This document shows, piece by piece, positions 1 through 64,000 of a stretch of 64,000 nt of DNA; position 1 is the first letter of the stretch; each line of letters opens with the position of its first letter. Origin of the DNA: Rhodothermales bacterium (GTDB lineage Bacteria; Bacteroidota; Rhodothermia; Rhodothermales; JANQRZ01); contig OZ244038.1 of assembly GCA_965215145.1 (NCBI GenBank), forward strand, positions 1,546,966 through 1,610,965, written 5' to 3'. A program made the translations under genes and the position numbers. Below the pieces are notes generated by a model. That model was not told where the DNA came from. It saw only the letters and a program-made list of their open reading frames with translations, and did not search any database.

Positions 1-1
1 C

Positions 2-799
2 CACACGTTCATGGGCGGCCGGAGCTGGAAGGCCGTCGTGGGCATGCTCACGGACCTCCTGCTGGTGGCCGCGTCGTTCGTGATCGCCTACCACCTCCGG
101 TTCGAGAGCGACCTCACGGCCGGGCAGCTCGACCTCCTCCTCGCCGCGCTCCCCGTCGTGGTGGCCGTCAAGATCGTCGTGTTCTGGGCGGCCGGGCTCT
201 ACGAGAACATGTGGCGCCACGCCGGCACCCCGGAGGTCGTCCGCCTCGCCTTCGCGACGATGGTGGCCTCGCTGGCGACGGCGGCGGCGCTCGCCGTCTC
301 GGTCGGGCTGGACGCGCTCTCGCTCGCGGCCCTCTTCATCGACTGGATCGTGGTGACGGCGGCGCTCATCGCGGTGCGCTTCGCGTTCCGCGGCCTTCGG
401 CAGTACGCCTCGGCCCGGCGGCGGCACGGGCGCCACGTCCTCCTCTACGGCGCCGGCGAGGCGGGCCTCCTGTCGCTGCGCGAGCTGCGCCAGAACCCCG
501 ACCTGAAGATGAACCCCGTGGGCTTCCTGGACGATGACCCCCACAAGCAGGGCTTCCGCGTGCAGGGGCTCCGCGTGCTCGGCGGCATCGGGAGCCTGGC
601 CGAGGCGTGCAAGAAGCTCGAGGTCAAGGAGGTCCTCATCGTAGCCCCCAAGATGCCCCTCGACCGGAAGGACGAGATCGTGCGGGCGTGCGCCGAGGCG
701 GGGGTCGATTGTAGCGCCTTCGCCGTCCGGTTCGAGCCGCTCCACATGAACGCGCCGCCCCAGGCGCCGCCCGAAATCGCCGAGCCCGTCGTGGGCTAG
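2..799 (+). CDS. C-terminal part of a polysaccharide biosynthesis protein (4 TM segments plus CoA-binding Rossmann-like domain, CapD/PglF N-terminal-like); probably truncated at the window edge
   Basis: Frame is open from base 2 (HTFMGG...). Motifs GLYENMWRH, VLLYGAGEAG and PVGFLDDDP are typical of CapD/WcaJ CoA-binding regions. Confidence 0.75.
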   Translation, partial: HTFMGGRSWKAVVGMLTDLLLVAASFVIAYHLRFESDLTAGQLDLLLAALPVVVAVKIVVFWAAGLYENMWRHAGTPEVVRLAFATMVASLATAAALAVSVGLDALSLAALFIDWIVVTAALIAVRFAFRGLRQYASARRRHGRHVLLYGAGEAGLLSLRELRQNPDLKMNPVGFLDDDPHKQGFRVQGLRVLGGIGSLAEACKKLEVKEVLIVAPKMPLDRKDEIVRACAEAGVDCSAFAVRFEPLHMNAPPQAPPEIAEPVVG

Positions 800-836
800 G
801 CCACCACTCCGCAACCCCTTACGAACCCACTCCTTC

Positions 837-2246
837 ATGAGCACGTCCACGACCTCACAGACGGCTGACACGGCCGCCACGCTCACCGGCCAGGCCGACG
901 TCCTCCGGAGCAAGCTCCAGGACAAGACGGCCGTCATCGGCGTCGTCGGCCTCGGTTACGTCGGGCTCCCCCTGGCCGTCGAGTTCGCCCTCAAGGGCTT
1001 TCGCACGGTCGGCATCGAGCTCAACCGCGAGAAGGTGCTCCGCCTCAACGCCGCGGACAACTACATCCAGGACGTCCCCGACGCCGACCTCAAGCAGGCC
1101 CTCGACTCCGGCAAGTTCGTCGCCGAGGACGACTTCGCCTCCTCCGGCGACATCGACGTCTTCTTCATCTGCGTGCCCACGCCCGTCACCGAGTACAAGG
1201 ACCCCGACGTGTCCTACATCCGCTCGGCCACGGAGTCCATCGCCGAGCACTTCCGGCCGGGACAGATGCTCATCCTCAAGAGCACGACCTATCCGGACAC
1301 CACCGAGGGCGTCGTCCAGCCCATCCTCGAGGAGGCCGGTGAGGCCGAGGGCCTCACGATCGGGGAGGACTACTTCCTCGCCTTCAGCCCCGAGCGGATC
1401 GACCCCGGCAACCTCGAGTTCACGACGGCCAACACCCCCGTCGTCGTCGGCGGCGTGACGCCGGCGTGCACGGAGCTGGCGAGCCTCGCGATGAAGCAGG
1501 TCGTCGGGATGGTCCACGAGGTCTCGAGCCCGAAGGTGGCCGAGATGGAGAAGCTCCTCGAGAACATCTTCCGCTCGGTCAACATCGCGCTCGTGAGCGA
1601 GCTGGCGCGGCTCTGCGACCGGATGGGGAACGTCTCGATCTGGGAGGTCGTCGAGGCGGCCGGCACGAAGCCGTTCGGGTTCATGCCGTTCTACCCCGGC
1701 CCCGGCATCGGCGGCCACTGCATCCCGATCGACCCGTACTACCTCTCGTGGCTGGCGCGCCGCTACGACTTCGAGACGAGCTTCATCACGCTGGCCGCGA
1801 GCACGAACGAGGCCATGCCGTTCTACGTCGTCGAGTCCGTGATGCGGGCCATCGCCGACCAGCCCGTTCGGCTTTCGGACGCGAAGGTGCTCATCCTCGG
1901 GACCTCGTTCAAGAAGGACGTCGACGACGTCCGGCACTCGCCGGCGCTCCGCGTGATCGAGTTGCTCCGGGACCAGGGCGTGAACCACGTCAGCTACAGC
2001 GACCCCCACGTCGCCCGCCTGAGCGTCAAGACCCACCGGCACGGCACGCTGGAGCTGGAGAACACCCCGCTCTCGGAGGACATCCTGAAGGGGCACGACG
2101 TGGCGGTGCTGCTGACCGAGCACAGCGACTTCGACTACGAGACCATCGCGAAGCACGCCCGTGTCGTGATCGACACGCGGAACGGGATGAAGCAGGCCGC
2201 CAACGGCCGCGACAACGTCCGGCTCCTCGGCGGCGGCGCGTTCTAG
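837..2246 (+). CDS. Nucleotide sugar dehydrogenase (UDP-GlcNAc/UDP-glucose 6-dehydrogenase, WbpA/WecC family)
   Basis: GVVGLGYVGLP, ICVPTP, FSPERIDPG, catalytic GPGIGGHCIPIDP. Confidence 0.93.
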   Translation: MSTSTTSQTADTAATLTGQADVLRSKLQDKTAVIGVVGLGYVGLPLAVEFALKGFRTVGIELNREKVLRLNAADNYIQDVPDADLKQALDSGKFVAEDDFASSGDIDVFFICVPTPVTEYKDPDVSYIRSATESIAEHFRPGQMLILKSTTYPDTTEGVVQPILEEAGEAEGLTIGEDYFLAFSPERIDPGNLEFTTANTPVVVGGVTPACTELASLAMKQVVGMVHEVSSPKVAEMEKLLENIFRSVNIALVSELARLCDRMGNVSIWEVVEAAGTKPFGFMPFYPGPGIGGHCIPIDPYYLSWLARRYDFETSFITLAASTNEAMPFYVVESVMRAIADQPVRLSDAKVLILGTSFKKDVDDVRHSPALRVIELLRDQGVNHVSYSDPHVARLSVKTHRHGTLELENTPLSEDILKGHDVAVLLTEHSDFDYETIAKHARVVIDTRNGMKQAANGRDNVRLLGGGAF

Positions 2247-2321
2247 ACTCCTTCTCCAACGGTATCGATCGGCGGCCGGGCCCTCGCGCCCGGCCGCCCT
2301 CACGTTAACCCCCGCCCGACC

Positions 2322-3122
2322 ATGATCGACCGCATACGCGACATCGCCGAGGCCGCCGGCGAGCGCATCCTCGAGTTCTACGGCCGCGAGCTCCCCGTCG
2401 AGGTCAAGGCCGACGACTCGCCGCTCACGCAGGCCGACCGCGCCAGCCACACCGCCATCGCCGAGGCGCTGGCCGAGGCGTTCCCCGAGATCCCCGTGCT
2501 CTCCGAAGAGTCCGCGCCCGAGGACGTCTCCGAGCGCCGGAGCTGGTCGCGGTTCTGGGTCGTGGACCCGATGGACGGGACGAAGGAGTTCATCAAGCAG
2601 ACGGGGCAGTTCACCGTCAACATCGCGCTGGTGGAGGAGGGGGCCGACGGTCCGGAGCCGGTGCTCGGTGTCGTCCACGTTCCAGTCCAGAAGCTGACTT
2701 ACTTCGCCGAGCGCGGCAAGGGTGCCTTCAAGCAGAACCGCTCGGGCGAGCCCCGGCCGATCCGCGTCCGTCGGGCGGATCCCGAGCGGCTCACCGTCGT
2801 CGCCAGCCGGGACCACGCGGGGCCGGAGGTCGCCGCCATCCTCGCGAACATGACCAACGATGGGGTCGAGGTCGAGTCGGCGTCGATGGGGAGCTCGCTG
2901 AAGTTCTGCCTCGTCGCCGAGGGCGCCGCCGACTACTACCCGCGCACGGTGCCCACAATGGAATGGGACACGGCAGCGGCGCAGTGCGTCGTCGAGGCCG
3001 CCGGCGGGCGCGTCACCACGCTCGACAGCGAACGGCTGCGCTACAACAAGGAGAGCCTCCGCAACCCCTCGATCATGACGTTCGGGGACGCGGGGATCGA
3101 CTGGCAGCGCTACCTCCCGTAG
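2322..3122 (+). CDS. cysQ: 3'(2'),5'-bisphosphate nucleotidase
   Basis: KADDSPLTQAD, VDPMDGTKEF, GSSLKFCLVAEG and EWDTAAAQ inositol-monophosphatase/CysQ motifs. Confidence 0.95.
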   Translation: MIDRIRDIAEAAGERILEFYGRELPVEVKADDSPLTQADRASHTAIAEALAEAFPEIPVLSEESAPEDVSERRSWSRFWVVDPMDGTKEFIKQTGQFTVNIALVEEGADGPEPVLGVVHVPVQKLTYFAERGKGAFKQNRSGEPRPIRVRRADPERLTVVASRDHAGPEVAAILANMTNDGVEVESASMGSSLKFCLVAEGAADYYPRTVPTMEWDTAAAQCVVEAAGGRVTTLDSERLRYNKESLRNPSIMTFGDAGIDWQRYLP

Positions 3123-3149
3123 CGGCGACCACCGCCCGAGGGACCGCGC

Positions 3150-4952
3150 ATGGACACAGCGCTCGGCGACCCCGTACTCGGCTGGGGGGCGTACTTCACG
3201 CTCGGCACGCTCGGGCTGATGACGCTGGCACTCGTCCGCAGCGTCGCCAGCCCGGACCTCGTCCTGCTCGGCACGCTCGGGCTCCTCATGCTCGTCGGCA
3301 TCGTCGAGCCGTCGGCGGCGCTGGCGGGGTTCGCCAACCCCGCCGTCGTCACGATCGGCGCGCTCTTCGTCGTGGCGGCGGGGATCGAGCGGACGCGGGC
3401 CCTGGCCGCGCTCGACCGGCTCCTCCGGCCGCAGGCTGGGGCGACCCGGAGCGAGCGAGGAGTGTTGGCGCGGGTGATGCCGCTGACGGTCGTGCTCTCG
3501 GCGTTCATGAACAACACGCCCGTCGTGGCGATGCTCATCCCGCAGGTGCAGGAATGGGCACGGCGGAACGGGCTGGCCGCCTCGAAGCTCCTCATCCCGC
3601 TCTCCTACGCCGCCATCGTCGGCGGCACGATCACGCTCGTGGGGACCTCGACGAACGTGATCGTCCACGGGCTGCTGCTGGCCGAGGGGCTCCCCGGCTT
3701 CGGAATGTTCGACTTCACGGCGGCGGGCTTGCCGGCGGCACTGTGCGTCGTGGCCTACTTCGCCACGCTCGGCCTGCGGACGCTCCCGGTGCGCGAGAGC
3801 GGCAGCGAGGGCCTCGGCCAGCGGCTCCAGGAGTACCACTTCGACGTCCGGGTCTCCGCCGACGCGCCCTTCCTCGGGGGGACCATCGAGGAGGCCGGGC
3901 TGCGGATGCTCCGCGACGCCTACCTCGCGCACATCCGCCGGGGAGACCGTCTCCTCCCGGGCTCCCCGGAGGTCAGCCTCGAGGGCCGCGACGTGCTCAC
4001 CTTCGTCGGTGACCACCGGATCATGGAGGAGATGCTCGAACGGCCGGGGCTGGAGCGGGTGGTCGAGCCGCTCTACATCGGCGGGCTCCGCAAGGCGACG
4101 GACCTCGTGCTCTACGAGGCCGTTGTCGCGACGGGGTCCCAGCTGGTCGGGCGGACGCTGGAGGAGGCCCGCTTTCGGGAGCGCTTCGGGGGCGTCGTCC
4201 TCGCCATCCAACGGCACGGCGAGCCGCTAGCCGGCTCGCTCGGCCGGACCCCGCTCCACGCCGGCGACCTCCTCCTCATCGAGGCCCGGCCCACCGCCGG
4301 CGTCCGGAGCCGCCGGGGGGACTTCGCCCTCGTGGTCCCCGTGGCGAAGCAGCCGCCGCAGGCGTCGCGGCGGGCGCCGCTCTCGCTCGCGCTGCTCGTC
4401 GGGATGGTCGCCGCGGCGGCGTTCGGCGTGGTCCCCCTCGTGGTGGCCGCCTTCAGCGCCGCGCTCGCCATGATCCTGACGGGGTGCGTCTCCGGGCCCC
4501 GCGCCCGCGAGTCCATCGACTTCTCGGTCCTCCTCGTGATCGCCGCGGCGCTCGGGATCGGGCGGGCCGTGCAGGCGACGGGGCTGGCCGACGCCGCGGC
4601 GCACGGCATCTCCGCGCTCGCCGTCGGCGCGGCCCCCGTCATCGCGCTGCTGCTGCTCTACCTCGCCACGGTCCTGCTGACCGAGGTGGTCTCGAACCAG
4701 GCGGCGGCCGTGCTGATGTTCCCCGTCGCCCTCTCCGTGGCGGCGGAGCTCGGCCTCGACGTGAAGGCGGCGGCCCTGACGATCGCCCTCGCCGCTTCGG
4801 CCAGCTTCCTGACGCCCATCGGCTACCAGACCAACCTCATGGTGATGGGGCCCGGCGGCTACCGCTACACGGACTTCCTCCGTGCTGGCCTCCCCGTGTT
4901 GCTCATCGTGATGACCGTCACCGTCACGGCCATCTCGCTGGTGTGGCTCTGA
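3150..4952 (+). CDS. SLC13/CitMHS-type anion (probably sulfate) permease with two TrkA-C domains
   Basis: GFANPAVVTI, SAFMNNTPVV, GTSTN and TPIGYQTN motifs, central RCK-C repeats; lies between cysQ and sat. Confidence 0.88.
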   Translation: MDTALGDPVLGWGAYFTLGTLGLMTLALVRSVASPDLVLLGTLGLLMLVGIVEPSAALAGFANPAVVTIGALFVVAAGIERTRALAALDRLLRPQAGATRSERGVLARVMPLTVVLSAFMNNTPVVAMLIPQVQEWARRNGLAASKLLIPLSYAAIVGGTITLVGTSTNVIVHGLLLAEGLPGFGMFDFTAAGLPAALCVVAYFATLGLRTLPVRESGSEGLGQRLQEYHFDVRVSADAPFLGGTIEEAGLRMLRDAYLAHIRRGDRLLPGSPEVSLEGRDVLTFVGDHRIMEEMLERPGLERVVEPLYIGGLRKATDLVLYEAVVATGSQLVGRTLEEARFRERFGGVVLAIQRHGEPLAGSLGRTPLHAGDLLLIEARPTAGVRSRRGDFALVVPVAKQPPQASRRAPLSLALLVGMVAAAAFGVVPLVVAAFSAALAMILTGCVSGPRARESIDFSVLLVIAAALGIGRAVQATGLADAAAHGISALAVGAAPVIALLLLYLATVLLTEVVSNQAAAVLMFPVALSVAAELGLDVKAAALTIALAASASFLTPIGYQTNLMVMGPGGYRYTDFLRAGLPVLLIVMTVTVTAISLVWL

Positions 4953-5095
4953 TGAATCCTTCGCTCCCCCTTCAGCGGCGCGAAAAGCTTCCGATATGAG
5001 CATTTGGTAAGAACCCCCCCGCCGGGTTGATACGGCCTCCGGCGCGGCGCATCTTCCGATTCTATTCCCTTCCCCAGCACCCGTACCCCAACTCC

Positions 5096-6820
5096 ATGAC
5101 GACCACCGCGCTCATCGAGCCCCACGGCGGCCAGCTCCGCGACCTCGTCGCCGACGCCAACGCCGCCCGCGAGGCCGCGCACGACCTCCCGTCCATCGCC
5201 CTCTCCGACCGCCAGCTCTGCGACATCGAGCTGATCCTCAACGGCGGCTTCTCCCCGCTGACCGGCTTCCTCACCGAGGCCGATTACGACGGCGTGGTCG
5301 AGAACATGCGGCTCCAGGACGGCACGCTCTGGCCGATGCCGATCACGCTCGACACGGACGAGGAGACCGCGCAGGGCCTCTCCGAAGGTGACCGCGTCGC
5401 CCTCCGCGACAAGACCGGGCTGCTGCTCGCCATCATGACGGTCGAGAGCAACTGGAAGCCGAACAAGGAGCGCGAGGCCAAGGAGGTCTTCGGCACGACC
5501 GACAAGGCGCACCCGGCCGTGGCGTACCTCATGGACGAAGCCGGCGACTACTACCTCGGCGGGAAGCTCGAGGGCGTCCAGCTCCCGAAGCACTACGACT
5601 ACCAGGAGCTCCGCAACACCCCCGCCGAGCTGCGCGAGCGGTTCGAGGAGATGGGCGTCAACAACGTCGTCGCGTTCCAGACCCGGAACCCGATGCACCG
5701 CGCCCACAAGGAGCTCACCGACCGCGCGGCCGAGGAGATCGGCGGCAAGCTGCTGATCCACCCCGTCGTCGGGATGACGAAGCCGGGCGACGTGGACTAC
5801 TTCACGCGCGTCCGCTGCTACCGGCACCTCCTGAACCACTACCCGGACAACCGCGCCATGCTGAGCCTGCTCCCGCTGGCGATGCGGATGGCCGGCCCGC
5901 GCGAGGCCGTCTGGCACGGCATCATCCGGAAGAACTACGGCTGCACCCACCTCGTCGTCGGGCGCGACCACGCCGGCCCCGGCAACGGCTCCGACGGCGA
6001 GCCGATCTACGGCCCCTACGACGCGCAGGAGCTCTTCCAGAAGCACCAGGACGAGATCGGCGTCGAGATGGTGCCGTTCCGGCTCATGGTCTACGTCCCC
6101 GAGGACGACGCCTACATCCCGATCGACGAGGCGAAGGAGCAGGGCAAGGAGTTCGAGATGATCTCCGGCACCCAGCTCCGCCAGATGCTCGCCGACGGCG
6201 ACCCGATCCCGGAGTGGTTCACCTACCCGGAGGTCGAGCAGGAGCTGCGCGCCACGCAGCCGCCGAAGGAGAAGCAGGGGTTCACGGTCTTCTTTACCGG
6301 CCTCTCGGGCTCGGGCAAGAGCACCATCGCCAACGCCGTCGTGACGCGCCTGCTGGAGTTCGGCGGCGGCCGCGCGGTCACGCTGCTCGACGGCGACGTC
6401 GTGCGGACGAACCTCTCGAAGGGCCTCGGCTTCTCGCGCGAGGACCGCTCCACCAACGTCCGCCGCATCGGCTACGTGGCGAGCGAGGTCACCAAGCACG
6501 GTGGCATCGCCGTCTGCGCCCCCATCGCGCCCTACGAGGCCGACCGCCGCGCCAACCGGCAGGCCATCGAGGAGGGCGGCGGCTACGTCGAGGTCTTCGT
6601 CTCGACGCCGCTGGAGGTCTGCGAGGAGCGCGACGTGAAGGGGCTCTACGCGAAGGCCCGCGCCGGCATCATCAAGGAGTTCACCGGCATCTCGGACCCC
6701 TACGAGGCTCCGACCGACGCCGAGATCGACCTGCCGACGCAGGACATGACCGTCGGCGAGGCCGCCGACCACGTCATCGAGCGTCTCACTGAGATGGGCT
6801 ACCTCCCCGAGCAGGCGTAG
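5096..6820 (+). CDS. sat: Bifunctional sulfate adenylyltransferase / APS kinase
   Basis: FQTRNPMHRAH and VGRDHAG (ATP sulfurylase) followed by FTGLSGSGKST, LLDGD and FTGISDPYE (CysC). ATG at 5096. Confidence 0.96.
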   Translation: MTTTALIEPHGGQLRDLVADANAAREAAHDLPSIALSDRQLCDIELILNGGFSPLTGFLTEADYDGVVENMRLQDGTLWPMPITLDTDEETAQGLSEGDRVALRDKTGLLLAIMTVESNWKPNKEREAKEVFGTTDKAHPAVAYLMDEAGDYYLGGKLEGVQLPKHYDYQELRNTPAELRERFEEMGVNNVVAFQTRNPMHRAHKELTDRAAEEIGGKLLIHPVVGMTKPGDVDYFTRVRCYRHLLNHYPDNRAMLSLLPLAMRMAGPREAVWHGIIRKNYGCTHLVVGRDHAGPGNGSDGEPIYGPYDAQELFQKHQDEIGVEMVPFRLMVYVPEDDAYIPIDEAKEQGKEFEMISGTQLRQMLADGDPIPEWFTYPEVEQELRATQPPKEKQGFTVFFTGLSGSGKSTIANAVVTRLLEFGGGRAVTLLDGDVVRTNLSKGLGFSREDRSTNVRRIGYVASEVTKHGGIAVCAPIAPYEADRRANRQAIEEGGGYVEVFVSTPLEVCEERDVKGLYAKARAGIIKEFTGISDPYEAPTDAEIDLPTQDMTVGEAADHVIERLTEMGYLPEQA

Positions 6821-6909
6821 ACCCCCCGAGCCCGCGCCCGCGCCGCCGCAGGGTGGTGCGGGCGCGCTCGTTCATCACCACGACTCAACTACACCCCGAG
6901 ACCACCAGC

Positions 6910-7971
6910 ATGACCAACGGACAAGCCCCCCACGAGACCCGCGTGCTGGTCACCGGTGCCGGCGGCTTCATCGGCCACCACCTCGTCAACTACCTCAAGG
7001 ACAAGGGCTACTGGGTCCGCGGCGTCGACATCAAGCGCCCCGAGTTCGAGGCGACCCGCGCCGACGAGTTCGACCTCCTCGACCTCCGCCGCTGGGACGC
7101 CTGCTTGGAGGCGGTCCGCCCGGCCGAGGACGGCCGGAGGATCGACCACGTCTACGCGCTGGCCGCCGACATGGGCGGGATGGGCTTCATCTCGGCCAAC
7201 CACAGCCTGATCCTGCACAACAACGTGCTGATCAACACGCACACCCTCGAGGCCGCCCGGAAGGCCGGCGTCGAACGCTACTTCTACACGTCGAGCGCGT
7301 GCATCTACCCGGAGCACCTCCAGACCTCGGCCGACGCCGCGGCGCTCAAGGAGTCCGACGCCTACCCCGCCGCGCCGCAGGACGCCTACGGCTGGGAGAA
7401 GCTGTTCACCGAGCTCCTCTGCCACTACTACAGCGGCGACTACGGCATGGAGACCCGCGTCGTCCGCTTCCACAACGTCTACGGCGAGCTCGGGACGTGG
7501 GAGGGGGGTCGCGAGAAGGCGCCCGCCGCGATGTGCCGGAAGACGGCCTACGCCAAGCTCCTCGGCGGCCGGGAGGGCGACCCCGGCGGCGACCCGCAGA
7601 TCGAGATCTGGGGCGACGGCGAGCAGACCCGCTCGTTCATGCACGTCGACGACTGCGTCGAGGGCGTCTACCGCCTCATGATGAGCGACTACCGCGAGCC
7701 GCTCAACCTCGGCCGCGACCGGATGGTGACCATCAACAAGCTCGCCGACGTCGCCGCCGACGCCGCGGGGATCGAGATCGAGCACGTCCACGTCGACGGC
7801 CCGATGGGCGTCCGCGGCCGGAACTCCGACAACTCGAAGCTCCGCGAGGTCCTCGACTGGGAGCCGGAGATCGCGCTCGAAGACGGCCTCGCCCGGACGT
7901 ACCGGTGGATCGAGGGGCAGCTCAAGGAGAAGCTCGCTCGTGAGGAGGCCGAGGCCGCCGCGATGGCCTAG
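6910..7971 (+). CDS. NAD-dependent epimerase, GDP-mannose 3,5-epimerase-like
   Basis: VTGAGGFIG, AADMGGMGFI, SSACIYP, DAYGWEK, GGREKAPAAMCRK and WGDGEQTRSF, which match the GME signature. Confidence 0.85.
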   Translation: MTNGQAPHETRVLVTGAGGFIGHHLVNYLKDKGYWVRGVDIKRPEFEATRADEFDLLDLRRWDACLEAVRPAEDGRRIDHVYALAADMGGMGFISANHSLILHNNVLINTHTLEAARKAGVERYFYTSSACIYPEHLQTSADAAALKESDAYPAAPQDAYGWEKLFTELLCHYYSGDYGMETRVVRFHNVYGELGTWEGGREKAPAAMCRKTAYAKLLGGREGDPGGDPQIEIWGDGEQTRSFMHVDDCVEGVYRLMMSDYREPLNLGRDRMVTINKLADVAADAAGIEIEHVHVDGPMGVRGRNSDNSKLREVLDWEPEIALEDGLARTYRWIEGQLKEKLAREEAEAAAMA

Positions 7972-8003
7972 CCGTTCTCCTCTCCTCATCCGAGCAGTAT
8001 TCC

Positions 8004-8086
8004 CGTAGGGGCGACCGGCCGGTCGCCCCTACGTCGTTTTACACCTGGGGGACAAAAAGTAGGGGCGCAGCATGCTGCGCCCCTAC
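8004..8086. repeat. Two GTAG-type REP palindromes
   Basis: Perfect palindromes cgtaggggcgaccggccggtcgcccctacg (8004-8033) and gtaggggcgcagcatgctgcgcccctac (8059-8086). Confidence 0.9.
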
Positions 8087-8114
8087 AGGTTGCTGGTGCG
8101 TGGGCGCGGTCCGC

Positions 8115-9995
8115 CTACGGCTGCGCGGGCGAGGCCGGCTCTAGCGGGCGGACGGGGAAGCGTGAGCCGGCGAGCACGTTCTGCACCGTCCCCGCGAGGT
8201 CGCGGAAGGCGGCCGTCCCCCACACCCGGCGGTGGATCGTGATGATCTTTGCCTGCGCCTTCCGATACCGCGTCGGGTTCTCAGCGGCGAGCTGCTGCAT
8301 CCGGCTGTAGAGGGATTCGAGCCGCGAGCGGTTCTGCGTCGTGAACCCGAAGTTGGCGACGTCGCGGACGAGCTCGTCGTAGGCCCGGTCCCACTGCGTC
8401 TGCTCGCCCGTCAGTGCCGGGTCGGCGAACGTGTCCTCGTCGAACCGGACGAGGAGGTCAGGGTTAAGGAGCCCGGGGCGGAGGCGGTCCAGGAGGTCCG
8501 AGGCGCCGTAGGGGAGGTAAAACCGGACGGGGTCCCCCTCGGCCGTCGCACTCAGGCGGACGTTCCCCGAGGCCGGCACGGCGACCGTCTCGTCGGAGCC
8601 GGAGCGGGGGAGGGCCATGTGGGGGTTCAGCTCGCGGAACCGCTCGTAGAGGTTCGCCGCGTCGATGCCGTGGCCCCAGTCGAGCCGGCCGCCGTGGGGC
8701 TGGAGGAGGTCGAGGAGGTCGCGCAGCGCGACGGTCTCCCCGGCGGCGAGGCTGACCTGCTCGGTGCGGAGCGTCTTCTCCGGGTCGAGCGGTTGACCGT
8801 CGACCGCGCGGAGGGCGCCGTAGGCCGAGAGCACGTACCCGCGCGAGTGCGGCCCGAAGCTCGACTGCGCGCGGACGCGCTGGAAGCCGTCGGTCACGCC
8901 CCACATGTACGCCTCGATCACCGTCGCGTCCTCGATGGTCGGGTCCTTCGACTTCGCGCGGAGGTACGTCTGGTAGAGGTGGAAGATGTTGCCCGGCCCG
9001 GTGTGGTAGGCCGAGACGCCGGGGATCTCGTGGCCGACGGCGTTGGTGTAGCCGCGCACGAGGAGGAACGACGACTGCATCGAGAGCAACGGGTTCAACC
9101 ATTCGCGGACCTGCACGCTGCCCGCCTCGGCCGGCAGCGTGTACGCCTCGATGTCGAAGAGCTCGAGGATGTCCGGCATCATCTGGTACCGGCTCCGCGC
9201 CTTCACCGGGCTCTCCATCCAGTCCTGGTTGAACGTCTCGACCGAGCCGATCTCCGTGGTCAGGAGCGAGAGGCCGAGCTGGCGGGCGTAGCGGATCTCG
9301 TACTCCAGCATGTGCTCCTCGCGCTGGCGCGCCTCGCGCATCTGGTTGGCGCGGCCCCACCGCGTCGAGATCGCCGACTTCGGGACGCCGCGGGCCGTCC
9401 ACTTCCGGATGAGGCCGTTTGCGGACTGGCGGCGGAGGGCGTCGATCCGGTCCCAGTTCACCTCGCCCGTCGACTCGTAGCGCTCCTTCTGCTCGCGGAG
9501 CGTGAACGTCTCCAGCGTCTTCCACGTCCGGTTGTCGTAGACGCGGATGGTGAAGTTGTCGTCGACGCCGGCGCGGTGGCGGTAGATCTCGAGCTGCTGC
9601 CGGAAGTCCTCGACGCCGCCGACCGCCGCGGCGGCCGAGTCGGTGGCGCTCGGGCGGGTGATGAAGGCGTCGCTGAAGTACTGGCTGTAGATCCGGTCCG
9701 GGTGGAGGTCGAGGCCGGCGAGCTCGTAGGGGCCGCTCGGCAGCGACGGCACCGCGGGCTCCGGCTCGGCCTCCACCTCCGCGTCAGCCGGGACCGCCTG
9801 CGCCACGAGATCCCCGCGCGTGGTGATCAAGGCGAGGACGCCGACGGCGAGGATGAGCCCGAGGGCCAGCCACTCGATCCGCCGCGCGGAGGGGTCGGTG
9901 AGGTACTCGCTCAGCGAACGGCGACGGCGCGGCGCCTCAGGCGTCGGGCCGCCGGGGGGCTGGGGCGTCGGGTCGGGGGTCGTAGGCTCAGTCAT
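8115..9995 (-). CDS. Membrane-anchored protein with a divergent lytic transglycosylase (SLT/lysozyme-like) domain
   Basis: One N-terminal TM. SVETFN, ARSRYQMMP and SAYHTGPG resemble the SLT motifs ES, GLMQxMP and AYNAG. Confidence 0.6.
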   Translation of the reverse strand: MTEPTTPDPTPQPPGGPTPEAPRRRRSLSEYLTDPSARRIEWLALGLILAVGVLALITTRGDLVAQAVPADAEVEAEPEPAVPSLPSGPYELAGLDLHPDRIYSQYFSDAFITRPSATDSAAAAVGGVEDFRQQLEIYRHRAGVDDNFTIRVYDNRTWKTLETFTLREQKERYESTGEVNWDRIDALRRQSANGLIRKWTARGVPKSAISTRWGRANQMREARQREEHMLEYEIRYARQLGLSLLTTEIGSVETFNQDWMESPVKARSRYQMMPDILELFDIEAYTLPAEAGSVQVREWLNPLLSMQSSFLLVRGYTNAVGHEIPGVSAYHTGPGNIFHLYQTYLRAKSKDPTIEDATVIEAYMWGVTDGFQRVRAQSSFGPHSRGYVLSAYGALRAVDGQPLDPEKTLRTEQVSLAAGETVALRDLLDLLQPHGGRLDWGHGIDAANLYERFRELNPHMALPRSGSDETVAVPASGNVRLSATAEGDPVRFYLPYGASDLLDRLRPGLLNPDLLVRFDEDTFADPALTGEQTQWDRAYDELVRDVANFGFTTQNRSRLESLYSRMQQLAAENPTRYRKAQAKIITIHRRVWGTAAFRDLAGTVQNVLAGSRFPVRPLEPASPAQP

Positions 9996-10081
9996 GGGGG
10001 GGGGAGGCGGGGGGCGGTATTCTAACGCAGCGGAGGCGGCCGTTTGTTCGCACGCCGGGCGGTTAGGAGAAGATTTTCCTG

Positions 10082-10768
10082 TCAGCGCGTCGCACGGGCG
10101 CGCGCGATGAGGGCGGCGAAGAGCCCATCAAACTCCCTGCCCATCCGCTCGGGGTGGAATTGGACGCCGAGAACGAGCCCATCCTCCCGCTCCACGGCCT
10201 CGACCACCCCGTCCGGCGCCCGCGCCGCCACCCGGTACCCCGCGCCGACCTCGGCGATGGCCTGGAGGTGGCGCGTGTTGACCACCAACTCCGATCGGCC
10301 GAGCGCGTCCTGGAGGTGCGTGCCCGGTTCAATGCGGACGGGGTGGTCCGCGCCGCCGCGCTTCTCGCTGTGGACGGCGGCGCCGTCGAGCTGCCGCTCG
10401 ACGTCGGCGTAGAGCGTCCCGCCCGCGACGGCGTTGGCGAGCTGCATCCCGTAGCAGATCCCGAGCACGGGCCGCTCGGCGCCGGCGGTCCGCTCGAACA
10501 GCCACCGGTCCGAGCGTAGCCGGACCGGGTCCGTCTCGGCGATCTCGTCCGGCAGCTCCCCGACGAGCCCCTCGGTGATGGCCGGCCCGCCGGTGACGAC
10601 GAGCCCGTCGAGCAGCGCGGCAAACGCCTCGGCTGCCTCCTCGGTGTCGAGCATCGGGACGGGGAGGGGGAGCCCGCCAGCGCGCTCGACGGCCTGCACG
10701 TACTCCCGCCGGAGCCGCTGCTCGCCGTCGTTCAGCGAGGTCGTGATGCCGATGCGGGGACGGGGCAA
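10082..10768 (-). CDS. Gamma-glutamyl-gamma-aminobutyrate hydrolase family (peptidase C26, class I glutamine amidotransferase)
   Basis: LGICYGMQ nucleophile elbow and GVQFHPE. Confidence 0.92.
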   Translation of the reverse strand: MPRPRIGITTSLNDGEQRLRREYVQAVERAGGLPLPVPMLDTEEAAEAFAALLDGLVVTGGPAITEGLVGELPDEIAETDPVRLRSDRWLFERTAGAERPVLGICYGMQLANAVAGGTLYADVERQLDGAAVHSEKRGGADHPVRIEPGTHLQDALGRSELVVNTRHLQAIAEVGAGYRVAARAPDGVVEAVEREDGLVLGVQFHPERMGREFDGLFAALIARARATR

Positions 10769-10847
10769 GGGAAGAGGGAAGAGAAGGTGAGCCGGATATG
10801 TTAGCGACGATGGTAGAGCCTACCGAACTGAAGCTGCAAACTGGTCC

Positions 10848-11168
10848 TCACCACACGTCGGCGAGGGTGAGGCGCTGCGGGTTCGGCCGCCCGGCGTCGA
10901 GGCCGAGGGCGGTCGAGCCGTCGCCGCGGAAGTCGCTCGTCACGTCGGGGAGCGCGCCCGCGTCGAGGAGGTCGTAGAGCACGTGCTTGATGGTGCGGTT
11001 CCGGTCGAGGCGGCTGCTCGTCGAAGTCCCGTGGATGACGGTGAGGCGGCTGCGCCCGCGGTCGGCCGCGAGCCGGGCCGCCCGGCGGATCATCGCTTCG
11101 GCGTCGGCGACGGTGGCGCCGTGGAGGTCGAGCGTGACGGTCTGGCCGTCGTCGGTGAGGCGGGGCAT
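10848..11168 (-). CDS. Stand-alone Smr domain protein
   Basis: TLDLHG and TVIHG motifs. ATG at 11168. Confidence 0.8.
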   Translation of the reverse strand: MPRLTDDGQTVTLDLHGATVADAEAMIRRAARLAADRGRSRLTVIHGTSTSSRLDRNRTIKHVLYDLLDAGALPDVTSDFRGDGSTALGLDAGRPNPQRLTLADVW

Positions 11169-11277
11169 GGCGAGGTCGGAGGAGCGCGGAAAGAAAGGTA
11201 GGCCCTTCCGGCGCGCTCCGGAGCCGGACTCATAGATTGGCGTACCACCCGCGCCTCTCTCACCCACGCCCCTCCCG

Positions 11278-12333
11278 ATGCCCTCCTTCAGCGACGCCCT
11301 CGACCTCGTCAAGGCCACCGGCCGCGAGGTGGCCGACGACAACTGCACCAGCATGGCGGCGGCCATCGCGTACTACACGCTGTTCTCGCTGCCGCCGCTG
11401 CTCGTCATCCTCGTCGGCGTAGCGGGGCTCGTGTTCGGGGCGGATACGGTGCAGGAGCAGATCACCGGGCAGGTCGGCAGCCTCGTCGGGCCCGGCGGGG
11501 CGGCCGAGATCGAGACGATGATCCAGAACGCGGGCGACCTCGGCGGCGGCAACGTGATGGGCAAGGTCGTCGGCCTGCTCGCCCTGCTGTTCGGCGCGAC
11601 GGGCGCCTTCGCCCAACTGCAACGCTCGCTGAACCGGGCCTGGGAGGTCCGGCCCGACTCCGACGAGGGGGGGCTCAAGAACTTCGTCTTCAAGCGGGTG
11701 CTCTCGTTCGGGATGGTGCTCACGATCGCGTTCCTCCTCGTCGTCTCGCTCGCGGCGAGCGCGGCGCTGACGGCCCTCTTCGGCGCGGTCGAGGGGGCGC
11801 TCGGTCCGGCCGGCGCCATCCTCGCCCGGATCGGCGACATCGTGCTGAGCCTCGCCATCTTCACCGGCCTCTTCGCCGCGATGTTCAAGGTGCTCCCCGA
11901 CGCGGAGATCACGTGGAAGGACGTGTGGGTCGGCGCCCTCGTTACGGCGGCGCTGTTCGTGCTCGGCAAGTTCCTGATCGGGCTCTACCTCGGGTTCTCC
12001 TCGCCCGGCGAGGCCTACGGCGCGGCGGGCTCCGTCGTCGTCATCCTCGTGTGGATCTACTACACCGCGCTGATCCTCCTGGCCGGCGCCGAGTTCACGC
12101 AGATCTGGGCCAAGCGCTACGGCTCGCGGATCACCCCGGACGAGGACGCCGTCCGGGTCGTCGAGGAGGAGCGTGTCGTCGAAGAGGGCCGCGAGCGGCG
12201 TGATGTCCAGAAAGACGACGGAGAGGACGACGGGGACGACGACGACCCCGCGCTGCGCGAGGTCCGCCACCCCTACGTCGAGGAGCGCGAGGCGCACCCC
12301 CGCCGCGGCATCAACCCCGAGCCGAAGGAGTAG
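11278..12333 (+). CDS. YihY/virulence factor BrkB family membrane protein
   Basis: AAAIAYYTLFSLPP and YGAAGSVVVILVWIYY. Confidence 0.93.
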   Translation: MPSFSDALDLVKATGREVADDNCTSMAAAIAYYTLFSLPPLLVILVGVAGLVFGADTVQEQITGQVGSLVGPGGAAEIETMIQNAGDLGGGNVMGKVVGLLALLFGATGAFAQLQRSLNRAWEVRPDSDEGGLKNFVFKRVLSFGMVLTIAFLLVVSLAASAALTALFGAVEGALGPAGAILARIGDIVLSLAIFTGLFAAMFKVLPDAEITWKDVWVGALVTAALFVLGKFLIGLYLGFSSPGEAYGAAGSVVVILVWIYYTALILLAGAEFTQIWAKRYGSRITPDEDAVRVVEEERVVEEGRERRDVQKDDGEDDGDDDDPALREVRHPYVEEREAHPRRGINPEPKE

Positions 12334-12409
12334 CGAAGAGCGCTTCTCGCACCGGCGCCCGTAGCGGCACGGCACCGCCTTGCCCGCAGGCTGACCTCGA
12401 TCTCCTGCG

Positions 12410-12793
12410 TTAATCTCCTGCGTTCTCGATGGCGTAGCCTGCCTCCTTCCACCCCCCGAAGCCGCCGTCCATCGAGGCCACGTTCGTGTAGCCCATCCGC
12501 CGGAGGTTGTCGGCGGCGAGGGCCGAGCGGTAGCCGCCCCCGCAGTAGAGCACGATCTCCGCGTCGAGGTCGGGGAAGCGCTCCTCGGCGTCGCGCTCGA
12601 TCACGCCCTTGCCGAGGTGGACGGCGCCGGGTACGTGACCGCGCGCCCACTCGCTCTCCTCGCGCACGTCCACGAGGGCGAAGCCGTCGCCGCGCTCGCG
12701 GCGGGCGTGGACGGCCTCGACGTCGGTCTCGGGGACGCGGGCGCGGGCCTCGTCGACGAGGCGGACGAACCGGGGGGCGTGCTGTTTGGACAT
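12410..12793 (-). CDS. Rhodanese-like sulfurtransferase
   Basis: DVREESEW, GHVPGA and YCGGGYRS. Confidence 0.93.
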   Translation of the reverse strand: MSKQHAPRFVRLVDEARARVPETDVEAVHARRERGDGFALVDVREESEWARGHVPGAVHLGKGVIERDAEERFPDLDAEIVLYCGGGYRSALAADNLRRMGYTNVASMDGGFGGWKEAGYAIENAGD

Positions 12794-12808
12794 GGGGGAA
12801 GGGGAGTG

Positions 12809-12836
12809 GTAGGGGCGTATCGCAATACGCCCCTAC
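12809..12836. repeat. GTAG-type REP palindrome
   Basis: gtaggggcgtatcgcaatacgcccctac. Confidence 0.85.
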
Positions 12837-12853
12837 TACGGAGGGCGCTCCGA

Positions 12854-13288
12854 TCAGGTGCCCCGTTCCACCTCGCCGAAGGCCGTCACGACGAGGGTGC
12901 GGGGGCCGGGGTGGTCGCGGTGCTCGCAGAGGTAGAGCCCCTGCCACGTCCCGAGCGCGAGGCGGCCGGCGCGGACGGGGATCGTGACGCCGCTGCCGAG
13001 CAGGGAGGCTTTGAGGTGGGCCGGCATGTCGTCCGGGCCTTCGAGGCTGTGCTCGTAAGGAAAGTCCTCTGGGACGGCCTGCGTGAAGTGCCGCTCGAAG
13101 TCGCGGCGGACGTCGGGGGAGGCGCGCTCGTTGAGGGTGAGCGCGGCGGAGGTGTGCTGGATGAACACGTGGCACAGGCCGACCCGGAGCCGCGACAGCG
13201 CGGGCACGGCAGCCACCACCTCGTCACCGACGAGGTGGAAGCCGCGGGGGTGCGGGCGGAGCGTGACGGTCTCCTGGAGCCACAGCAC
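12854..13288 (-). CDS. yjbQ: YjbQ/UPF0047 family (secondary thiamine-phosphate synthase)
   Basis: HTSAALTLNE, EGPDDMPAHLK and LGTWQGLYLCEHR. Confidence 0.92.
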   Translation of the reverse strand: MLWLQETVTLRPHPRGFHLVGDEVVAAVPALSRLRVGLCHVFIQHTSAALTLNERASPDVRRDFERHFTQAVPEDFPYEHSLEGPDDMPAHLKASLLGSGVTIPVRAGRLALGTWQGLYLCEHRDHPGPRTLVVTAFGEVERGT

Positions 13289-13297
13289 GGCGCGCGA

Positions 13298-14932
13298 TCA
13301 GGTCCCGCCCATCATGCCCTCCAGCGGCGGACGCTCGGGGCGCGCCGGTCGCGTGTCGAGACCGGCGGCCACGGCCTCCTCCGTCACGAACTGGCGGTAA
13401 TGGTCGAACCGCTCCAGGATGAGTTCGACGTAGGTCACCGGCTCGAGCCCGCGCGAGAACCCGTAGCGCACGACGGGGTCGCTGTAGACGGCGGGGTTCG
13501 ACTTCTGGAGCAGCCAGAACGCCACGTCCTCCCAGACGGTGTCGTCGGCGCCGTTCTTCGCGGTGAGGCGGCGGGCGTCCTCGACGTGGCCGTGCCCGGT
13601 GTTGTAGGAGGCGAGCACGAACTTCAGCCGCTCGGCCTCGTCGGGGATCTTCTCTCCCCAGTATTCCGCGAGCCACTCCAGGAAGCGGACGGCGCCGGCC
13701 ACGTTGTCGGCGGGGTCGTACGGATCGGTGACGCCGTACTGCCGGGCCGTCGGGGGCATGAGCTGGAGGAGCCCCGTGGCGCCGGCCCACGACTGCGCGC
13801 GCGGGCGGAAGCGGCTCTCCTGGTACGCCTGCGAGGCCAGCAGCCGCCAGTCCCAGCCCAGCGCGTCGGCCCCCTCGCGGAAGAGGTCGTCGTAGTCGGA
13901 GAGCACACCGGTCTCGCTCGACAAGTACTTGCTGTCGACGCGCTCGCGGTAGCCCTTCCGGTCCACGAAGTACTTCCGGTAGAGGTTGGCCTTCAGGCCG
14001 GGGTTCCCCTCGATGAACGCGTTCAGCGCCTCCTGCAATTGCGGCGCGTTCTGGCGGACGGCCCAGGCCACCGTCGCCTCGTCGCCGAGCGTGGGCACCA
14101 CGGCGAGGTTCGAGTACTTCTCGGCCTGGAGCTCGGCCAGCCGCTCCGGTGCCACCGTGAGGTCGACGCGGTTGTAGGCCACGCTGCGGATCAGCTTCTC
14201 GGCCGTGACGCCGTCGACCTCGACGACGTAGATGTCGCCGGTGAGGCTGTCGGAGAGCTCGACGAGGCGGTCCTCGAAGGGGGAGCTGTCGGAGACGTGG
14301 ACGGTCTCGCCGGCGAGCTCCTCCGGGGTGCGGATCAGGCGGGCGCGGAGCTCGACCTGCTCCGGGAGCTCGCCGGCGCGGAGGTCGTCGACGTCGACGT
14401 CGTTGCCCCCCTCGATCCGCTCGGCCAGCCCGAACGAGGTGTCGGACGCCTCGGCCCCCTCGACGATCACGGAGTCCACGGAGTCCGGCAGCTCCGGCGC
14501 CCCGACGGACTGCACCACCGTCGGGCGGGTCTCGTAGAGCGCCGTCGTGAACCGGACGTTCAGGCTGTCGGCTACGCTCGGGACCACACGCGCGGCGACG
14601 ACGTCGCCCTCGCCGGCGTTGAGGAGGTAGAACAGGCTGTCGCGGCTGCCGACGACGCGGACGCGGAGGGCCAGGTCGTTGGCGTCGGCGAACTCCCGGA
14701 GCATGTCGTACTCGAACCCGAGGGGGAGCCCGCGGTAGAGGAAGTACGAGGTCGAGTTGAACATGCTCAGCACGACGAGCGTGTCGCGCTCGAGGATGGC
14801 GTCGAGGTCGCGCTCGATGGGGGCGGGGAGGTCCGCGAGGTCGTCGCCGTCGCCCGCGCAGCCGGCCGTGAAGACGAGGGCGGCCAGCAGCAGGAGCGGG
14901 GCGGCGAGGGCGGTCAGGGAGCGGGGGCGCAT
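13298..14932 (-). CDS. mltF: Membrane-bound lytic murein transglycosylase F-like lipoprotein (SBP plus SLT)
   Basis: Lipobox TAGC, GFEYD, DWRLLASQAYQESRF, GATGLLQLMP and ASYNTGHGHV. Confidence 0.9.
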   Translation of the reverse strand: MRPRSLTALAAPLLLLAALVFTAGCAGDGDDLADLPAPIERDLDAILERDTLVVLSMFNSTSYFLYRGLPLGFEYDMLREFADANDLALRVRVVGSRDSLFYLLNAGEGDVVAARVVPSVADSLNVRFTTALYETRPTVVQSVGAPELPDSVDSVIVEGAEASDTSFGLAERIEGGNDVDVDDLRAGELPEQVELRARLIRTPEELAGETVHVSDSSPFEDRLVELSDSLTGDIYVVEVDGVTAEKLIRSVAYNRVDLTVAPERLAELQAEKYSNLAVVPTLGDEATVAWAVRQNAPQLQEALNAFIEGNPGLKANLYRKYFVDRKGYRERVDSKYLSSETGVLSDYDDLFREGADALGWDWRLLASQAYQESRFRPRAQSWAGATGLLQLMPPTARQYGVTDPYDPADNVAGAVRFLEWLAEYWGEKIPDEAERLKFVLASYNTGHGHVEDARRLTAKNGADDTVWEDVAFWLLQKSNPAVYSDPVVRYGFSRGLEPVTYVELILERFDHYRQFVTEEAVAAGLDTRPARPERPPLEGMMGGT

Positions 14933-14945
14933 AGGGCAGGAGAGA

Positions 14946-15845
14946 CTAAGCGGTGGTAACGGGGGCGGGGCGGCCCTCAGCCATGAGGGCGCGGAGGCGG
15001 GGGAGCGCGGCGGTCATCGCCGCCTCGCCGGCGGCGATGGACTCCTCGGCGCGGGTGTACCCCGTCAGCAGCGTGATGGCGGCGGGGAAGCTCGGGCGGA
15101 GGACGAGTTCGGGGCGGGCCTCGCGGAGGCGGGCCTCCGTCAGCGCGGCGACGGAGACGAACGCGGCCTCCCACACGTCGCGCACGCCCGGCGGCGCCAG
15201 CGGCAGCTCCATCGGCGTCGCCACGGCGGGGCGCTCCTCCGGCGGGATCGGGGCGCCCTCGGGGAAGTGCGGCAGCACGTCCACCGCGAGGACGACCTCG
15301 GCGCCGAGCGCGCGGGCGTGGTCGGCGGGGACGTTGTTGAGGATGCCGCCGTCGACGAGCCGGCGGCCGTCGCGCTCGACGGCGGCGAACACGCCGGGGA
15401 TCGACATCGTCGCGCGGAGGGCCGGCACGACGAGGCCGTCGCGGAAGAGGACCTCGCGGCCGGAGTTGAGGTCCACCGTCGAGATCGCCAGCGGCCGGCG
15501 GAGCTCGTCGAACCGGAGCGCCGCTCCGAACTGCTCGGTGAGGTACGCCTCGAACCGCCGCCCCGAGAACAGCGCCCGCAGCGACGGGATCCGGTCGGCG
15601 AGGCGGATCAGCCGCGTCGCCCGCGCGCGCTCCAGCACCTCGGCCTCGATGGCCTCACCGCTGAGCCCCGCCGCGTACGCCCCGCCGATGAGCCCGCCCA
15701 TCGAGGTCCCGGCGACGACGTCGGCCGCGATCCCCGCCCGGTCGAGCGCCTTCAGCACCCCGACGTGGGCCAGCCCCCGCGCGCCGCCCCCGCCGAGGGC
15801 GAGGCCGAGGCGCGGCTGCGCAGCGTCGGGGGAGGGAGCTTGCAT
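14946..15845 (-). CDS. Patatin-like phospholipase (RssA type)
   Basis: GGGGARG, GTSMG and DGG motifs. Confidence 0.93.
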   Translation of the reverse strand: MQAPSPDAAQPRLGLALGGGGARGLAHVGVLKALDRAGIAADVVAGTSMGGLIGGAYAAGLSGEAIEAEVLERARATRLIRLADRIPSLRALFSGRRFEAYLTEQFGAALRFDELRRPLAISTVDLNSGREVLFRDGLVVPALRATMSIPGVFAAVERDGRRLVDGGILNNVPADHARALGAEVVLAVDVLPHFPEGAPIPPEERPAVATPMELPLAPPGVRDVWEAAFVSVAALTEARLREARPELVLRPSFPAAITLLTGYTRAEESIAAGEAAMTAALPRLRALMAEGRPAPVTTA

Positions 15846-15974
15846 ACGAGGGAGCTAGGGGAGGCTAAAGGAGGTGGTACGCGCGGGAGGCCGGCTCGTG
15901 ATCCAAGCTCGCCCCGGGTAGGCCCCGCGCGGGTGAGTTGTGGGTAAACTCGTCGCCCCGCTCCCTTCGCGCCC

Positions 15975-16769
15975 ATGCCCACTCTCACCGACCAGGCTCT
16001 CACCGACCAGACGGTCCTCATCACCGGCGCCTCCGCCGGTATTGGGTCGGCCTGCGCCGAGGCGTTCGCGGCCGAGGGCGCCCGCCTCGTCCTCACGGCC
16101 CGCCGTGCGGCGCGCCTGCGCCGAGTCGCCGACGCCCTCCGCGAGCGCCACGGCGCCGACGTGCTCCCGCTGGTCTTCGACGTGCGGGAGGTGGCGGCCG
16201 TGGACGACGCGCTCGGGGGCCTGCCGCAAGCGTGGGCCGGCGTGGACGTGCTCGTCAACAACGCCGGGCTCTCGCGCGGGCTCGACCCCGCCTACGAGAA
16301 CACCCCGGAGCAGATCGACCAGATGGTGGACACCAACGTGAAGGGGCTGCTGTGGGTCACCCGCGCCGTCGTGCCGGGGATGCTCCGGCGCGGGCGCGGC
16401 CACGTCGTCAACGTCGGCTCGACGGCGGGGCACGAGGTCTACCCCGGCGGCACCGTCTACGCCGCCACCAAGCACGCCGTCGGCGCCATCACGCGCGGGC
16501 TCAAGATGGACCTCCACGGCACCCCCATCCGCGTCTCGACCGTGGACCCCGGCCTCACCGAGACCGACTTCTCCCTCGTCCGCTTCGACGGGGACCGCGC
16601 CCGCGCCGACGCCGTCTACGCCACCACCACGCCGCTCACCCCGGAGGACGTGGCCGACGCCGCCGTGTGGGTCGCCACGCGGCCGGCGCACGTCAACGTC
16701 GCCGAGGTGGTCCTGACGCCGACGGCGCAGTCCTCGGCCACGATGATCGCGCGGGAGCCCGTAGGATAA
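15975..16769 (+). CDS. SDR family NAD(P)-dependent oxidoreductase (YdfG-like)
   Basis: TGASAGIG, NNAG, YAATK and DPGLTETDFSLVRF. Confidence 0.92.
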   Translation: MPTLTDQALTDQTVLITGASAGIGSACAEAFAAEGARLVLTARRAARLRRVADALRERHGADVLPLVFDVREVAAVDDALGGLPQAWAGVDVLVNNAGLSRGLDPAYENTPEQIDQMVDTNVKGLLWVTRAVVPGMLRRGRGHVVNVGSTAGHEVYPGGTVYAATKHAVGAITRGLKMDLHGTPIRVSTVDPGLTETDFSLVRFDGDRARADAVYATTTPLTPEDVADAAVWVATRPAHVNVAEVVLTPTAQSSATMIAREPVG

Positions 16770-16810
16770 GCGAGCGGGGGACGACGCGTCGGCGCCGCCC
16801 CCCGCTCGTT
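16770..16810. terminator. GC-rich hairpin between convergent genes
   Basis: gcgagcggggg ... ccccgctcgt inverted repeat just after the SDR stop codon. Confidence 0.5.
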
Positions 16811-16834
16811 CGGAGGCTACCGGGCCGGATGGGC

Positions 16835-17755
16835 CTAGCTCGGGGGGAGCTGCATCGTGCGGTTACCCACGAACACGTTCGAGCCGTTGAGGTCCTCGTA
16901 GTCGTCCTCGAGGTAGTAGATCACGTTCGACGCGAACCGGTTCTCCGCCGAGCCGACGCTGGCCTGGATCCCCGTCCCGAACCCGATGAGGACGTTGTTC
17001 GAGACCCGGTCGAGACTCGGGCCGGCGGGGTCCGGCGTGTCTGGGGCGGGGTTGTAGCAGACGCCGAGGAGGCCGTTCTCGCTGGCCTGCGCGAGGTTGC
17101 CCATGAGCTGGTTGCGCGTGCTTCCGCCGCCGCGGACGAAGAAGCCGAGGTTGGTCTCGTAGGCGCTGTTGCCGAGCAGCCGCGCGCCGACCGTGTCGAG
17201 CAGGAGGAACCCGACCTGTGGCGGGACGCCGTTGGCGGGGTCGGCAAACTCGTCGCCGCCGGCAACGCGGACGCCGGCCACGCCGACGCGCCGGCTCCCG
17301 ACGACGGCCACGCCGACGCCGAACGTCTCGAGCGCGCCGCCGCGGACGAGCACGCGCTGCACGCCCTCGATCACGACACCGCGCCCCTCCTTATTGCCGG
17401 GGCCGGTGATCGTATGGTTGTTGAGGTCGAGGAAGACGCCGCTGGCCTGGATCACGATGCCGTCGGCCTCGGCGCTGAAGTCGGCCTCGACGACGTAGAG
17501 CCCAGGCTCGGTGATGACCGTTGGGCCGGTGATGGAGACGGGCAGGACCTCGACCTGATCGGCGACGGTCGCTGCTGAGGGAACATCATCAGCCATAGCC
17601 GCCTCGATGGTCTGGTCTACGAAGGCCGTAAAGGCCGTGGCGTCGGCGGCAGTCTGGTCCGGTGCGGTGAGGCCCCCGTCGTCGCAGCCCGTGAAGAGCA
17701 GCGCGATGAGCAGGGTGAAGGCGCCGAGGCGGACGCGGGAGGTGAGGAAAGGCAT
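16835..17755 (-). CDS. Lipoprotein with right-handed parallel beta-helix (NosD/pectin-lyase-like) repeats
   Basis: Lipobox FTGC, ITEPGLYV, LDLNNHTITG and Asn-ladder repeats. Confidence 0.75.
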   Translation of the reverse strand: MPFLTSRVRLGAFTLLIALLFTGCDDGGLTAPDQTAADATAFTAFVDQTIEAAMADDVPSAATVADQVEVLPVSITGPTVITEPGLYVVEADFSAEADGIVIQASGVFLDLNNHTITGPGNKEGRGVVIEGVQRVLVRGGALETFGVGVAVVGSRRVGVAGVRVAGGDEFADPANGVPPQVGFLLLDTVGARLLGNSAYETNLGFFVRGGGSTRNQLMGNLAQASENGLLGVCYNPAPDTPDPAGPSLDRVSNNVLIGFGTGIQASVGSAENRFASNVIYYLEDDYEDLNGSNVFVGNRTMQLPPS

Positions 17756-17953
17756 GGGGAGGGGGGAGGTTGAGTGGGGAAGGCGGAGTGCGCCGTAGCG
17801 CGGAGCCAACGTCGCCTCCCTCCCTCCACAGCCGCTTCACGAACCCGTCACGGCCCCCTCATAAAGCTGTAACAGTTCGCTTCGCCCGCGGGTCCTCGAC
17901 CGTGTGGTAGAGACGTAGCGTGCTGCGTCTCTACGGGCTGGCCGGGAGGATTC

Positions 17954-19783
17954 TCAAACCTCCGCCTCGCCGTAGCGGGCCCGAACGTCGCGGCGGATCG
18001 CCGTGGCCTCCTCGGTCAGCGTGGTGTGCTGCCCGTTTAGTTCGGCCAGCGCCTCGCGCTCTCGCTCGACGAGGTCGGCGACGGGCTGGACGAGGGCGCG
18101 GACGGCGCCGAGCGCCTCGCGGGCCTCCTCCGCGAACGCCCCGTCGAGGCCGGCGCGGAGGTCCCGGCGCAGCTCGGCCACGCGGTCCTCGAACTCGCGG
18201 ACGGCCTTGCGGCGCTCGCGCGGGAGCAGCCAGAACCCCGCCACCGAGAGCGCCCCCGCCGCGATCAGCCCCCCCGTCACGTCGAGCGCCGAAGCGGCCA
18301 CGACGACGCCCACCACGGCCCCGATCCCGACGGCGGCGGCCTGCGTGCCAGCGAAGAGCGTCGCCGCGTTGCGGGCGTTCTCGAGGAGCCGCCGGGCCTC
18401 CTCGCGGAGGTCGTAGCGCTCGACGTGGCGGCGGGCCTCGCGGCGGACGTCCTCGAACGTGGCCTCGCGGTCGTAGAGGAAGCTCTGCGGCGGCGCGGCG
18501 CCCGGCCCTGCGGGCTTCGGCGTCCGCTGCGCCTGCTCGGCGGCGAAGGCGTAGGCCCGGTTCCAGAGCGCGAGCACGCGGCGGAGCAGGGCGTCCACGG
18601 CCTGCCCCATGGCCGCCTCGACCTCGCGCTCGGAGTCGCGGAGGACCTGCCGGACGAACTCCTCCTTGAAGGCGTCGCGGTCCCGGAGGAGCCGGAGGCC
18701 GGAGAGCCGGATGGTGTCGTCGAGGAAGCGGGTGCCGCGCCGCTCCATCGCGCCGAGCACGGCCTCAACCTCACCGAGGTGGTGGGCGGTGTCGGCCTCC
18801 AGCGCCTCGGCCTCGGCGGCGAAGTCGGCTTCGAGGGCGTCGAGCGCGCGGGCGTCGGCGTCGAGCACGGCGCGGCGGGCGTCGAGCCGCTCGGCGAGGC
18901 CGCCGAGGAGGCGGTCGGCGGCTTCGAGCGGGGCCGTGAGCTTCAGCGCGAGGCGGTCGCGGCCGGTGAGGGCCTCCGTCAGGAACGCCTCCAGCTCCGC
19001 GAACCCGCTCGCCGCCCACTCCCGCTCGTTGAAGCCGCCGCCCTTCGCCGCGCGGGCCTGCCGGGCGCTCACGGGGAACACCCGCGGCGCGAGGTCCAAG
19101 AGCCGCTCGAACCCATCACGGACGTGGCCGATCACCTGCTCCAGGTCGGCCGGGCTCGCCGCGAGGTCGGCCTTGTTGAGCACGACGACGAGCTGCCGCC
19201 CCCAGCCGCCGCGGATGAACTCGAGGAACTGCCGCTCGCTCTCCGAGAGCGGCCGGTCGAACGACGTCACGAACAGGACGAGGTCGGCGCGGGGGATGAA
19301 GTCCTCGGTGAGCGCCTGGTGCTCGCGGACGATGGAGTTGGTGCCGGGGGTGTCCACAAGGGTGAGCCCGCGCAAGAGCGGCGCCGGCACCGTCCGCTCG
19401 GTGACGTATTCACCACGCCGGTGGGTCTCGCTGCGCTCGCCGTGGCGGAGGATCGTGATCCGGTCCGTCGTCGGGACGGGGCCCTCCTCCATCACCCCCT
19501 CACCGAAGAGGGCGTTGAGCGCGCTCGACTTCCCCGCGTTGAACTCCCCGACGACGACCACGAGGAAGCCCTCACCAAGGTGCCGCCGCAGGTCGGCGAG
19601 GCGGCGGAGCGTGTCGTCCTCGCTGCCGGCCGTGCGGAGGGCCGCTTCGAGGTCGCTGAGCAGCGCCCGCTCTCGGTCCAGGAGGGCCTCGGCGGCGGGG
19701 TCCACGAGGGCGGCGTCGGCCCGGAGTGGCGTGGGTTCGGGCCCTGGCGTGGGGGGGGAGGAGGCGTCCGTCAGTCCGGACAT
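17954..19783 (-). CDS. Dynamin-like GTPase (FZL/mitofusin-like)
   Basis: GEFNAGKS (G1), PTT (G2), DTPG (G3), NKAD (G4), coiled coil and C-terminal hydrophobic hairpin. Confidence 0.9.
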   Translation of the reverse strand: MSGLTDASSPPTPGPEPTPLRADAALVDPAAEALLDRERALLSDLEAALRTAGSEDDTLRRLADLRRHLGEGFLVVVVGEFNAGKSSALNALFGEGVMEEGPVPTTDRITILRHGERSETHRRGEYVTERTVPAPLLRGLTLVDTPGTNSIVREHQALTEDFIPRADLVLFVTSFDRPLSESERQFLEFIRGGWGRQLVVVLNKADLAASPADLEQVIGHVRDGFERLLDLAPRVFPVSARQARAAKGGGFNEREWAASGFAELEAFLTEALTGRDRLALKLTAPLEAADRLLGGLAERLDARRAVLDADARALDALEADFAAEAEALEADTAHHLGEVEAVLGAMERRGTRFLDDTIRLSGLRLLRDRDAFKEEFVRQVLRDSEREVEAAMGQAVDALLRRVLALWNRAYAFAAEQAQRTPKPAGPGAAPPQSFLYDREATFEDVRREARRHVERYDLREEARRLLENARNAATLFAGTQAAAVGIGAVVGVVVAASALDVTGGLIAAGALSVAGFWLLPRERRKAVREFEDRVAELRRDLRAGLDGAFAEEAREALGAVRALVQPVADLVEREREALAELNGQHTTLTEEATAIRRDVRARYGEAEV

Positions 19784-20002
19784 GGAGGCGGGGGAAAGGG
19801 GGCGCGTTAACCCGCCGCTGCGGCGGTCTGTTCGCGGGGTTACGGGGGATTGGGAAAGTTCGCACGAAGCTCCGTACTTTATCGGACCCGCCGGAACACC
19901 CCCCCAGGCGGCGACTAAGAGGCTGCTGAAAGGCGCCCCGCAGGCCCGTTCTCGCGCCTCACCCACCTCCGAGTCCCTTTCTACCACCCACAGAGGACCC
20001 CC

Positions 20003-21058
20003 ATGCTGCACTTGGCACTCGCGGCTCTACTCGCTGGATCGTTCGCCACCCCCACCCCCGATGCCCCCACCGGTGGGGAGGAGGAGAAGCAGAAGATGGT
20101 GCTCCGCACCGAGGCCCCCGTCGGCGTCGCTGCCGATGAGGACGACGCCATCGTCAACGACACGTACTCCTTCGGGCGCTCTGAGGACACGCCCATCAAG
20201 CTCTGGGTCGCCTACGCCTATGGCGAGGTGGACAACGCCTTCTGCGCGGACGGGAGCGAGTTCAGCGACGAGTCGTGCAGCTCTGATTTGGACCCCGTCG
20301 CCAACGGAGACCTCGGTGACATCACGACACAGCGCGCCTTCGTGGGCGCGCAGATCAACGCGCTCAACCTCCGCAACCTCAAGGTAGGCGTCGGCGCGCA
20401 GCTCGTCTTCGCTCAGAACCAGTTCGAAGGCCGGTTCGTCGGACCTACGATTAACCCCACGACGGGGGACGTGATCTCGCCGCCCCGGCGGGTCACGAAC
20501 GACAGCGACTTCGGCCTCCAGAACGTGAAGATGTTCGGGCAGATCCGCGGCCGCACGCTCGGCATCCACGGCGGCTACATCCTCGACCTCGGAGAGGAGG
20601 TGAACGAGGAGGCGGACGAGGTCGCTGTGTCGGACGAGCGCGACGCCGTCTTCTTCGGGGCCGACTTCGACTACCCGGCCGAGTGGATCCGCCTCTTCGG
20701 CGGCATCGACTACTTCAACCTCCTCGACGACTCGGACACGCCGGCCGACGAGCAGGACGTCAAGTCGAACCTCATCGTCTTCAACGCCGGTGCCGGCATC
20801 AACATCAGCTGGATCGAGATCGGCGCGGCCGTCATCATGCGCACGAACATCAATGACAACCAGCTCGGCGGTCGTGGCGGTGGGCACCACGGTGCGGTCG
20901 CGCCGTACGTCCGGTTGTCCCCGCCGTTCCTCCCCGTCGCAATCTCGGCGAAGGGGGCGGTGCTCAACGAGTACGCCGACTACGGCTTCTCGATGGGCGG
21001 CGCCAACGACTTCGTGACGACCCGCGGCTTCACCGTCTCGGCTTCGCTCGGCTTCTAA
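20003..21058 (+). CDS. Hypothetical exported protein, probable outer-membrane beta-barrel
   Basis: Signal-peptide-like N-terminus, alternating beta strands, C-terminal Phe (SASLGF), host-like codon usage. Confidence 0.6.
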   Translation: MLHLALAALLAGSFATPTPDAPTGGEEEKQKMVLRTEAPVGVAADEDDAIVNDTYSFGRSEDTPIKLWVAYAYGEVDNAFCADGSEFSDESCSSDLDPVANGDLGDITTQRAFVGAQINALNLRNLKVGVGAQLVFAQNQFEGRFVGPTINPTTGDVISPPRRVTNDSDFGLQNVKMFGQIRGRTLGIHGGYILDLGEEVNEEADEVAVSDERDAVFFGADFDYPAEWIRLFGGIDYFNLLDDSDTPADEQDVKSNLIVFNAGAGINISWIEIGAAVIMRTNINDNQLGGRGGGHHGAVAPYVRLSPPFLPVAISAKGAVLNEYADYGFSMGGANDFVTTRGFTVSASLGF

Positions 21059-21083
21059 GCCCGTAAGCGACGGCCAGATCTCG

Positions 21084-21124
21084 GGGCCGCCCGGAGAACC
21101 TCCCACGGTTCCTCCGGGCGGCCC
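21084..21124 (+). terminator. Hairpin after the 20003-21058 gene
   Basis: gggccgcccggagaacc ... ggttcctccgggcggccc. Confidence 0.55.
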
Positions 21125-21141
21125 CTCCCGTTCCCCCTCCC

Positions 21142-21969
21142 GTGCCTCGTTTCCTGATCGGATCGGTGTTGCTCGCCGGGCTGACGGCGGCCGGCTGCTC
21201 GGCCCCCGTCCGGCCGAGTGAGGCGGAAGCGACGATCTCGGCGGAGCGGCTCGGCCGGGACCTCTCGCAACTGACCCCCGTGGTCGCACCGGGCGACTCG
21301 ACGGCAGGCGCGCGGCGGGCGCGCTTCGCGGCGGCGCGGCTGCGGGGCCTCGGGCTTCAGCCGGCCCTGCACGGCTCGTTCCTCACCTACCCCGCCTCGG
21401 GCCTCACCTACCCCGCCTCGGGCGAGGCGCCGGTGGGCAACGCCGAGGCGGCGCGGTCGAACGTGCTGGCCTACCTCCCCGGCCGCAACCCGATTCACGC
21501 GAGCCGCCTCGTCCTCGTCGCCGCCGAGCTGGGCACGCCGGCGGCGCCGGCGGTGCTGGGCGCGCTCGGGCCGCTGACGGAGGAGGCGCGGTTCACGACG
21601 GTGCCGGAGCGGACCGTCGGCGTGGCGCTGTGGGCGCCGCCCGGCGCCGACGGCGTCCGCGACTTCCTCTCCAACCCGACGTGGGCTCTGGACGGGATCG
21701 AGCGGGTGCTGCTCGTGGCGGCGGAGCCGGCGCGCGCCGAGCCGAGCCGCCGGTTGTTTGAGGCGGCGGGGCTCACGGTGGAGGTTGTGGGAGGAGGGGA
21801 GGTGGAGCCCGCGGATGCGGCGGCGGCGACGCCCACGCGGCGGCTGGCGCGAGCGCTCCGGCTGTCCGAGGTCGTGTACGCCCGCACCCGCGCCGCGTCG
21901 GTCCGGGAGACCACGCCGCCCGACGACCCGCGCGGCGGTCCGCCGGATTCGGTAGCGGTGCGCGGGTAG
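21142..21969 (+). CDS. Lipoprotein, degenerate M28 peptidase-like fold
   Basis: Lipobox AAGC. NVLAYLPGRNP and PERTV recall the M28 scaffold, but zinc ligands are not recognisable. Confidence 0.5.
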   Translation: MPRFLIGSVLLAGLTAAGCSAPVRPSEAEATISAERLGRDLSQLTPVVAPGDSTAGARRARFAAARLRGLGLQPALHGSFLTYPASGLTYPASGEAPVGNAEAARSNVLAYLPGRNPIHASRLVLVAAELGTPAAPAVLGALGPLTEEARFTTVPERTVGVALWAPPGADGVRDFLSNPTWALDGIERVLLVAAEPARAEPSRRLFEAAGLTVEVVGGGEVEPADAAAATPTRRLARALRLSEVVYARTRAASVRETTPPDDPRGGPPDSVAVRG

Positions 21970-22024
21970 ACTCCGTTGACGGGATCCCGCCACCGGTATC
22001 TTCGGGCCTCCGCGCTGCGCTCCG

Positions 22025-22858
22025 ATGCCCCTCGTCCGTCCCCCGTCTGACTACCTGCGCGAGGATCTGCCGCAGCCCCGGCTCCGGACCCGCGCGCAGT
22101 TCTGGTGGGCGCTCGGATGGACGGCGCTCTCCATCGTCCCGCTGGGCGCGGGCCTCCTCCTCCACAACGCCTTCCGCCCGGCGGCGCGGACGTTCAAGTG
22201 GTGGGCGACGGTGTGGTCGAGGGGGATCCTGCGGGCCTCCGGCGTCCGGCTCGAGACCGAGGTCCGGGCGGACCTCCCGGAGGACCGGCCGTTCGTGTTC
22301 GTCGCCAACCACCAGAACGAGCTCGACATCGCCACCTGCCTCGTCGGCATCCCGCACCCGTTCGGGTTCACGGCGAAGGCGGCGCTGGAGCGGGTCCCCG
22401 TGCTCGGGCGGGTGCTGCGCCGGACGCCGTGCGTGTTCGTGGACCGGAGCAGCCCGCGCCGGGCCATCGAGAGCATCCGCGAGGCCGGCGAGCAGATCCG
22501 CAGCGGCAACTCGGTGCTCGTCTTCGTCGAGGGGGAGCGGACGTGGGGGCCACGGCTGCGGCCGTTCCTGCGCGGGGCGTTCGTGCTCGCGCTCGAGGCC
22601 GGCGTGCCGCTCGTCCCCGTCACCGTCGTCAACAACCACGAGGTGCTCGACGAGCGCGTCTTCGCCGGGCGCTCCGGCACGGTCCGCCTCGTCGTCGGCG
22701 GGCCGATCCCGACGGCGGGGAAGCGGCGCTCGGACCTCCCCGCGCTGATGGCGGCCGTCCGCGCCGAGATCGAGCGGGAGCTCGTCCGGTTCCACGGGGA
22801 GGCCGCGCGGTCCGGCCCGGCGGTGGAGGCCGGCGCGGTATCTTCGACCCCGCCATGA
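22025..22858 (+). CDS. plsC: 1-acyl-sn-glycerol-3-phosphate acyltransferase
   Basis: ANHQNELD (HX4D), FVDR and FVEGER. Confidence 0.9.
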   Translation: MPLVRPPSDYLREDLPQPRLRTRAQFWWALGWTALSIVPLGAGLLLHNAFRPAARTFKWWATVWSRGILRASGVRLETEVRADLPEDRPFVFVANHQNELDIATCLVGIPHPFGFTAKAALERVPVLGRVLRRTPCVFVDRSSPRRAIESIREAGEQIRSGNSVLVFVEGERTWGPRLRPFLRGAFVLALEAGVPLVPVTVVNNHEVLDERVFAGRSGTVRLVVGGPIPTAGKRRSDLPALMAAVRAEIERELVRFHGEAARSGPAVEAGAVSSTPP

Positions 22859-22871
22859 ATGCTCCCGACCG

Positions 22872-23402
22872 ATGCGCGTTCTCCTCGCCCTCCTCCTGTT
22901 CCCACTCGGCTTCCTCGGCTGCGACGGCAACTGCGGCCCGTTCGGAGCGAGTGACTTCGCCTTCACGGACCGGGTCGAGGCGGCGGCTCCCGCCCCGAGC
23001 GTCGAGGTCGTGCTGGTGCTCGGGCCGGACGCCCGGCTGCCGCGGAACGTGCGGCCGGAGGACTTCGAAGCGGAGGTCGTCAGCGGGGCCGGCCCTGGGC
23101 TTCGGCTCGGGCTCGGCGTGAGCGGCACCAGCTACCGCGACGAGCCGGAGCTGGCGAAGGAGGTCGCGGTGGCGGGCCGCACGGTCTACGTCTGGTACGG
23201 GATAGCGCCGCCCTCGGCTGTGGACCCCGGCGGGATCGGGCCGTTCCGGGCAGCGTGCTCCCCGCCCGATGAGTACGTGACGGTCGAGCACGTGCGGGTT
23301 GAGGTGCCGGAGGGCACGGAGGCCTCCTTCCGCACGATCCGCTTCACCGACCTCGACGACGACATCGGAACCGCCCCCCGCGAGCCCCGCACCCGCATCT
23401 GA
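22872..23402 (+). CDS. Hypothetical lipoprotein
   Basis: Lipobox FLGC. Fills the gap between plsC and yfhO in the same orientation. Confidence 0.6.
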   Translation: MRVLLALLLFPLGFLGCDGNCGPFGASDFAFTDRVEAAAPAPSVEVVLVLGPDARLPRNVRPEDFEAEVVSGAGPGLRLGLGVSGTSYRDEPELAKEVAVAGRTVYVWYGIAPPSAVDPGGIGPFRAACSPPDEYVTVEHVRVEVPEGTEASFRTIRFTDLDDDIGTAPREPRTRI

Positions 23403-23409
23403 GCCCCGC

Positions 23410-26016
23410 ATGGCGAAAGGAAAGTCGAAGGTCCGCCGTACCCGTCCCGGAAAGCCCTCGGCGAAGGCGAGCCCGGAGGCCGCTGGCACGGCCGGGGCTC
23501 GCCCCGCGAAGGTCCGCGCGGCCGGGGCGAGCGTGCCGCAGGAGACGGCCTGGCGGCGGCTGCCGGCGCGGACGCAGCACCTCGTCGGGGTCGGGTTCCT
23601 GGTGCTCGTTTGCCTCGGGTTCCTGTGGCCGGTGACGTTCGGGCCGTACGCCATCGTGGGCGAGGACACGGTGCAGTGGAAGGGGACGGCCGAGGCGATG
23701 CAGCAGTACGAGGAGCGGACGGGGCAGCTCGCGCTGTGGGCGCCGAACACGTTCGGGGGGATGCCGGGCTACCTCATCCACTACCCGAAGGCCGTCCCCC
23801 AGCTCGACACCGCGGTCATGGCGCTCCGCGCGGCGGGGTGGTGGCCGGGCGCGCACCTCCTCGTGCTGCTGCTGGGGACGTACCTCTTCGTCGTCTTCCT
23901 CACCCGCGACGTGCTGGCCGGCGCGCTCGCGGCCGTGGCCTACGGGCTGACGACGTACGTCCCGCTGATCCTCCTGGCGGGGCACAACACGAAGTTTATC
24001 GCGATGGCGTTCGCGCCGTGGCTGCTCTTGGCGTTCGCGTTCGCGCTGCGGCGCCCGCCCGGCGCCGGGTGGCCGCGGGTGCTCCTCGGCGGACTCCTCT
24101 TCGCCATCGCGCTGGCGCTGAACCTCCGTGCGGGGCACGTCCAGATCACCTACTACGCCGCCTTCGCCCTCGGCATCGTGTGGCTCACCGAGGGGGTCGG
24201 CGCCGTGCGCGAGGGGGGCGGCCGGGAGTTCCTCGTCTCGACGGGGGCGCTCGCGCTCGGGGCCGTGCTCGGCGTGGCGATGGTGGCGCAGCCGTACCTC
24301 CCCGTGGCGGAGTACCGCGCCTTCACCATCCGCGCCTCGGGCGAGGGCGGCGGGCTCGCCTGGGACTACGCGATGAGCTGGAGCCAGGGCTTCGGGGAGC
24401 TGGTGACGCTGCTGATTCCCGGTGCCTACGGCGGGGGAGGCCCGACGTACTGGGGCGAGAAGCCGTTCACGGCGGGGCCGCACTACGTCGGGCCGCTCGT
24501 GCTGGCGCTGGCCGTGGGGGGGCTCTGGGGCGTCCGCCGGCGGATCACGCTCGGGCTCGGGATCGCGGCGGGGGTGATGGTGCTGTTCGCGTTCGGGCAG
24601 CACCTCCCGCTCGTCAACCGCCCGGCGTTCGACCTCCTCCCGCTGTTCAGCAGCTTCCGCGTGCCGGAGACGTGGCTGGCCGCCGTGGCGATGATCGCCG
24701 CCGTGCTGGCCGGCGTCGGCGCCTACTACCTCGGCCGCCGCGAGCCGACGCCGGAGGGCGTCGAGCGGAAGACGCGCCTGGCCTACTGGACGTTTGGGGC
24801 GGCGGGCGGCGTGCTGCTGCTGCTGCTCGTCGCGGGCACCGCGCTGTTCTCGTTCGAGGCGCCGGGGGAGCTGGAGCGGACGGCGCAGGCCGCCGCGCGG
24901 CAGTACGGCCGCGCCCCCTCGGACCCCGCCATCCGGCAGGCCGCCGGGGACTACGTCGCCGGCCTCCGCGCCGAGCGCGCCGGCCTCTTCCGCGCCGACG
25001 CGATGCGGTCGCTGTTTTTCCTCGTCCTCGGCGGGGGGCTCGTCGTGCTCCAGCGCCGGAAGCGGATCCCCGCGTGGGCGATGCAGGCGGGGCTGCTCCT
25101 GCTCGTCACGGCCGACCTCTGGCGGGTCGGGCAGCGCTACTTCAACGAGGAGGCGCCGTCCCTGCGCTCCTCCTCCGAGGTCTTCGCCGCGATCCCCGAG
25201 TACGGCGTCGACCGGTTCATCCAGGCGCAGGTCGAGGTGGCCGGCGGGCCGGGGCGCTTCCGCGTGCTGCCCCTCGCGCTGAACCCGTTCAACAGCGCCC
25301 GCGAGGCCGCCTTCTACGAGTCCGTCGGCGGCTACCACGGCGCCAAGCTCGCCCTCGCCCAGGACTACATCGACGAGATCCTCTTCGACGCCGACGGCCG
25401 GCTGAACGAGAACGCCCTCGACCTCCTCTCGACCCGCTACGTGATCGCGCGGGGGCCGGCGCCGGGGTTCGAGGTGGCGTTCGAGGACGAGCAGACGGGG
25501 CTCGTGGTCCTTGAAAAGCCGGACGTGCTGCCGCGCGCGTTCCTCGCCGGGGAGACCCGCGTGGTGGAGGACCGTGAGGAGCGGCTCCGCCTCCTCCGCG
25601 ACCCCGACCTCGACCTCCGCCGGACGGCCCTCCTGAGCGAGCCGCTGGCTCGGCCCCTCGACCCCGCCCCCATCGACTCGCTGAGCACGGCGGCCGTCGA
25701 GCTCGTCCGGTTCGACCCCCGCGAGATCGTGTGGGAGGCGGCGACGGACCGGCCGCGGCTGCTGGTGGCGAGCGAGATCTACTACCCCGCCGGGTGGAAC
25801 GCCTACGTGGACGACCGGCCCGTCCCCATCGTGCAGACGAACCACCTCCTCCGCGGCGTCGTCGTCCCCGAGGGGGAGCACATCGTCACGATGCGGTTCG
25901 AGCCGGAGACGCACGAGCGCAGCGCGCGGGTCTCCACCATCGCGACGGCGCTGGCGTACCTCGGCGCGCTGCTGATGGCGGGGCTGTGGTGGTACCGGAA
26001 GGGGGACCAGGCGTGA
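23410..26016 (+). CDS. YfhO family membrane protein (GT-C-like)
   Basis: WAPNTFGGMP, AGHNTK, YAMSWSQG, GGYHGAKL and SEIYYPAGWNAYVD. Confidence 0.9.
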   Translation: MAKGKSKVRRTRPGKPSAKASPEAAGTAGARPAKVRAAGASVPQETAWRRLPARTQHLVGVGFLVLVCLGFLWPVTFGPYAIVGEDTVQWKGTAEAMQQYEERTGQLALWAPNTFGGMPGYLIHYPKAVPQLDTAVMALRAAGWWPGAHLLVLLLGTYLFVVFLTRDVLAGALAAVAYGLTTYVPLILLAGHNTKFIAMAFAPWLLLAFAFALRRPPGAGWPRVLLGGLLFAIALALNLRAGHVQITYYAAFALGIVWLTEGVGAVREGGGREFLVSTGALALGAVLGVAMVAQPYLPVAEYRAFTIRASGEGGGLAWDYAMSWSQGFGELVTLLIPGAYGGGGPTYWGEKPFTAGPHYVGPLVLALAVGGLWGVRRRITLGLGIAAGVMVLFAFGQHLPLVNRPAFDLLPLFSSFRVPETWLAAVAMIAAVLAGVGAYYLGRREPTPEGVERKTRLAYWTFGAAGGVLLLLLVAGTALFSFEAPGELERTAQAAARQYGRAPSDPAIRQAAGDYVAGLRAERAGLFRADAMRSLFFLVLGGGLVVLQRRKRIPAWAMQAGLLLLVTADLWRVGQRYFNEEAPSLRSSSEVFAAIPEYGVDRFIQAQVEVAGGPGRFRVLPLALNPFNSAREAAFYESVGGYHGAKLALAQDYIDEILFDADGRLNENALDLLSTRYVIARGPAPGFEVAFEDEQTGLVVLEKPDVLPRAFLAGETRVVEDREERLRLLRDPDLDLRRTALLSEPLARPLDPAPIDSLSTAAVELVRFDPREIVWEAATDRPRLLVASEIYYPAGWNAYVDDRPVPIVQTNHLLRGVVVPEGEHIVTMRFEPETHERSARVSTIATALAYLGALLMAGLWWYRKGDQA

Positions 26017-27377
26017 GTGCCGAGCCCGCAGGAGCCGGGCCGCCGGAGGGGCGACCGCTGCGGCTCCTCGTCGTCGCCTACTACTTCCCGCCCTCCGGTG
26101 GCGCCGGCGTGCAGCGCGTGCTGAAATGGACGAAGCACCTCCCCGCCCACGGCGTCCGCCCGACGGTGCTGACGGTGGAGGCGGGCGCCTACCCCCAGCT
26201 CGACCCGACGCTGTGGGCCGACGTGCCGGCCGGCGTCGCCGTCCACCGCACCCGCTCGCTCGATCCATTCGGCGCCTACGCCCGCCTCACCGGCCGGACC
26301 CGCGCCGAGGCCGTCCGCGCCCGCACCGACGCGATGGCGGTGGACACCGGCGGTGGGGGGGAGGCCGCCATCGAGCGTGTAGCCGAGTGGGTCCGCGCCA
26401 ACGCCTTCGTCCCCGACGCGCGGGTCGGGTGGGTCCCGTTCGCCGTGGCGCGCGGGCTACGGCTCATTCGCAGGGCGGCAGGCCGGGGCGAGCCGTTCGA
26501 CGCGCTCCTAACCTCGGGGCCGCCGCATTCGACGCACCTCACCGCCTGGGCGCTCCGCCGCCTCACCGGCACCCCCTGGGTCGCCGACTTCCGCGATCCG
26601 TGGACCGACATCCACTACTACGCCGAGCTCCCACGCTCGGCCGCTGCCCGCCGGCTCGACGAGGTGCTGGAGCGGGGCGTCCTCCGTGCTGCCGACGCCG
26701 CCGTGACCGTGAGCCCGTCGTGGGCGCGGCTGCTGGGCGCGAAGGTCGGCCGCGCCGTCGAGGTGATCCCCAACGGGTTCGACCCGGAGGACTTCGGGGA
26801 GGCGCCGGCGGCGGTCGGCGAGCGCTTCGAGCTCGTCCACGTCGGCAGCCTCTACGCCTCGCGCAACCCCGAGGCGCTGTGGCAGGCGCTGGCCGCGCTG
26901 CGGGCGGAGGACGGCATCCCGAACCTGCGCGTCCGGCTCGTCGGGCGGGTGGGGGAGGAGGTCATCGCGGCGGCCGGGCGGCACGGGCTAGAGGAGGTCG
27001 TGGCCGTCGAGCCCTACGTGCCGCACGCCGAGGCCGTCCGCTGGATGCAGCGGGCGACGGCGCTGCTGCTGACGACGGAGCCGCAGCGGCACGAGGCGGG
27101 CCACGTCACGGGCAAGCTCTACGAGTACCTCGCCGCCGGCCGCCCCGTCCTCGCCCTCGGCGACCCCTCCGGCGACGCGGCAGCGCTGCTCCGCGAGACC
27201 GGCGGCGGGCGGACGTTCGCGCGGGACGACGCCGGCGGGGTCGCTCGGTGGCTCGCTGAGGCGTACCAGCGGTGCGAGAGGGGAGCGGCGCTGGCGGGTG
27301 CTTCTCCCGAGGCCGTCGCGCCCTACGCCCGCCCCGCGCAGGCCGCCGCGCTCGCCGCACTCCTGCGCCGACTCTGA
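26013..27377 (+). CDS. Glycosyltransferase family 4 (GT-B)
   Basis: AYYFPPSGGAGVQR, WVADFRDPW and GKLYEYLAAGRP. GTG start overlaps the yfhO stop. Confidence 0.92.
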   Translation: MSAEPAGAGPPEGRPLRLLVVAYYFPPSGGAGVQRVLKWTKHLPAHGVRPTVLTVEAGAYPQLDPTLWADVPAGVAVHRTRSLDPFGAYARLTGRTRAEAVRARTDAMAVDTGGGGEAAIERVAEWVRANAFVPDARVGWVPFAVARGLRLIRRAAGRGEPFDALLTSGPPHSTHLTAWALRRLTGTPWVADFRDPWTDIHYYAELPRSAAARRLDEVLERGVLRAADAAVTVSPSWARLLGAKVGRAVEVIPNGFDPEDFGEAPAAVGERFELVHVGSLYASRNPEALWQALAALRAEDGIPNLRVRLVGRVGEEVIAAAGRHGLEEVVAVEPYVPHAEAVRWMQRATALLLTTEPQRHEAGHVTGKLYEYLAAGRPVLALGDPSGDAAALLRETGGGRTFARDDAGGVARWLAEAYQRCERGAALAGASPEAVAPYARPAQAAALAALLRRL

Positions 27378-27538
27378 GGCGGTAACGTACATTGAGCTTG
27401 AGACTACGGAGGCGTAATCCGGTCGCGATTGCGTCGGAGGCCGGCCGGCCCTTACTTTCGAAGGAGTAGCATTCCTCACCTCCGTTCAGACGCGGTCATT
27501 GCGGGCCAGCTCTGGACCCTTAACCATCAGAGGTCCCT

Positions 27539-29590
27539 ATGCGAATCCCTTCCCCAGCTAACGTGTTGCGTTACGCCGCCTGTGCGGCGTTCGTGCTCGC
27601 GGGCGGCGCTGCCACCGCGCAGCCCACCCTCCTCGAAGCGCTCTCCTCACCTAACCCCCTGGTACCCTCCGATCCCAGCATCAACCGTCAGTACTTCGGT
27701 GCTGCCGTGGCCGGTGTCCCCGATGCTGATGGCGACGGAGTGGAGGACCTTCTCGTCGGGGCCCCGGACGAGAACGGACCTAACGGCAACCGCTACGGCG
27801 CTGGCCGGGCGTACCTCTACAGCGGAGCGACGGGCGCCCTCCTCCACGCGCTCCGGTCCGCTGACGACCTGGACCTGCGGGAGTTCGGGGCCTCGGTCGC
27901 GGGCGTGCCGGACCTCGACGGCGACGGCTTCGGCGACCTCCTCGTCGGCGCCCCCTCGCTCGTCGGTGGGTCCGTAGTGCGGAAGGGCCGAGCCTACGTC
28001 TTCAGCGGCGCCACCAGCGCCCTCCTCGCCGAACTGCGCTCGCCGAACGAGGAGCGCTTCGGGGAATTCGGCCGCGCGGTGGCGGGCGTGCCAGACGTGG
28101 ACGGCGACGGCTTCGGCGACCTCCTCGTCGGGGCGCTAGGGGAGAACGAGATCGGGCCTTTCGACCGAACTGACGGGCGGGCCTACCTCTTCAGCGGCGC
28201 CACGCGTGCGCTTCTCGCGGAGCTCGTGTCGCCCAACGACGACGAAGCCAGCTTCTTCGGCGGCGCCGTAGCAGGCGTGCCGGACGTGGACGGCGACGGG
28301 AGGGGCGACCTCCTCGTCGGGGCCACGGGCGACAGCCCCGACGGCGACCCCGACTCGGCCGGGCGGGCCTACCTCTTCAGCGGGGCCACGGGCGTGCTCG
28401 TCTACGAGCTCGCTTCGCAGGACCCCCAGGAGTTCGGCAGGTTCGGCGCTGCGGTCGCGGGCGTGCCCGACGCAGACGGCGATGGCTTCAGCGACCTCCT
28501 CGTCGGGGCGCCGGCCGAGACTCCGGAGGGCAGCCCGAGCTTCGCCGGGCGGGTCTACCTCTTCAGCAGCGCCTCCGGCGTGCTCCTCGAAACGCTCACC
28601 TCGCCCAGCCCTGAGTTCCGGGGCAGCTTCGGCTCGGGCGTGGCGGGCGTCCCGGACGTGGACGGCGACGGTCGCGGGGATCTCCTCATCGGAGCCGAGG
28701 GGCAAGACCCCGGCTTCAGCCCTACCAGCGCGGGCCGCGCGTACCTCTTCAGTGGCGCCTCCGGCGCGCTCCTCTGTACGCTCGCTTCGCCGGACGAGTA
28801 CCGGCTCGGCAGCTTCGGTACCGGCGTGGCGGGCGTCGGGGACACCGACGGCGACGGCCGCGGCGACCTCCTCGTCGGCGCGCCAGGGGAGGGAGCAGAT
28901 GAGCCCGACGCGCCGTACAGCGAGATCGGCCGGGCGTACCTCTTCAGTGGCGACCCCGCCGCCTGCGCGGAGGACCCCCTCGCCGTCACCATCACCGGCG
29001 ACGAGACCGTTGCCGTCGGGGATCTCCTGGAGTTCACGGTCACGATCGAGAACACCGCCGACACCACCGTCGCCGGTGCGCTCGTCGTGGACTTCGTCTC
29101 GCCCGACGGGGACGTTGCCCTCAGCCGCGTGCTCCGCGACAGCACGCTCCGCCCAGATCGGACGTTCTCGGAGTCCTACCGGCAGCGCGTCCGGGCCGGA
29201 GCCGAGCCGGGGACGTGGACGGTCGTGGCGCGGGTCGAGGCCGACGGCGGGGCCTCGCTGGGCTCGGACTCCTTCACCGTCGTGGTGACGCCGGCGCCGG
29301 GAGCCGCAGCGGCGCGGGTAGCTGGTGTCGAGACTGAGCTCGAGGGCGTCTACCCCAACCCCGCCCGCGGCAGCACCGCCGTCACTTTCGCGCTGGCCGA
29401 GCCGGGGGCGGTCCGGCTGGCCGTCTATGACGTGCTCGGCCGCGAGGTCGCCGTGCTGGTCGATGGCACCGCGGAGGCCGGTCGGCACGAGGCAGTCCTC
29501 GACGCCGCAGTCCTCCCGGCCGGCACGTACCTCGTCCGGCTAGAAGCCGGCGGGGCCGTGTGGACGGAGCGGCTGACGCTGATCCGGTAG
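27539..29590 (+). CDS. Seven-bladed FG-GAP (integrin-alpha-like) beta-propeller with Ig-like domain and T9SS-type C-terminal sorting domain
   Basis: Seven FGxxVAGVPDxDGDGxxDLLVGA repeats. C-terminus YPNP...VRLAVYDVLGREV...GTYLVRL. Confidence 0.9.
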   Translation: MRIPSPANVLRYAACAAFVLAGGAATAQPTLLEALSSPNPLVPSDPSINRQYFGAAVAGVPDADGDGVEDLLVGAPDENGPNGNRYGAGRAYLYSGATGALLHALRSADDLDLREFGASVAGVPDLDGDGFGDLLVGAPSLVGGSVVRKGRAYVFSGATSALLAELRSPNEERFGEFGRAVAGVPDVDGDGFGDLLVGALGENEIGPFDRTDGRAYLFSGATRALLAELVSPNDDEASFFGGAVAGVPDVDGDGRGDLLVGATGDSPDGDPDSAGRAYLFSGATGVLVYELASQDPQEFGRFGAAVAGVPDADGDGFSDLLVGAPAETPEGSPSFAGRVYLFSSASGVLLETLTSPSPEFRGSFGSGVAGVPDVDGDGRGDLLIGAEGQDPGFSPTSAGRAYLFSGASGALLCTLASPDEYRLGSFGTGVAGVGDTDGDGRGDLLVGAPGEGADEPDAPYSEIGRAYLFSGDPAACAEDPLAVTITGDETVAVGDLLEFTVTIENTADTTVAGALVVDFVSPDGDVALSRVLRDSTLRPDRTFSESYRQRVRAGAEPGTWTVVARVEADGGASLGSDSFTVVVTPAPGAAAARVAGVETELEGVYPNPARGSTAVTFALAEPGAVRLAVYDVLGREVAVLVDGTAEAGRHEAVLDAAVLPAGTYLVRLEAGGAVWTERLTLIR

Positions 29591-29654
29591 CCGAGCGGCC
29601 GTGTCGCAATGGGGGCGGGGCGGGTAGCTTTCGGCTCGCCCGCCCCGCCCGCCG

Positions 29655-31160
29655 ATGCCGTTCGTCCTCGCCCTCGACCAGGGCACCACGTCCTCCCGCG
29701 CCCTCGTCTTCGACGAGGAAGGAAGAATCCGCGCCGTCGCGCAGCGCGAGTTCGAGCAGCACTTCCCCCGGCCCGGCTGGGTCGAGCACGACCCGGCGGA
29801 CCTCTGGGAGACGCAGCTCGCCACGGCGCGCGAGGCGCTCGAAAGTGTCGGCATTGCGGCCGCCGACCTCGTGGGGATCGGGATCACGAACCAGCGCGAG
29901 ACGACGCTCCTGTGGGACCGCGCCACCGGCGAGCCGGTCCACCGCGCCATCGTCTGGCAGGACCGCCGGACGGCCGACTTCTGCGAGACTCTCCGCGCCG
30001 ACGGCCACGAGTCGCTGTTCCGCGAAAAGACGGGGCTCGTCCTCGATCCCTACTTTTCCGGTACCAAGCTCCGCTGGCTCCTCGACCATGTGGACGGTGC
30101 GCGCGAGCGGGCCGAGGCCGGCGACCTCTGCTTCGGGACGGTCGACACCTGGCTCGTCTGGCACCTCACCGGGGGCCGTGTCCATGCTACCGACGCCACG
30201 AACGCCTCGCGGACCCTCCTCTTCAACCTCCACACCGGCGATTGGGACGACGAGCTGCTGGAGGTCATCGGTGTCCCGCGCGCCGTGCTACCCGAGGTCG
30301 TCCCGAGCAGCGGCATCATAGGGGAGACGGCGCCGGACGTGCTCGGCGCGGCGGTGCCGGTTGCGGGGATCGCGGGGGACCAGCAGGCGGCCCTCTTCGG
30401 CCAGCGCTGCACGCGGCCGGGGATGGCGAAGAACACCTACGGCACGGGCTGCTTCCTCCTGATGCAGACGGGCGCCGCGCCGGTCGTCTCGGAGCACGGG
30501 CTGCTAACGACGGTGGCGTGGCGGATCGGGGACCGGACGGCGTTCGCGCTGGAGGGGAGCGTGTTCATCGGGGGCGCCGCCGTGCAGTGGCTCCGCGACG
30601 GCCTCGGCATCATCGAGACGGCCGCCGACGTGGAGGCGCTGGCGCGGAGCGTAGACGACGCCGACGGGGTCGTGCTCGTCCCGGCCTTTACCGGCCTCGG
30701 CGCGCCGCACTGGGACCCCTACGCCCGCGGCATCCTCGTCGGCATCACGCGGGGGACGACGGCGGCCCACTTCGCCCGCGCCACCCTCGACGGCATCGTG
30801 CAGCAGGTCGCCGACGTGACCGAGGCGATGGCGCGCGACGCGGGCCTCCCCCTGGCCGAGCTGCACGTGGATGGCGGGGCCGCCCGAAACGACCTCCTCC
30901 TGCAGCTCCAGGCCGACGCCCTCCGCACCCCCGTCGTCCGGTCCGCCGTGGCCGAGACGACGGCGCTCGGGGCGGCCTACCTCGCCGGCCTCGCCGTCGG
31001 CGTCTGGAACGAGGCCGAGATCGACCGGCAGTGGGCGGCCGACGCCCGGTTCGAGCCGGAGGCCCCGGCGGAGGAGACGGAGCGCCGACGGCGGGAGTGG
31101 GCGCGCGCGGTCGAACGGGCGAAGGGGTGGGAGAGGAAGAGCGGGGGAGAGGAAGAGTGA
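29655..31160 (+). CDS. glpK: Glycerol kinase
   Basis: [35 protein letters not shown] and KNTYGTGCF. Confidence 0.97.
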
Positions 31161-31225
31161 AAGGAGGGCAGGGAGATAGCGAGGGGTGCCCGTCTACCTC
31201 CTGCTCTCGCTCCCCTTCCATCTCC

Positions 31226-32908
31226 TTACCACCGCGCGCTGCGGAAGGGGAGCCCCCAGCGGAGCGCGACGGCCGGTGCCACGTAGCGGTCCCGCCCGAG
31301 CTCGGCGTCCGTCACGCTCTCGTACCGGAGGGTCGCCTCGGCAAAGAGCCCCGGCAGGAGCTCGTACCCGGCGTAGCCCTCCAGCAGCACGAGGTCCTGC
31401 CGCACGCCCTGCAACGTCTCGACGCCGTCGTCGCCGGTGCGGGTGCCGTAGGGGAGGAGGGGGTCCTCGCCGACGTTCTGCCCTTCCGGGCTCCGGCCGC
31501 GCCGGGTGAGGGCGGCGTTGAGCCCGGCCGTCACCCGGAGCGCCGGGCGGTACCGGGCGACGAGGGTGAGGTCGAAGGCGTTGGGGCCGGCGGGGTGGCC
31601 GAGGAGGTCGCCGGTGTGGACGAAGGCGGTGGCGCTAGCGCGGTGGCTGTAGAGGTACGGGCGGAGCCGGGCGTACTCGACGCGGACGTCGAGGCCGTGG
31701 GCGCGGTGGCCGTCCCAGCCGGGATCCACGAGGTAGAGTCCGAGGAGCGTGCCCCACTTGTTACCCCAGTAGTTGTCGGTGATCCGGCCGAGGGTGAGCT
31801 CGTCGAGGAGGAGCTGGCCGTAGACCTCGACGCCGGGCGCGGCGACCCACGCGGCGCCGGCCCCGAGGAGCGCGTTGTCGGCGCTGCCCATCTCGGCCTC
31901 GGCGGCCCGGTAGAAGATCACGGGGTTGAGGTAGGCGAGGTCGAACCCGCCGCGCCCGCCGGTGCCGGCGGCGAAGACGACCTGCTCGAAGAGCTCGACC
32001 TGGACGCGGCCGGGGAGGTCGAGCGCGAGGCGGTGGAGGGCGCCGAACTTCCGCGGGAACAGCCGGGAGTTCCCAGGCCCGCGCGTGCGGGCGTCGGTGA
32101 AGCGGGCGAAGACGTTGGTGTAGTGGAGCCGCCAGAAGCTGGTGCGGAGCTGGAGGTGGTCGTAGGCGGGGGCGTAGTTCGAGAGGGCGAGCGTGCCTAC
32201 CCCGAACCCCCACCGGTTCCGGTCCCGCCCGAACCGCGCCTCGAACCGCCCGTCCCGCCCGATGGGCACCCGCGCCCCGACGACGCCCGTCCCGACGAGG
32301 TAGTCGTAGGTCCTCCCATCGGTGAACTTGGTGAAGCCGAGGCGGGGGGCGGAGTCCCCGTCGTGCTCGGGCATCGGGTGCCGCCACTGGTTCTCCTCGA
32401 TCCGGCTCTCGAAGAAGAAGTGCGGGCCGAGGTGGCCGGCGGCACGGAGGCCGCGGGTGTTCTGCCACACCGGCGCCGTCGGGGTGCGCCCGCCTCGCTC
32501 GGTGCGCCGCGCCCGGCCGTAGCTGAGCTGGACCAGCGGCTCGACCTCGATCCCCCACCCCTCGTCCCGGGCGGCGAAGAGCGCCGTGCCGTTGCCGTAG
32601 AGGCCCGGCGCGACCCGCCGCACGTCGGCCACGCCGGGACCGGGGCGGCCCCCGGCGTAGCGCTCCAGCAGCGCCCGGTCTATCCCGCCGGGCTCCCCGC
32701 TCGCCGCGAGGGCGGAATCGGCGTAGGCCAGGGCCTCGTAGGCCGAGAGCGGCTTCGCGCCGAGGAAGGCGCCCGGCAGCCGGCCGAGCGCACGCTGACG
32801 CTCCAGGGTGTGGCTCAGCCCGTCGCCGATCTGGAGGAGCCCCTCGTGCTGGGCGAGGGCGGGGGCGGCTACGAGGACGACGAGCGCGAGGGGGAGGCGG
32901 CGGATCAT
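31226..32908 (-). CDS. Capsule assembly Wzi-like outer membrane protein
   Basis: Signal peptide, YLNPVIFYRAAE, DNALLG, YGQLLLDE, LGHPAGPN and terminal Trp. Confidence 0.7.
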   Translation of the reverse strand: MIRRLPLALVVLVAAPALAQHEGLLQIGDGLSHTLERQRALGRLPGAFLGAKPLSAYEALAYADSALAASGEPGGIDRALLERYAGGRPGPGVADVRRVAPGLYGNGTALFAARDEGWGIEVEPLVQLSYGRARRTERGGRTPTAPVWQNTRGLRAAGHLGPHFFFESRIEENQWRHPMPEHDGDSAPRLGFTKFTDGRTYDYLVGTGVVGARVPIGRDGRFEARFGRDRNRWGFGVGTLALSNYAPAYDHLQLRTSFWRLHYTNVFARFTDARTRGPGNSRLFPRKFGALHRLALDLPGRVQVELFEQVVFAAGTGGRGGFDLAYLNPVIFYRAAEAEMGSADNALLGAGAAWVAAPGVEVYGQLLLDELTLGRITDNYWGNKWGTLLGLYLVDPGWDGHRAHGLDVRVEYARLRPYLYSHRASATAFVHTGDLLGHPAGPNAFDLTLVARYRPALRVTAGLNAALTRRGRSPEGQNVGEDPLLPYGTRTGDDGVETLQGVRQDLVLLEGYAGYELLPGLFAEATLRYESVTDAELGRDRYVAPAVALRWGLPFRSARW

Positions 32909-33126
32909 GGCGGCGGATTACGTGGGGGTTCCTGGGACGTAATCGGCCGCGTTGGCGGATACTGTAGGGGCGCGGCTCGTCCTGCCCTCGCCCGTCCTAC
33001 CCTCGCCTCACCGGCTCCCCGTCTCGTCGGTTCACCCCACGCCCGTTGCCCGCGCGGGGGCAACGGGCTTACGTTCCCCCGGCCGGCTCCCCCACCGCGC
33101 CCTCCCTCTCACCCCACCCCTCCTTC

Positions 33127-34068
33127 GTGGGCACCATCCTCGTCACCGGCGCGCAGGGCCAGATCGGCACCGACCTCGTCGCCGCGCTGCGCCGGCGCCA
33201 CGGCGCCGACGCCGTCCTCGCCACCGACCTCCGCGCGGCCCCCGACGGCACCGCCCCCTCCGCCGTCCTCGACGTGTGCGAGGCCGAGCGGCTAGAGGAG
33301 GTCGTCCGCGGGCACGACGTCGAGACCGTCTACCACCTCGCCAGCCTCCTCTCGGCGACCAGCGAGCAGCAGCCGGACCTCGCGTGGGCCGTCAACCTTG
33401 GCGGGCTGCGGAACGTGCTGAAGGCGGCCCGCGAGCACGGCCTCCGCGTGTTCTGGCCCTCCTCCATCGCCGTCTTCGGGCCGACCACGCCGCGCCACGC
33501 GCCGCAGCACACGCCGCTCGAGCCGACCACGATCTACGGGGTGACGAAGGTGGCCGGCGAGCTGCTCTGCCAGTACCACGCCGTCCACCACGGCACCGAC
33601 GTCCGGAGCCTCCGCTACCCCGGCCTCATCTCCTACAGCGCCCCCCCCGGCGGCGGCACCACCGACTACGCCGTGGAGGTGTTCCATGCCGCGTTGGCCG
33701 GCGAGACCTTCGTCTCGTTCGTCGGGCCGGAGACCCGGCTCCCGATGATGTACATGCCCGACGCCGTCGCCGCCATGCTCGACCTCATGGCCGCGCCCGC
33801 CGGCGCCATCGGCGTGCGGACGAGCTACAACGTCGGCGCCCTCAGCTTCTCCGCCGAGGCCCTCTACGCCGCGCTCCGCAAGCGCTTCCCCGCCTTCGAG
33901 GTCGACTACCACCCCGACTTCCGCCAAGCCATCGCCGACTCGTGGCCTGCCTCGGTGGACGACGCGCCTGCCCGCCGCGACTGGGGCTGGCAACCGCGCT
34001 ACGACCTCGACCGGATGGTGGAGGACATGGTGGAGAACCTCCAGCAACAGCACGACGCCCTCTCCTGA
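33127..34068 (+). CDS. tdh: SDR-type L-threonine 3-dehydrogenase
   Basis: [30 protein letters not shown] and RQAIADSWP. Directly upstream of kbl. Confidence 0.88.
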
Positions 34069-34138
34069 TGCGTGTTGCGTGATGCGTGTTAGGGAAGTGC
34101 TCCCACGCGATACGCAACACGGAATACGCAATAGGCCC

Positions 34139-35359
34139 ATGAAGACCGCCAACGCCCGCTTCCGCGACACCCTCACCGAGATCCGCGACGCCGGGCTCTA
34201 CAAGGAGGAGCGCGTCATCACCTCCCAGCAAGATGCCGACATCGAGGTGCTGCCGCCCGGCTCCATCGGCGACGGCGCGGCACCCGCTGCCGAGCGCGAG
34301 GTGGTGAACTTCTGCGCCAACAACTACCTCGGCCTCGCCAACCATCCCGACCTCATCGAGGCGGCGCAGGAGGGGGTCATGAAGTACGGGTTCGGACTCG
34401 CGTCCGTCCGGTTCATCTGCGGCACGCAGGACATCCACAAGGAGCTCGAACGCCGCCTGGCCGAGTTCCACGGTATGGACGACGCCATCCTCTACGCCGC
34501 CTGCTTCGACGCCAACGCCGGGCTGTTCGAGACGCTGCTCGGCAAGGAGGACGCCGTCATCTCCGACCAGCTCAACCACGCGAGCATCATCGACGGCGTC
34601 CGGCTCTGCAAGGCCCGCCGGTTCCGCTACGCCCACGGCGACATGGGCGAGCTGGAGGACGCCCTCAAGGAGTCTCAAGGCACCGGCGTCCGCATGATCA
34701 CCACCGACGGCGTGTTTTCGATGGACGGCGCCGTCGCCAAACTCGACCAGATCTGCGACCTCGCCGACCGCTACGACGCCCTCGTCCACGTCGACGAGTG
34801 CCACGCCACCGGCTTCTTCGGGCCGACGGGCCGCGGCGCCGCCGAGCACGCGGGCGCGCTCGACCGGGTGGACGTCATCACGAGCACGCTGGGGAAGGCG
34901 CTCGGCGGGGCCTCCGGCGGATTCACCGTCGCCAGCCAGCCCGTCGTGGACCTGCTGCGGCAGCGCTCCCGGCCGTACCTGTTCTCCAACACCGTCGCCC
35001 CCGCCATCGTCTACGCTTCCCTGCGGGTGCTCGACATGCTGGAGGGGACGGGCGACCTCCGCGAGCGGCTGATGGAGAACACCCGCTATTTCCGCGAGCG
35101 GATGACGGCGGCCGGGTTCGACATCAAGCCCGGCGCGCACCCCATCGTCCCGATCATGCTCTACGACGCCCGGCGGGCGCAGGAGATGGCGGCCGAGCTG
35201 CTGGAGGAGGGGATCTACGTGATCGGGTTCAGCTACCCCGTCGTGCCGCAGGGCGAGGCCCGCATCCGCGTCCAGGTCTCCGCCGCCCACACGCGCGAGC
35301 ACCTCGACCGCGCCGTGGATGCCTTCACCCGCGTCGGCCAGCGGCACGAGGCGGTGTGA
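34139..35359 (+). CDS. kbl: Glycine C-acetyltransferase (2-amino-3-ketobutyrate CoA ligase)
   Basis: [37 protein letters not shown] and [11 protein letters not shown]. Confidence 0.96.
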
Positions 35360-35416
35360 GGCAACTGAACCTCTGAGCCCAGACGGGGTTAACACCCAAC
35401 CACCCTTCAGCTCTCC

Positions 35417-35644
35417 ATGTCGCAGCTCATCAAGGTCATCGTCGAAAAGCACGCCGACGGGTACGTCGCATACCCCGTCGGGCTGAGGGGCGCAGTCGTC
35501 GGGCAGGGGGACAGCTATGACGAGGCCCTGGCCGACGTCCGCAGTGCGGTCGCCTTCCACGTCGAGACGTTCGGTGCGGAGGTACTGGAAGAGGACGAGG
35601 CGGTGCTAGAGGTCTTCGTCGCCGAGACGGCCATTGCAGCCTGA
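35417..35644 (+). CDS. hicB: Short HicB-family antitoxin
   Basis: GYVAY...GQGDSYDEALADVRSA partial RNase H fold. Its stop overlaps the hicA start. Confidence 0.85.
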   Translation: MSQLIKVIVEKHADGYVAYPVGLRGAVVGQGDSYDEALADVRSAVAFHVETFGAEVLEEDEAVLEVFVAETAIAA

Positions 35645-35886
35645 TGTCGGAGCGGTTTCCGCGAGACGCTCCGCTCAGGCGCGTGCTGAAGGCACTGGAA
35701 GCGCTCGGGTTCGCGCTCGTCCGCGAGGGCAATCACATCTCGATGTTGCGCGAAGAGGCCGACGGTACGCGGACACCGCTGACGCTCCCAAACCACCGGG
35801 CCATCAAAGGCTCGACGCTGCGTGCGATCCTGCGGCAGAGTGGGATCGGCCGTGACGAGTTCCTTGCGGCTTACCGCGACGCCTGA
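35644..35886 (+). CDS. hicA: HicA-family toxin (mRNA interferase)
   Basis: VLKALEALGF, REGNH, LPNH and TLRAILRQSGI. Confidence 0.88.
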   Translation: MSERFPRDAPLRRVLKALEALGFALVREGNHISMLREEADGTRTPLTLPNHRAIKGSTLRAILRQSGIGRDEFLAAYRDA

Positions 35887-35907
35887 GATGCGGGGAAGGG
35901 GCCGAGG

Positions 35908-36001
35908 TCCGCGTCCAGGTCTCCGCCGCCCACACGCGCGAGCACCTCGACCGCGCCGTGACGCCTTCACCCGCGTCGGTCGGCGGCACGCGGTGGTGTG
36001 A
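35908..36001 (+). repeat. Degenerate direct-repeat copy of the kbl 3' end (35265-35359)
   Basis: tccgcgtccaggtctccgccgcccacacgcgcgagcacctcgaccgcgccgtg is identical in both places. Similarity continues to the stop codon with an indel and mismatches. Confidence 0.92.
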
Positions 36002-36111
36002 CTTAGACCAACCGAATTTAGCCGGAGGGTATTCCCATGCGCCAAGTGGCTGTGCCCTATTTTGGTCGGCCCCCAGTTGCCTGAGTTGTCCATCAGCCTT
36101 TGAGGTCTCGC

Positions 36112-36525
36112 ATGCGCTACGTCATACTCCTGCTCTCGATTCTTCTGTATTCATGCCAAAATGAGGAAGCGTCGCAAGACGCAGGCGCCACAATGAGCCG
36201 AGAGAACTGTTCGGACTATCTAGGTGAGTGGATTACTGAAGATCAGGACATTATGGAAGCTGGTACAAATATATTAATCATAGATAAAGCATCTGATAGC
36301 ATATATAAAATAAAGCAGATCAGTAGGGCGTCATTCAGAAAATTTGATAAGGAAAATACCATATCCGGAGAGTGCGTAGAGGGCATCATGATGATATCTA
36401 CGCCGTTGGGGGGTAATACAGGATTATTTATAGAAGATGATAGATTGTTGTTGGAGGGCGACCAACTTGTCAGAGCTGACGTTCATGAAGACTATGTCAG
36501 GCGACAGATAGAAACAGATGATTGA
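36112..36525 (+). CDS. AT-rich hypothetical lipoprotein, probably horizontally acquired
   Basis: MRYVILLLSILLYSC lipobox. Composition is visibly AT-rich against the surroundings. Confidence 0.7.
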   Translation: MRYVILLLSILLYSCQNEEASQDAGATMSRENCSDYLGEWITEDQDIMEAGTNILIIDKASDSIYKIKQISRASFRKFDKENTISGECVEGIMMISTPLGGNTGLFIEDDRLLLEGDQLVRADVHEDYVRRQIETDD

Positions 36526-36674
36526 ATTCGTCGTCAAGAATCGGAAATAGTAGATTCTAATGACAATATTGGACTCATCGATGATTGAACATTTCGATAA
36601 TATATAAATATGGCATGTTTATATCCAATATTGTGAGTAACATATAATTTATACAAATGGTGTGTGTCAGAAGC

Positions 36675-36699
36675 TCGCCTCCAGCACGAGGTGGTCGGC
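36675..36699. repeat. Direct-repeat copy of a segment near the rlmI 3' end (37472-37496)
   Basis: tcgcctccagcacg(a/g)ggtggtcggc, 24 of 25 bases identical. Confidence 0.75.
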
Positions 36700-36720
36700 T
36701 TCGTGCGGCGATGCTAATTG

Positions 36721-36749
36721 TTGACATCGCGGCACGCCGTCGCTATCAT
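36721..36749 (+). promoter_or_regulatory. Sigma70-type promoter of the parDE-like operon
   Basis: TTGACA-N17-TATCAT, about 30 nt upstream of the ATG at 36780. Confidence 0.75.
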
Positions 36750-36779
36750 GATGACTCCCCCGGTGCAACGCCCCCTGCC

Positions 36780-37076
36780 ATGAACGTCTCCCTCACGCCC
36801 GAGCTCGAACGCTTCGCCCGCGCTCTCGTCGAGTCCGGCCGGTACAATTCGGCCTCCGAGGTCGTCCGCACGGGGCTCCGGCTCCTCGAAGCGCAGGAGG
36901 CCAAGACGGCGGAGCTGCGGCGCCTCATCCAGGAGGGGCTCGAAAGTGGCCCGCCGATCAGCGTGACGCGGGAGGAGATGCGGGAACTGGTCGGGCAGCG
37001 CATGGCCGAGCTTCGGGCCGAGGTCGAGCGCGGTGAACGTCCCGCGCCGGGCGGTCCGGACTCGCTCGCAGCCTAG
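36780..37076 (+). CDS. parD: ParD/CC2985-family RHH antitoxin
   Basis: MNVSLTPELE...VESGRYNSASEVVRTGLRLLE...LIQEGLESG. Confidence 0.92.
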   Translation: MNVSLTPELERFARALVESGRYNSASEVVRTGLRLLEAQEAKTAELRRLIQEGLESGPPISVTREEMRELVGQRMAELRAEVERGERPAPGGPDSLAA

Positions 37077-37077
37077 C

Positions 37078-37398
37078 GTGCGGCGCTTCGACCTCCTCCG
37101 GCCGGCTCAACTCGATATCCTCGACCTCGCGGAGTACGCAGGCGAGTACAGCGACCGCGCGCGGGACGTGCTGACGGACACCCTGTTCGACCAGTTCGAA
37201 CGGTTAGCTGAGTTTCCTCACCTCGGCCGTGACCGGAGCGAGTTCGCCGCGGGCCTCCGAAGCCTTCCAGTCAACCGGCTACGGGTAACCATCTACTACT
37301 TCGCGACGCCGGAGGACCCGGATCGGGTGCTCATCGCCCGCGTGCTGCGGCAGGAGCGCGACGTGGGCCCGGAGGCGTTCGGCGGTGGTGAAGACTAA
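37078..37398 (+). CDS. parE: ParE/RelE-family toxin
   Basis: AQLDILDL, LAEFPHLGRDRSE, TIYY and IARVLRQERD. Immediately follows parD. Confidence 0.85.
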   Translation: MRRFDLLRPAQLDILDLAEYAGEYSDRARDVLTDTLFDQFERLAEFPHLGRDRSEFAAGLRSLPVNRLRVTIYYFATPEDPDRVLIARVLRQERDVGPEAFGGGED

Positions 37399-37406
37399 TC
37401 GCGGCC

Positions 37407-38627
37407 TCAGCCCGGCACCTCGTCGCGGAGCTTCTGGAGGAGGTAGAACTTGAGGTAGTGCGTCTCCGGCATCGCCTCCAGCACGGGGTGGTCGGCGGGC
37501 TGCGTGCCGCGGTGGAGCAGCCGGAGCTGGGCGCCAGCCTTCCGCGCGCTGTAGCGGACGATCTTCAGGAAATCGGCCTCACTCACGGCCTGCGAGCACG
37601 AGGCCGTCGCGAGCAGCCCGCCGGGGGGGAGCATCTGGAGCGCGGTGATGTTGATCCGCTGGTACGCCCTGGTCGCGGCTTCGACGTGGCGGCGGCTGGA
37701 CGCGAAGCTCGGGGGGTCGAGGATGACGTAGTCGAAGTCGGCGCGTTCCGTCGCCATCTCGCCGAGACGGTCGAGGGCGTCGGCGGTCTCAGTAGAAACG
37801 CGGTCGGCGACGCCGGACAGCTCGGCGTTGTGACGGGCGCGGGCGAGGGCGTCGTCGCTGGCGTCGAGGAGGTGGACCCGCTCGGCCCCGCCGAGGGCGG
37901 CGTGGAGGCCGAACCCGCCGTCGGCGGCGAACACGTCGAGCACGCGGCGCCCACGGGCGAACGGTCCCGCGACGAAGCGGTTGAGGCGCTGGTCGATGAA
38001 GAACCCCGTTTTCGGCCCGTTGAGCACGTCCACGGCGAACCGCGCACCGCCCTCCGCGATCTCGACCGGCCCGGCGTAGTCACCGTGCAGCACGCCCGTG
38101 CTCTCCTCCAGCCCGTCCTTCGGGCGCAGTGCCGCGTCGTTCCGCTCGACGATGGCGTCGGGGCGGAGGCGCTCGGTGAGGGCGTCGAGGATCGACTCCC
38201 GGCGGGCCTCCATCCCGAACGAGAGGGAGGTGTAGGTGAGGACGCCGCCCGCGTAGCCCGGCGGGCCGTAACGGTCGACGACGAGCCCCGGCAGCCCGTC
38301 GCTCTCGCCGAAGGCGATCCGGGCGTGGGTGGCGTCCGGGAAGGCGGCCTCGCGGAGCGCCACGGCCCGGTCGATCCGCCCGCGGAAGAACGCCTGATCG
38401 ATCTCGGCATCCGCATCCGAGGTCAGGAAGCGGACGGCGATGAGGCTCTCGTCGTGGTAGAGCCCGAGCCCGAACACGGTCCCGTCCTGCCCCTCGACCT
38501 GGACGACGGCGCCGCGCCCGGGCCGCTCGCCCATGCGGACGAGCTGGTTCTGGAACACCCACGGGTACCCCTGCCGGAGCGCCTTTTCTTTTTTCGGCTT
38601 GAGGACGACGCGGGGGTAGTCGGGCAC
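37407..38627 (-). CDS. rlmI: 23S rRNA m5C1962 methyltransferase RlmI family
   Basis: PUA N-terminus GYPWVF, ESDGLPGLVVDRY, KTGFFIDQR, ILDPPSFA and ETHYLK. Confidence 0.9.
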   Translation of the reverse strand: MPDYPRVVLKPKKEKALRQGYPWVFQNQLVRMGERPGRGAVVQVEGQDGTVFGLGLYHDESLIAVRFLTSDADAEIDQAFFRGRIDRAVALREAAFPDATHARIAFGESDGLPGLVVDRYGPPGYAGGVLTYTSLSFGMEARRESILDALTERLRPDAIVERNDAALRPKDGLEESTGVLHGDYAGPVEIAEGGARFAVDVLNGPKTGFFIDQRLNRFVAGPFARGRRVLDVFAADGGFGLHAALGGAERVHLLDASDDALARARHNAELSGVADRVSTETADALDRLGEMATERADFDYVILDPPSFASSRRHVEAATRAYQRINITALQMLPPGGLLATASCSQAVSEADFLKIVRYSARKAGAQLRLLHRGTQPADHPVLEAMPETHYLKFYLLQKLRDEVPG

Positions 38628-38690
38628 GGAGTTCGACGGGCAGAGGGAGAGGAGCGGTGCGCGAAGCTACCGCCAGCATCCGTGTGGGGT

Positions 38691-38883
38691 CGTAAGGGCG
38701 AACAGCGTTCGCCCTGCCGAGGGTCGTCGCTGACTCACCGTGGGATCGTAGGGGCGCGGTTCATCACGTCCTGCCGAGGGTTGTCGCCACCTTCAGTCTG
38801 GCAGCGTCTGTAGGGGCGAGGCACGCCTCGCCCTGCTGAAGGACTGCCACCACACCTCGGGCACGGCACCGCCGCGCCCCTAC
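38691..38883. repeat. Cluster of four REP-like units (BIME/REPIN-like)
   Basis: gtaagggcg...cgccct, gtaggggcg (38748), gtaggggcgaggcacgcctcgccct (38810) and an inverted copy ending gcccctac (38883). The linker cctgccgagggt is repeated. Confidence 0.8.
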
Positions 38884-39015
38884 GGGGGACGACGGCGCTA
38901 CGCGAAATAACCCCGCGCGGGGGACGTTCACCGAGGGCACTCGAATATCGGTTGCCCCGGCCGATACGAATGTGCGATGTTTGTCAGGCCCGAACCCGGC
39001 TCAACCCGCTCCCCG

Positions 39016-40095
39016 ATGCCCCTGCGCCGCCTCGCTCTGCTCCTCGTCCTCCTTGGCGTCACGGCTGCTTCCGCCTCCGCGCAGCGCGTGGCGAAGTACG
39101 GCGCCGACTTCCTCGCCGGGGGCGTCGGCGCCCGCGCGCTCGGGATGGGGGGGGCCTACGTCGCCGCGGCCAACGACGTCACGGCGACGTACTGGAACCC
39201 CGCCGGCCTCAGCGACACCTTCTACCCCCAGGTCGCCTACATGCACGCCGAGCGGTTCGACGGCATCGTGCAGTTCGACTACGGCGCGCTGTCGTTCCCC
39301 GTCAACACCCGGAGCAGCCTCGGCGTCGCCTTCTTCCGCTCCGGCGTGGACGACATCCCGAACACCCTGAACGCGTGGGAGAACGGGCAGCCCGTCGCCG
39401 AGAACGTCACCCTCTTCTCCGCGGCCGACTACGCCTTCTTCGTCACCTACGCCCGGCGGCTCCGCGAGAACCTCTCGGCCGGCGCCTCGGTCAAGCTCGT
39501 CCGCCGCTCCATCGGCGACTTCGCGAGCGCGTGGGGGTACTCCCTCGACGTCGGCGCGCAGTACCAGCTCGGCCGCGTCGCCTTCGGGGTGAACCTCCAG
39601 GACGTGACGGGGATGCTGCAGTCGTGGAGCGTGGACCAGGGCGAGCTCGCCGGGCTCGAGGCGTTCGGGCAGGCGCTCCCCGTGGGCGGCTCCGAGATCG
39701 TGCTGCCCGTGGCCCGCCTCGGCGCCGCCGTCCTCGCCTTCCCGCTCACCGACGACGTCGGGCTCACGGCCGGGCTCGACCTCGACCTCGCCTTCGACGG
39801 GCAGCGCTCCTACGCCTTCAACGCGGGCGACCTCTCGTTCCACCCCCGCCTCGGCACGGAGCTGAGCTACAAGGGCGTCGTCGCCGTCCGCGCCGGCATC
39901 TCCGACGTCACGGACTCCGAGCGCTTCGGCACCCAGGTGACGCCGACCATCGGGGCCGGCCTCGCGCTCGGGCGGTTCGACGTGGACTACGGGTTCGGCG
40001 ACTTCGGCGGGGTCCGCCAGGAGCTCGGCTACAGCCACCGGGTCTCGCTCCAGTACACCCTCCGCAACGACCGCTTCCTCCGCCGCGACCGATGA
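39016..40095 (+). CDS. PorV/PorQ-family outer membrane protein (T9SS-associated, FadL-like barrel)
   Basis: DFLAGGVGARALGMGGA, YWNPAGL and SHRVSLQY. Confidence 0.8.
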   Translation: MPLRRLALLLVLLGVTAASASAQRVAKYGADFLAGGVGARALGMGGAYVAAANDVTATYWNPAGLSDTFYPQVAYMHAERFDGIVQFDYGALSFPVNTRSSLGVAFFRSGVDDIPNTLNAWENGQPVAENVTLFSAADYAFFVTYARRLRENLSAGASVKLVRRSIGDFASAWGYSLDVGAQYQLGRVAFGVNLQDVTGMLQSWSVDQGELAGLEAFGQALPVGGSEIVLPVARLGAAVLAFPLTDDVGLTAGLDLDLAFDGQRSYAFNAGDLSFHPRLGTELSYKGVVAVRAGISDVTDSERFGTQVTPTIGAGLALGRFDVDYGFGDFGGVRQELGYSHRVSLQYTLRNDRFLRRDR

Positions 40096-40898
40096 AACCG
40101 CTCGAGCTCGCCTCGCCTGTCCTGCTCCTCGTCCTTACCTCGGCGCTGGCCGGGTGCTCGCTCTTCGGAGGCGGCGACGGCGGCCTCGCGCCGATCACGG
40201 GCGACCTCCGGGTCGCCGTCACCGAGCAGATCCACGACGGCCTCGCCCTTGGGGGGACGGCCGACCCCCGCCTCGAACTCCGCGTGCAGAGTGACGAGCG
40301 CTACGACTGCGACGGTGGGAGCCTCGTCACCCGGTTCGAGCGGCGCGGCGAGCAGCTGCGGCTCGCCGTCCGGGGCCGCTCGATCCCGGACGGGATCTGC
40401 ATCCATTCGGTCGGACCGGCTACGGCGCGCGTCGACCTCGACCTGCCGGCGGGGACCTACACGCTGGCGCTCGAAGCCCGTGGCCGCACCGACCGCTACA
40501 CGCTGGAAATCACCCCTGACGTGATCCGGCTGACCCCCGTTGAGGTGGCGGTGAGCGAGCCGGAGTACGAGGCGGCCCGGCGGGTGCCGGAGCACTCCTT
40601 CGGGCTCTACTGCTCGGGCCGCGCCGCCGACGCCGAGGCGCCCTGCGCTGAGCTGATCGCGGAGCTGCGCTCGGCGGCGGACCTGGAGGAGGTCACGCCG
40701 CCGGAGGAGGGCTTCTGGCCGTACCCGCTCTATCCGCTAGACTCGGCGCTCCTCTCGCCCCGCTTCTTCCGCGCCCGGACGGCGGAGGACCTGGAGGCGG
40801 CGCAGCGGCGGATCGCGGATTACCCCGCACCCACGGGGGCGTCGATCTACGCCATCACGTGGCGCGGCGGGATCGTGGACGCTGACCAGGGCCGCTGA
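40092..40898 (+). CDS. Hypothetical lipoprotein (two domains)
   Basis: Lipobox LAGC. ATGA overlap with the upstream gene. Paralogous to 40902-41384. Confidence 0.7.
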   Translation: MKPLELASPVLLLVLTSALAGCSLFGGGDGGLAPITGDLRVAVTEQIHDGLALGGTADPRLELRVQSDERYDCDGGSLVTRFERRGEQLRLAVRGRSIPDGICIHSVGPATARVDLDLPAGTYTLALEARGRTDRYTLEITPDVIRLTPVEVAVSEPEYEAARRVPEHSFGLYCSGRAADAEAPCAELIAELRSAADLEEVTPPEEGFWPYPLYPLDSALLSPRFFRARTAEDLEAAQRRIADYPAPTGASIYAITWRGGIVDADQGR

Positions 40899-40901
40899 CC
40901 G

Positions 40902-41384
40902 ATGCGTCGGCTCACCCTGCTGTTCCCTGTCTTGATCCCCGCTCTGGCGCTGGGATGGGCCGGCTGCTCGCTGTTCGATGGCGACGACGAGGAGCTGCTC
41001 CCGATCCCGGAGCGGCTCACCGTCGGGCTACAGCGGCCCGATGCCGTCCCGGAGGAGGTTAGTCCCAGGGCCGCGTTCCTCCGCCTGCGCTCGGAGGACG
41101 ACTACAGGTGCCTCGGTTACCGGATCGCCACGCGGCTCAGCTTCGACGGGGAGATCCTCCGGCTGGAGGTCCGCGGCGTCGAAGAGCCGGAGGGAGGCTG
41201 CTACACGGCACTCGGCCCGGCCGAGTTTTCTACCTATCTCGAACTGGGCGAGGGGGCCTACGGGCTCTATATCGAGACGGATGATCGCACCGACCGCTAC
41301 CGGCTAGAGATCGCGGCCGACGCCGTCCGGCTGATCCCCGAAGAGACCTCGTTCACCGCGCCGGAGCCGGGGGAGGGGGGATGA
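40902..41384 (+). CDS. Hypothetical lipoprotein, paralogue of the upstream gene's N-terminal domain
   Basis: WAGCSLF lipobox. Shares YxC, LRLxVRG, CxxxxGPA and RTDRYxLEI with the upstream gene. Confidence 0.72.
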   Translation: MRRLTLLFPVLIPALALGWAGCSLFDGDDEELLPIPERLTVGLQRPDAVPEEVSPRAAFLRLRSEDDYRCLGYRIATRLSFDGEILRLEVRGVEEPEGGCYTALGPAEFSTYLELGEGAYGLYIETDDRTDRYRLEIAADAVRLIPEETSFTAPEPGEGG

Positions 41385-42100
41385 AGCGCGACGACCGGAT
41401 CGGCCTCGGGGTGAGCCTCGGGCTCCACGCCCTGCTCCTCGCCGTGTTCGCCCTCTCGGTGGCGGCGCGCGAGCCGGAGCCGCTGGGGCTCGTCGAGGTC
41501 GAGTTCGGCCCCATCGAGCGGGCGCAGCCGGCGGCCCCCGCGCCCACCCCCCGCCCCGCGCCCACCCAGCCCGAGCCGCAGCCCGATCCGCCCGCGCCGC
41601 GCCCCACGCCGCCCGCGCCGGTGGACCTCCCCGACCGCCGCGACACCCCCGAGCCCGACCGGCTCCCACCACCGGAGCCCGAGGAGACCGTAGCCCCGCC
41701 CGCGCCGCCGCAGCCACAGAACCCGCCCGCCGAGCCCGATCCGCAGGAAGAAACCGGCGGCAATCCCGAGGGCGAGGCCGGCTCCTCCTCTGACACGGGC
41801 GACCCCGGCCCGGCCCCCGCCCGCCGCGCACCGTTCGACATCGAGGGGCTGAACCGGACGTTGGAGGGGAGCCCCGCGCTCCCGCAGAACCCCGGCGTCC
41901 GCGCCTCCTCCGAGGTCACCGTCTGCGTCCGCCCCGACGGGAGCGTAGCGCGGGCCTACCCGGAGCGGCTCTCCGGCGTCCCCGGCCTCGACGCGCGCGC
42001 CGCCGCGGCGGTGAAGCGGTGGCGGTTCAACCGGCTCCCCCCCGCCGCCCCCCAGGCCGAACAGTGCGGCACGGTGACGTTCCGGTTCACGCTGGAATGA
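41381..42100 (+). CDS. TonB-family energy transducer
   Basis: N-terminal TM with SxxxH, Pro/Glu-rich linker, C-terminal V.PDG...AVKRWRF...GTVTFRF. Confidence 0.85.
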   Translation: MKRDDRIGLGVSLGLHALLLAVFALSVAAREPEPLGLVEVEFGPIERAQPAAPAPTPRPAPTQPEPQPDPPAPRPTPPAPVDLPDRRDTPEPDRLPPPEPEETVAPPAPPQPQNPPAEPDPQEETGGNPEGEAGSSSDTGDPGPAPARRAPFDIEGLNRTLEGSPALPQNPGVRASSEVTVCVRPDGSVARAYPERLSGVPGLDARAAAAVKRWRFNRLPPAAPQAEQCGTVTFRFTLE

Positions 42101-42347
42101 TGGGAGGGGGCCAGGCTGTGAATGGGAGGTGGTAGGGTGTGGATTGAGCCCCCACCATCCACTACCGTGCAGGATGCTTGATCGTGAGCCCGCGGTCAGA
42201 CCCCCTGCCGCGCTTGCGCCGCCTGCGGCTCAGGGCAACGTAAGCGGGGGGTGGAGCTCACGAGCAAAGGCCCCTCACGCTAGCTACCCTCCGCCATCCC
42301 CTGTCCACCCTCAGCTACCCACTGCACCACAGGACGCGCACCGCGCC

Positions 42348-44048
42348 TCACAGCTCCACGAACACCTCGGCGCGGACGAACAGCCGGTCCTCAGCGCTGC
42401 CGTCCCACCGCTGGTAGTCCCCTAGCAGCGCGAGGCCGATGTCGCGCACGGGCTCCCACACGAGCCGCGCGGTGACGCCGGGGCCGCGGAACACGTCGCC
42501 TGCGAGGAACACCTTGTTCATCTCCGAGAACGGCGGCTGCCGCCCGTCCGTCACGTCGCCGCCGACGTTTTCGATGACGGTTCCGGTCTCGGGGTCCACG
42601 GGGTTCTCGCCGCGGCGGGCGTAACGGCCGACTACCTCGGCGCGGACGCGGTGGGGGAGCCACGACCGGAGCCCCACGGCCCACTGGTCGGCGTTCGGCC
42701 CGAGGGGGTGGCCGAGGGAGAAGCCGTTGTGCGTGTACGAGTTGTAGAACGAGCCGTCAAGTAAAAAGCGGTGGGTGTAGACGAACGGCTCGATCCGGGT
42801 GTACTCGACCCACCCGAGCGCCGGCCCGGCCGTCACGCCGAGCCCCGCCTGCACCGCCCACTTGTTGTTGTACGAGTTCTGCCCAAACTGCCCGAAGTCG
42901 AGGTCGTCGGCGAGGAACGTCCCGTAGAGCTCGACGCGGTCGAGCGGACGGAGGACGCCTTCGAGGGCGAACAGCGTGTTGTCGCGGTCCCAGAGCGCGT
43001 GCTCGGCCGTTTTGAACGGGTTGAGCGGGTTGAGGTAGGCGAGCTCCGGCCCGCGCCGGCCGTAGACGACCATCTCGGAGAACGCGAGGCTCAGCCGCCG
43101 CCAGGGGTTCACCGTCAGGCGGTGCACGGCGAGGTAGCGCTCCGGCCCCAGGAGCACGCCGTCGCCGTCGTCCCCCTCCCGCACGAACGCCCGGTCGCCG
43201 ATGGCGGCGTGGAGGAAGTGGTACTGCACGGCGCGGGTGTCCAACCCAAGCCGAACGTAGCCGAAGTGGTCGGCGGCGCCGGAGAGCACGAGCGGCTGCC
43301 CGAACGAGGCGCCCGCCACGAGGCTCGCCCACCCAACCTCGGCGGAGAACGTCGCGCCGCCGGCCGTGCCGGGACGGTTCGCCACGCGCAGCGAGGCCGT
43401 CGAGCGATCGAAGCTGCCGGGCGGGATGTCCTGCCGGCCGACGTAGTAAAGCGAGGCGAGGGTGGGGTCGCTCTGGAGCACGCGGGTGTCGCCGGCCACC
43501 TGGAGCCCATCGAACGTGCCGCTGTAGAAGCCGACGATGCCACGCCAATGGCCCTGGAGGACGCCCTCCGGGACGAGGGCCAGCCCGCGGTACGGCTCGC
43601 CCTCGTCAGCCAGCCGGAGCTGCCCGCGGCCGACGGCGCTGAGCGCCACGCGCCAGTCCTCCGAGCGGTGGTAGTAGAGGAACTTCTCGGTCTCCGCCCC
43701 GAGCGGCAGCCCGATCCGCCCGCCCGGCCCGATCACCGCCTCGATAGCCTCTGGGGGCTCGAAGAACTCGCGGCGGTAGCGCGCCAGCCAGTCGCGGGAG
43801 AAGGCGTCCAGCGCCACGCCGGCGCCGCTCCGCTCGTCGAGCCGGTCGAGGTGGGTTTGGATGCGGGCGCGGCCAAGGGGGCGGAGCTCATGGCGGTACT
43901 CGGGGAGGAGGCCCCGGACGCGCTGCTGGTGCAGGAACTCGTAGACCGGGTGCTCGGCCGGCACGATCTCCGGCTGCGCCGAGGCGTCGGGCGCGACGAG
44001 CGGCGTCAGGAGGGCAACGAGAAGAGCAGGGGCGAGGCGGAGCCGCAT
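42348..44048 (-). CDS. Capsule assembly Wzi-like outer membrane protein (second paralogue)
   Basis: HPVYEFL, YLNPLNPF, DNTLF, EYTRIEPFVY and LGHPLGPNAD. Confidence 0.72.
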   Translation of the reverse strand: MRLRLAPALLVALLTPLVAPDASAQPEIVPAEHPVYEFLHQQRVRGLLPEYRHELRPLGRARIQTHLDRLDERSGAGVALDAFSRDWLARYRREFFEPPEAIEAVIGPGGRIGLPLGAETEKFLYYHRSEDWRVALSAVGRGQLRLADEGEPYRGLALVPEGVLQGHWRGIVGFYSGTFDGLQVAGDTRVLQSDPTLASLYYVGRQDIPPGSFDRSTASLRVANRPGTAGGATFSAEVGWASLVAGASFGQPLVLSGAADHFGYVRLGLDTRAVQYHFLHAAIGDRAFVREGDDGDGVLLGPERYLAVHRLTVNPWRRLSLAFSEMVVYGRRGPELAYLNPLNPFKTAEHALWDRDNTLFALEGVLRPLDRVELYGTFLADDLDFGQFGQNSYNNKWAVQAGLGVTAGPALGWVEYTRIEPFVYTHRFLLDGSFYNSYTHNGFSLGHPLGPNADQWAVGLRSWLPHRVRAEVVGRYARRGENPVDPETGTVIENVGGDVTDGRQPPFSEMNKVFLAGDVFRGPGVTARLVWEPVRDIGLALLGDYQRWDGSAEDRLFVRAEVFVEL

Positions 44049-44170
44049 ATGCAGGGGGAGGAGTAGGCGAACCGGCGCGCGGAAGCTATCCCCGCCGCCG
44101 TCACCGGGCAACGCACGCCGCCGTGCCCGTCACGCACAGAGCCGTGGGGGTGGGGATTTTTTCGCCCTGC

Positions 44171-44199
44171 TTGCAGAGGTCAGGCGGGTGAGCTACCTT
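44171..44199 (+). promoter_or_regulatory. Possible sigma70 promoter for the wcaJ-like gene
   Basis: TTGCAG-N17-TACCTT. Confidence 0.35.
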
Positions 44200-44284
44200 G
44201 TCGTGAGTAATTCGTGACCCCTCCTCCTCCCCGCAGGCCCTATCCGCTAGCTTGCTACGCGCGTAAACCACCTCAGCCGCGCCT

Positions 44285-45868
44285 GTGGCACGCCACGTCG
44301 AACGGCTCGCCCTCGTCCTGACGGACGCGGCGGCCCTCCTGCTCGCCTTCTTCGGATTCCGGCTCGCCCAGGGAGTCCTCGGCCTCGGTACCCCCGTCGG
44401 ATCCGCCGGGGAGACGTTCGCGCTGCCGCCGGTGGCGCTGCTCGGGGGGTTCTGGTTCGTGCTCTTCCTCTTCGCGGGGCTCTACCGCGAGCGCTACGCG
44501 GCCAGCAGGTTCGACGAGTTCGTGACGGTGCTGAAGGTGACGACCGTGGGGACGCTGCTGCTGTTCTTCCTCCTCTTCATCGACCGGCTCGACGCCGTCG
44601 CGGCGCGGGAGGGCGTCGTCGGGTACTGGGCGCTGATGCTGGTCTTCGTCGGCGGCGCGCGGTTCGCGTTCCGCAGCGTGCAGAAGGCGCTCATCCTCCG
44701 GGGCCGCGGCGTCCACCGCGCCGTGATCGTGGGGTGGAGCGGGGAGGTCGAGGGCGTGCTCCGCGAGGTCCAGCGCTACCCCGAGGCCGGCCTCCGCGTG
44801 GTCGGCGCCGTGCGCCTCCTGGCCGAGCCGATGCCGGAGCTCGTCGTGCCGGCGCAGGGCGCGTCGGCCGGGCCGCCTCTGGGGCCGCGGCCTGAGAACG
44901 GGCCTCCGAACGGGCCCCCGGCTGCGGACGAGCCGCCGGCGCAGTACGTCGGCGGCGACGGCGTGGCCCGCGTCATCGCCCACGGCGACGACACCCCGGC
45001 CTTCGACTCCGACGGCCTCTCGACGACCGTCCACACCATCGCGGCGCTGCCCCGCCTCATCGACCGGCTCGGCGTGCAGGACGTGCTGATCGCCCTCGGC
45101 TCCGGCGACCACGCCTACCTCGACGAGGTGCTCCGCGTCTGCGACGGAAAGACCGCCCGCGACGGCCGGCCGGTCGCGCTCAAGCTCGTCCCGGACTTCT
45201 ACTACGCCGTCGGGGGGATGGCGCGGACGGAGCACATGTACGGGCTCCCGCTGATCGAGGTGCTGCCGGTCCCGACGCCGGCGTGGGAGCGCCACGCCAA
45301 GCGGCTCATCGACGTCGTGGTGAGCCTGACGGTGCTCACGGCCGGGCTCCCGCTGTGGCTCGCCGTCGGCGCGCTCGTGAGCCTCACCTCGCTCGGCCCC
45401 GCCATCTACCGCCAGACCCGGATCGGCCAGCAGGGGCGGCCCTTCACGATGCTGAAGTTCCGCACGATGGAGCACGACGCCGAGCGCGACACCGGCCCCG
45501 TCTGGGCCGCGAAGGACGACCAGCGCTCGACGCCCCTCGGCCGCCGCCTCCGCGCGCTCCGCCTCGACGAGATCCCCCAGCTCGTGAACGTCCTCGCGGG
45601 CGACATGAGCCTCGTCGGGCCACGCCCGGAGCGGCCGTTCTTCGTCGAGAAGCTCGTCCGCGAGATCCCCCTCTACAGCCGCCGCCACCGCGTCAAGCCC
45701 GGCGTGACGGGGCTGGCCCAGGTGAAGTGGCGCTACGACCAGGACCTCGAGGACGTCCGGCAGAAGCTGAAGTACGACCTGTTCTACATCGAGAACATGA
45801 GCCTGCGGATGGACATCCAGGTGCTGCTCCAGACCGTCCGCGCCGCCCTCTCGCAGAAGGGGCAATAG
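44285..45868 (+). CDS. Polyprenyl-phosphate glycosylphosphotransferase (WcaJ/WbaP family priming sugar transferase)
   Basis: KRLIDV, LKFRTM, LDEIPQL.NVL.GDMSLVGPRPER, KPGVTGLAQV and DLFYIEN. Confidence 0.94.
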   Translation: MARHVERLALVLTDAAALLLAFFGFRLAQGVLGLGTPVGSAGETFALPPVALLGGFWFVLFLFAGLYRERYAASRFDEFVTVLKVTTVGTLLLFFLLFIDRLDAVAAREGVVGYWALMLVFVGGARFAFRSVQKALILRGRGVHRAVIVGWSGEVEGVLREVQRYPEAGLRVVGAVRLLAEPMPELVVPAQGASAGPPLGPRPENGPPNGPPAADEPPAQYVGGDGVARVIAHGDDTPAFDSDGLSTTVHTIAALPRLIDRLGVQDVLIALGSGDHAYLDEVLRVCDGKTARDGRPVALKLVPDFYYAVGGMARTEHMYGLPLIEVLPVPTPAWERHAKRLIDVVVSLTVLTAGLPLWLAVGALVSLTSLGPAIYRQTRIGQQGRPFTMLKFRTMEHDAERDTGPVWAAKDDQRSTPLGRRLRALRLDEIPQLVNVLAGDMSLVGPRPERPFFVEKLVREIPLYSRRHRVKPGVTGLAQVKWRYDQDLEDVRQKLKYDLFYIENMSLRMDIQVLLQTVRAALSQKGQ

Positions 45869-45939
45869 GCAGCGCGCAGCGAGCAGAGGCGGGGGAAGAC
45901 CCGGCCGCGCCCGCCTCGGTGACGACCGTCTCTGTGGCC

Positions 45940-46011
45940 GTAGGGGCGCGATACATCGCGCCCTTCCGGAGGCCGACTGCAGTGCAGGGCAGGCACAAGG
46001 CCCGCCCCTAC
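45940..46011. repeat. Inverted REP doublet between convergent genes
   Basis: gtaggggcgcgatacatcgcgccct ... gggcaggcacaaggcccgcccctac. Confidence 0.8.
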
Positions 46012-46024
46012 GGAAGGAGGACGT

Positions 46025-47020
46025 CTACGCTTCCGCCTCCACGAGCCGCCGGATCAGCTCGACGGCGGTGATGCCCTCGGCCTCGGCGTTGAAGTTCGGG
46101 ACGATCCGGTGGCGCAGCACGGGCAGGGCCATCCGGTCCACGTCCTCGGCCAGCGGCGTCAGCCGGCCGTCGAGCAGCGCGCGGGCCTTCGCGCCGAGGA
46201 TGAGGTACTGGGAGGCGCGCGGGCCGGCGCCGTAACTGAGGTAGGCGTTCACGAAGCCCGGCGCGCCGTCGCGGTTCGGGCGCGTCCGGGCGACGAGGCG
46301 GACGGCGTGCTCGATCACGTTGTCGGCGACCGGCACGTTGCGCACGAGCTGCTGGTAGGCGAGTAGCTCCTCGCGCTCCAGCACGGGCCGGACGGCCTCC
46401 GGCGCCGCCCCCGTCGTATTCCGCACCACGGCGACCTCCTCGGTGAACGAGGGGTAGTCGAGCCAGAGGTTCAGCATGAACCGGTCGAGCTGGGCCTCGG
46501 GGAGCGGGTAGGTGCCCTCCTGCTCGATGGGGTTCTGCGTGGCGAGCACGAAGAACGGCTCCTCCAGCCGGAACGTCTGTCCGCCGGCGGTGACGCGGTG
46601 CTCCTGCATCGCCTCCAGCAGCGCGGCCTGCGTCTTCGGCGGCGTCCGGTTCACCTCGTCGGCGAGGACGATGTGGGCGAAGACCGGCCCCTTCATGAAC
46701 CGGAACTCGCGGTGCCCCGTCTGCCGGTTCTCCTCGATCACCTCGGTGCCGGTGATGTCACTCGGCATCAGGTCCGGAGTGAACTGGATCCGGCTGAAGT
46801 CGAGGTCGAGCGCCTGGGCGAGCGTCTGGATCAGCAGCGTCTTGGCGAGGCCGGGGACGCCGACGAGGAGGATGTGCCCCCGCGCCAGCAGCCCCACCAC
46901 GACGCCCTCGACGACGGCCTCCTGCCCCACGATCACCTTGCCCACCTCGCCGCGCAGCCGGGCGTAGGCGTCGCGGAGGTGCTCGACGGCGGCGGGCTCG
47001 GCGGGGTCGATGACGGGCAT
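46025..47020 (-). CDS. moxR: MoxR family AAA+ ATPase
   Basis: GVPGLAKT, RIQFTPDLMPSD, DEVNRTPPKTQ and ATQNPIEQEGTYPLPEAQLDRF. Confidence 0.96.
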   Translation of the reverse strand: MPVIDPAEPAAVEHLRDAYARLRGEVGKVIVGQEAVVEGVVVGLLARGHILLVGVPGLAKTLLIQTLAQALDLDFSRIQFTPDLMPSDITGTEVIEENRQTGHREFRFMKGPVFAHIVLADEVNRTPPKTQAALLEAMQEHRVTAGGQTFRLEEPFFVLATQNPIEQEGTYPLPEAQLDRFMLNLWLDYPSFTEEVAVVRNTTGAAPEAVRPVLEREELLAYQQLVRNVPVADNVIEHAVRLVARTRPNRDGAPGFVNAYLSYGAGPRASQYLILGAKARALLDGRLTPLAEDVDRMALPVLRHRIVPNFNAEAEGITAVELIRRLVEAEA

Positions 47021-47130
47021 AGAGAGGGGGGCGAGAGGGCGGAAGGGAGGGAGGGTGTGGAGGGGCAGGGCGAGGACAAACGGCTCAGCGTTCCCCTCCA
47101 TACTCCCCTTCCCCTCCACCCTCTCCAGCC

Positions 47131-48510
47131 TCAGAAGTCTGCGGAGAGCGCGCCGAGGTCGTCGGAGCAGTAGGTCGGGTCCTTGCAGGCGATGTAGACG
47201 TCGGCGCGGAGCTCCTCGGCCCAGCGGGCGAGCTCGCGCTGCCGCTTCTCCTGGAGTGCGAACTCCTCGATCAGCGGGTAGTCCGTCTCGAGCGAGAGCC
47301 GGTGGGGGGGGACGCGCCGTTCGAGCAGGGCGATGTGGTAGGCGCTCCGGCCGTCGAGGAGGTCCACCTCCGCGGGCTCGCTGATCTCGCCCACGGCGAG
47401 GGCGCCGAGCGTGGCCTGCCAGCGCGGCGAGAGCGCCTCGAAGCGGAGGTCGCGGTCCCCCGTCTGCGGGACGACGACGGCGCCGCCGCGGACGGCCGAG
47501 GGCTCGTCCTCCGAGAACTCCCGCGCTAGGCGGGCGAACGAGGCCCCGCCGGTGAGCACCGAGTCGCGGAGCATCGCGAGGGTCTCGACGGCGTCCGAGG
47601 GGTCGGTCTGCGTGTCGTCGACGCGGATCAGGACGTGGTTGAAGTCGACCACGTCGCCGCGGCGCTGGTTCAGGCGCATGACGTGGTAGCCGAACTCCGT
47701 CTCGAACGGCTGCGAGAGCTCGCCCGGCTGGAGCCGGCTGGCGACGGCGCCGAACTCCGGGACGAGGTCGCGGAGGTTGATCGCGGCGTAGCGCCCGCCC
47801 TGGCCGGCGGCGTTGCTGCCGGGGTCGTCGGAGTACCGCTCGGCCATCTCCTCGATGGTCGCGGCGGCCGTAGCGATGGAGTCGCGGATCGCGGCGACCT
47901 CGGCGCGGGCCTCGGCCTCGGCCGCGGGGTTCACCGTCGGGAACCGGACGATGTGCGAGACGCGGATGAGCTCGGGGACCTCGGGGATCGAGTCGGCGGG
48001 GATCTCCCGGAACCACTGGCGGACCTCCGGCGGCGTGATCCGCACGCGGAAGTACTCCCGCTGCTGGAAGCGCTGGGCGCGGAGCTGCCGCCGGACCTCG
48101 TCGCGGTAGTCCTCCTTGAGCTGGGCGAGGCTCTTGCCGTAGAGCTCCTCGACGGCCTCCTCGCTGCCGACCTGCCGGACGAGCTGGTCCGTGCGCTGGT
48201 CGAGCGCCTCGTTGACCTCGTCGGGCGTGACCTGCACCGTCGTGTCGCGCTCGGCGTGGGCGGCGACGACGCGTTGGCCCACGAGCTCGCGGAGGGCGGC
48301 CCGCCGCAGCTCGTCCGTGAGGGCGCCGCCGCGGGCGTACGTGAAGGCGAGGGCCTCGACGTCGGAGCGCAGGATCGGCTCCGTCCCAACCACGGCGACG
48401 ATGCCGTCAACGAGCTCGCCCTCGGCCTGCGCCGATGCCGGGCGGGCGAGCGCGAGGAGGGCAGCGAACCCCGAGGCGAGGAGGAGGACGGCGAGCAGGG
48501 ATCGGGGCAT
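47131..48510 (-). CDS. surA: SurA-like peptidyl-prolyl isomerase/chaperone
   Basis: VDGIVAVVG.EPILRSD N-domain and two parvulin domains (YSDDPGS, ETEFGYH, FSEDEPS). Confidence 0.85.
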   Translation of the reverse strand: MPRSLLAVLLLASGFAALLALARPASAQAEGELVDGIVAVVGTEPILRSDVEALAFTYARGGALTDELRRAALRELVGQRVVAAHAERDTTVQVTPDEVNEALDQRTDQLVRQVGSEEAVEELYGKSLAQLKEDYRDEVRRQLRAQRFQQREYFRVRITPPEVRQWFREIPADSIPEVPELIRVSHIVRFPTVNPAAEAEARAEVAAIRDSIATAAATIEEMAERYSDDPGSNAAGQGGRYAAINLRDLVPEFGAVASRLQPGELSQPFETEFGYHVMRLNQRRGDVVDFNHVLIRVDDTQTDPSDAVETLAMLRDSVLTGGASFARLAREFSEDEPSAVRGGAVVVPQTGDRDLRFEALSPRWQATLGALAVGEISEPAEVDLLDGRSAYHIALLERRVPPHRLSLETDYPLIEEFALQEKRQRELARWAEELRADVYIACKDPTYCSDDLGALSADF

Positions 48511-48646
48511 GGGAGGCGGGAACGTGAGCACGGGGTCGGTAACGCGGGGCCGGCGGGGATGCGTATGGTTGTTTCTGGAGGATGGTGGATAGAAGGTGGA
48601 GGATAGAGGGGGCGTCGGGCCGTCGCCATCTTCTACTCTCGATCCG

Positions 48647-49564
48647 CTACGACCCGTCCCCACGGGGCGATCCTGGGGGGGGCGCCGCGGTGCTGTCCGC
48701 GAGCGCCGGAGGACGGATGTCGAGCTCGCCGCGGGCCTCGGCCTCGGTGCGGAGGCGGCGGACCTCGCGGGCGACGGCGCTCTTGCGGGCCTGGATGGCG
48801 AGCTGCCGCCGGACCTCGTCCTCGACCCAGTCGAGCTCGGGCTCGGCGCCGGCGGGGACGCGCTCGACGAGCTGTACGACGAAGAACGTGCTGTCGGGCG
48901 TCGTCAGGACCGGGCTGACCTCGGCCCGCCCCATCTGCCCGACGATGGCCCACGGCCCCTGGCGGGTGAGGACGCTCTGCGGGACGAAGCTCGCCGCCAG
49001 CCCGAGCGACGCGGCGGTGTCGGCGGCGTAGCGCCGCGCCGTGACACCGAAGAGCGAGTCCCGCGCGGCGACGGTGCGGCCCGTCCGCATCGCGCGCTGC
49101 ATGGCGTCGCGGGCGGCCTGCGCCGCGTCGGCGTCGGTGGCCTCGACGAAGCGGACGCGGACGTAGGGCTCGCGCAGCCGGAGCCGCTCCCGGCTCCGCT
49201 CGAAGTACGCCTCGAGGTCGGCGCGGGAGAAGGCGCCGGGGTCCTCCTCGTAGAGCGCGCTGAGCGCGGCGTCGGCGAGGATGGCGCGCTCGCTGGCGGC
49301 GAGCTGGCGGCGGACCCCAGTGTGCTCGCGGAGCCCGCGGCGCTCGGCCTCGCGGGTGAGGAGCTGCGCCGTCACCCACTGCTCGATGAACTGCTCCCGC
49401 GCGGCCACGCTGTCCACCCCCCACGGCGTCGCCGAGAGCGCGTCGGCGAGGTCGGCCTCCGAGAGCACCGCCTCGCCGACGCGGGCGACGTAGTCCGCCT
49501 CGGCCGGCGCCGGCTCGGAGGCGCAGCCGGCGGCGAGGAGGGCGAGGAGGGCGAGGCGTCTCAT
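48647..49564 (-). CDS. Lipoprotein, degenerate PpiC-type foldase
   Basis: Lipobox AAGC, VARVGEAVL and FIEQWV. Lies between two PPIase genes. Confidence 0.75.
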   Translation of the reverse strand: MRRLALLALLAAGCASEPAPAEADYVARVGEAVLSEADLADALSATPWGVDSVAAREQFIEQWVTAQLLTREAERRGLREHTGVRRQLAASERAILADAALSALYEEDPGAFSRADLEAYFERSRERLRLREPYVRVRFVEATDADAAQAARDAMQRAMRTGRTVAARDSLFGVTARRYAADTAASLGLAASFVPQSVLTRQGPWAIVGQMGRAEVSPVLTTPDSTFFVVQLVERVPAGAEPELDWVEDEVRRQLAIQARKSAVAREVRRLRTEAEARGELDIRPPALADSTAAPPPGSPRGDGS

Positions 49565-49570
49565 AAACGG

Positions 49571-49598
49571 GTAGGGGCACGGCGCGCCGTGCCCCTAC
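49571..49598. repeat. GTAG-type REP palindrome
   Basis: gtaggggcacggcgcgccgtgcccctac, perfect. Confidence 0.88.
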
Positions 49599-49621
49599 GG
49601 AGGTGGGGATCGGGGCGGGCG

Positions 49622-51673
49622 TTATTCGGAGGAGCCGTCGGCGTCGTCGGTCACCATCGCCGCCTCGTCCTCCACCGCCTCGCCCTCGAACGCGAACCGG
49701 AGCCGCTCGGGGTAGAGCGCGACGCGGGCCTCGTCGCGGAGGCGCCCGACGAACCGCTCCTCCAGCACCCCCTGGTAGTCCGCCGCCGCCTGCGCGCGGG
49801 CCTCCTCGAACGTCATCGGCCGCGCCGCCTCGACGCCGTCGAGGTAGAGGAGCACCTGCTCGGAGCGGTACCGCTCCGGCTCGGTCCGCCCGCCCGCTTC
49901 GAGCGCGAGCGCGGCGTCGAAGACGGAGTCCGACGGGCCGGTGATGCGCATCGTGTCGACGCGGACGGTCAGCGGCGCCTCGCGGATCATCTCGTCGATC
50001 TCCGCTCCGGAACGACCCACGTCAAGCGCGGCGCCGATCTCCTGGAGGAGGGAGTCGCTGCGGCTGTAGAAGGCGACGACGCGGCGGCGCTCCGGGAAGG
50101 CGTAACGCGCGCGGTTGGCCTCGTAGTAATTCTCCAGGGCGACGGAGTCCCGCGAGGCGGCGCTCCAGACGGAGTCCTCGGAGACGCGGAAGAGCAGCAC
50201 GCCGTCGGCGTAGTCCTCCATGATCCTCCGGAACTCGGGGTCGCGGTCCTCGAGCTCCAGCGCCGCCATCTCGACGGCGGCCTCGTTGACGTGGGCGTTG
50301 AGGAGATCGAAGAGCCGCGCCTCCTGGTCCCCGCCGGCGGGGGCGCGGTTGGCGCGGAGCCGCGCCACCACGGGCGCCAGCGCGAGCGCCGAGTCGCCGA
50401 CGGTGGCGAAGGTCGCCTCGTCGTACTCCCCGAAGCCCTCGGCGGCGACGCGGGCGAGGAGGGAGTCGGCGGGGTACGGGGCGACGGCCTGGCGGACGAG
50501 GGCGGTGTCGAGCGTCGAGCCGGCCTCGGCGCGGTACGCCCGCCCGATGGCCTGCAGGCGCTCCGTGGTCCGCGGGAGCCGCTCGGCCTGCCGCTTGATC
50601 TCCTCGTACTGCTCCTCGTAGCTCGCCACCGGCTTCCGCTCCTCGAGCTGGATGAGGTGGAGGCCGAACCGGGAGCGGACGATGCCGCTGCGCTCGCCGG
50701 GCTCCTCGAGGGCGTAGGCGGCGTCGGCGAACGGCTTCACCATCCGGTCCCGGGCGAAGAACCCGAGGTCGCCTCCGCGCTCGGCGCTGCCGGGGTCGTC
50801 GGAGTACTGGCGGGCGAGGGTGGCGAAGTCCTCGCCGGCGTCGAGCCGCTGCTGGAGCTGCTCGGCGAGGGCGTAGGCCTCGACGGAGTCGGCCTCGGCG
50901 GCGTCGGGGCGGAGGGAGAGGAGGATGTGGGAGGCGCGGATCTCGGGGCTGGCCGGGCGGCGCCCCGTGACCTTCAGGACGTGGTACCCGAACCGCGTGC
51001 GGAACACGTCCGAGACCTCGCCGACGGGGGTGTCGTAGGCGCGGTCCTCGAAGGCGAGGATCATCCGGCCCCCGACGAAGAACCCGAGGTCGCCGCGGTT
51101 CTGCGCGGCCGAGGGGTCCTCGGAGTGGCGAAGGGCGGCCTCCGCGAAGTCGAGCTGGCCGGCGACGATGGAGTCGCGGATGGCCTGGAGGCGCTGGTAC
51201 GCGGCGAGGGTGTCCGCCGGCGCGGCGCCCTCGTCGATGCGGAGCAGGATGTGGGAGGCGGCGATCTCCTCCCGCTGCTTCTCGTAGATGTCGCGGACGA
51301 CGTCCTCGAGCACCTCGCGCTCCAGGAAGTACGGCTTGGCGAGCTGGGTGCGGTAGTCGCGGATCTCCTTGCGGAGCGCGGAGTCACGGTCGAGGCCGAG
51401 GCGGCGGGCCTCCATCACCTTGAGCCGGAAGTCGACGTAGCGGGTGAGGAAGTCCTCGTAGGCGCCGATGGAGTCGTCGGCGGCCTCGCCCCGGTCGCCG
51501 GAGGCGCGGGCGTAGCGGTCCTCGAACTCGCCCAGCGTGAGCGTCTGCCCGGCGAACTCGGCGACGACGAGGGCGTCGGGGTCGGCGGGCACCTCGGCGC
51601 CGGTGGTCGGGGCGCTGCCGGAGCAGCCGGCGAAGAGGGCGCCGAGGGCGGTCAGTAGGAGAATGCGGGGCAT
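49622..51673 (-). CDS. Peptidyl-prolyl cis-trans isomerase lipoprotein (two parvulin domains)
   Basis: ASHILL twice, SEDP/SDDP...GDLGFF twice, RFGYH/RFGLH. Confidence 0.92.
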   Translation of the reverse strand: MPRILLLTALGALFAGCSGSAPTTGAEVPADPDALVVAEFAGQTLTLGEFEDRYARASGDRGEAADDSIGAYEDFLTRYVDFRLKVMEARRLGLDRDSALRKEIRDYRTQLAKPYFLEREVLEDVVRDIYEKQREEIAASHILLRIDEGAAPADTLAAYQRLQAIRDSIVAGQLDFAEAALRHSEDPSAAQNRGDLGFFVGGRMILAFEDRAYDTPVGEVSDVFRTRFGYHVLKVTGRRPASPEIRASHILLSLRPDAAEADSVEAYALAEQLQQRLDAGEDFATLARQYSDDPGSAERGGDLGFFARDRMVKPFADAAYALEEPGERSGIVRSRFGLHLIQLEERKPVASYEEQYEEIKRQAERLPRTTERLQAIGRAYRAEAGSTLDTALVRQAVAPYPADSLLARVAAEGFGEYDEATFATVGDSALALAPVVARLRANRAPAGGDQEARLFDLLNAHVNEAAVEMAALELEDRDPEFRRIMEDYADGVLLFRVSEDSVWSAASRDSVALENYYEANRARYAFPERRRVVAFYSRSDSLLQEIGAALDVGRSGAEIDEMIREAPLTVRVDTMRITGPSDSVFDAALALEAGGRTEPERYRSEQVLLYLDGVEAARPMTFEEARAQAAADYQGVLEERFVGRLRDEARVALYPERLRFAFEGEAVEDEAAMVTDDADGSSE

Positions 51674-51880
51674 CAAGCGCGCAGGGGTCTGCGGAAGGGG
51701 GGAGTCTGGTCGCGCGAAGTTAGTCGCTGCCCGGCCGGGCCCCCCGCGGCGGCGAGTAAAACCCCGTCGAAATCGGCGGAGGATCGGAGGGGCGTTGCCG
51801 TCTCCGCTCGCCGGAGCAACTTTTGCCTAGGTGCCGTGTCCTGAAGGAGATCCCCCGCGCTCCCCGCTCCCGCGTCGCCC

Positions 51881-52495
51881 ATGCCCCCGGACGAGAAGGC
51901 CCTCATCGAAGCGTTCCGCGCGGGCGACGAGTTCGCCTTCGTCACCCTCTACAACCGCCACAAGGGCGCCGTCTACGCCTTCGCCGCGAAGATGCTCGTG
52001 GACCGGGCGGCGGCGGAGGACGTGCTGCAGGAGACGTTCGTCCGGGTATACGAGAACCGCGAGCGGCTCGACCGCCCGGGCTCGTTCAAGGCGTGGCTGT
52101 TCACGATCGCGCGCAACCAGTGCCTCAACCACCTCCGCAAGCACCGCCGCGAGGTGGCCTTCGAGGTCGAGCCCGTCGCTGCGGAGACGCCGCTCTCGCG
52201 GCTCGCCAAGAGCGAGCAGGTCGCCCTCGTCAACGGCGTCCTCGAGGGCCTGAAGCCGGAGTACCGCGAGGTCCTCGTGCTGCGGGAGTACCAGGGGCTC
52301 TCCTACGACGAGATCGCCGCGGTGACGCGGAACACGGTCTCGTCGGTGAAGAGCCGGCTGTTCAAGGCGCGCCGGAAGCTCGGCGCCCACCTCCGCCCGC
52401 TCCTAGACCCCGAGGGGGCGCCCTCCGAGAGAGCGCTCTCCGAGGGGGCGTCGGACGCCGCGCCGGCCTCGGCGCCACGCGCAACCCCGCGCTGA
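51881..52495 (+). CDS. ECF RNA polymerase sigma factor
   Basis: AEDVLQETF, FKAWLFTIARN and LSYDEIA...VKSRLFKAR. Confidence 0.94.
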   Translation: MPPDEKALIEAFRAGDEFAFVTLYNRHKGAVYAFAAKMLVDRAAAEDVLQETFVRVYENRERLDRPGSFKAWLFTIARNQCLNHLRKHRREVAFEVEPVAAETPLSRLAKSEQVALVNGVLEGLKPEYREVLVLREYQGLSYDEIAAVTRNTVSSVKSRLFKARRKLGAHLRPLLDPEGAPSERALSEGASDAAPASAPRATPR

Positions 52496-52542
52496 CCCGC
52501 ACCGTCTCCCCACCGGCCCCCGCTCCCCCAGCCTCGAAGACC

Positions 52543-53013
52543 ATGAGCCCCCACGCTGAGGAACTCCTGAACCTGTACGTCGACGGCGAGCTCGCGCTCG
52601 ACCGCCAGGGCGAGCTGTTCGCCCACCTCGCCGAGGACCGCGCGGCGCGCGTGCAGTTCAACGCGCTGATGGCGTTCCGGCTGGCCTCGCGGCAGGAGGC
52701 GCTCCCCGTCCCGCCCGCCGCCGACGCCGCGCTGATGGCGCGGATCGACGAGGTCCGCCGGAACCGGCCGCCCGCCGCGGCGCTGGCCGAGGACCGCCGG
52801 CCCTTTCGCCCGCTCCGCCGGCGGGTGAAGCTGGGGACGGCGCTGGCCGTCGGCGGCGTGCTCGTCGCGCTCTCGGCGCTCGTCGGCCCGCGCGGCCCGG
52901 CCCCCGAGGTCGTGCCCGCGGCCGGGGAGGTCGTCCCCGTGGAGACGGACGGCGGCCCGGTCTACGTCATGCTCCCCGGCGTGACCGTCGAGGACGAGGA
53001 CCTCCGGCAGTAG
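52543..53013 (+). CDS. Putative transmembrane anti-sigma factor
   Basis: LLNLYVDGEL...LFAHLAED zf-HC2-like N-terminus without the Cys residues, one TM. Follows the ECF sigma. Confidence 0.75.
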   Translation: MSPHAEELLNLYVDGELALDRQGELFAHLAEDRAARVQFNALMAFRLASRQEALPVPPAADAALMARIDEVRRNRPPAAALAEDRRPFRPLRRRVKLGTALAVGGVLVALSALVGPRGPAPEVVPAAGEVVPVETDGGPVYVMLPGVTVEDEDLRQ

Positions 53014-53026
53014 AGGGCATCCTGGC

Positions 53027-53055
53027 GTAGGGGCGGGTCTCAGACCCGCCCCTAC
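53027..53055. repeat. GTAG-type REP palindrome
   Basis: gtaggggcgggtctcagacccgcccctac. Confidence 0.88.
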
Positions 53056-53059
53056 TGCG

Positions 53060-55195
53060 TCACCGAACGAGCGTGATCCGCTGTGTCGCCGTAGCGCTCC
53101 CGGCCTCGAGACGGACGACGTAGGCCCCGCTCGGCAGCCCGGTCGCATCGAGCCGGAGCGAGTGGTAGCCGGCTTCCAGTCGTCCCTCGCTTACCCGTAC
53201 CACCTCGCGGCCGAGCACGTCGTAGACGGCGAGGCGAATCTCCGCGGCGTCTGGGAGCGCCACGCTCAGCGTCGTCGAGGTGGCGAGGGGGTTCGGGTGC
53301 GCCGTCAGCGAGAGGGCCTCTGGCAACGCGGTGCCCCCGCGGAGAGCGGCCCCGTCCTCACCTCCCTCGTCCGACGCGCTGGCCGGCGTCCCTGGGCCCC
53401 CGTTGCAGATCTCCCCAGGGGGGCACGGGGGCGGGAGCGCCGGGAGGCTCGTAATGACCATCATGTCGGTCCTCTCCGCCCACGGCCCGCACCATACGGT
53501 GACGCGGAGGCGGATATGGGAGTTGCTCATCGTGAGGCGGCACGTCGAGCCCTCGTCGCAGGTGTCGGGTGCCACGCTGCTCGGCGTCGCGTCGCCAGTG
53601 GGGAGATAGGTCTTCTCCCAATGGTAGCCGGTGGGGCTGGGGCAGAAGTTGGCGGCGACGCCGTAGGTGCCCTTCTGGCCCTCGCGGAGCTGGATCGGCC
53701 CGTAGATGGCGAGGGCCGGCGGGGGGGGCGGCGGCGAACCAGCCTCGTAGCCGAGGTGCTCCAGAAGTGGCTCCACGATCTCCGGCGGGACCTCATCGTG
53801 GAAATATGGGTCCTCCGGGACAAGGGTGGTATCGAACCGGCTTGCTCCGTTCACGATGTCGAGCGCGCTGGCGTAGGGAATGAAGGTGGGGTGCTTCTTC
53901 CGATCCGCTTCAACTGTGACATCGAGGGGCAGCGTCCACTTGTTGCCGAAGAAGATAAATGGGTTGAACCCAACGGCCTGGGACTGCCCGATCTCGGAGG
54001 TCTCGACTGGAAGGAGCGAGCCGGGCTGCGCCTCGGGTGAGCCAGGCTCGATGTCGAACCGGGCGTCGGGCCAGGCCGTGATCTGGAGGTGGAGCCATTC
54101 CTCGCCCACATCAGCATTCGGCGCGGCGGTCCCGAACGTTATCCCGACATTGTCCGTGAGGTGGGGGTACCCGTCGCCATTGAGCGCGTTGAGGTCGTTA
54201 AAGAACGCCTCGTGCATGCCCGAACGGTCGTAGCGGTTATAGACGAGGAGCTGCTGCCCGGCCGGGCTGGCGAGGTTGGGAGGCGAACGGAAATCCTCGT
54301 CATCGAGGCCGAGGTCCGTCTCGTAGATCCAATCGATGAGGCCGGCGTCGAGGACGGCCCCCTGGTGCGGCGCGTCGATCGAGACGAAGTGATCGACCTC
54401 GTGAGGTACTCCATCCTCCTCCATCTCCGCGAGGGCGTAGCGCACGGCGACCCCGCCCATACTGACCCCCGCCACGTCGAGCTTCTCGCTCCCGGACTTG
54501 ATCCCGTTGACGTACCGAATGACCTCCCGGACTACCTGAGCGTTCTGGCGGATGTCTCGGCCGCCGTTAGCGAAGTTGAGGATGAGCACGTCGGCGCCAC
54601 GCTCACGGCCGGACCCGAAGAGCTGCGCGCCGAGGGCGTAATAGTGCTGGGGGGAGTTCACGTTGTCGCCGTCGATCCCCTCGACGACGAGGAAGGGCCG
54701 GTCGAGCCCCGAGTAACCCGGCGCGCCTTGCCAAAGAAGCATCCAGTTTCCCGCGCCATCGGTAAAAGCGCGCTGCGCCTCGGGAACAATAACGAGCTGG
54801 AAGGTGCGGTAGATAATGGTACCGCTCAGGAGGGTGTAGCTGAGTTGGACCTCGTACTGGCCTACTGCAGTGGGCCGGCCAGCCCAGAGCACCGGCTCCC
54901 GCGTGTTAGGTCCTAGTCGCAGGATCGTCTCCCAGGATGAATCATCGAGGTCGGGGGGGCACTCGTCGGTGTCGCCGAGGCATACGTCCATGCGGATGTA
55001 GCGGTGGCCTCCCGCATGAAACCATAGGTCCTGGTTGGCGCGGATGGCGATGGGGTCCGTGTAGAGCTCGTTCCTCCAGGCGGCGGCGTAGTAGTTCGAG
55101 TCGAGAATGTCGGGGTCCTCATACCAGCCGTGCTGAGCGGTAGCAGGGGGAGTGAGGAGTACGGCGGCGAGGCCGCAGAGGTAAAGCAGGCGCAT
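53060..55195 (-). CDS. Secreted alpha/beta-hydrolase (PGAP1/DUF676 lipase-like) with T9SS-type C-terminal sorting domain
   Basis: Signal peptide, PFLVVEGID, GVSMGG, SIDAPHQGA, and C-terminus HPNP...VYDVLGREV...LPSGAYVVRL. Confidence 0.82.
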   Translation of the reverse strand: MRLLYLCGLAAVLLTPPATAQHGWYEDPDILDSNYYAAAWRNELYTDPIAIRANQDLWFHAGGHRYIRMDVCLGDTDECPPDLDDSSWETILRLGPNTREPVLWAGRPTAVGQYEVQLSYTLLSGTIIYRTFQLVIVPEAQRAFTDGAGNWMLLWQGAPGYSGLDRPFLVVEGIDGDNVNSPQHYYALGAQLFGSGRERGADVLILNFANGGRDIRQNAQVVREVIRYVNGIKSGSEKLDVAGVSMGGVAVRYALAEMEEDGVPHEVDHFVSIDAPHQGAVLDAGLIDWIYETDLGLDDEDFRSPPNLASPAGQQLLVYNRYDRSGMHEAFFNDLNALNGDGYPHLTDNVGITFGTAAPNADVGEEWLHLQITAWPDARFDIEPGSPEAQPGSLLPVETSEIGQSQAVGFNPFIFFGNKWTLPLDVTVEADRKKHPTFIPYASALDIVNGASRFDTTLVPEDPYFHDEVPPEIVEPLLEHLGYEAGSPPPPPPALAIYGPIQLREGQKGTYGVAANFCPSPTGYHWEKTYLPTGDATPSSVAPDTCDEGSTCRLTMSNSHIRLRVTVWCGPWAERTDMMVITSLPALPPPCPPGEICNGGPGTPASASDEGGEDGAALRGGTALPEALSLTAHPNPLATSTTLSVALPDAAEIRLAVYDVLGREVVRVSEGRLEAGYHSLRLDATGLPSGAYVVRLEAGSATATQRITLVR

Positions 55196-55296
55196 AGTGA
55201 AGATGGCTGTGGTAAATGAAAGGGGTGGTGGAGGGTGTTGCGCTCAGCGCCGGACGTGCGTATCCTGGCGTAGTCGCAGCCTACGCCAGGAATCTC

Positions 55297-55689
55297 ATGA
55301 AGTCAAGCCTGTTAGCTTCCATTTCCGTTCTCCTTTTCCTCTTCTTCACCCTGAGCGGGTGCGAGCTCTTTGAGGGCGAGGAGGACACCGCTGGTGTCGT
55401 CTCGGGGCGCGTCGTCTCGACGGAGACGGGCGCGCCCATCGAGGGGCTCGGCGTCGTGCTCCGCCAAGGCTCTTCGGGGTTCGGCGTCTACCCCACCGTG
55501 GCGGCCGTGCAGACGGGGGCTGACGGCGTCTTCCGCATCAAGTACGATGTCGACACCGGTGACTTTCCCCTTTCCCTGACTATTAACGACGAGCCTTACG
55601 ATAGGCATTACGCGGTGTCTCGGGATTACCTTGACTCTGGTGAGGATCTCCATCTCGGCACCGTTGAGCTCCCCGTGAACGAGCGATGA
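55297..55689 (+). CDS. Lipoprotein cassette 1 (carboxypeptidase-regulatory-like beta sandwich)
   Basis: FTLSGC lipobox; GRVV..ETG.PI.G...TGADG.F; ends LGTVELPVNER. Confidence 0.8.
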   Translation: MKSSLLASISVLLFLFFTLSGCELFEGEEDTAGVVSGRVVSTETGAPIEGLGVVLRQGSSGFGVYPTVAAVQTGADGVFRIKYDVDTGDFPLSLTINDEPYDRHYAVSRDYLDSGEDLHLGTVELPVNER

Positions 55690-56001
55690 CCCGCCGCCCG
55701 GCCTCGCTGACTCTAGCCTCCCTTTTCCTCTTCTTCACCCTGAGCGGGTGCGAGCTCTTCGAAGAGGACGAGGGCGGCTCCTTCGTCGTCCGGTTACCGC
55801 GTTGTGGAATCCACAGTGACCGGTTCGGACGGCGCCTTCGAGCTCAGGCACTCCGAGCGCGACCGGCTCCCCGGCTACCGACTCGTCGTCAACGATGATC
55901 TCGAAAACCCAGACTACATATCGTCTAGGGAGACGGTGTACCCCTCGGCGGGCGAGACGGTAAACCTAGGCACGATCGAGCTTCGCTTGACCGAGCGATG
56001 A
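55686..56001 (+). pseudogene. Lipoprotein cassette 2, internal deletion with frameshift
   Basis: N-terminus (FTLSGCELF) and C-terminus (TGSDGAF...LGTIELRLTER) lie in different frames. The GRVV...ETG segment is missing. Confidence 0.78.
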
Positions 56002-56372
56002 GGTCTCGCCTTCTGGCCCTCGCTCTCCTCTTCACCCTGAGCGGGTGCGGCCTCTTCGGGGAGGACGACCTCGGGGTCGTCGTGACGGGCCGCGTCGTCC
56101 TGGCCGAGACGGGCGAGCCAATCGCAGACCTCGGCGTTGCTCTCATTCAGGGCTCAGCGGGCTTCGGGGTTTACTTCACTGTAGCGACGGCACGAACGGG
56201 CTCGGACGGTGGCTTCCGTGTGGAGTACAATGCGGAATCCAGCGACGCCGGCCTCGCACTCACTGTCAATGACGAGCCCTATAATAGCCGGTACACACTG
56301 ATCAGGGAGTACCTCCGACCGGGTGAAGATCTCCACCTCGGCACGGTCGTGCTCTGCCTGAACGAATCATGA
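55998..56372 (+). CDS. Lipoprotein cassette 3
   Basis: FTLSGC; close paralogue of cassette 1 (QGSxGFGVY, NDEPY, GEDLHLGTV). Confidence 0.82.
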   Translation: MRSRLLALALLFTLSGCGLFGEDDLGVVVTGRVVLAETGEPIADLGVALIQGSAGFGVYFTVATARTGSDGGFRVEYNAESSDAGLALTVNDEPYNSRYTLIREYLRPGEDLHLGTVVLCLNES

Positions 56373-56651
56373 GACCCCACCTCCCGGCCCTCGCTCTCCT
56401 CTTCCTCTTCTTCACCCTGAGCGGGTGCGAGCTCTTCGAGGAGGACGACCGCGAGGTCGTCATGGCCGGCCGCGTCGTCCTGGCCGAGACGGGCGAGCCG
56501 ATCTCCGGCCTCGGCATCTCGCTTCGGCGAGGGACGGCTGGGTAACGACGCTCCTTACAACGACCGGTACACGACGGCCGGTCAAACGAGCATCCTCGCT
56601 GGAGAGGAGGTCGGCATGGGCACCGTCGAGCTCCGCCTGAACGGGCGGTAA
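56369..56651 (+). pseudogene. Lipoprotein cassette 4, truncated
   Basis: MRPHLP...FTLSGCELF...GRVVLAETGEPISG stops at TAA 56543-56545. The conserved tail MGTVELRLNGR* is in another frame. Confidence 0.75.
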
Positions 56652-56689
56652 CGCGCGGCTCGCTCGCGCAGGGGGGAGATACTAAAACG

Positions 56690-56727
56690 CGCGCCGCCGC
56701 TCGGCCGGAGCCGAGCGGCGGCGTGCT
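56690..56727. terminator. Strong hairpin after the lipoprotein array
   Basis: cgccgccgctcggc-cgga-gccgagcggcggcg. Confidence 0.65.
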
Positions 56728-56840
56728 TCCCTTCACCATGAAGCGGGGCTTCCCTAAGGCCCCTCTGGATGCTCGTAGAACGGGACGAGCGGCCCGTTTA
56801 GCGTGCGCGGCGCGGTCTGCGACGTGCGGAAGCGAGTGCC

Positions 56841-57605
56841 CTAGGCGGCCGTGCGCGAGGCGTGGAGGTGGCCGCGGAGCTGGCCGAGCAGCTTCGAGAG
56901 GATCTGCGAGATCCGCGCCTCCGTCAGCCCGAGCTCCCCGGCGATCTCGCGGAGCGTGTAGTTCTCGAAGTAGTAGAGGTGGACGATCCGCTGCTCGCGC
57001 GGGGGGAACCGCTTGACGAGCTTGGCGACGTAGTCGTAGAGCGAGAGCCGCTCGAACCGCTCGTGGTCCTCGTCGGGCGTGGGGTGCGAGAGCATCTCGA
57101 TGGCGGCGCCGCCGCGGCCGTCCTCGCGGTCGGGCTTGGCGTGGAGCGAGAGGGTGAACCGGCGCTGGGCGTCGGAGAGCAGGCCGTGGTAGTCGGCGAC
57201 GCTGAGGCCGAGGGCCTCGGCGACCTCGGCGGCGTGGGGCTCAGCCCCGAGCTCCTGCTGGAGCCCGTCGGCGACGGCCTGTGCCTCGGCCACCTTCCGC
57301 CGGCGGTCCCGGCTCAGCAGGTCGATCGTGCGGAGGAAGTCGATGAAGGCGCCGCGGATGCGGGCATAGGCGAAGGAGGCGAAGCTCGTCCCGCGCTCGG
57401 GGTTGTAGGAGTCGAGCGCCTGGAGCATCCCGAGCATCCCCGCGTTCTCGAGGTCCTCGCGCGTGGCGAGCGGGTGGTCCGGCAGCGAGATCTTCCGCGA
57501 CATCGAGCGGACGAGCGGGAGGGCCGCCACCGCGACGTCGCGGCGGTTGCGGGGGGTGGGGTCGGCGCAGTAGCGCTTGGCGGCGGGCTGGAGCTCGTAG
57601 GCCAT
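56841..57605 (-). CDS. fliA: FliA/WhiG-family (sigma-28) RNA polymerase sigma factor
   Basis: DLENAGMLG, FASFAYARIRGAFIDFLR.D, LYYFE..TLREIA..LGLTEARISQI. Confidence 0.88.
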   Translation of the reverse strand: MAYELQPAAKRYCADPTPRNRRDVAVAALPLVRSMSRKISLPDHPLATREDLENAGMLGMLQALDSYNPERGTSFASFAYARIRGAFIDFLRTIDLLSRDRRRKVAEAQAVADGLQQELGAEPHAAEVAEALGLSVADYHGLLSDAQRRFTLSLHAKPDREDGRGGAAIEMLSHPTPDEDHERFERLSLYDYVAKLVKRFPPREQRIVHLYYFENYTLREIAGELGLTEARISQILSKLLGQLRGHLHASRTAA

Positions 57606-57648
57606 CGGGGTGGGGGTGGAGGCGCTGCGGAGGATGAAGGGGGGAGGG

Positions 57649-57861
57649 TCAGGCGTTCGCGGCGCGCTCGGACGCCCAGGCGACGCCCTCGGCGTCGAGG
57701 CGGTCGGCGCGGAGCCGGTCCACGAAGAGGCAGGCGGCGCTCACCGTCGCGGCGGCGAGGACGGCGGCCCCGAACGCCCCCGGCAGCCCGAGCGCGGCGA
57801 AGCGCGGGAGCAGGAAGAGGGCGCCGGCGAGGAGGGCGAGGAGGAGCGGCCAGTGGTGCAT
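57649..57861 (-). CDS. Small two-TM hypothetical protein upstream of the fliA-like gene
   Basis: 70 aa, two hydrophobic segments, same strand as fliA. Confidence 0.5.
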   Translation of the reverse strand: MHHWPLLLALLAGALFLLPRFAALGLPGAFGAAVLAAATVSAACLFVDRLRADRLDAEGVAWASERAANA

Positions 57862-58167
57862 CGGGGGGAGCGGTTGCGGGTGCGCTCTTCCCCTTCGTCA
57901 AAGCCGTGCCAAGACCCGAGACTCAGACCGCGACGGGCGTCCCCCTCTGAGACGCCGCCAGCCGAGTCACCCTCAAAAACGCTTAAACGGCGCCGATTTG
58001 CACGCCGGCCCCGTTCCAATCCCATGCGCTGAAACAAAAACCGCTATAGGAAACCCCGGCGGAAAGACGTGCAGGCTCCCGCCCCGGCCGTCGGAATACT
58101 TCCGCCCGGCGGTACGGATCGTAACCCCGCCCGAACCGGAACGCCCCCGGACTTAAGCCGGCACGGC

Positions 58168-59418
58168 TCAAGTCACCGGCCCGGCTTCGACTGGCGCCTC
58201 GGCCTCCAGGTACGCCCCCGTCCGTACGCCCTCGGCGATGGCGTCGAAGGCGCGGTCCACGTCGGCGGCCGTGTTCCACACGAAGGGGGCGAGCCGGAGG
58301 TAGCGCCCCTTCCGGCTGTCGGTGAACACGCCGCGCTCCTTCAGCCACGCGCAGAGGAGGTCGGCGCGCTCGGCTTCGAGGATCACCATCGCCCCGCGGC
58401 GCTCGGCCGCGCGGGGGGAGCGGAGGGCGAGCCCGGCAGCTTCGGCGCTCGCGATGGCCCGCTCGGTGAGCGCGAGCGAGTGCTCCCGCACGGCGCCGAG
58501 CCCGGCGTCGAGGAGGAGGCGGACGCCCTCGACGGCGTGGTAGAGCGAGGCCACCGCCGTCGTCCCCCCGAGGAATCGGCGGCGGACCTCCGGGTGCGCC
58601 CGCGGCCCAGGGTTGAACCCGAAGGGGTCGGCGTCGGCGAACCACCCGGCGAGGCGGGGCGTCAGCGCGAGGCCCTCGCGGAGGTAGAGGTACGCGTTCC
58701 CGCTCGACCCGCTGCCCTCCTTCAGCAGCCCCCCGAAGTACCCATCGCATCCCAGCCCCTCGACCTCGATGGGCATCGTGGTGCCGGCGTGGTAGCCGTC
58801 GACGAAGAACAGCGCGCCGTGGCGGTGCGCCCGGTCGGCGACCTCGCGGAGAAGGGCGTCGTCCAGCCGCTCCCCCGTCGTGAAGCCGATGTGGCTGAGG
58901 ACGACCATCGCCGTCCGGTCGGTGATGGCGGCGAGGACGGCGGCGCGGTCCACGAACCCGCCGGGGCCGGGGGGAACGATGCGCGGCGTGATCGGGCGGA
59001 GGTGCGCCCACTGCTGGGCCGCGTGCAGTACCGACGGGAACTCACCCCCGGTTACCACGACCTCGCTGCGCCCGTCGGAGAAGGGCTCGTCGGCGGAGAG
59101 GAGGCACGAGACGGTCCAGTGGACGTGGGGCTGCATGATGCATGTCCCCGCCGGCGCGCCCAGCAGCGGCGCGATGAACGCGTCGCCCAAATACGTCGGC
59201 AGCGTCCACCACCCGACGGCGTCGCCGGAGCCGGGGCGCCAGCGGTTCGGGACCCCGTTCCACGCGTCCACCCCGCGCTCGCGCCAGTCCTCGACGAACC
59301 CCCCCATCATGTCCGGCACCGTCTTCGGCATCAGCCCGTGCGTGAACGCGCGGAGCTCGACGGCGGCCTGGCCGCCTGGGCCGTCGGGGAGGAAATAGTG
59401 GTCGCGGAGGTCGAGCAT
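58168..59418 (-). CDS. Class V PLP-dependent enzyme, kynureninase-like
   Basis: EFPS, DGYH, PLP lysine in GGLLKEG, LAGWF, and LRLAP. Confidence 0.75.
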   Translation of the reverse strand: MLDLRDHYFLPDGPGGQAAVELRAFTHGLMPKTVPDMMGGFVEDWRERGVDAWNGVPNRWRPGSGDAVGWWTLPTYLGDAFIAPLLGAPAGTCIMQPHVHWTVSCLLSADEPFSDGRSEVVVTGGEFPSVLHAAQQWAHLRPITPRIVPPGPGGFVDRAAVLAAITDRTAMVVLSHIGFTTGERLDDALLREVADRAHRHGALFFVDGYHAGTTMPIEVEGLGCDGYFGGLLKEGSGSSGNAYLYLREGLALTPRLAGWFADADPFGFNPGPRAHPEVRRRFLGGTTAVASLYHAVEGVRLLLDAGLGAVREHSLALTERAIASAEAAGLALRSPRAAERRGAMVILEAERADLLCAWLKERGVFTDSRKGRYLRLAPFVWNTAADVDRAFDAIAEGVRTGAYLEAEAPVEAGPVT

Positions 59419-59517
59419 TGGCGGGAGAGGAGGGGGGCGGGGAATCTAGCGCTCGCACAAACGCCGAGAGGCCCCCACCAGCGGCGGGAGCCTCTCAGAA
59501 ACAGAGCCGGGGAGGCG

Positions 59518-59778
59518 CTACGCGGAGACCGGGTCCACGTGGATGTACTTCCGGTCGCGCTGGCCGCGCGTGAAGCGGACGGTCCCGTCGACCTTCGCGA
59601 AGAGGGTGTCGTCGTTGCCGCGTCCGACGTTGTGGCCGGGGTGGAACTTCGTGCCGCGCTGGCGGACGAGGATCGAGCCGGCGGGGATCGTGGTCCCACC
59701 GTAGACCTTCACGCCGAGCATGCTCGGGTTCGAGTCGCGGCCGTTCTTCGAGGAGCCTACGCCTTTCTTGTGTGCCAT
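59518..59778 (-). CDS. rpmA: 50S ribosomal protein L27
   Basis: [16 protein letters not shown] and [13 protein letters not shown]. Confidence 0.98.
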
Positions 59779-59816
59779 CTCAGGAGGGGTCGGAGGTTCG
59801 GAGGAATGGGGGGGGG

Positions 59817-60173
59817 TCAGCCCTCGGCGGGCTCGGCCGTCTCGGTGGCGGGCTGCCGGCCGCCGGCCGTGAGCCTGCCGATGGCGAGGCGGGTGTAGGA
59901 CTGCCGGTGGCCGTTCTTGACGCGGTAGCCCTTGCGCCGCTTCTTCTTGAAGACGATCACCTTGTCGGCCTTGACGTGGTCGAGGACCTCGGCCGTGACC
60001 GAGGCGCCCGCGACGGTCGGCGTCCCGACGGCGACGTCGGCGCCGTCGGCGGTGAGGAGGACGCGGTCGAAGGTGAGCGTGTCGCCCACCTCGGCCTGCT
60101 GGCGGGGGGCGTAGAGCGTGGTGTCCGGCTCGACCTTGAACTGCTTGCCGGAGATCTCGACGATGGCGTACAT
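59817..60173 (-). CDS. rplU: 50S ribosomal protein L21
   Basis: [14 protein letters not shown] and [17 protein letters not shown]. Confidence 0.97.
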
Positions 60174-60407
60174 GGGAGGGGGTGCGTGCTTGAGGACCCC
60201 CGGCGCAGCGGCCCGCAACCCGGTCGGGGAACGAGGGAGGCCCGCCGAGGGGCGCGGTTTCGAGCCGGAAAAGATACCGCCCGGCGGCGCCCGGCCCCGC
60301 CTCGCCCCCGCGCCGAACCTGAATTCGCCGAGCCTTGACGGCCCCGAAAAGAGGCCGAGTTGAGCTTTACCGTCCCGTCGCGCCTCTCTTCCCCTCCTTT
60401 CCCCGAC

Positions 60408-61088
60408 GTGCTCCTCACCCTCCCCAACGGCCCGACCCTTCGCCCCGGCAAGATGCTCTGCATCGGGCGCAACTACGCCGAGCACGTCCGCGAGATGGGC
60501 GACGTGGCGGAGCTGCCCGAGGAGCCCGTCGTGTTCCTCAAGCCCGCCACGGCGCTGACGCCCACCGGCGGCACCGTCTGGATCCCCAGGCAGTCCGGGG
60601 ACGTGCACCACGAGCTCGAGCTGGTGCTGGTGATCGGGCGCGGGGGGAAGGAGATCCGGGAGGAGCGGGCGATGCGGCACGTCGGGGCCTTCGCGCTCGG
60701 GCTCGACATGACGGCACGGGACCTCCAGCGCCGGGCGAAGGACGCCGGCCGGCCGTGGGCCGTGGCGAAGGGGTTCGACACGTTCGCCCCGCTCGGCCCG
60801 CTCACCCCGGCCGACGAGGTGGTGGACCCGCAGGCGCTCGACCTCCGCCTCACCGTCAACGGCGAGGAGCGGCAGGCCGGCTCGACGCGGGACATGATCT
60901 TCCCGCTGCCGCGCCTCGTGAGCTACCTCTCGGGGGTCTTCACCTTGGAGCCCGGCGACCTCATCTACACCGGCACGCCGGAGGGCGTCGGCCCCGTCGA
61001 GGCCGGCGACGTGCTGGAGGCGACGGCGAGCGGTGCGGATGGCACGGCGCTGAAGCCGCTCCGGGTGACGGTGGACGCGGCCGGCTGA
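60408..61088 (+). CDS. Fumarylacetoacetate hydrolase family protein
   Basis: CIGRNYAEH, HHELEL, DMTARDLQ, KGFDTF and TGTPEGVG. Confidence 0.93.
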   Translation: MLLTLPNGPTLRPGKMLCIGRNYAEHVREMGDVAELPEEPVVFLKPATALTPTGGTVWIPRQSGDVHHELELVLVIGRGGKEIREERAMRHVGAFALGLDMTARDLQRRAKDAGRPWAVAKGFDTFAPLGPLTPADEVVDPQALDLRLTVNGEERQAGSTRDMIFPLPRLVSYLSGVFTLEPGDLIYTGTPEGVGPVEAGDVLEATASGADGTALKPLRVTVDAAG

Positions 61089-61246
61089 GGAGGCCGCCGC
61101 GCCGGCCAGCGGGGCGGCTGTGAGCCACGCGCAGTGGAAGCACCGTTCGGCGCGCGTGTTACGCCGGGGGGAGCGGGCACGGCTTGGTGCGGGACGTAAC
61201 CCGGCCCGCCCTGCGGCGTAGCGTCTCGCTACTCTCCCTGCCGCCC

Positions 61247-63670
61247 ATGCCGCTCCGCCCCGCCGCCCTCCTCCTCGTCAGCCTCCTGACCGCGCCGGTG
61301 GTCCACGCGCAGGTCGTCGTCACCGGGCGCGTCACCGACGCCGAGACGGGGGAGACGCTACCCGCCGCCACCGTGCAGGTCGAGGGCGCCATGACGGGGA
61401 CGATCACCAACGGCGAGGGCCGCTACGAAATCCGCGTCGCTGCGCCGCCGGCGGTGCTCGTCGTCCGCTACATCGGGTACGACACGGGCCGCGCCGAGGT
61501 CGGCGCCGAGCGCGCGGAGCAGCGGGCCGACGTGGCGCTCCGGCCCGCCATCGTCGTGGGGGGGGAGGTCGTGGTCACGGGGGAGAACCCGGCCGAGGCC
61601 ATCATGCGCCGGGTGATCGAGGCGAAGGCGCGCTGGCAGGCGGGGCTCGAGACGTGGCGCGCCGAGGCCTACGTCCGCCAGACGTTCGGCGCCGACACCA
61701 CCATCGCGGGGATCGCCGAGGGCGTGACGACGGCGTACTGGCGGCGCGGCGAGGGGCTCCGCGAGGTCGTCCGCGGCGTCCGCAGCACCGAGAACCTCCC
61801 CGACCTCGGCGCCGACTTCGTCCAGGCCGCCGGCTCCGTCATCAACCTCTACGACGACGAGGTCGACCTCTTCGGCTTCGACGTGCCGGGGCCGACGGCT
61901 CCGGGGGCGCTCGGGTTCTACCACTTCGACCTCGAGGACACCCGCTACCGCGACGACGCCGTCGTCTACGACATCGCGATGCGGCCGAGGAACGGGCTCC
62001 AGCCGGGGTTCGTCGGGCGCGTCTCCGTGCTCTCCGGCCAGTGGGCGCTGATCGACGCCGCGCTCCGGCCCAACGACGTCGTCCGCATGCCCGGGCTCAC
62101 CCGCCTCGACGCCGAGATCCGGCAGCAGTTCTCGAGCTTCGGGCAGGAGGTCGCCGGGGAGGCCGTCTGGCTCCCCGTGGACTACCGGTTCGAGGGCGCC
62201 GCGAAGGTGGACCTCCCGGGGCTCCACTTCCCGCTGGCCCGCATCCGCAGCACCGTCCGCCTCTCCGACTACGCCGTCAACGTCCCCGTCCCGGACTCGC
62301 TGTTCGAGGGCCGGCGGAGCGTCGTCGACTCCGCCGCCGTCGCCGCCGACACGGCGCTCGACCGCCGCGGCCTCGTCGTCCCGCTGGAGCCCCGCGAGGC
62401 CGCGGCCTACGCCGCCCTCGACAGCACCGACTCCGTCGCCGAGGCGTTCCAGCCCACGGGCTTCTTCGCGCGCTTCATCGACATGAGCGCCGAGGGCAAC
62501 GACGAGGGCGGGGGGACGATCACCGTCGGCGCCGGGGCCGGCGGGCAGGGCGAGGGAATCGGGTTCGACCTCGACCCACGCCTCCGCTTCAACCGCGTCG
62601 AAGCGCTGCACGCCGGGCTGGCCGTGACGCTCGGCCGCCGCCCGGCGCTGCGGCTCGACGGCGGCTACGCGACGGGCCTCCGCGAGCCGACCTTCGGCGC
62701 CTCGGTGTCGCACGGACGGCGCCTCTCGGAGGAGGCGCTCCTCTTCGGCTCCGTCGGCTACCGGCGCCAGCACGCGCGGACGGCCGGGCCGAGCCTCCAC
62801 ACCCGCATCTTCGGGATGCCCGTGCTCAGCAGCGTCGCCACGCTGGCCGGGGAGCCGGACTACTTCGACTACTACCGCCGCGAGGGCGGCTTCGCGCAGG
62901 TCGGCGTCCTCCTCCGGGAGCCCGTCCAGGTGCGCGTTGCCCTCTCGGCTCGGGTGGAGGAGCACCGTGGGCTCCGCCGGACGACGAGCTACGACGTGTT
63001 CGGCCGCGACGCCTTCCAGCGTCCGAACCCGGCGGTGGCCGAGGGCGACCTCCGCGCCGTCGCCCTCGACCTCCGCCTCGGCAGCGACCCCGACGGGTTC
63101 GGGACGGAGCTGGCCGGGCGGCGCGGCCTCGCCGTCCGCCTGGAGGGCGCCAGCCCCGACGCGCTCGGCGGCGATTTCGAGTACCTCCGCGCCGACGCCG
63201 CCCTCGTCTACCGCCTCCCGACGGGCCTCCGGCGGCGGCTCTTCCCGATGACGCTCGACCTCCGCCTCGCGGCCGGCACGGCGGCCGGCACGCTCCCCCC
63301 GCAGCGGGCCTTCGCCGTGGACGGGACGCTGCTGGCCCTCGCCCCGTTCGGGGTGATGCACAGCCTCGAAGGCCGCCGCGCCGTCGGGGACCGGTTCGTG
63401 CTCGGCGCCTGGGCGCACGACTTCCGCACGGTCCCCTTCGAGGTCCTCGGCCTCGACGCGCTCGTCACGAAGGGCGTCGGCTTCCACGTCCACGGCGCCC
63501 ACGCCAGGACGTGGGACCCCCCGCTCGGCACGCTCGGCACCGGCGGGTGGCGGCACGAGCTCGGCGTCGGGATCAGCGGCGGACTCCTCCTCCCGCTCCG
63601 CCTCGACGTGACGGCCCGACTCGACGCCCCCGGCGTGTTCGTCTCGCTCGGCCTGCCGCGGCTGTTCTGA
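61247..63670 (+). CDS. Outer membrane protein with carboxypeptidase-regulatory-like N-domain (DUF5686-like)
   Basis: GRVTDAETGETLP, YIGY, NPAEAIMRRVI, FNRVEA and terminal Phe. Confidence 0.78.
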   Translation: MPLRPAALLLVSLLTAPVVHAQVVVTGRVTDAETGETLPAATVQVEGAMTGTITNGEGRYEIRVAAPPAVLVVRYIGYDTGRAEVGAERAEQRADVALRPAIVVGGEVVVTGENPAEAIMRRVIEAKARWQAGLETWRAEAYVRQTFGADTTIAGIAEGVTTAYWRRGEGLREVVRGVRSTENLPDLGADFVQAAGSVINLYDDEVDLFGFDVPGPTAPGALGFYHFDLEDTRYRDDAVVYDIAMRPRNGLQPGFVGRVSVLSGQWALIDAALRPNDVVRMPGLTRLDAEIRQQFSSFGQEVAGEAVWLPVDYRFEGAAKVDLPGLHFPLARIRSTVRLSDYAVNVPVPDSLFEGRRSVVDSAAVAADTALDRRGLVVPLEPREAAAYAALDSTDSVAEAFQPTGFFARFIDMSAEGNDEGGGTITVGAGAGGQGEGIGFDLDPRLRFNRVEALHAGLAVTLGRRPALRLDGGYATGLREPTFGASVSHGRRLSEEALLFGSVGYRRQHARTAGPSLHTRIFGMPVLSSVATLAGEPDYFDYYRREGGFAQVGVLLREPVQVRVALSARVEEHRGLRRTTSYDVFGRDAFQRPNPAVAEGDLRAVALDLRLGSDPDGFGTELAGRRGLAVRLEGASPDALGGDFEYLRADAALVYRLPTGLRRRLFPMTLDLRLAAGTAAGTLPPQRAFAVDGTLLALAPFGVMHSLEGRRAVGDRFVLGAWAHDFRTVPFEVLGLDALVTKGVGFHVHGAHARTWDPPLGTLGTGGWRHELGVGISGGLLLPLRLDVTARLDAPGVFVSLGLPRLF

Positions 63671-63782
63671 GCACGGCGGGGGGGGGCAGAGCCGCGGCGG
63701 ACCCCATCGGCCCGGCTGCCGTTAGAGGCCGTGGGAGCCTCGGCTCCCTTCCCCTCTTTCCTGCCACTCTCCCCATCCCGCC

Positions 63783-64000
63783 ATGCAGACCCTCCGCACC
63801 GCGCTGTTCGGGCTCCTCGCCCTCGCGCTCTTCCCCGCCTGCTCCCAGACCCGCGACGTCGCTGAGGGCGCGGGGGACGTCGCGGTGGACGTCGGCGAGG
63901 CCGTAGGCGACGCCGCCGTTGCCACGGCCGACTTCGTGACCGACGCCGCCGGCGCGACGTACAACGCCGTCGCCGACCTCTTCGACGGCGACGACGACCT
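63783..64000 (+). CDS. Lipoprotein, truncated by the window end
   Basis: MQTLRTALFGLLALALFPAC lipobox; frame is open to the end of the window. Confidence 0.6.
   Translation, partial: MQTLRTALFGLLALALFPACSQTRDVAEGAGDVAVDVGEAVGDAAVATADFVTDAAGATYNAVADLFDGDDD

Follow-up and report, generated by a model that had tools for sequence, protein, structure and literature searches.

The locus described here raises the question of why a gene for a serine hydrolase with a T9SS sorting domain stands head-to-head with a tandem array of small lipoprotein genes, and whether the lipoproteins are its inhibitors. It lies in a 64-kb window (the whole stretch of DNA analysed, 64,000 nucleotides) of a Rhodothermales genome. 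Known roles of T9SS concern gliding motility, surface coats and degradative enzymes, and we know of no described T9SS cargo gene with such a lipoprotein array; the literature searched contains neither a cargo gene of this kind nor a documented T9SS effector-immunity pair. Use of T9SS by the TANFOR toxins of Bacteroidetes was hypothesised in 2020, and the available text of that source treats a role of T9SS in bacterial warfare as hypothesis only (PMC7073777).

Organization of the locus

The initial annotation described a signal-peptide GVSMGG protein with a T9SS-type sorting domain, encoded head-to-head with four paralogous lipoprotein cassettes, two intact and two broken, that are linked through ATGA overlaps, with a strong hairpin at the end of the array; the ORFs, profile matches, DNA alignment and folding energies bear out this arrangement throughout (Table 1).

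Table 1. Features of the hydrolase and cassette locus, in window coordinates or in residues of the hydrolase.
Feature	Position	Strand	Basis or remark
Exported serine hydrolase, 711 aa	53060..55195	-	ORF, Pfam/NCBIfam matches, AlphaFold2 model, fold matches
N-terminal beta-sandwich	residues ~25-155		AlphaFold2 model
Alpha/beta-hydrolase core	residues ~160-485		
Second beta domain	residues ~495-585		
Disordered linker	residues ~598-624		
T9SS type-A C-terminal sorting domain	53063..53311	-	residues ~629-711; TIGR04183 and PF18962
Ser245 codon, GVSMGG nucleophile	54461..54463	-	invariant in 23/23 family members
Divergent intergenic region, 101 bp	55196..55296	.	between hydrolase start and cas1 start
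Cassette 1 (cas1), intact lipoprotein, 130 aa	55297..55689	+	transthyretin-like beta-sandwich (predicted)
Cassette 2 (cas2), broken	55686..56001	+	DNA alignment, split profile matches
Cassette 3 (cas3), intact lipoprotein, 124 aa	55998..56372	+	ORF, AlphaFold2, Foldseek
Cassette 4 (cas4), broken	56369..56651	+	DNA alignment, split profile matches
GC-rich hairpin ending the array	56671..56734	+	folding energy and shuffles

All four cassettes have the lipobox LSGC, and an ATGA stop/start overlap is present at each of the three junctions. The likely start of cas1 is at MKSS, within a longest ORF that runs from 55216; it matches the cassette profile with an E value of 1.3e-44 and is 60% identical to cas3. 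Cassette 2 has lost 80 columns of the DNA alignment and is frame-shifted, with its signal peptide and C-terminal half in different frames and its profile matches split (positions 5-25 and 54-123). Cassette 4 has lost 104 columns, is also frame-shifted, and meets a stop at 56544-56546; its profile matches are split as well (positions 6-53 and 91-122), and its C-terminal remnant reaches a TAA at 56649-56651. Independently assembled contigs from one public run (X1), which may be the genome's own source sample, match positions 53207-56800 with 0 differences and cover the deletion junctions of both broken cassettes.

Both promoters presumably lie in the divergent intergenic region, in which a scan that does not cover the promoters of this phylum finds no sigma-70-type site. 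At the other end of the array, the hairpin core (56689-56726) contains a perfect 17-bp stem pairing 56689-56705 with 56710-56726, and the hairpin has a folding energy of -53.6 kcal/mol (z = -4.36; equalled by 0 of 200 shuffles). It is not called by a terminator scan because it has no T-run.

The secreted hydrolase

The hydrolase translation begins MRLLYLCGLAAVLLTPPATAQ, and residues 1-20 (MRLLYLCGLAAVLLTPPATA-QH), read off the translation, are predicted to be an N-terminal Sec signal peptide. Its core places the enzyme among the alpha/beta serine hydrolases, and its T9SS type-A sorting domain is genuine, matching over residues 633-707 both TIGR04183 (36.3 bits; cut-off 23) and the Pfam family Por_Secre_tail (PF18962; 28.7 bits; cut-off 27). 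The genome encodes SprA, the T9SS component searched for (TIGR04189; 1572 bits; cut-off 200), and at least 150 other ORFs of the genome match the hydrolase's sorting domain.

The AlphaFold2 model of the hydrolase has a mean pLDDT of 80.8. In a wide structural search, residues ~140-485 give a Z of 17.9 to 6wpx and match about 50 more hydrolases at Z 15-18, with many lipases and esterases at Z 16-18; these matches tie lipases with feruloyl esterases, cutinase, thioesterases and a PETase and give no separation among them. GH2 enzymes, which head the Foldseek results for the whole model, are spurious multi-domain matches with a TM of 0.14.

Of the core families, only two pass: DUF676, with 24.1 bits against a cut-off of 20.3, and Abhydrolase_1, whose 25.8 bits lie exactly on its cut-off. 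PGAP1 (PF07819) reaches 21.0 bits, under its Pfam cut-off of 24.3, and a precomputed match to it is present in three of the 23 hydrolase family members. DUF676, PGAP1, Palm_thioest and LCAT are the lipid-deacylating Pfam families matched, mostly below cut-off, and a PDB sequence search returns two matches only, to a sorting domain (E 0.0058) and to palmitoyl-protein thioesterase 2 (PPT2; E 0.017), the latter also found in the structural search at Z 16.7. These profile and model matches suggest an enzyme of lipase/esterase type.

Around the nucleophile serine, G243, G247 and G248 are likewise invariant in the 23 family sequences. Its triad partners are probably Asp446 (SALDI) and His466 (FHD), judged from conservation of at least 90% among the 23 and from an order and spacing that are as expected.

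The lipoprotein cassettes

The AlphaFold2 model of cas3 (pLDDT 86.4) has seven strands, and its best Foldseek matches are transthyretin-related proteins (probability 1.0; TM ~0.5), so modelled structure points to a transthyretin-like beta-sandwich for the cassettes. This fold is a generic one. CarboxypepD_reg (PF13620) scores 26.2 bits with cas1 and 21.6 bits with cas3, both under the cut-off of 32.3; among the profiles by which the initial annotation proposed to assess the locus, TIGR04183 and DUF676 pass, whereas PGAP1 and CarboxypepD_reg fall below their Pfam thresholds. No cassette matches a known Tli family in Pfam or NCBIfam.

The mature lipoproteins are ~105 aa each. In a library of 1.84 billion proteins, the best 150 representatives include about 45 stand-alone proteins of ~98-146 aa, and the cassette profile also matches many multi-repeat CarboxypepD_reg proteins. 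Paralogues inside one array are only 31-78% identical, and a rough neighbour-joining tree without support values places subtypes in common to different genera.

Linkage and distribution

The hydrolase and a cassette array occur together in five Rhodothermales genomes, and the two families adjoin in every searched genome that holds both. There are four cassettes in G000, two each in G006 and G029, at least four over two contig ends in G002, and five cassette ORFs in G005, one of which is an in-frame fusion that brings the profile matches to six. The module follows an ECF sigma/anti-sigma pair in G000 and G005, lies beside an ileS-like gene in G002, has different flanks again in G006, and immediately precedes ribosomal protein genes (identified by translations alone) in G029. 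The cassettes are divergent from the hydrolase in family f1 and are downstream on the same strand in G029; four of the five linked genomes come from one family, and the linkage includes a second taxonomic family. With copy numbers of 2-6, at least four genomic contexts and two gene orders, the hydrolase and array therefore move as one, and constitute a mobile two-part module. Its GC content is 0.64-0.67 compared with 0.72 for the window, and its slot is variable among relatives. None of the T6SS genes vgrG, hcp and PAAR flanks the locus, whose neighbours are a PPIase gene, genes for an ECF sigma factor and for a sigma-70-family factor, and a kynureninase-like gene. A link in regulation between the module and the ECF sigma/anti-sigma pair next to it was considered and rejected, since in G003 and G004 the pair is present and the module is not.

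The initial annotation proposed to test whether hydrolase homologues co-occur consistently with variable numbers of the lipoproteins; in the five linked genomes they do, although the link is not universal. The hydrolase itself has a scattered distribution, being present in 17 of 285 Rhodothermales genomes and represented by 23 clusters among 5.8 billion proteins; the cassette family is missing at E <= 1e-6 from 12 of these 17 genomes, and the homologues inspected in genomes without an array have no cassette alongside. Conversely, eight genomes have strong cassette matches and no hydrolase match; some of their solitary cassettes are inside small insertions between duplicated gene ends, and one follows an Omp85-family gene with PD40 repeats. 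Arrays of at least four cassettes are seen only beside the hydrolase, with pairs at most elsewhere (G167, G177). In G005 the hydrolase gene has an in-frame TGA ahead of the sorting domain and the array is still open. A metagenome scan for further loci yields just four short contigs with uninformative flanks.

As a side observation, among the inspected loci of distant hydrolase homologues (L052, L053/L088, L055, L089, L091, L093) there are several in which an unrelated gene for a signal-peptide protein or lipoprotein lies directly alongside, which in the absence of a background rate does not count as evidence.

Interpretation of the module

Our tentative preference, at somewhat below an even chance, is for a secreted lipase/esterase whose cognate lipoprotein inhibitors, encoded in a polymorphic array, confer immunity. 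The hydrolase would be exported by Sec, fold in the periplasm and cross the outer membrane via T9SS, while the lipoproteins, as its cognate binding inhibitors, would shield the envelope of the producing cell, either while the enzyme passes through the periplasm or once it has been released; extra and orphan cassettes might guard against variant hydrolases from neighbouring strains. The array would change by unequal recombination between near-identical signal-peptide segments, giving rise to copy-number shifts, fusions and broken copies. The analysis establishes the domain content, the anatomy of the array, the linkage and the mobility; binding, inhibition, a lipid substrate and any antibacterial role are all things that we infer for the module.

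The paralogy, pseudogenes, orphan copies and the array beside a truncated hydrolase fit immunity, and the divergence of paralogues, the cross-genus subtypes and the broken and fused copies are typical features of immunity arrays. Several points stand against it. An obligate immunity protein would need unrelated replacements in the 12 hydrolase-bearing genomes that have no cassettes; the cassettes are divergent from the enzyme in four of five genomes, and immunity genes are usually co-transcribed with their toxin; fold scores do not tell a lipase from other esterases, nor is a fold as generic as the transthyretin-like one informative. The prior for a nutritional esterase is also high because there are at least 150 T9SS cargo genes, most of them presumably for degradative or surface enzymes. 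Complex prediction with hydrolase residues 21-590 and mature cassette 1, using separate alignments, gives 0.00 in both runs without controls and speaks neither for nor against binding. The fullest version of the proposal, a T9SS-exported antibacterial lipase/esterase effector with recombining polymorphic arrays of transthyretin-fold immunity lipoproteins whose orphans circulate in Rhodothermales, is unlikely to hold in its entirety.

The same linkage would arise if the lipoproteins were partners of the enzyme and not inhibitors, serving as surface-exposed anchors, adaptors or substrate binders that keep the esterase, or what it acts on, at the cell surface, in a role akin to that of beta-sandwich surface lipoproteins in Bacteroidota uptake loci. 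We regard this as rather doubtful, if a serious contender. Beta-sandwiches are typical of binding modules, and a transthyretin-fold extension of VgrG carries the lipase Tle1 by binding, according to the available text of PMC9860674. However, a dedicated partner is expected to be single-copy and lost with its enzyme, whereas the cassettes are multiple, diverged and partly broken, have strong matches in the eight genomes without a hydrolase match, and are kept next to the truncated hydrolase of G005. The mature N-termini are acidic (C-E-L-F-E-G-E-E-D, C-G-L-F-G-E-D-D) and loosely resemble an acidic lipoprotein export signal that directs proteins to the surface in Bacteroidetes, as the available part of PMC5080379 describes it, but the acidic stretch is positioned differently from the published signal. 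At least three acidic residues at +2 to +10 occur in 55 of 148 crudely predicted lipoproteins of the genome, and because such N-termini are this common, localisation is dropped as an argument; no surface export signal is derivable from the genome's SusD homologues, of which there is only one.

Absence of any specific tie would make the cassettes a small family of envelope lipoproteins with a role of their own, expanding in variable regions and found beside the hydrolase in a few related genomes by descent and co-transfer. The hydrolase-free cassettes, including that after the Omp85-family/PD40 gene, the 12 cassette-free hydrolase genomes, the stand-alone library representatives and the single family contributing four of the five linked genomes are all in its favour. 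It is nevertheless improbable, for adjacency survives at least four contexts, two gene orders and a second taxonomic family, and large arrays are seen only at the hydrolase's side. That the enzyme instead acts on the lipoproteins or gives rise to them, for example as a thioesterase- or lipase-like deacylase that releases or remodels them, seems very improbable: the weak PPT2 relationship and the mostly sub-cut-off matches to lipid-deacylating families are its support, but they are level with matches to many other esterases and have no other backing, and the orphan and broken copies are left unexplained.

The module is compact and comes with natural intact, broken, fused and orphan variants, and inhibition by the lipoproteins is therefore directly testable by co-expression. 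If they are inhibitors, they represent a new inhibitor family for alpha/beta hydrolases, and the cassettes become a genomic marker for more secreted toxins in the FCB group; if the antibacterial reading is true, T9SS gains a role in interbacterial competition. If they are not inhibitors, the locus remains a clear example of a cargo gene moving with a dedicated lipoprotein partner.

Comparison with known systems

The immunity genes of T6SS lipase effectors can be multiple. Three immunity proteins are described for PldB (PMC13736854), and effectors of the GxSxG/PGAP1-like lipase class are neutralised by neighbouring periplasmic or lipoprotein Tli proteins (PMC9846239, PMC9860674), as far as the available texts go. 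The module resembles Tle1-Tle4/Tli, and especially Tle4/TplE-Tli4, in its alpha/beta serine hydrolase, which has a nucleophile of the GxSxG type and a (here predicted) Ser-Asp-His triad, and in the exported or lipoprotein genes that adjoin it. The initial annotation's analogy to Tle4 is sound on the T6SS side, where Tle4/TplE bears a PGAP1-like domain (PMC9846239), but on the side of the hydrolase it amounts to a weak, sub-cut-off PGAP1-like resemblance. Export also differs, proceeding here by a predicted Sec signal and a T9SS sorting domain and not by T6SS.

Like the orphan immunity arrays of CDI/Rhs systems, the cassettes form variable tandem arrays with broken or fused copies, orphans elsewhere and duplicated edge fragments. 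Unlike in those systems, only the lipoprotein varies and the enzyme lacks an exchangeable toxin tip at its C terminus; what is duplicated in G029 is a fragment with the sorting domain and not one with a toxin domain.

The PF13620 domain family itself has no defined function. The cassettes share a predicted seven-stranded beta-sandwich with its carboxypeptidase regulatory-like/transthyretin-like clan but are set apart as stand-alone lipoproteins of ~120-140 aa whose start, C-[DEG]-L-F, is specific to the family and whose scores are below cut-off. The hydrolase has the layout of ordinary T9SS type-A cargo of Bacteroidota/Rhodothermota, with a signal peptide, an enzyme core, an Ig-/PKD-like beta domain and a sorting domain, and differs from such cargo in being linked to a co-moving, polymorphic tandem array of lipoprotein genes.

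Properties of the hydrolase

The genome containing the window (G000; 3.67 Mb in a single contig, ~72% GC) encodes a GVSMGG protein, here called the hydrolase, with a plausible N-terminal signal peptide (MRLLYLCGLAAVLLTPPATA-QH, from the translation) and a sorting domain matching both TIGR04183 (36.3 bits; cut-off 23) and PF18962 (28.7 bits; cut-off 27), in agreement with the initial annotation. SprA is present in the same genome (1572 bits), and the hydrolase is predicted on these sequence features to be a true T9SS type-A cargo. A genome-wide search found no paralogue of its core in G000. In Pfam and NCBIfam scans DUF676 is above its cut-off (24.1 versus 20.3 bits) and Abhydrolase_1 exactly at it (25.8 bits), whereas PGAP1 (21.0 versus 24.3 bits), Palm_thioest and LCAT are below theirs; of the enzyme families named for checking in the initial annotation, DUF676 passes its threshold and PGAP1 does not.

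Relatives of the hydrolase form only 23 clusters in a collection of 5.8 billion proteins, none of them with an informative name. S245 (GVSMGG) is invariant in the alignment of these relatives, and D446 (SALDI) and H466 (FHD) each show conservation of 90% or more, which makes a Ser-Asp-His triad plausible. A search with an AlphaFold2 model (mean pLDDT 80.8) against 48,161 PDB representatives gives ~50 hydrolases that are effectively tied at Z scores of 15–18, including lipases (BlEst2, CalB and a Streptomyces lipase) as well as feruloyl esterases, palmitoyl-protein thioesterase 2 and PGAP1/Bst1. On this evidence the hydrolase is predicted to be a serine esterase or lipase, and "lipase" is a reasonable provisional name for it.

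The type-A cargo repertoire of G000 is very large, with a similar C-terminal T9SS sorting domain in at least 150 further ORFs. Independently assembled contigs of a public run (X1) have a summed depth of ~3400 at 53127–53253, inside the sorting-domain coding region of the hydrolase, versus ~17 elsewhere, presumably because of short contigs from many similar sorting domains.

Organization of the cassette array

The array lies upstream of the hydrolase, 101 bp from its start and divergently oriented, and contains four tandem lipoprotein genes (cassettes 1–4). All three junctions are ATGA stop/start overlaps, and each cassette has an N-terminal lipoprotein signal peptide with LSGC at its end, encoded by a DNA segment that is near-identical in all four. 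The two intact cassettes are 60% identical, the other two have frame-shifting deletions, and a 17-bp GC hairpin (z = −4.36) is located 3′ of the array; the arrangement originally described, including its two broken copies and closing hairpin, is borne out throughout. Contigs of run X1, which may be the source sample of G000 itself, tile the whole array and both deletion junctions with no differences. The cassette 3 model is a seven-stranded beta-sandwich (pLDDT 86.4) whose closest structures are transthyretin-related proteins (TM ~0.5); CarboxypepD_reg, also suggested initially, scores under its Pfam cut-off on the cassettes.

Coordinates of features in the window and in loci (L numbers) of the compared Rhodothermales genomes (G numbers)
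Feature	Sequence	Position	Strand	Remarks
Hydrolase	window	53060–55195	-	711-aa ORF
N-terminal beta-sandwich	hydrolase model	residues ~25–155
Alpha/beta core	hydrolase model	residues ~160–485
Further beta domain	hydrolase model	residues ~495–585
Disordered linker, then sorting domain	hydrolase model	C-terminal to ~585
Array, G000	window	55297–56651	+	4 cassettes adjoining hydrolase
Cassette 1	window		+	intact, 130 aa
Cassette 2	window		+	~80 nt missing, frame shifted
Cassette 3	window		+	intact, 124 aa
Cassette 4	window		+	~104 nt missing, frame shifted
Array, G005				five ORFs, six profile matches, one in-frame fusion; adjoining hydrolase
Array, G006				2 cassettes adjoining hydrolase
Array, G002				at least 4 cassettes adjoining hydrolase, over two contig ends
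Array, G029	L032	10300–11430		2 cassettes adjoining hydrolase
Hydrolase orthologue, G005	L029	7744–9870		in-frame TGA
ileS-like fragment duplication, G002	L039	1158–1460
same duplication as above, G002	L034	2550–5810
Solitary cassette with its flanks, G143	L071	1–2073
Solitary cassette with its flanks, G140	L072	1–1824
Gene adjoining distant homologue	L055	9925–10894
Gene adjoining distant homologue	L091	7015–7584
Gene adjoining distant homologue	L089	229–492
Gene adjoining distant homologue	L052	9112–9657

Distribution and genomic context

Hydrolase homologues (E ≤ 1e-20) are present in 17 of 285 Rhodothermales genomes, and a profile built from the cassettes has strong matches (E < 1e-20) in 13 genomes. 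These lie directly beside the hydrolase in five, so that the predicted co-occurrence with variable numbers of cassettes is found in those genomes. One of the five, G029, belongs to a different family and has its cassettes on the same strand as the hydrolase and downstream of it. By profile search, cassettes of this family are absent from 12 of the 17 genomes with a hydrolase, and none was found near more distant hydrolase homologues at the loci inspected.

The G000 and G005 modules (hydrolase plus array) share a flank of PPIase, ECF sigma and anti-sigma genes, the G002 module adjoins an ileS-like gene, that of G029 closely precedes ribosomal protein genes (identified by their translations alone), and the G006 flanks differ from those in the other genomes. 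G003 and G004 retain the sigma/anti-sigma pair without the module, and module GC is below that of its surroundings. Given these differing flanks around a kept adjacency, and a variable slot downstream of the sigma/anti-sigma pair (window 51881–53013; L084, L085, L086), the hydrolase and array travel as one module within a variable genome region.

The slot is occupied by the hydrolase module in G000 and G005, by a T9SS sorting-domain subtilase, one further cargo gene and a PD40 lipoprotein in G007, and by housekeeping-looking genes in G003 and G004, with a tRNA-synthetase-like gene second and first, respectively. In G002 the ileS-like gene comes after the hydrolase, and a duplicate of its 5′ fragment is located inside the array, on the other contig end. 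The G029 cassettes have a GC content of 0.46 versus 0.65 for the locus and the second is followed by 75 aa that duplicate the end of the hydrolase sorting domain, which suggests tandem duplication of a unit from that end through the cassette. The in-frame TGA of the G005 hydrolase falls after the catalytic domain and before the sorting domain; possible causes are a genuine nonsense mutation and a MAG error. Beyond the TGA the frame continues unchanged through the second beta domain and the sorting domain, and the 5–6 adjoining cassettes are open.

Eight genomes of another family (76–94% complete) have a strong cassette match and no hydrolase match; each has one, some with weaker matches in addition. 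One solitary cassette follows an Omp85-family gene with PD40 repeats. Other solitary cassettes appear to lie in small insertions at the ends of genes: that of G143 is located with a PIN-like ORF between duplicated 3′ ends of an Omp85-family gene, and that of G140 with a small ORF between duplicated 3′ ends of a metK-like gene. On a rough neighbor-joining tree, which has no support values, solitary and array cassettes are interleaved and one subtype is common to G005, G006 and G002. Run against 1.84 billion library representatives, the profile matches 742 proteins (E ≤ 1e-10); among the top 150 matches, ~45 are stand-alone proteins of ~98–146 aa and the remainder are large multi-repeat proteins. 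At the loci inspected, a small gene for an unrelated lipoprotein or signal-peptide protein often adjoins distant hydrolase homologues that lack these cassettes, a raw observation that is not counted as evidence; one such gene encodes a glycine-zipper protein and overlaps the hydrolase stop.

Possible roles of the cassettes

Since the two stay adjacent in several contexts and in both gene orders, a functional tie between hydrolase and cassettes is likely. Divergence among paralogues, varying copy number, the occurrence of broken, fused and orphan cassettes, and the open array beside the TGA-bearing G005 hydrolase all resemble features of polymorphic-toxin immunity genes and would be less expected of one dedicated cofactor. 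Passages of two reports (PMC9860674, PMC9846239) provide a precedent for adjacent lipoproteins neutralising lipase effectors. Considering these array features with the Tle-type precedent, we tentatively favour, at somewhat less than even confidence, cassettes that act as cognate inhibitor or immunity lipoproteins of the hydrolase.

Several points argue against immunity. The prior for a nutritional role of any T9SS cargo enzyme is high and the modeled cassette fold is generic. Hydrolase–cassette co-occurrence is also incomplete, and transcription is divergent in four of the five genomes. Among the alternatives, a role of the cassettes as a non-inhibitory surface partner of the hydrolase is somewhat unlikely, an independent lipoprotein family is unlikely, and a substrate relationship between hydrolase and cassettes is very improbable.

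Comparison with known systems

Interbacterial competition via T9SS is treated only as a hypothesis in the relevant passages of PMC7073777, and among the articles listed by full-text literature searches there was no documented T9SS effector–immunity pair. The module is alike in concept to Tle–Tli pairs. Membership of Tle4 itself is not supported: unlike Tle4, the hydrolase has a sub-threshold PGAP1 match, its flanking genes provide no T6SS context, and it carries Sec and T9SS export signals instead.
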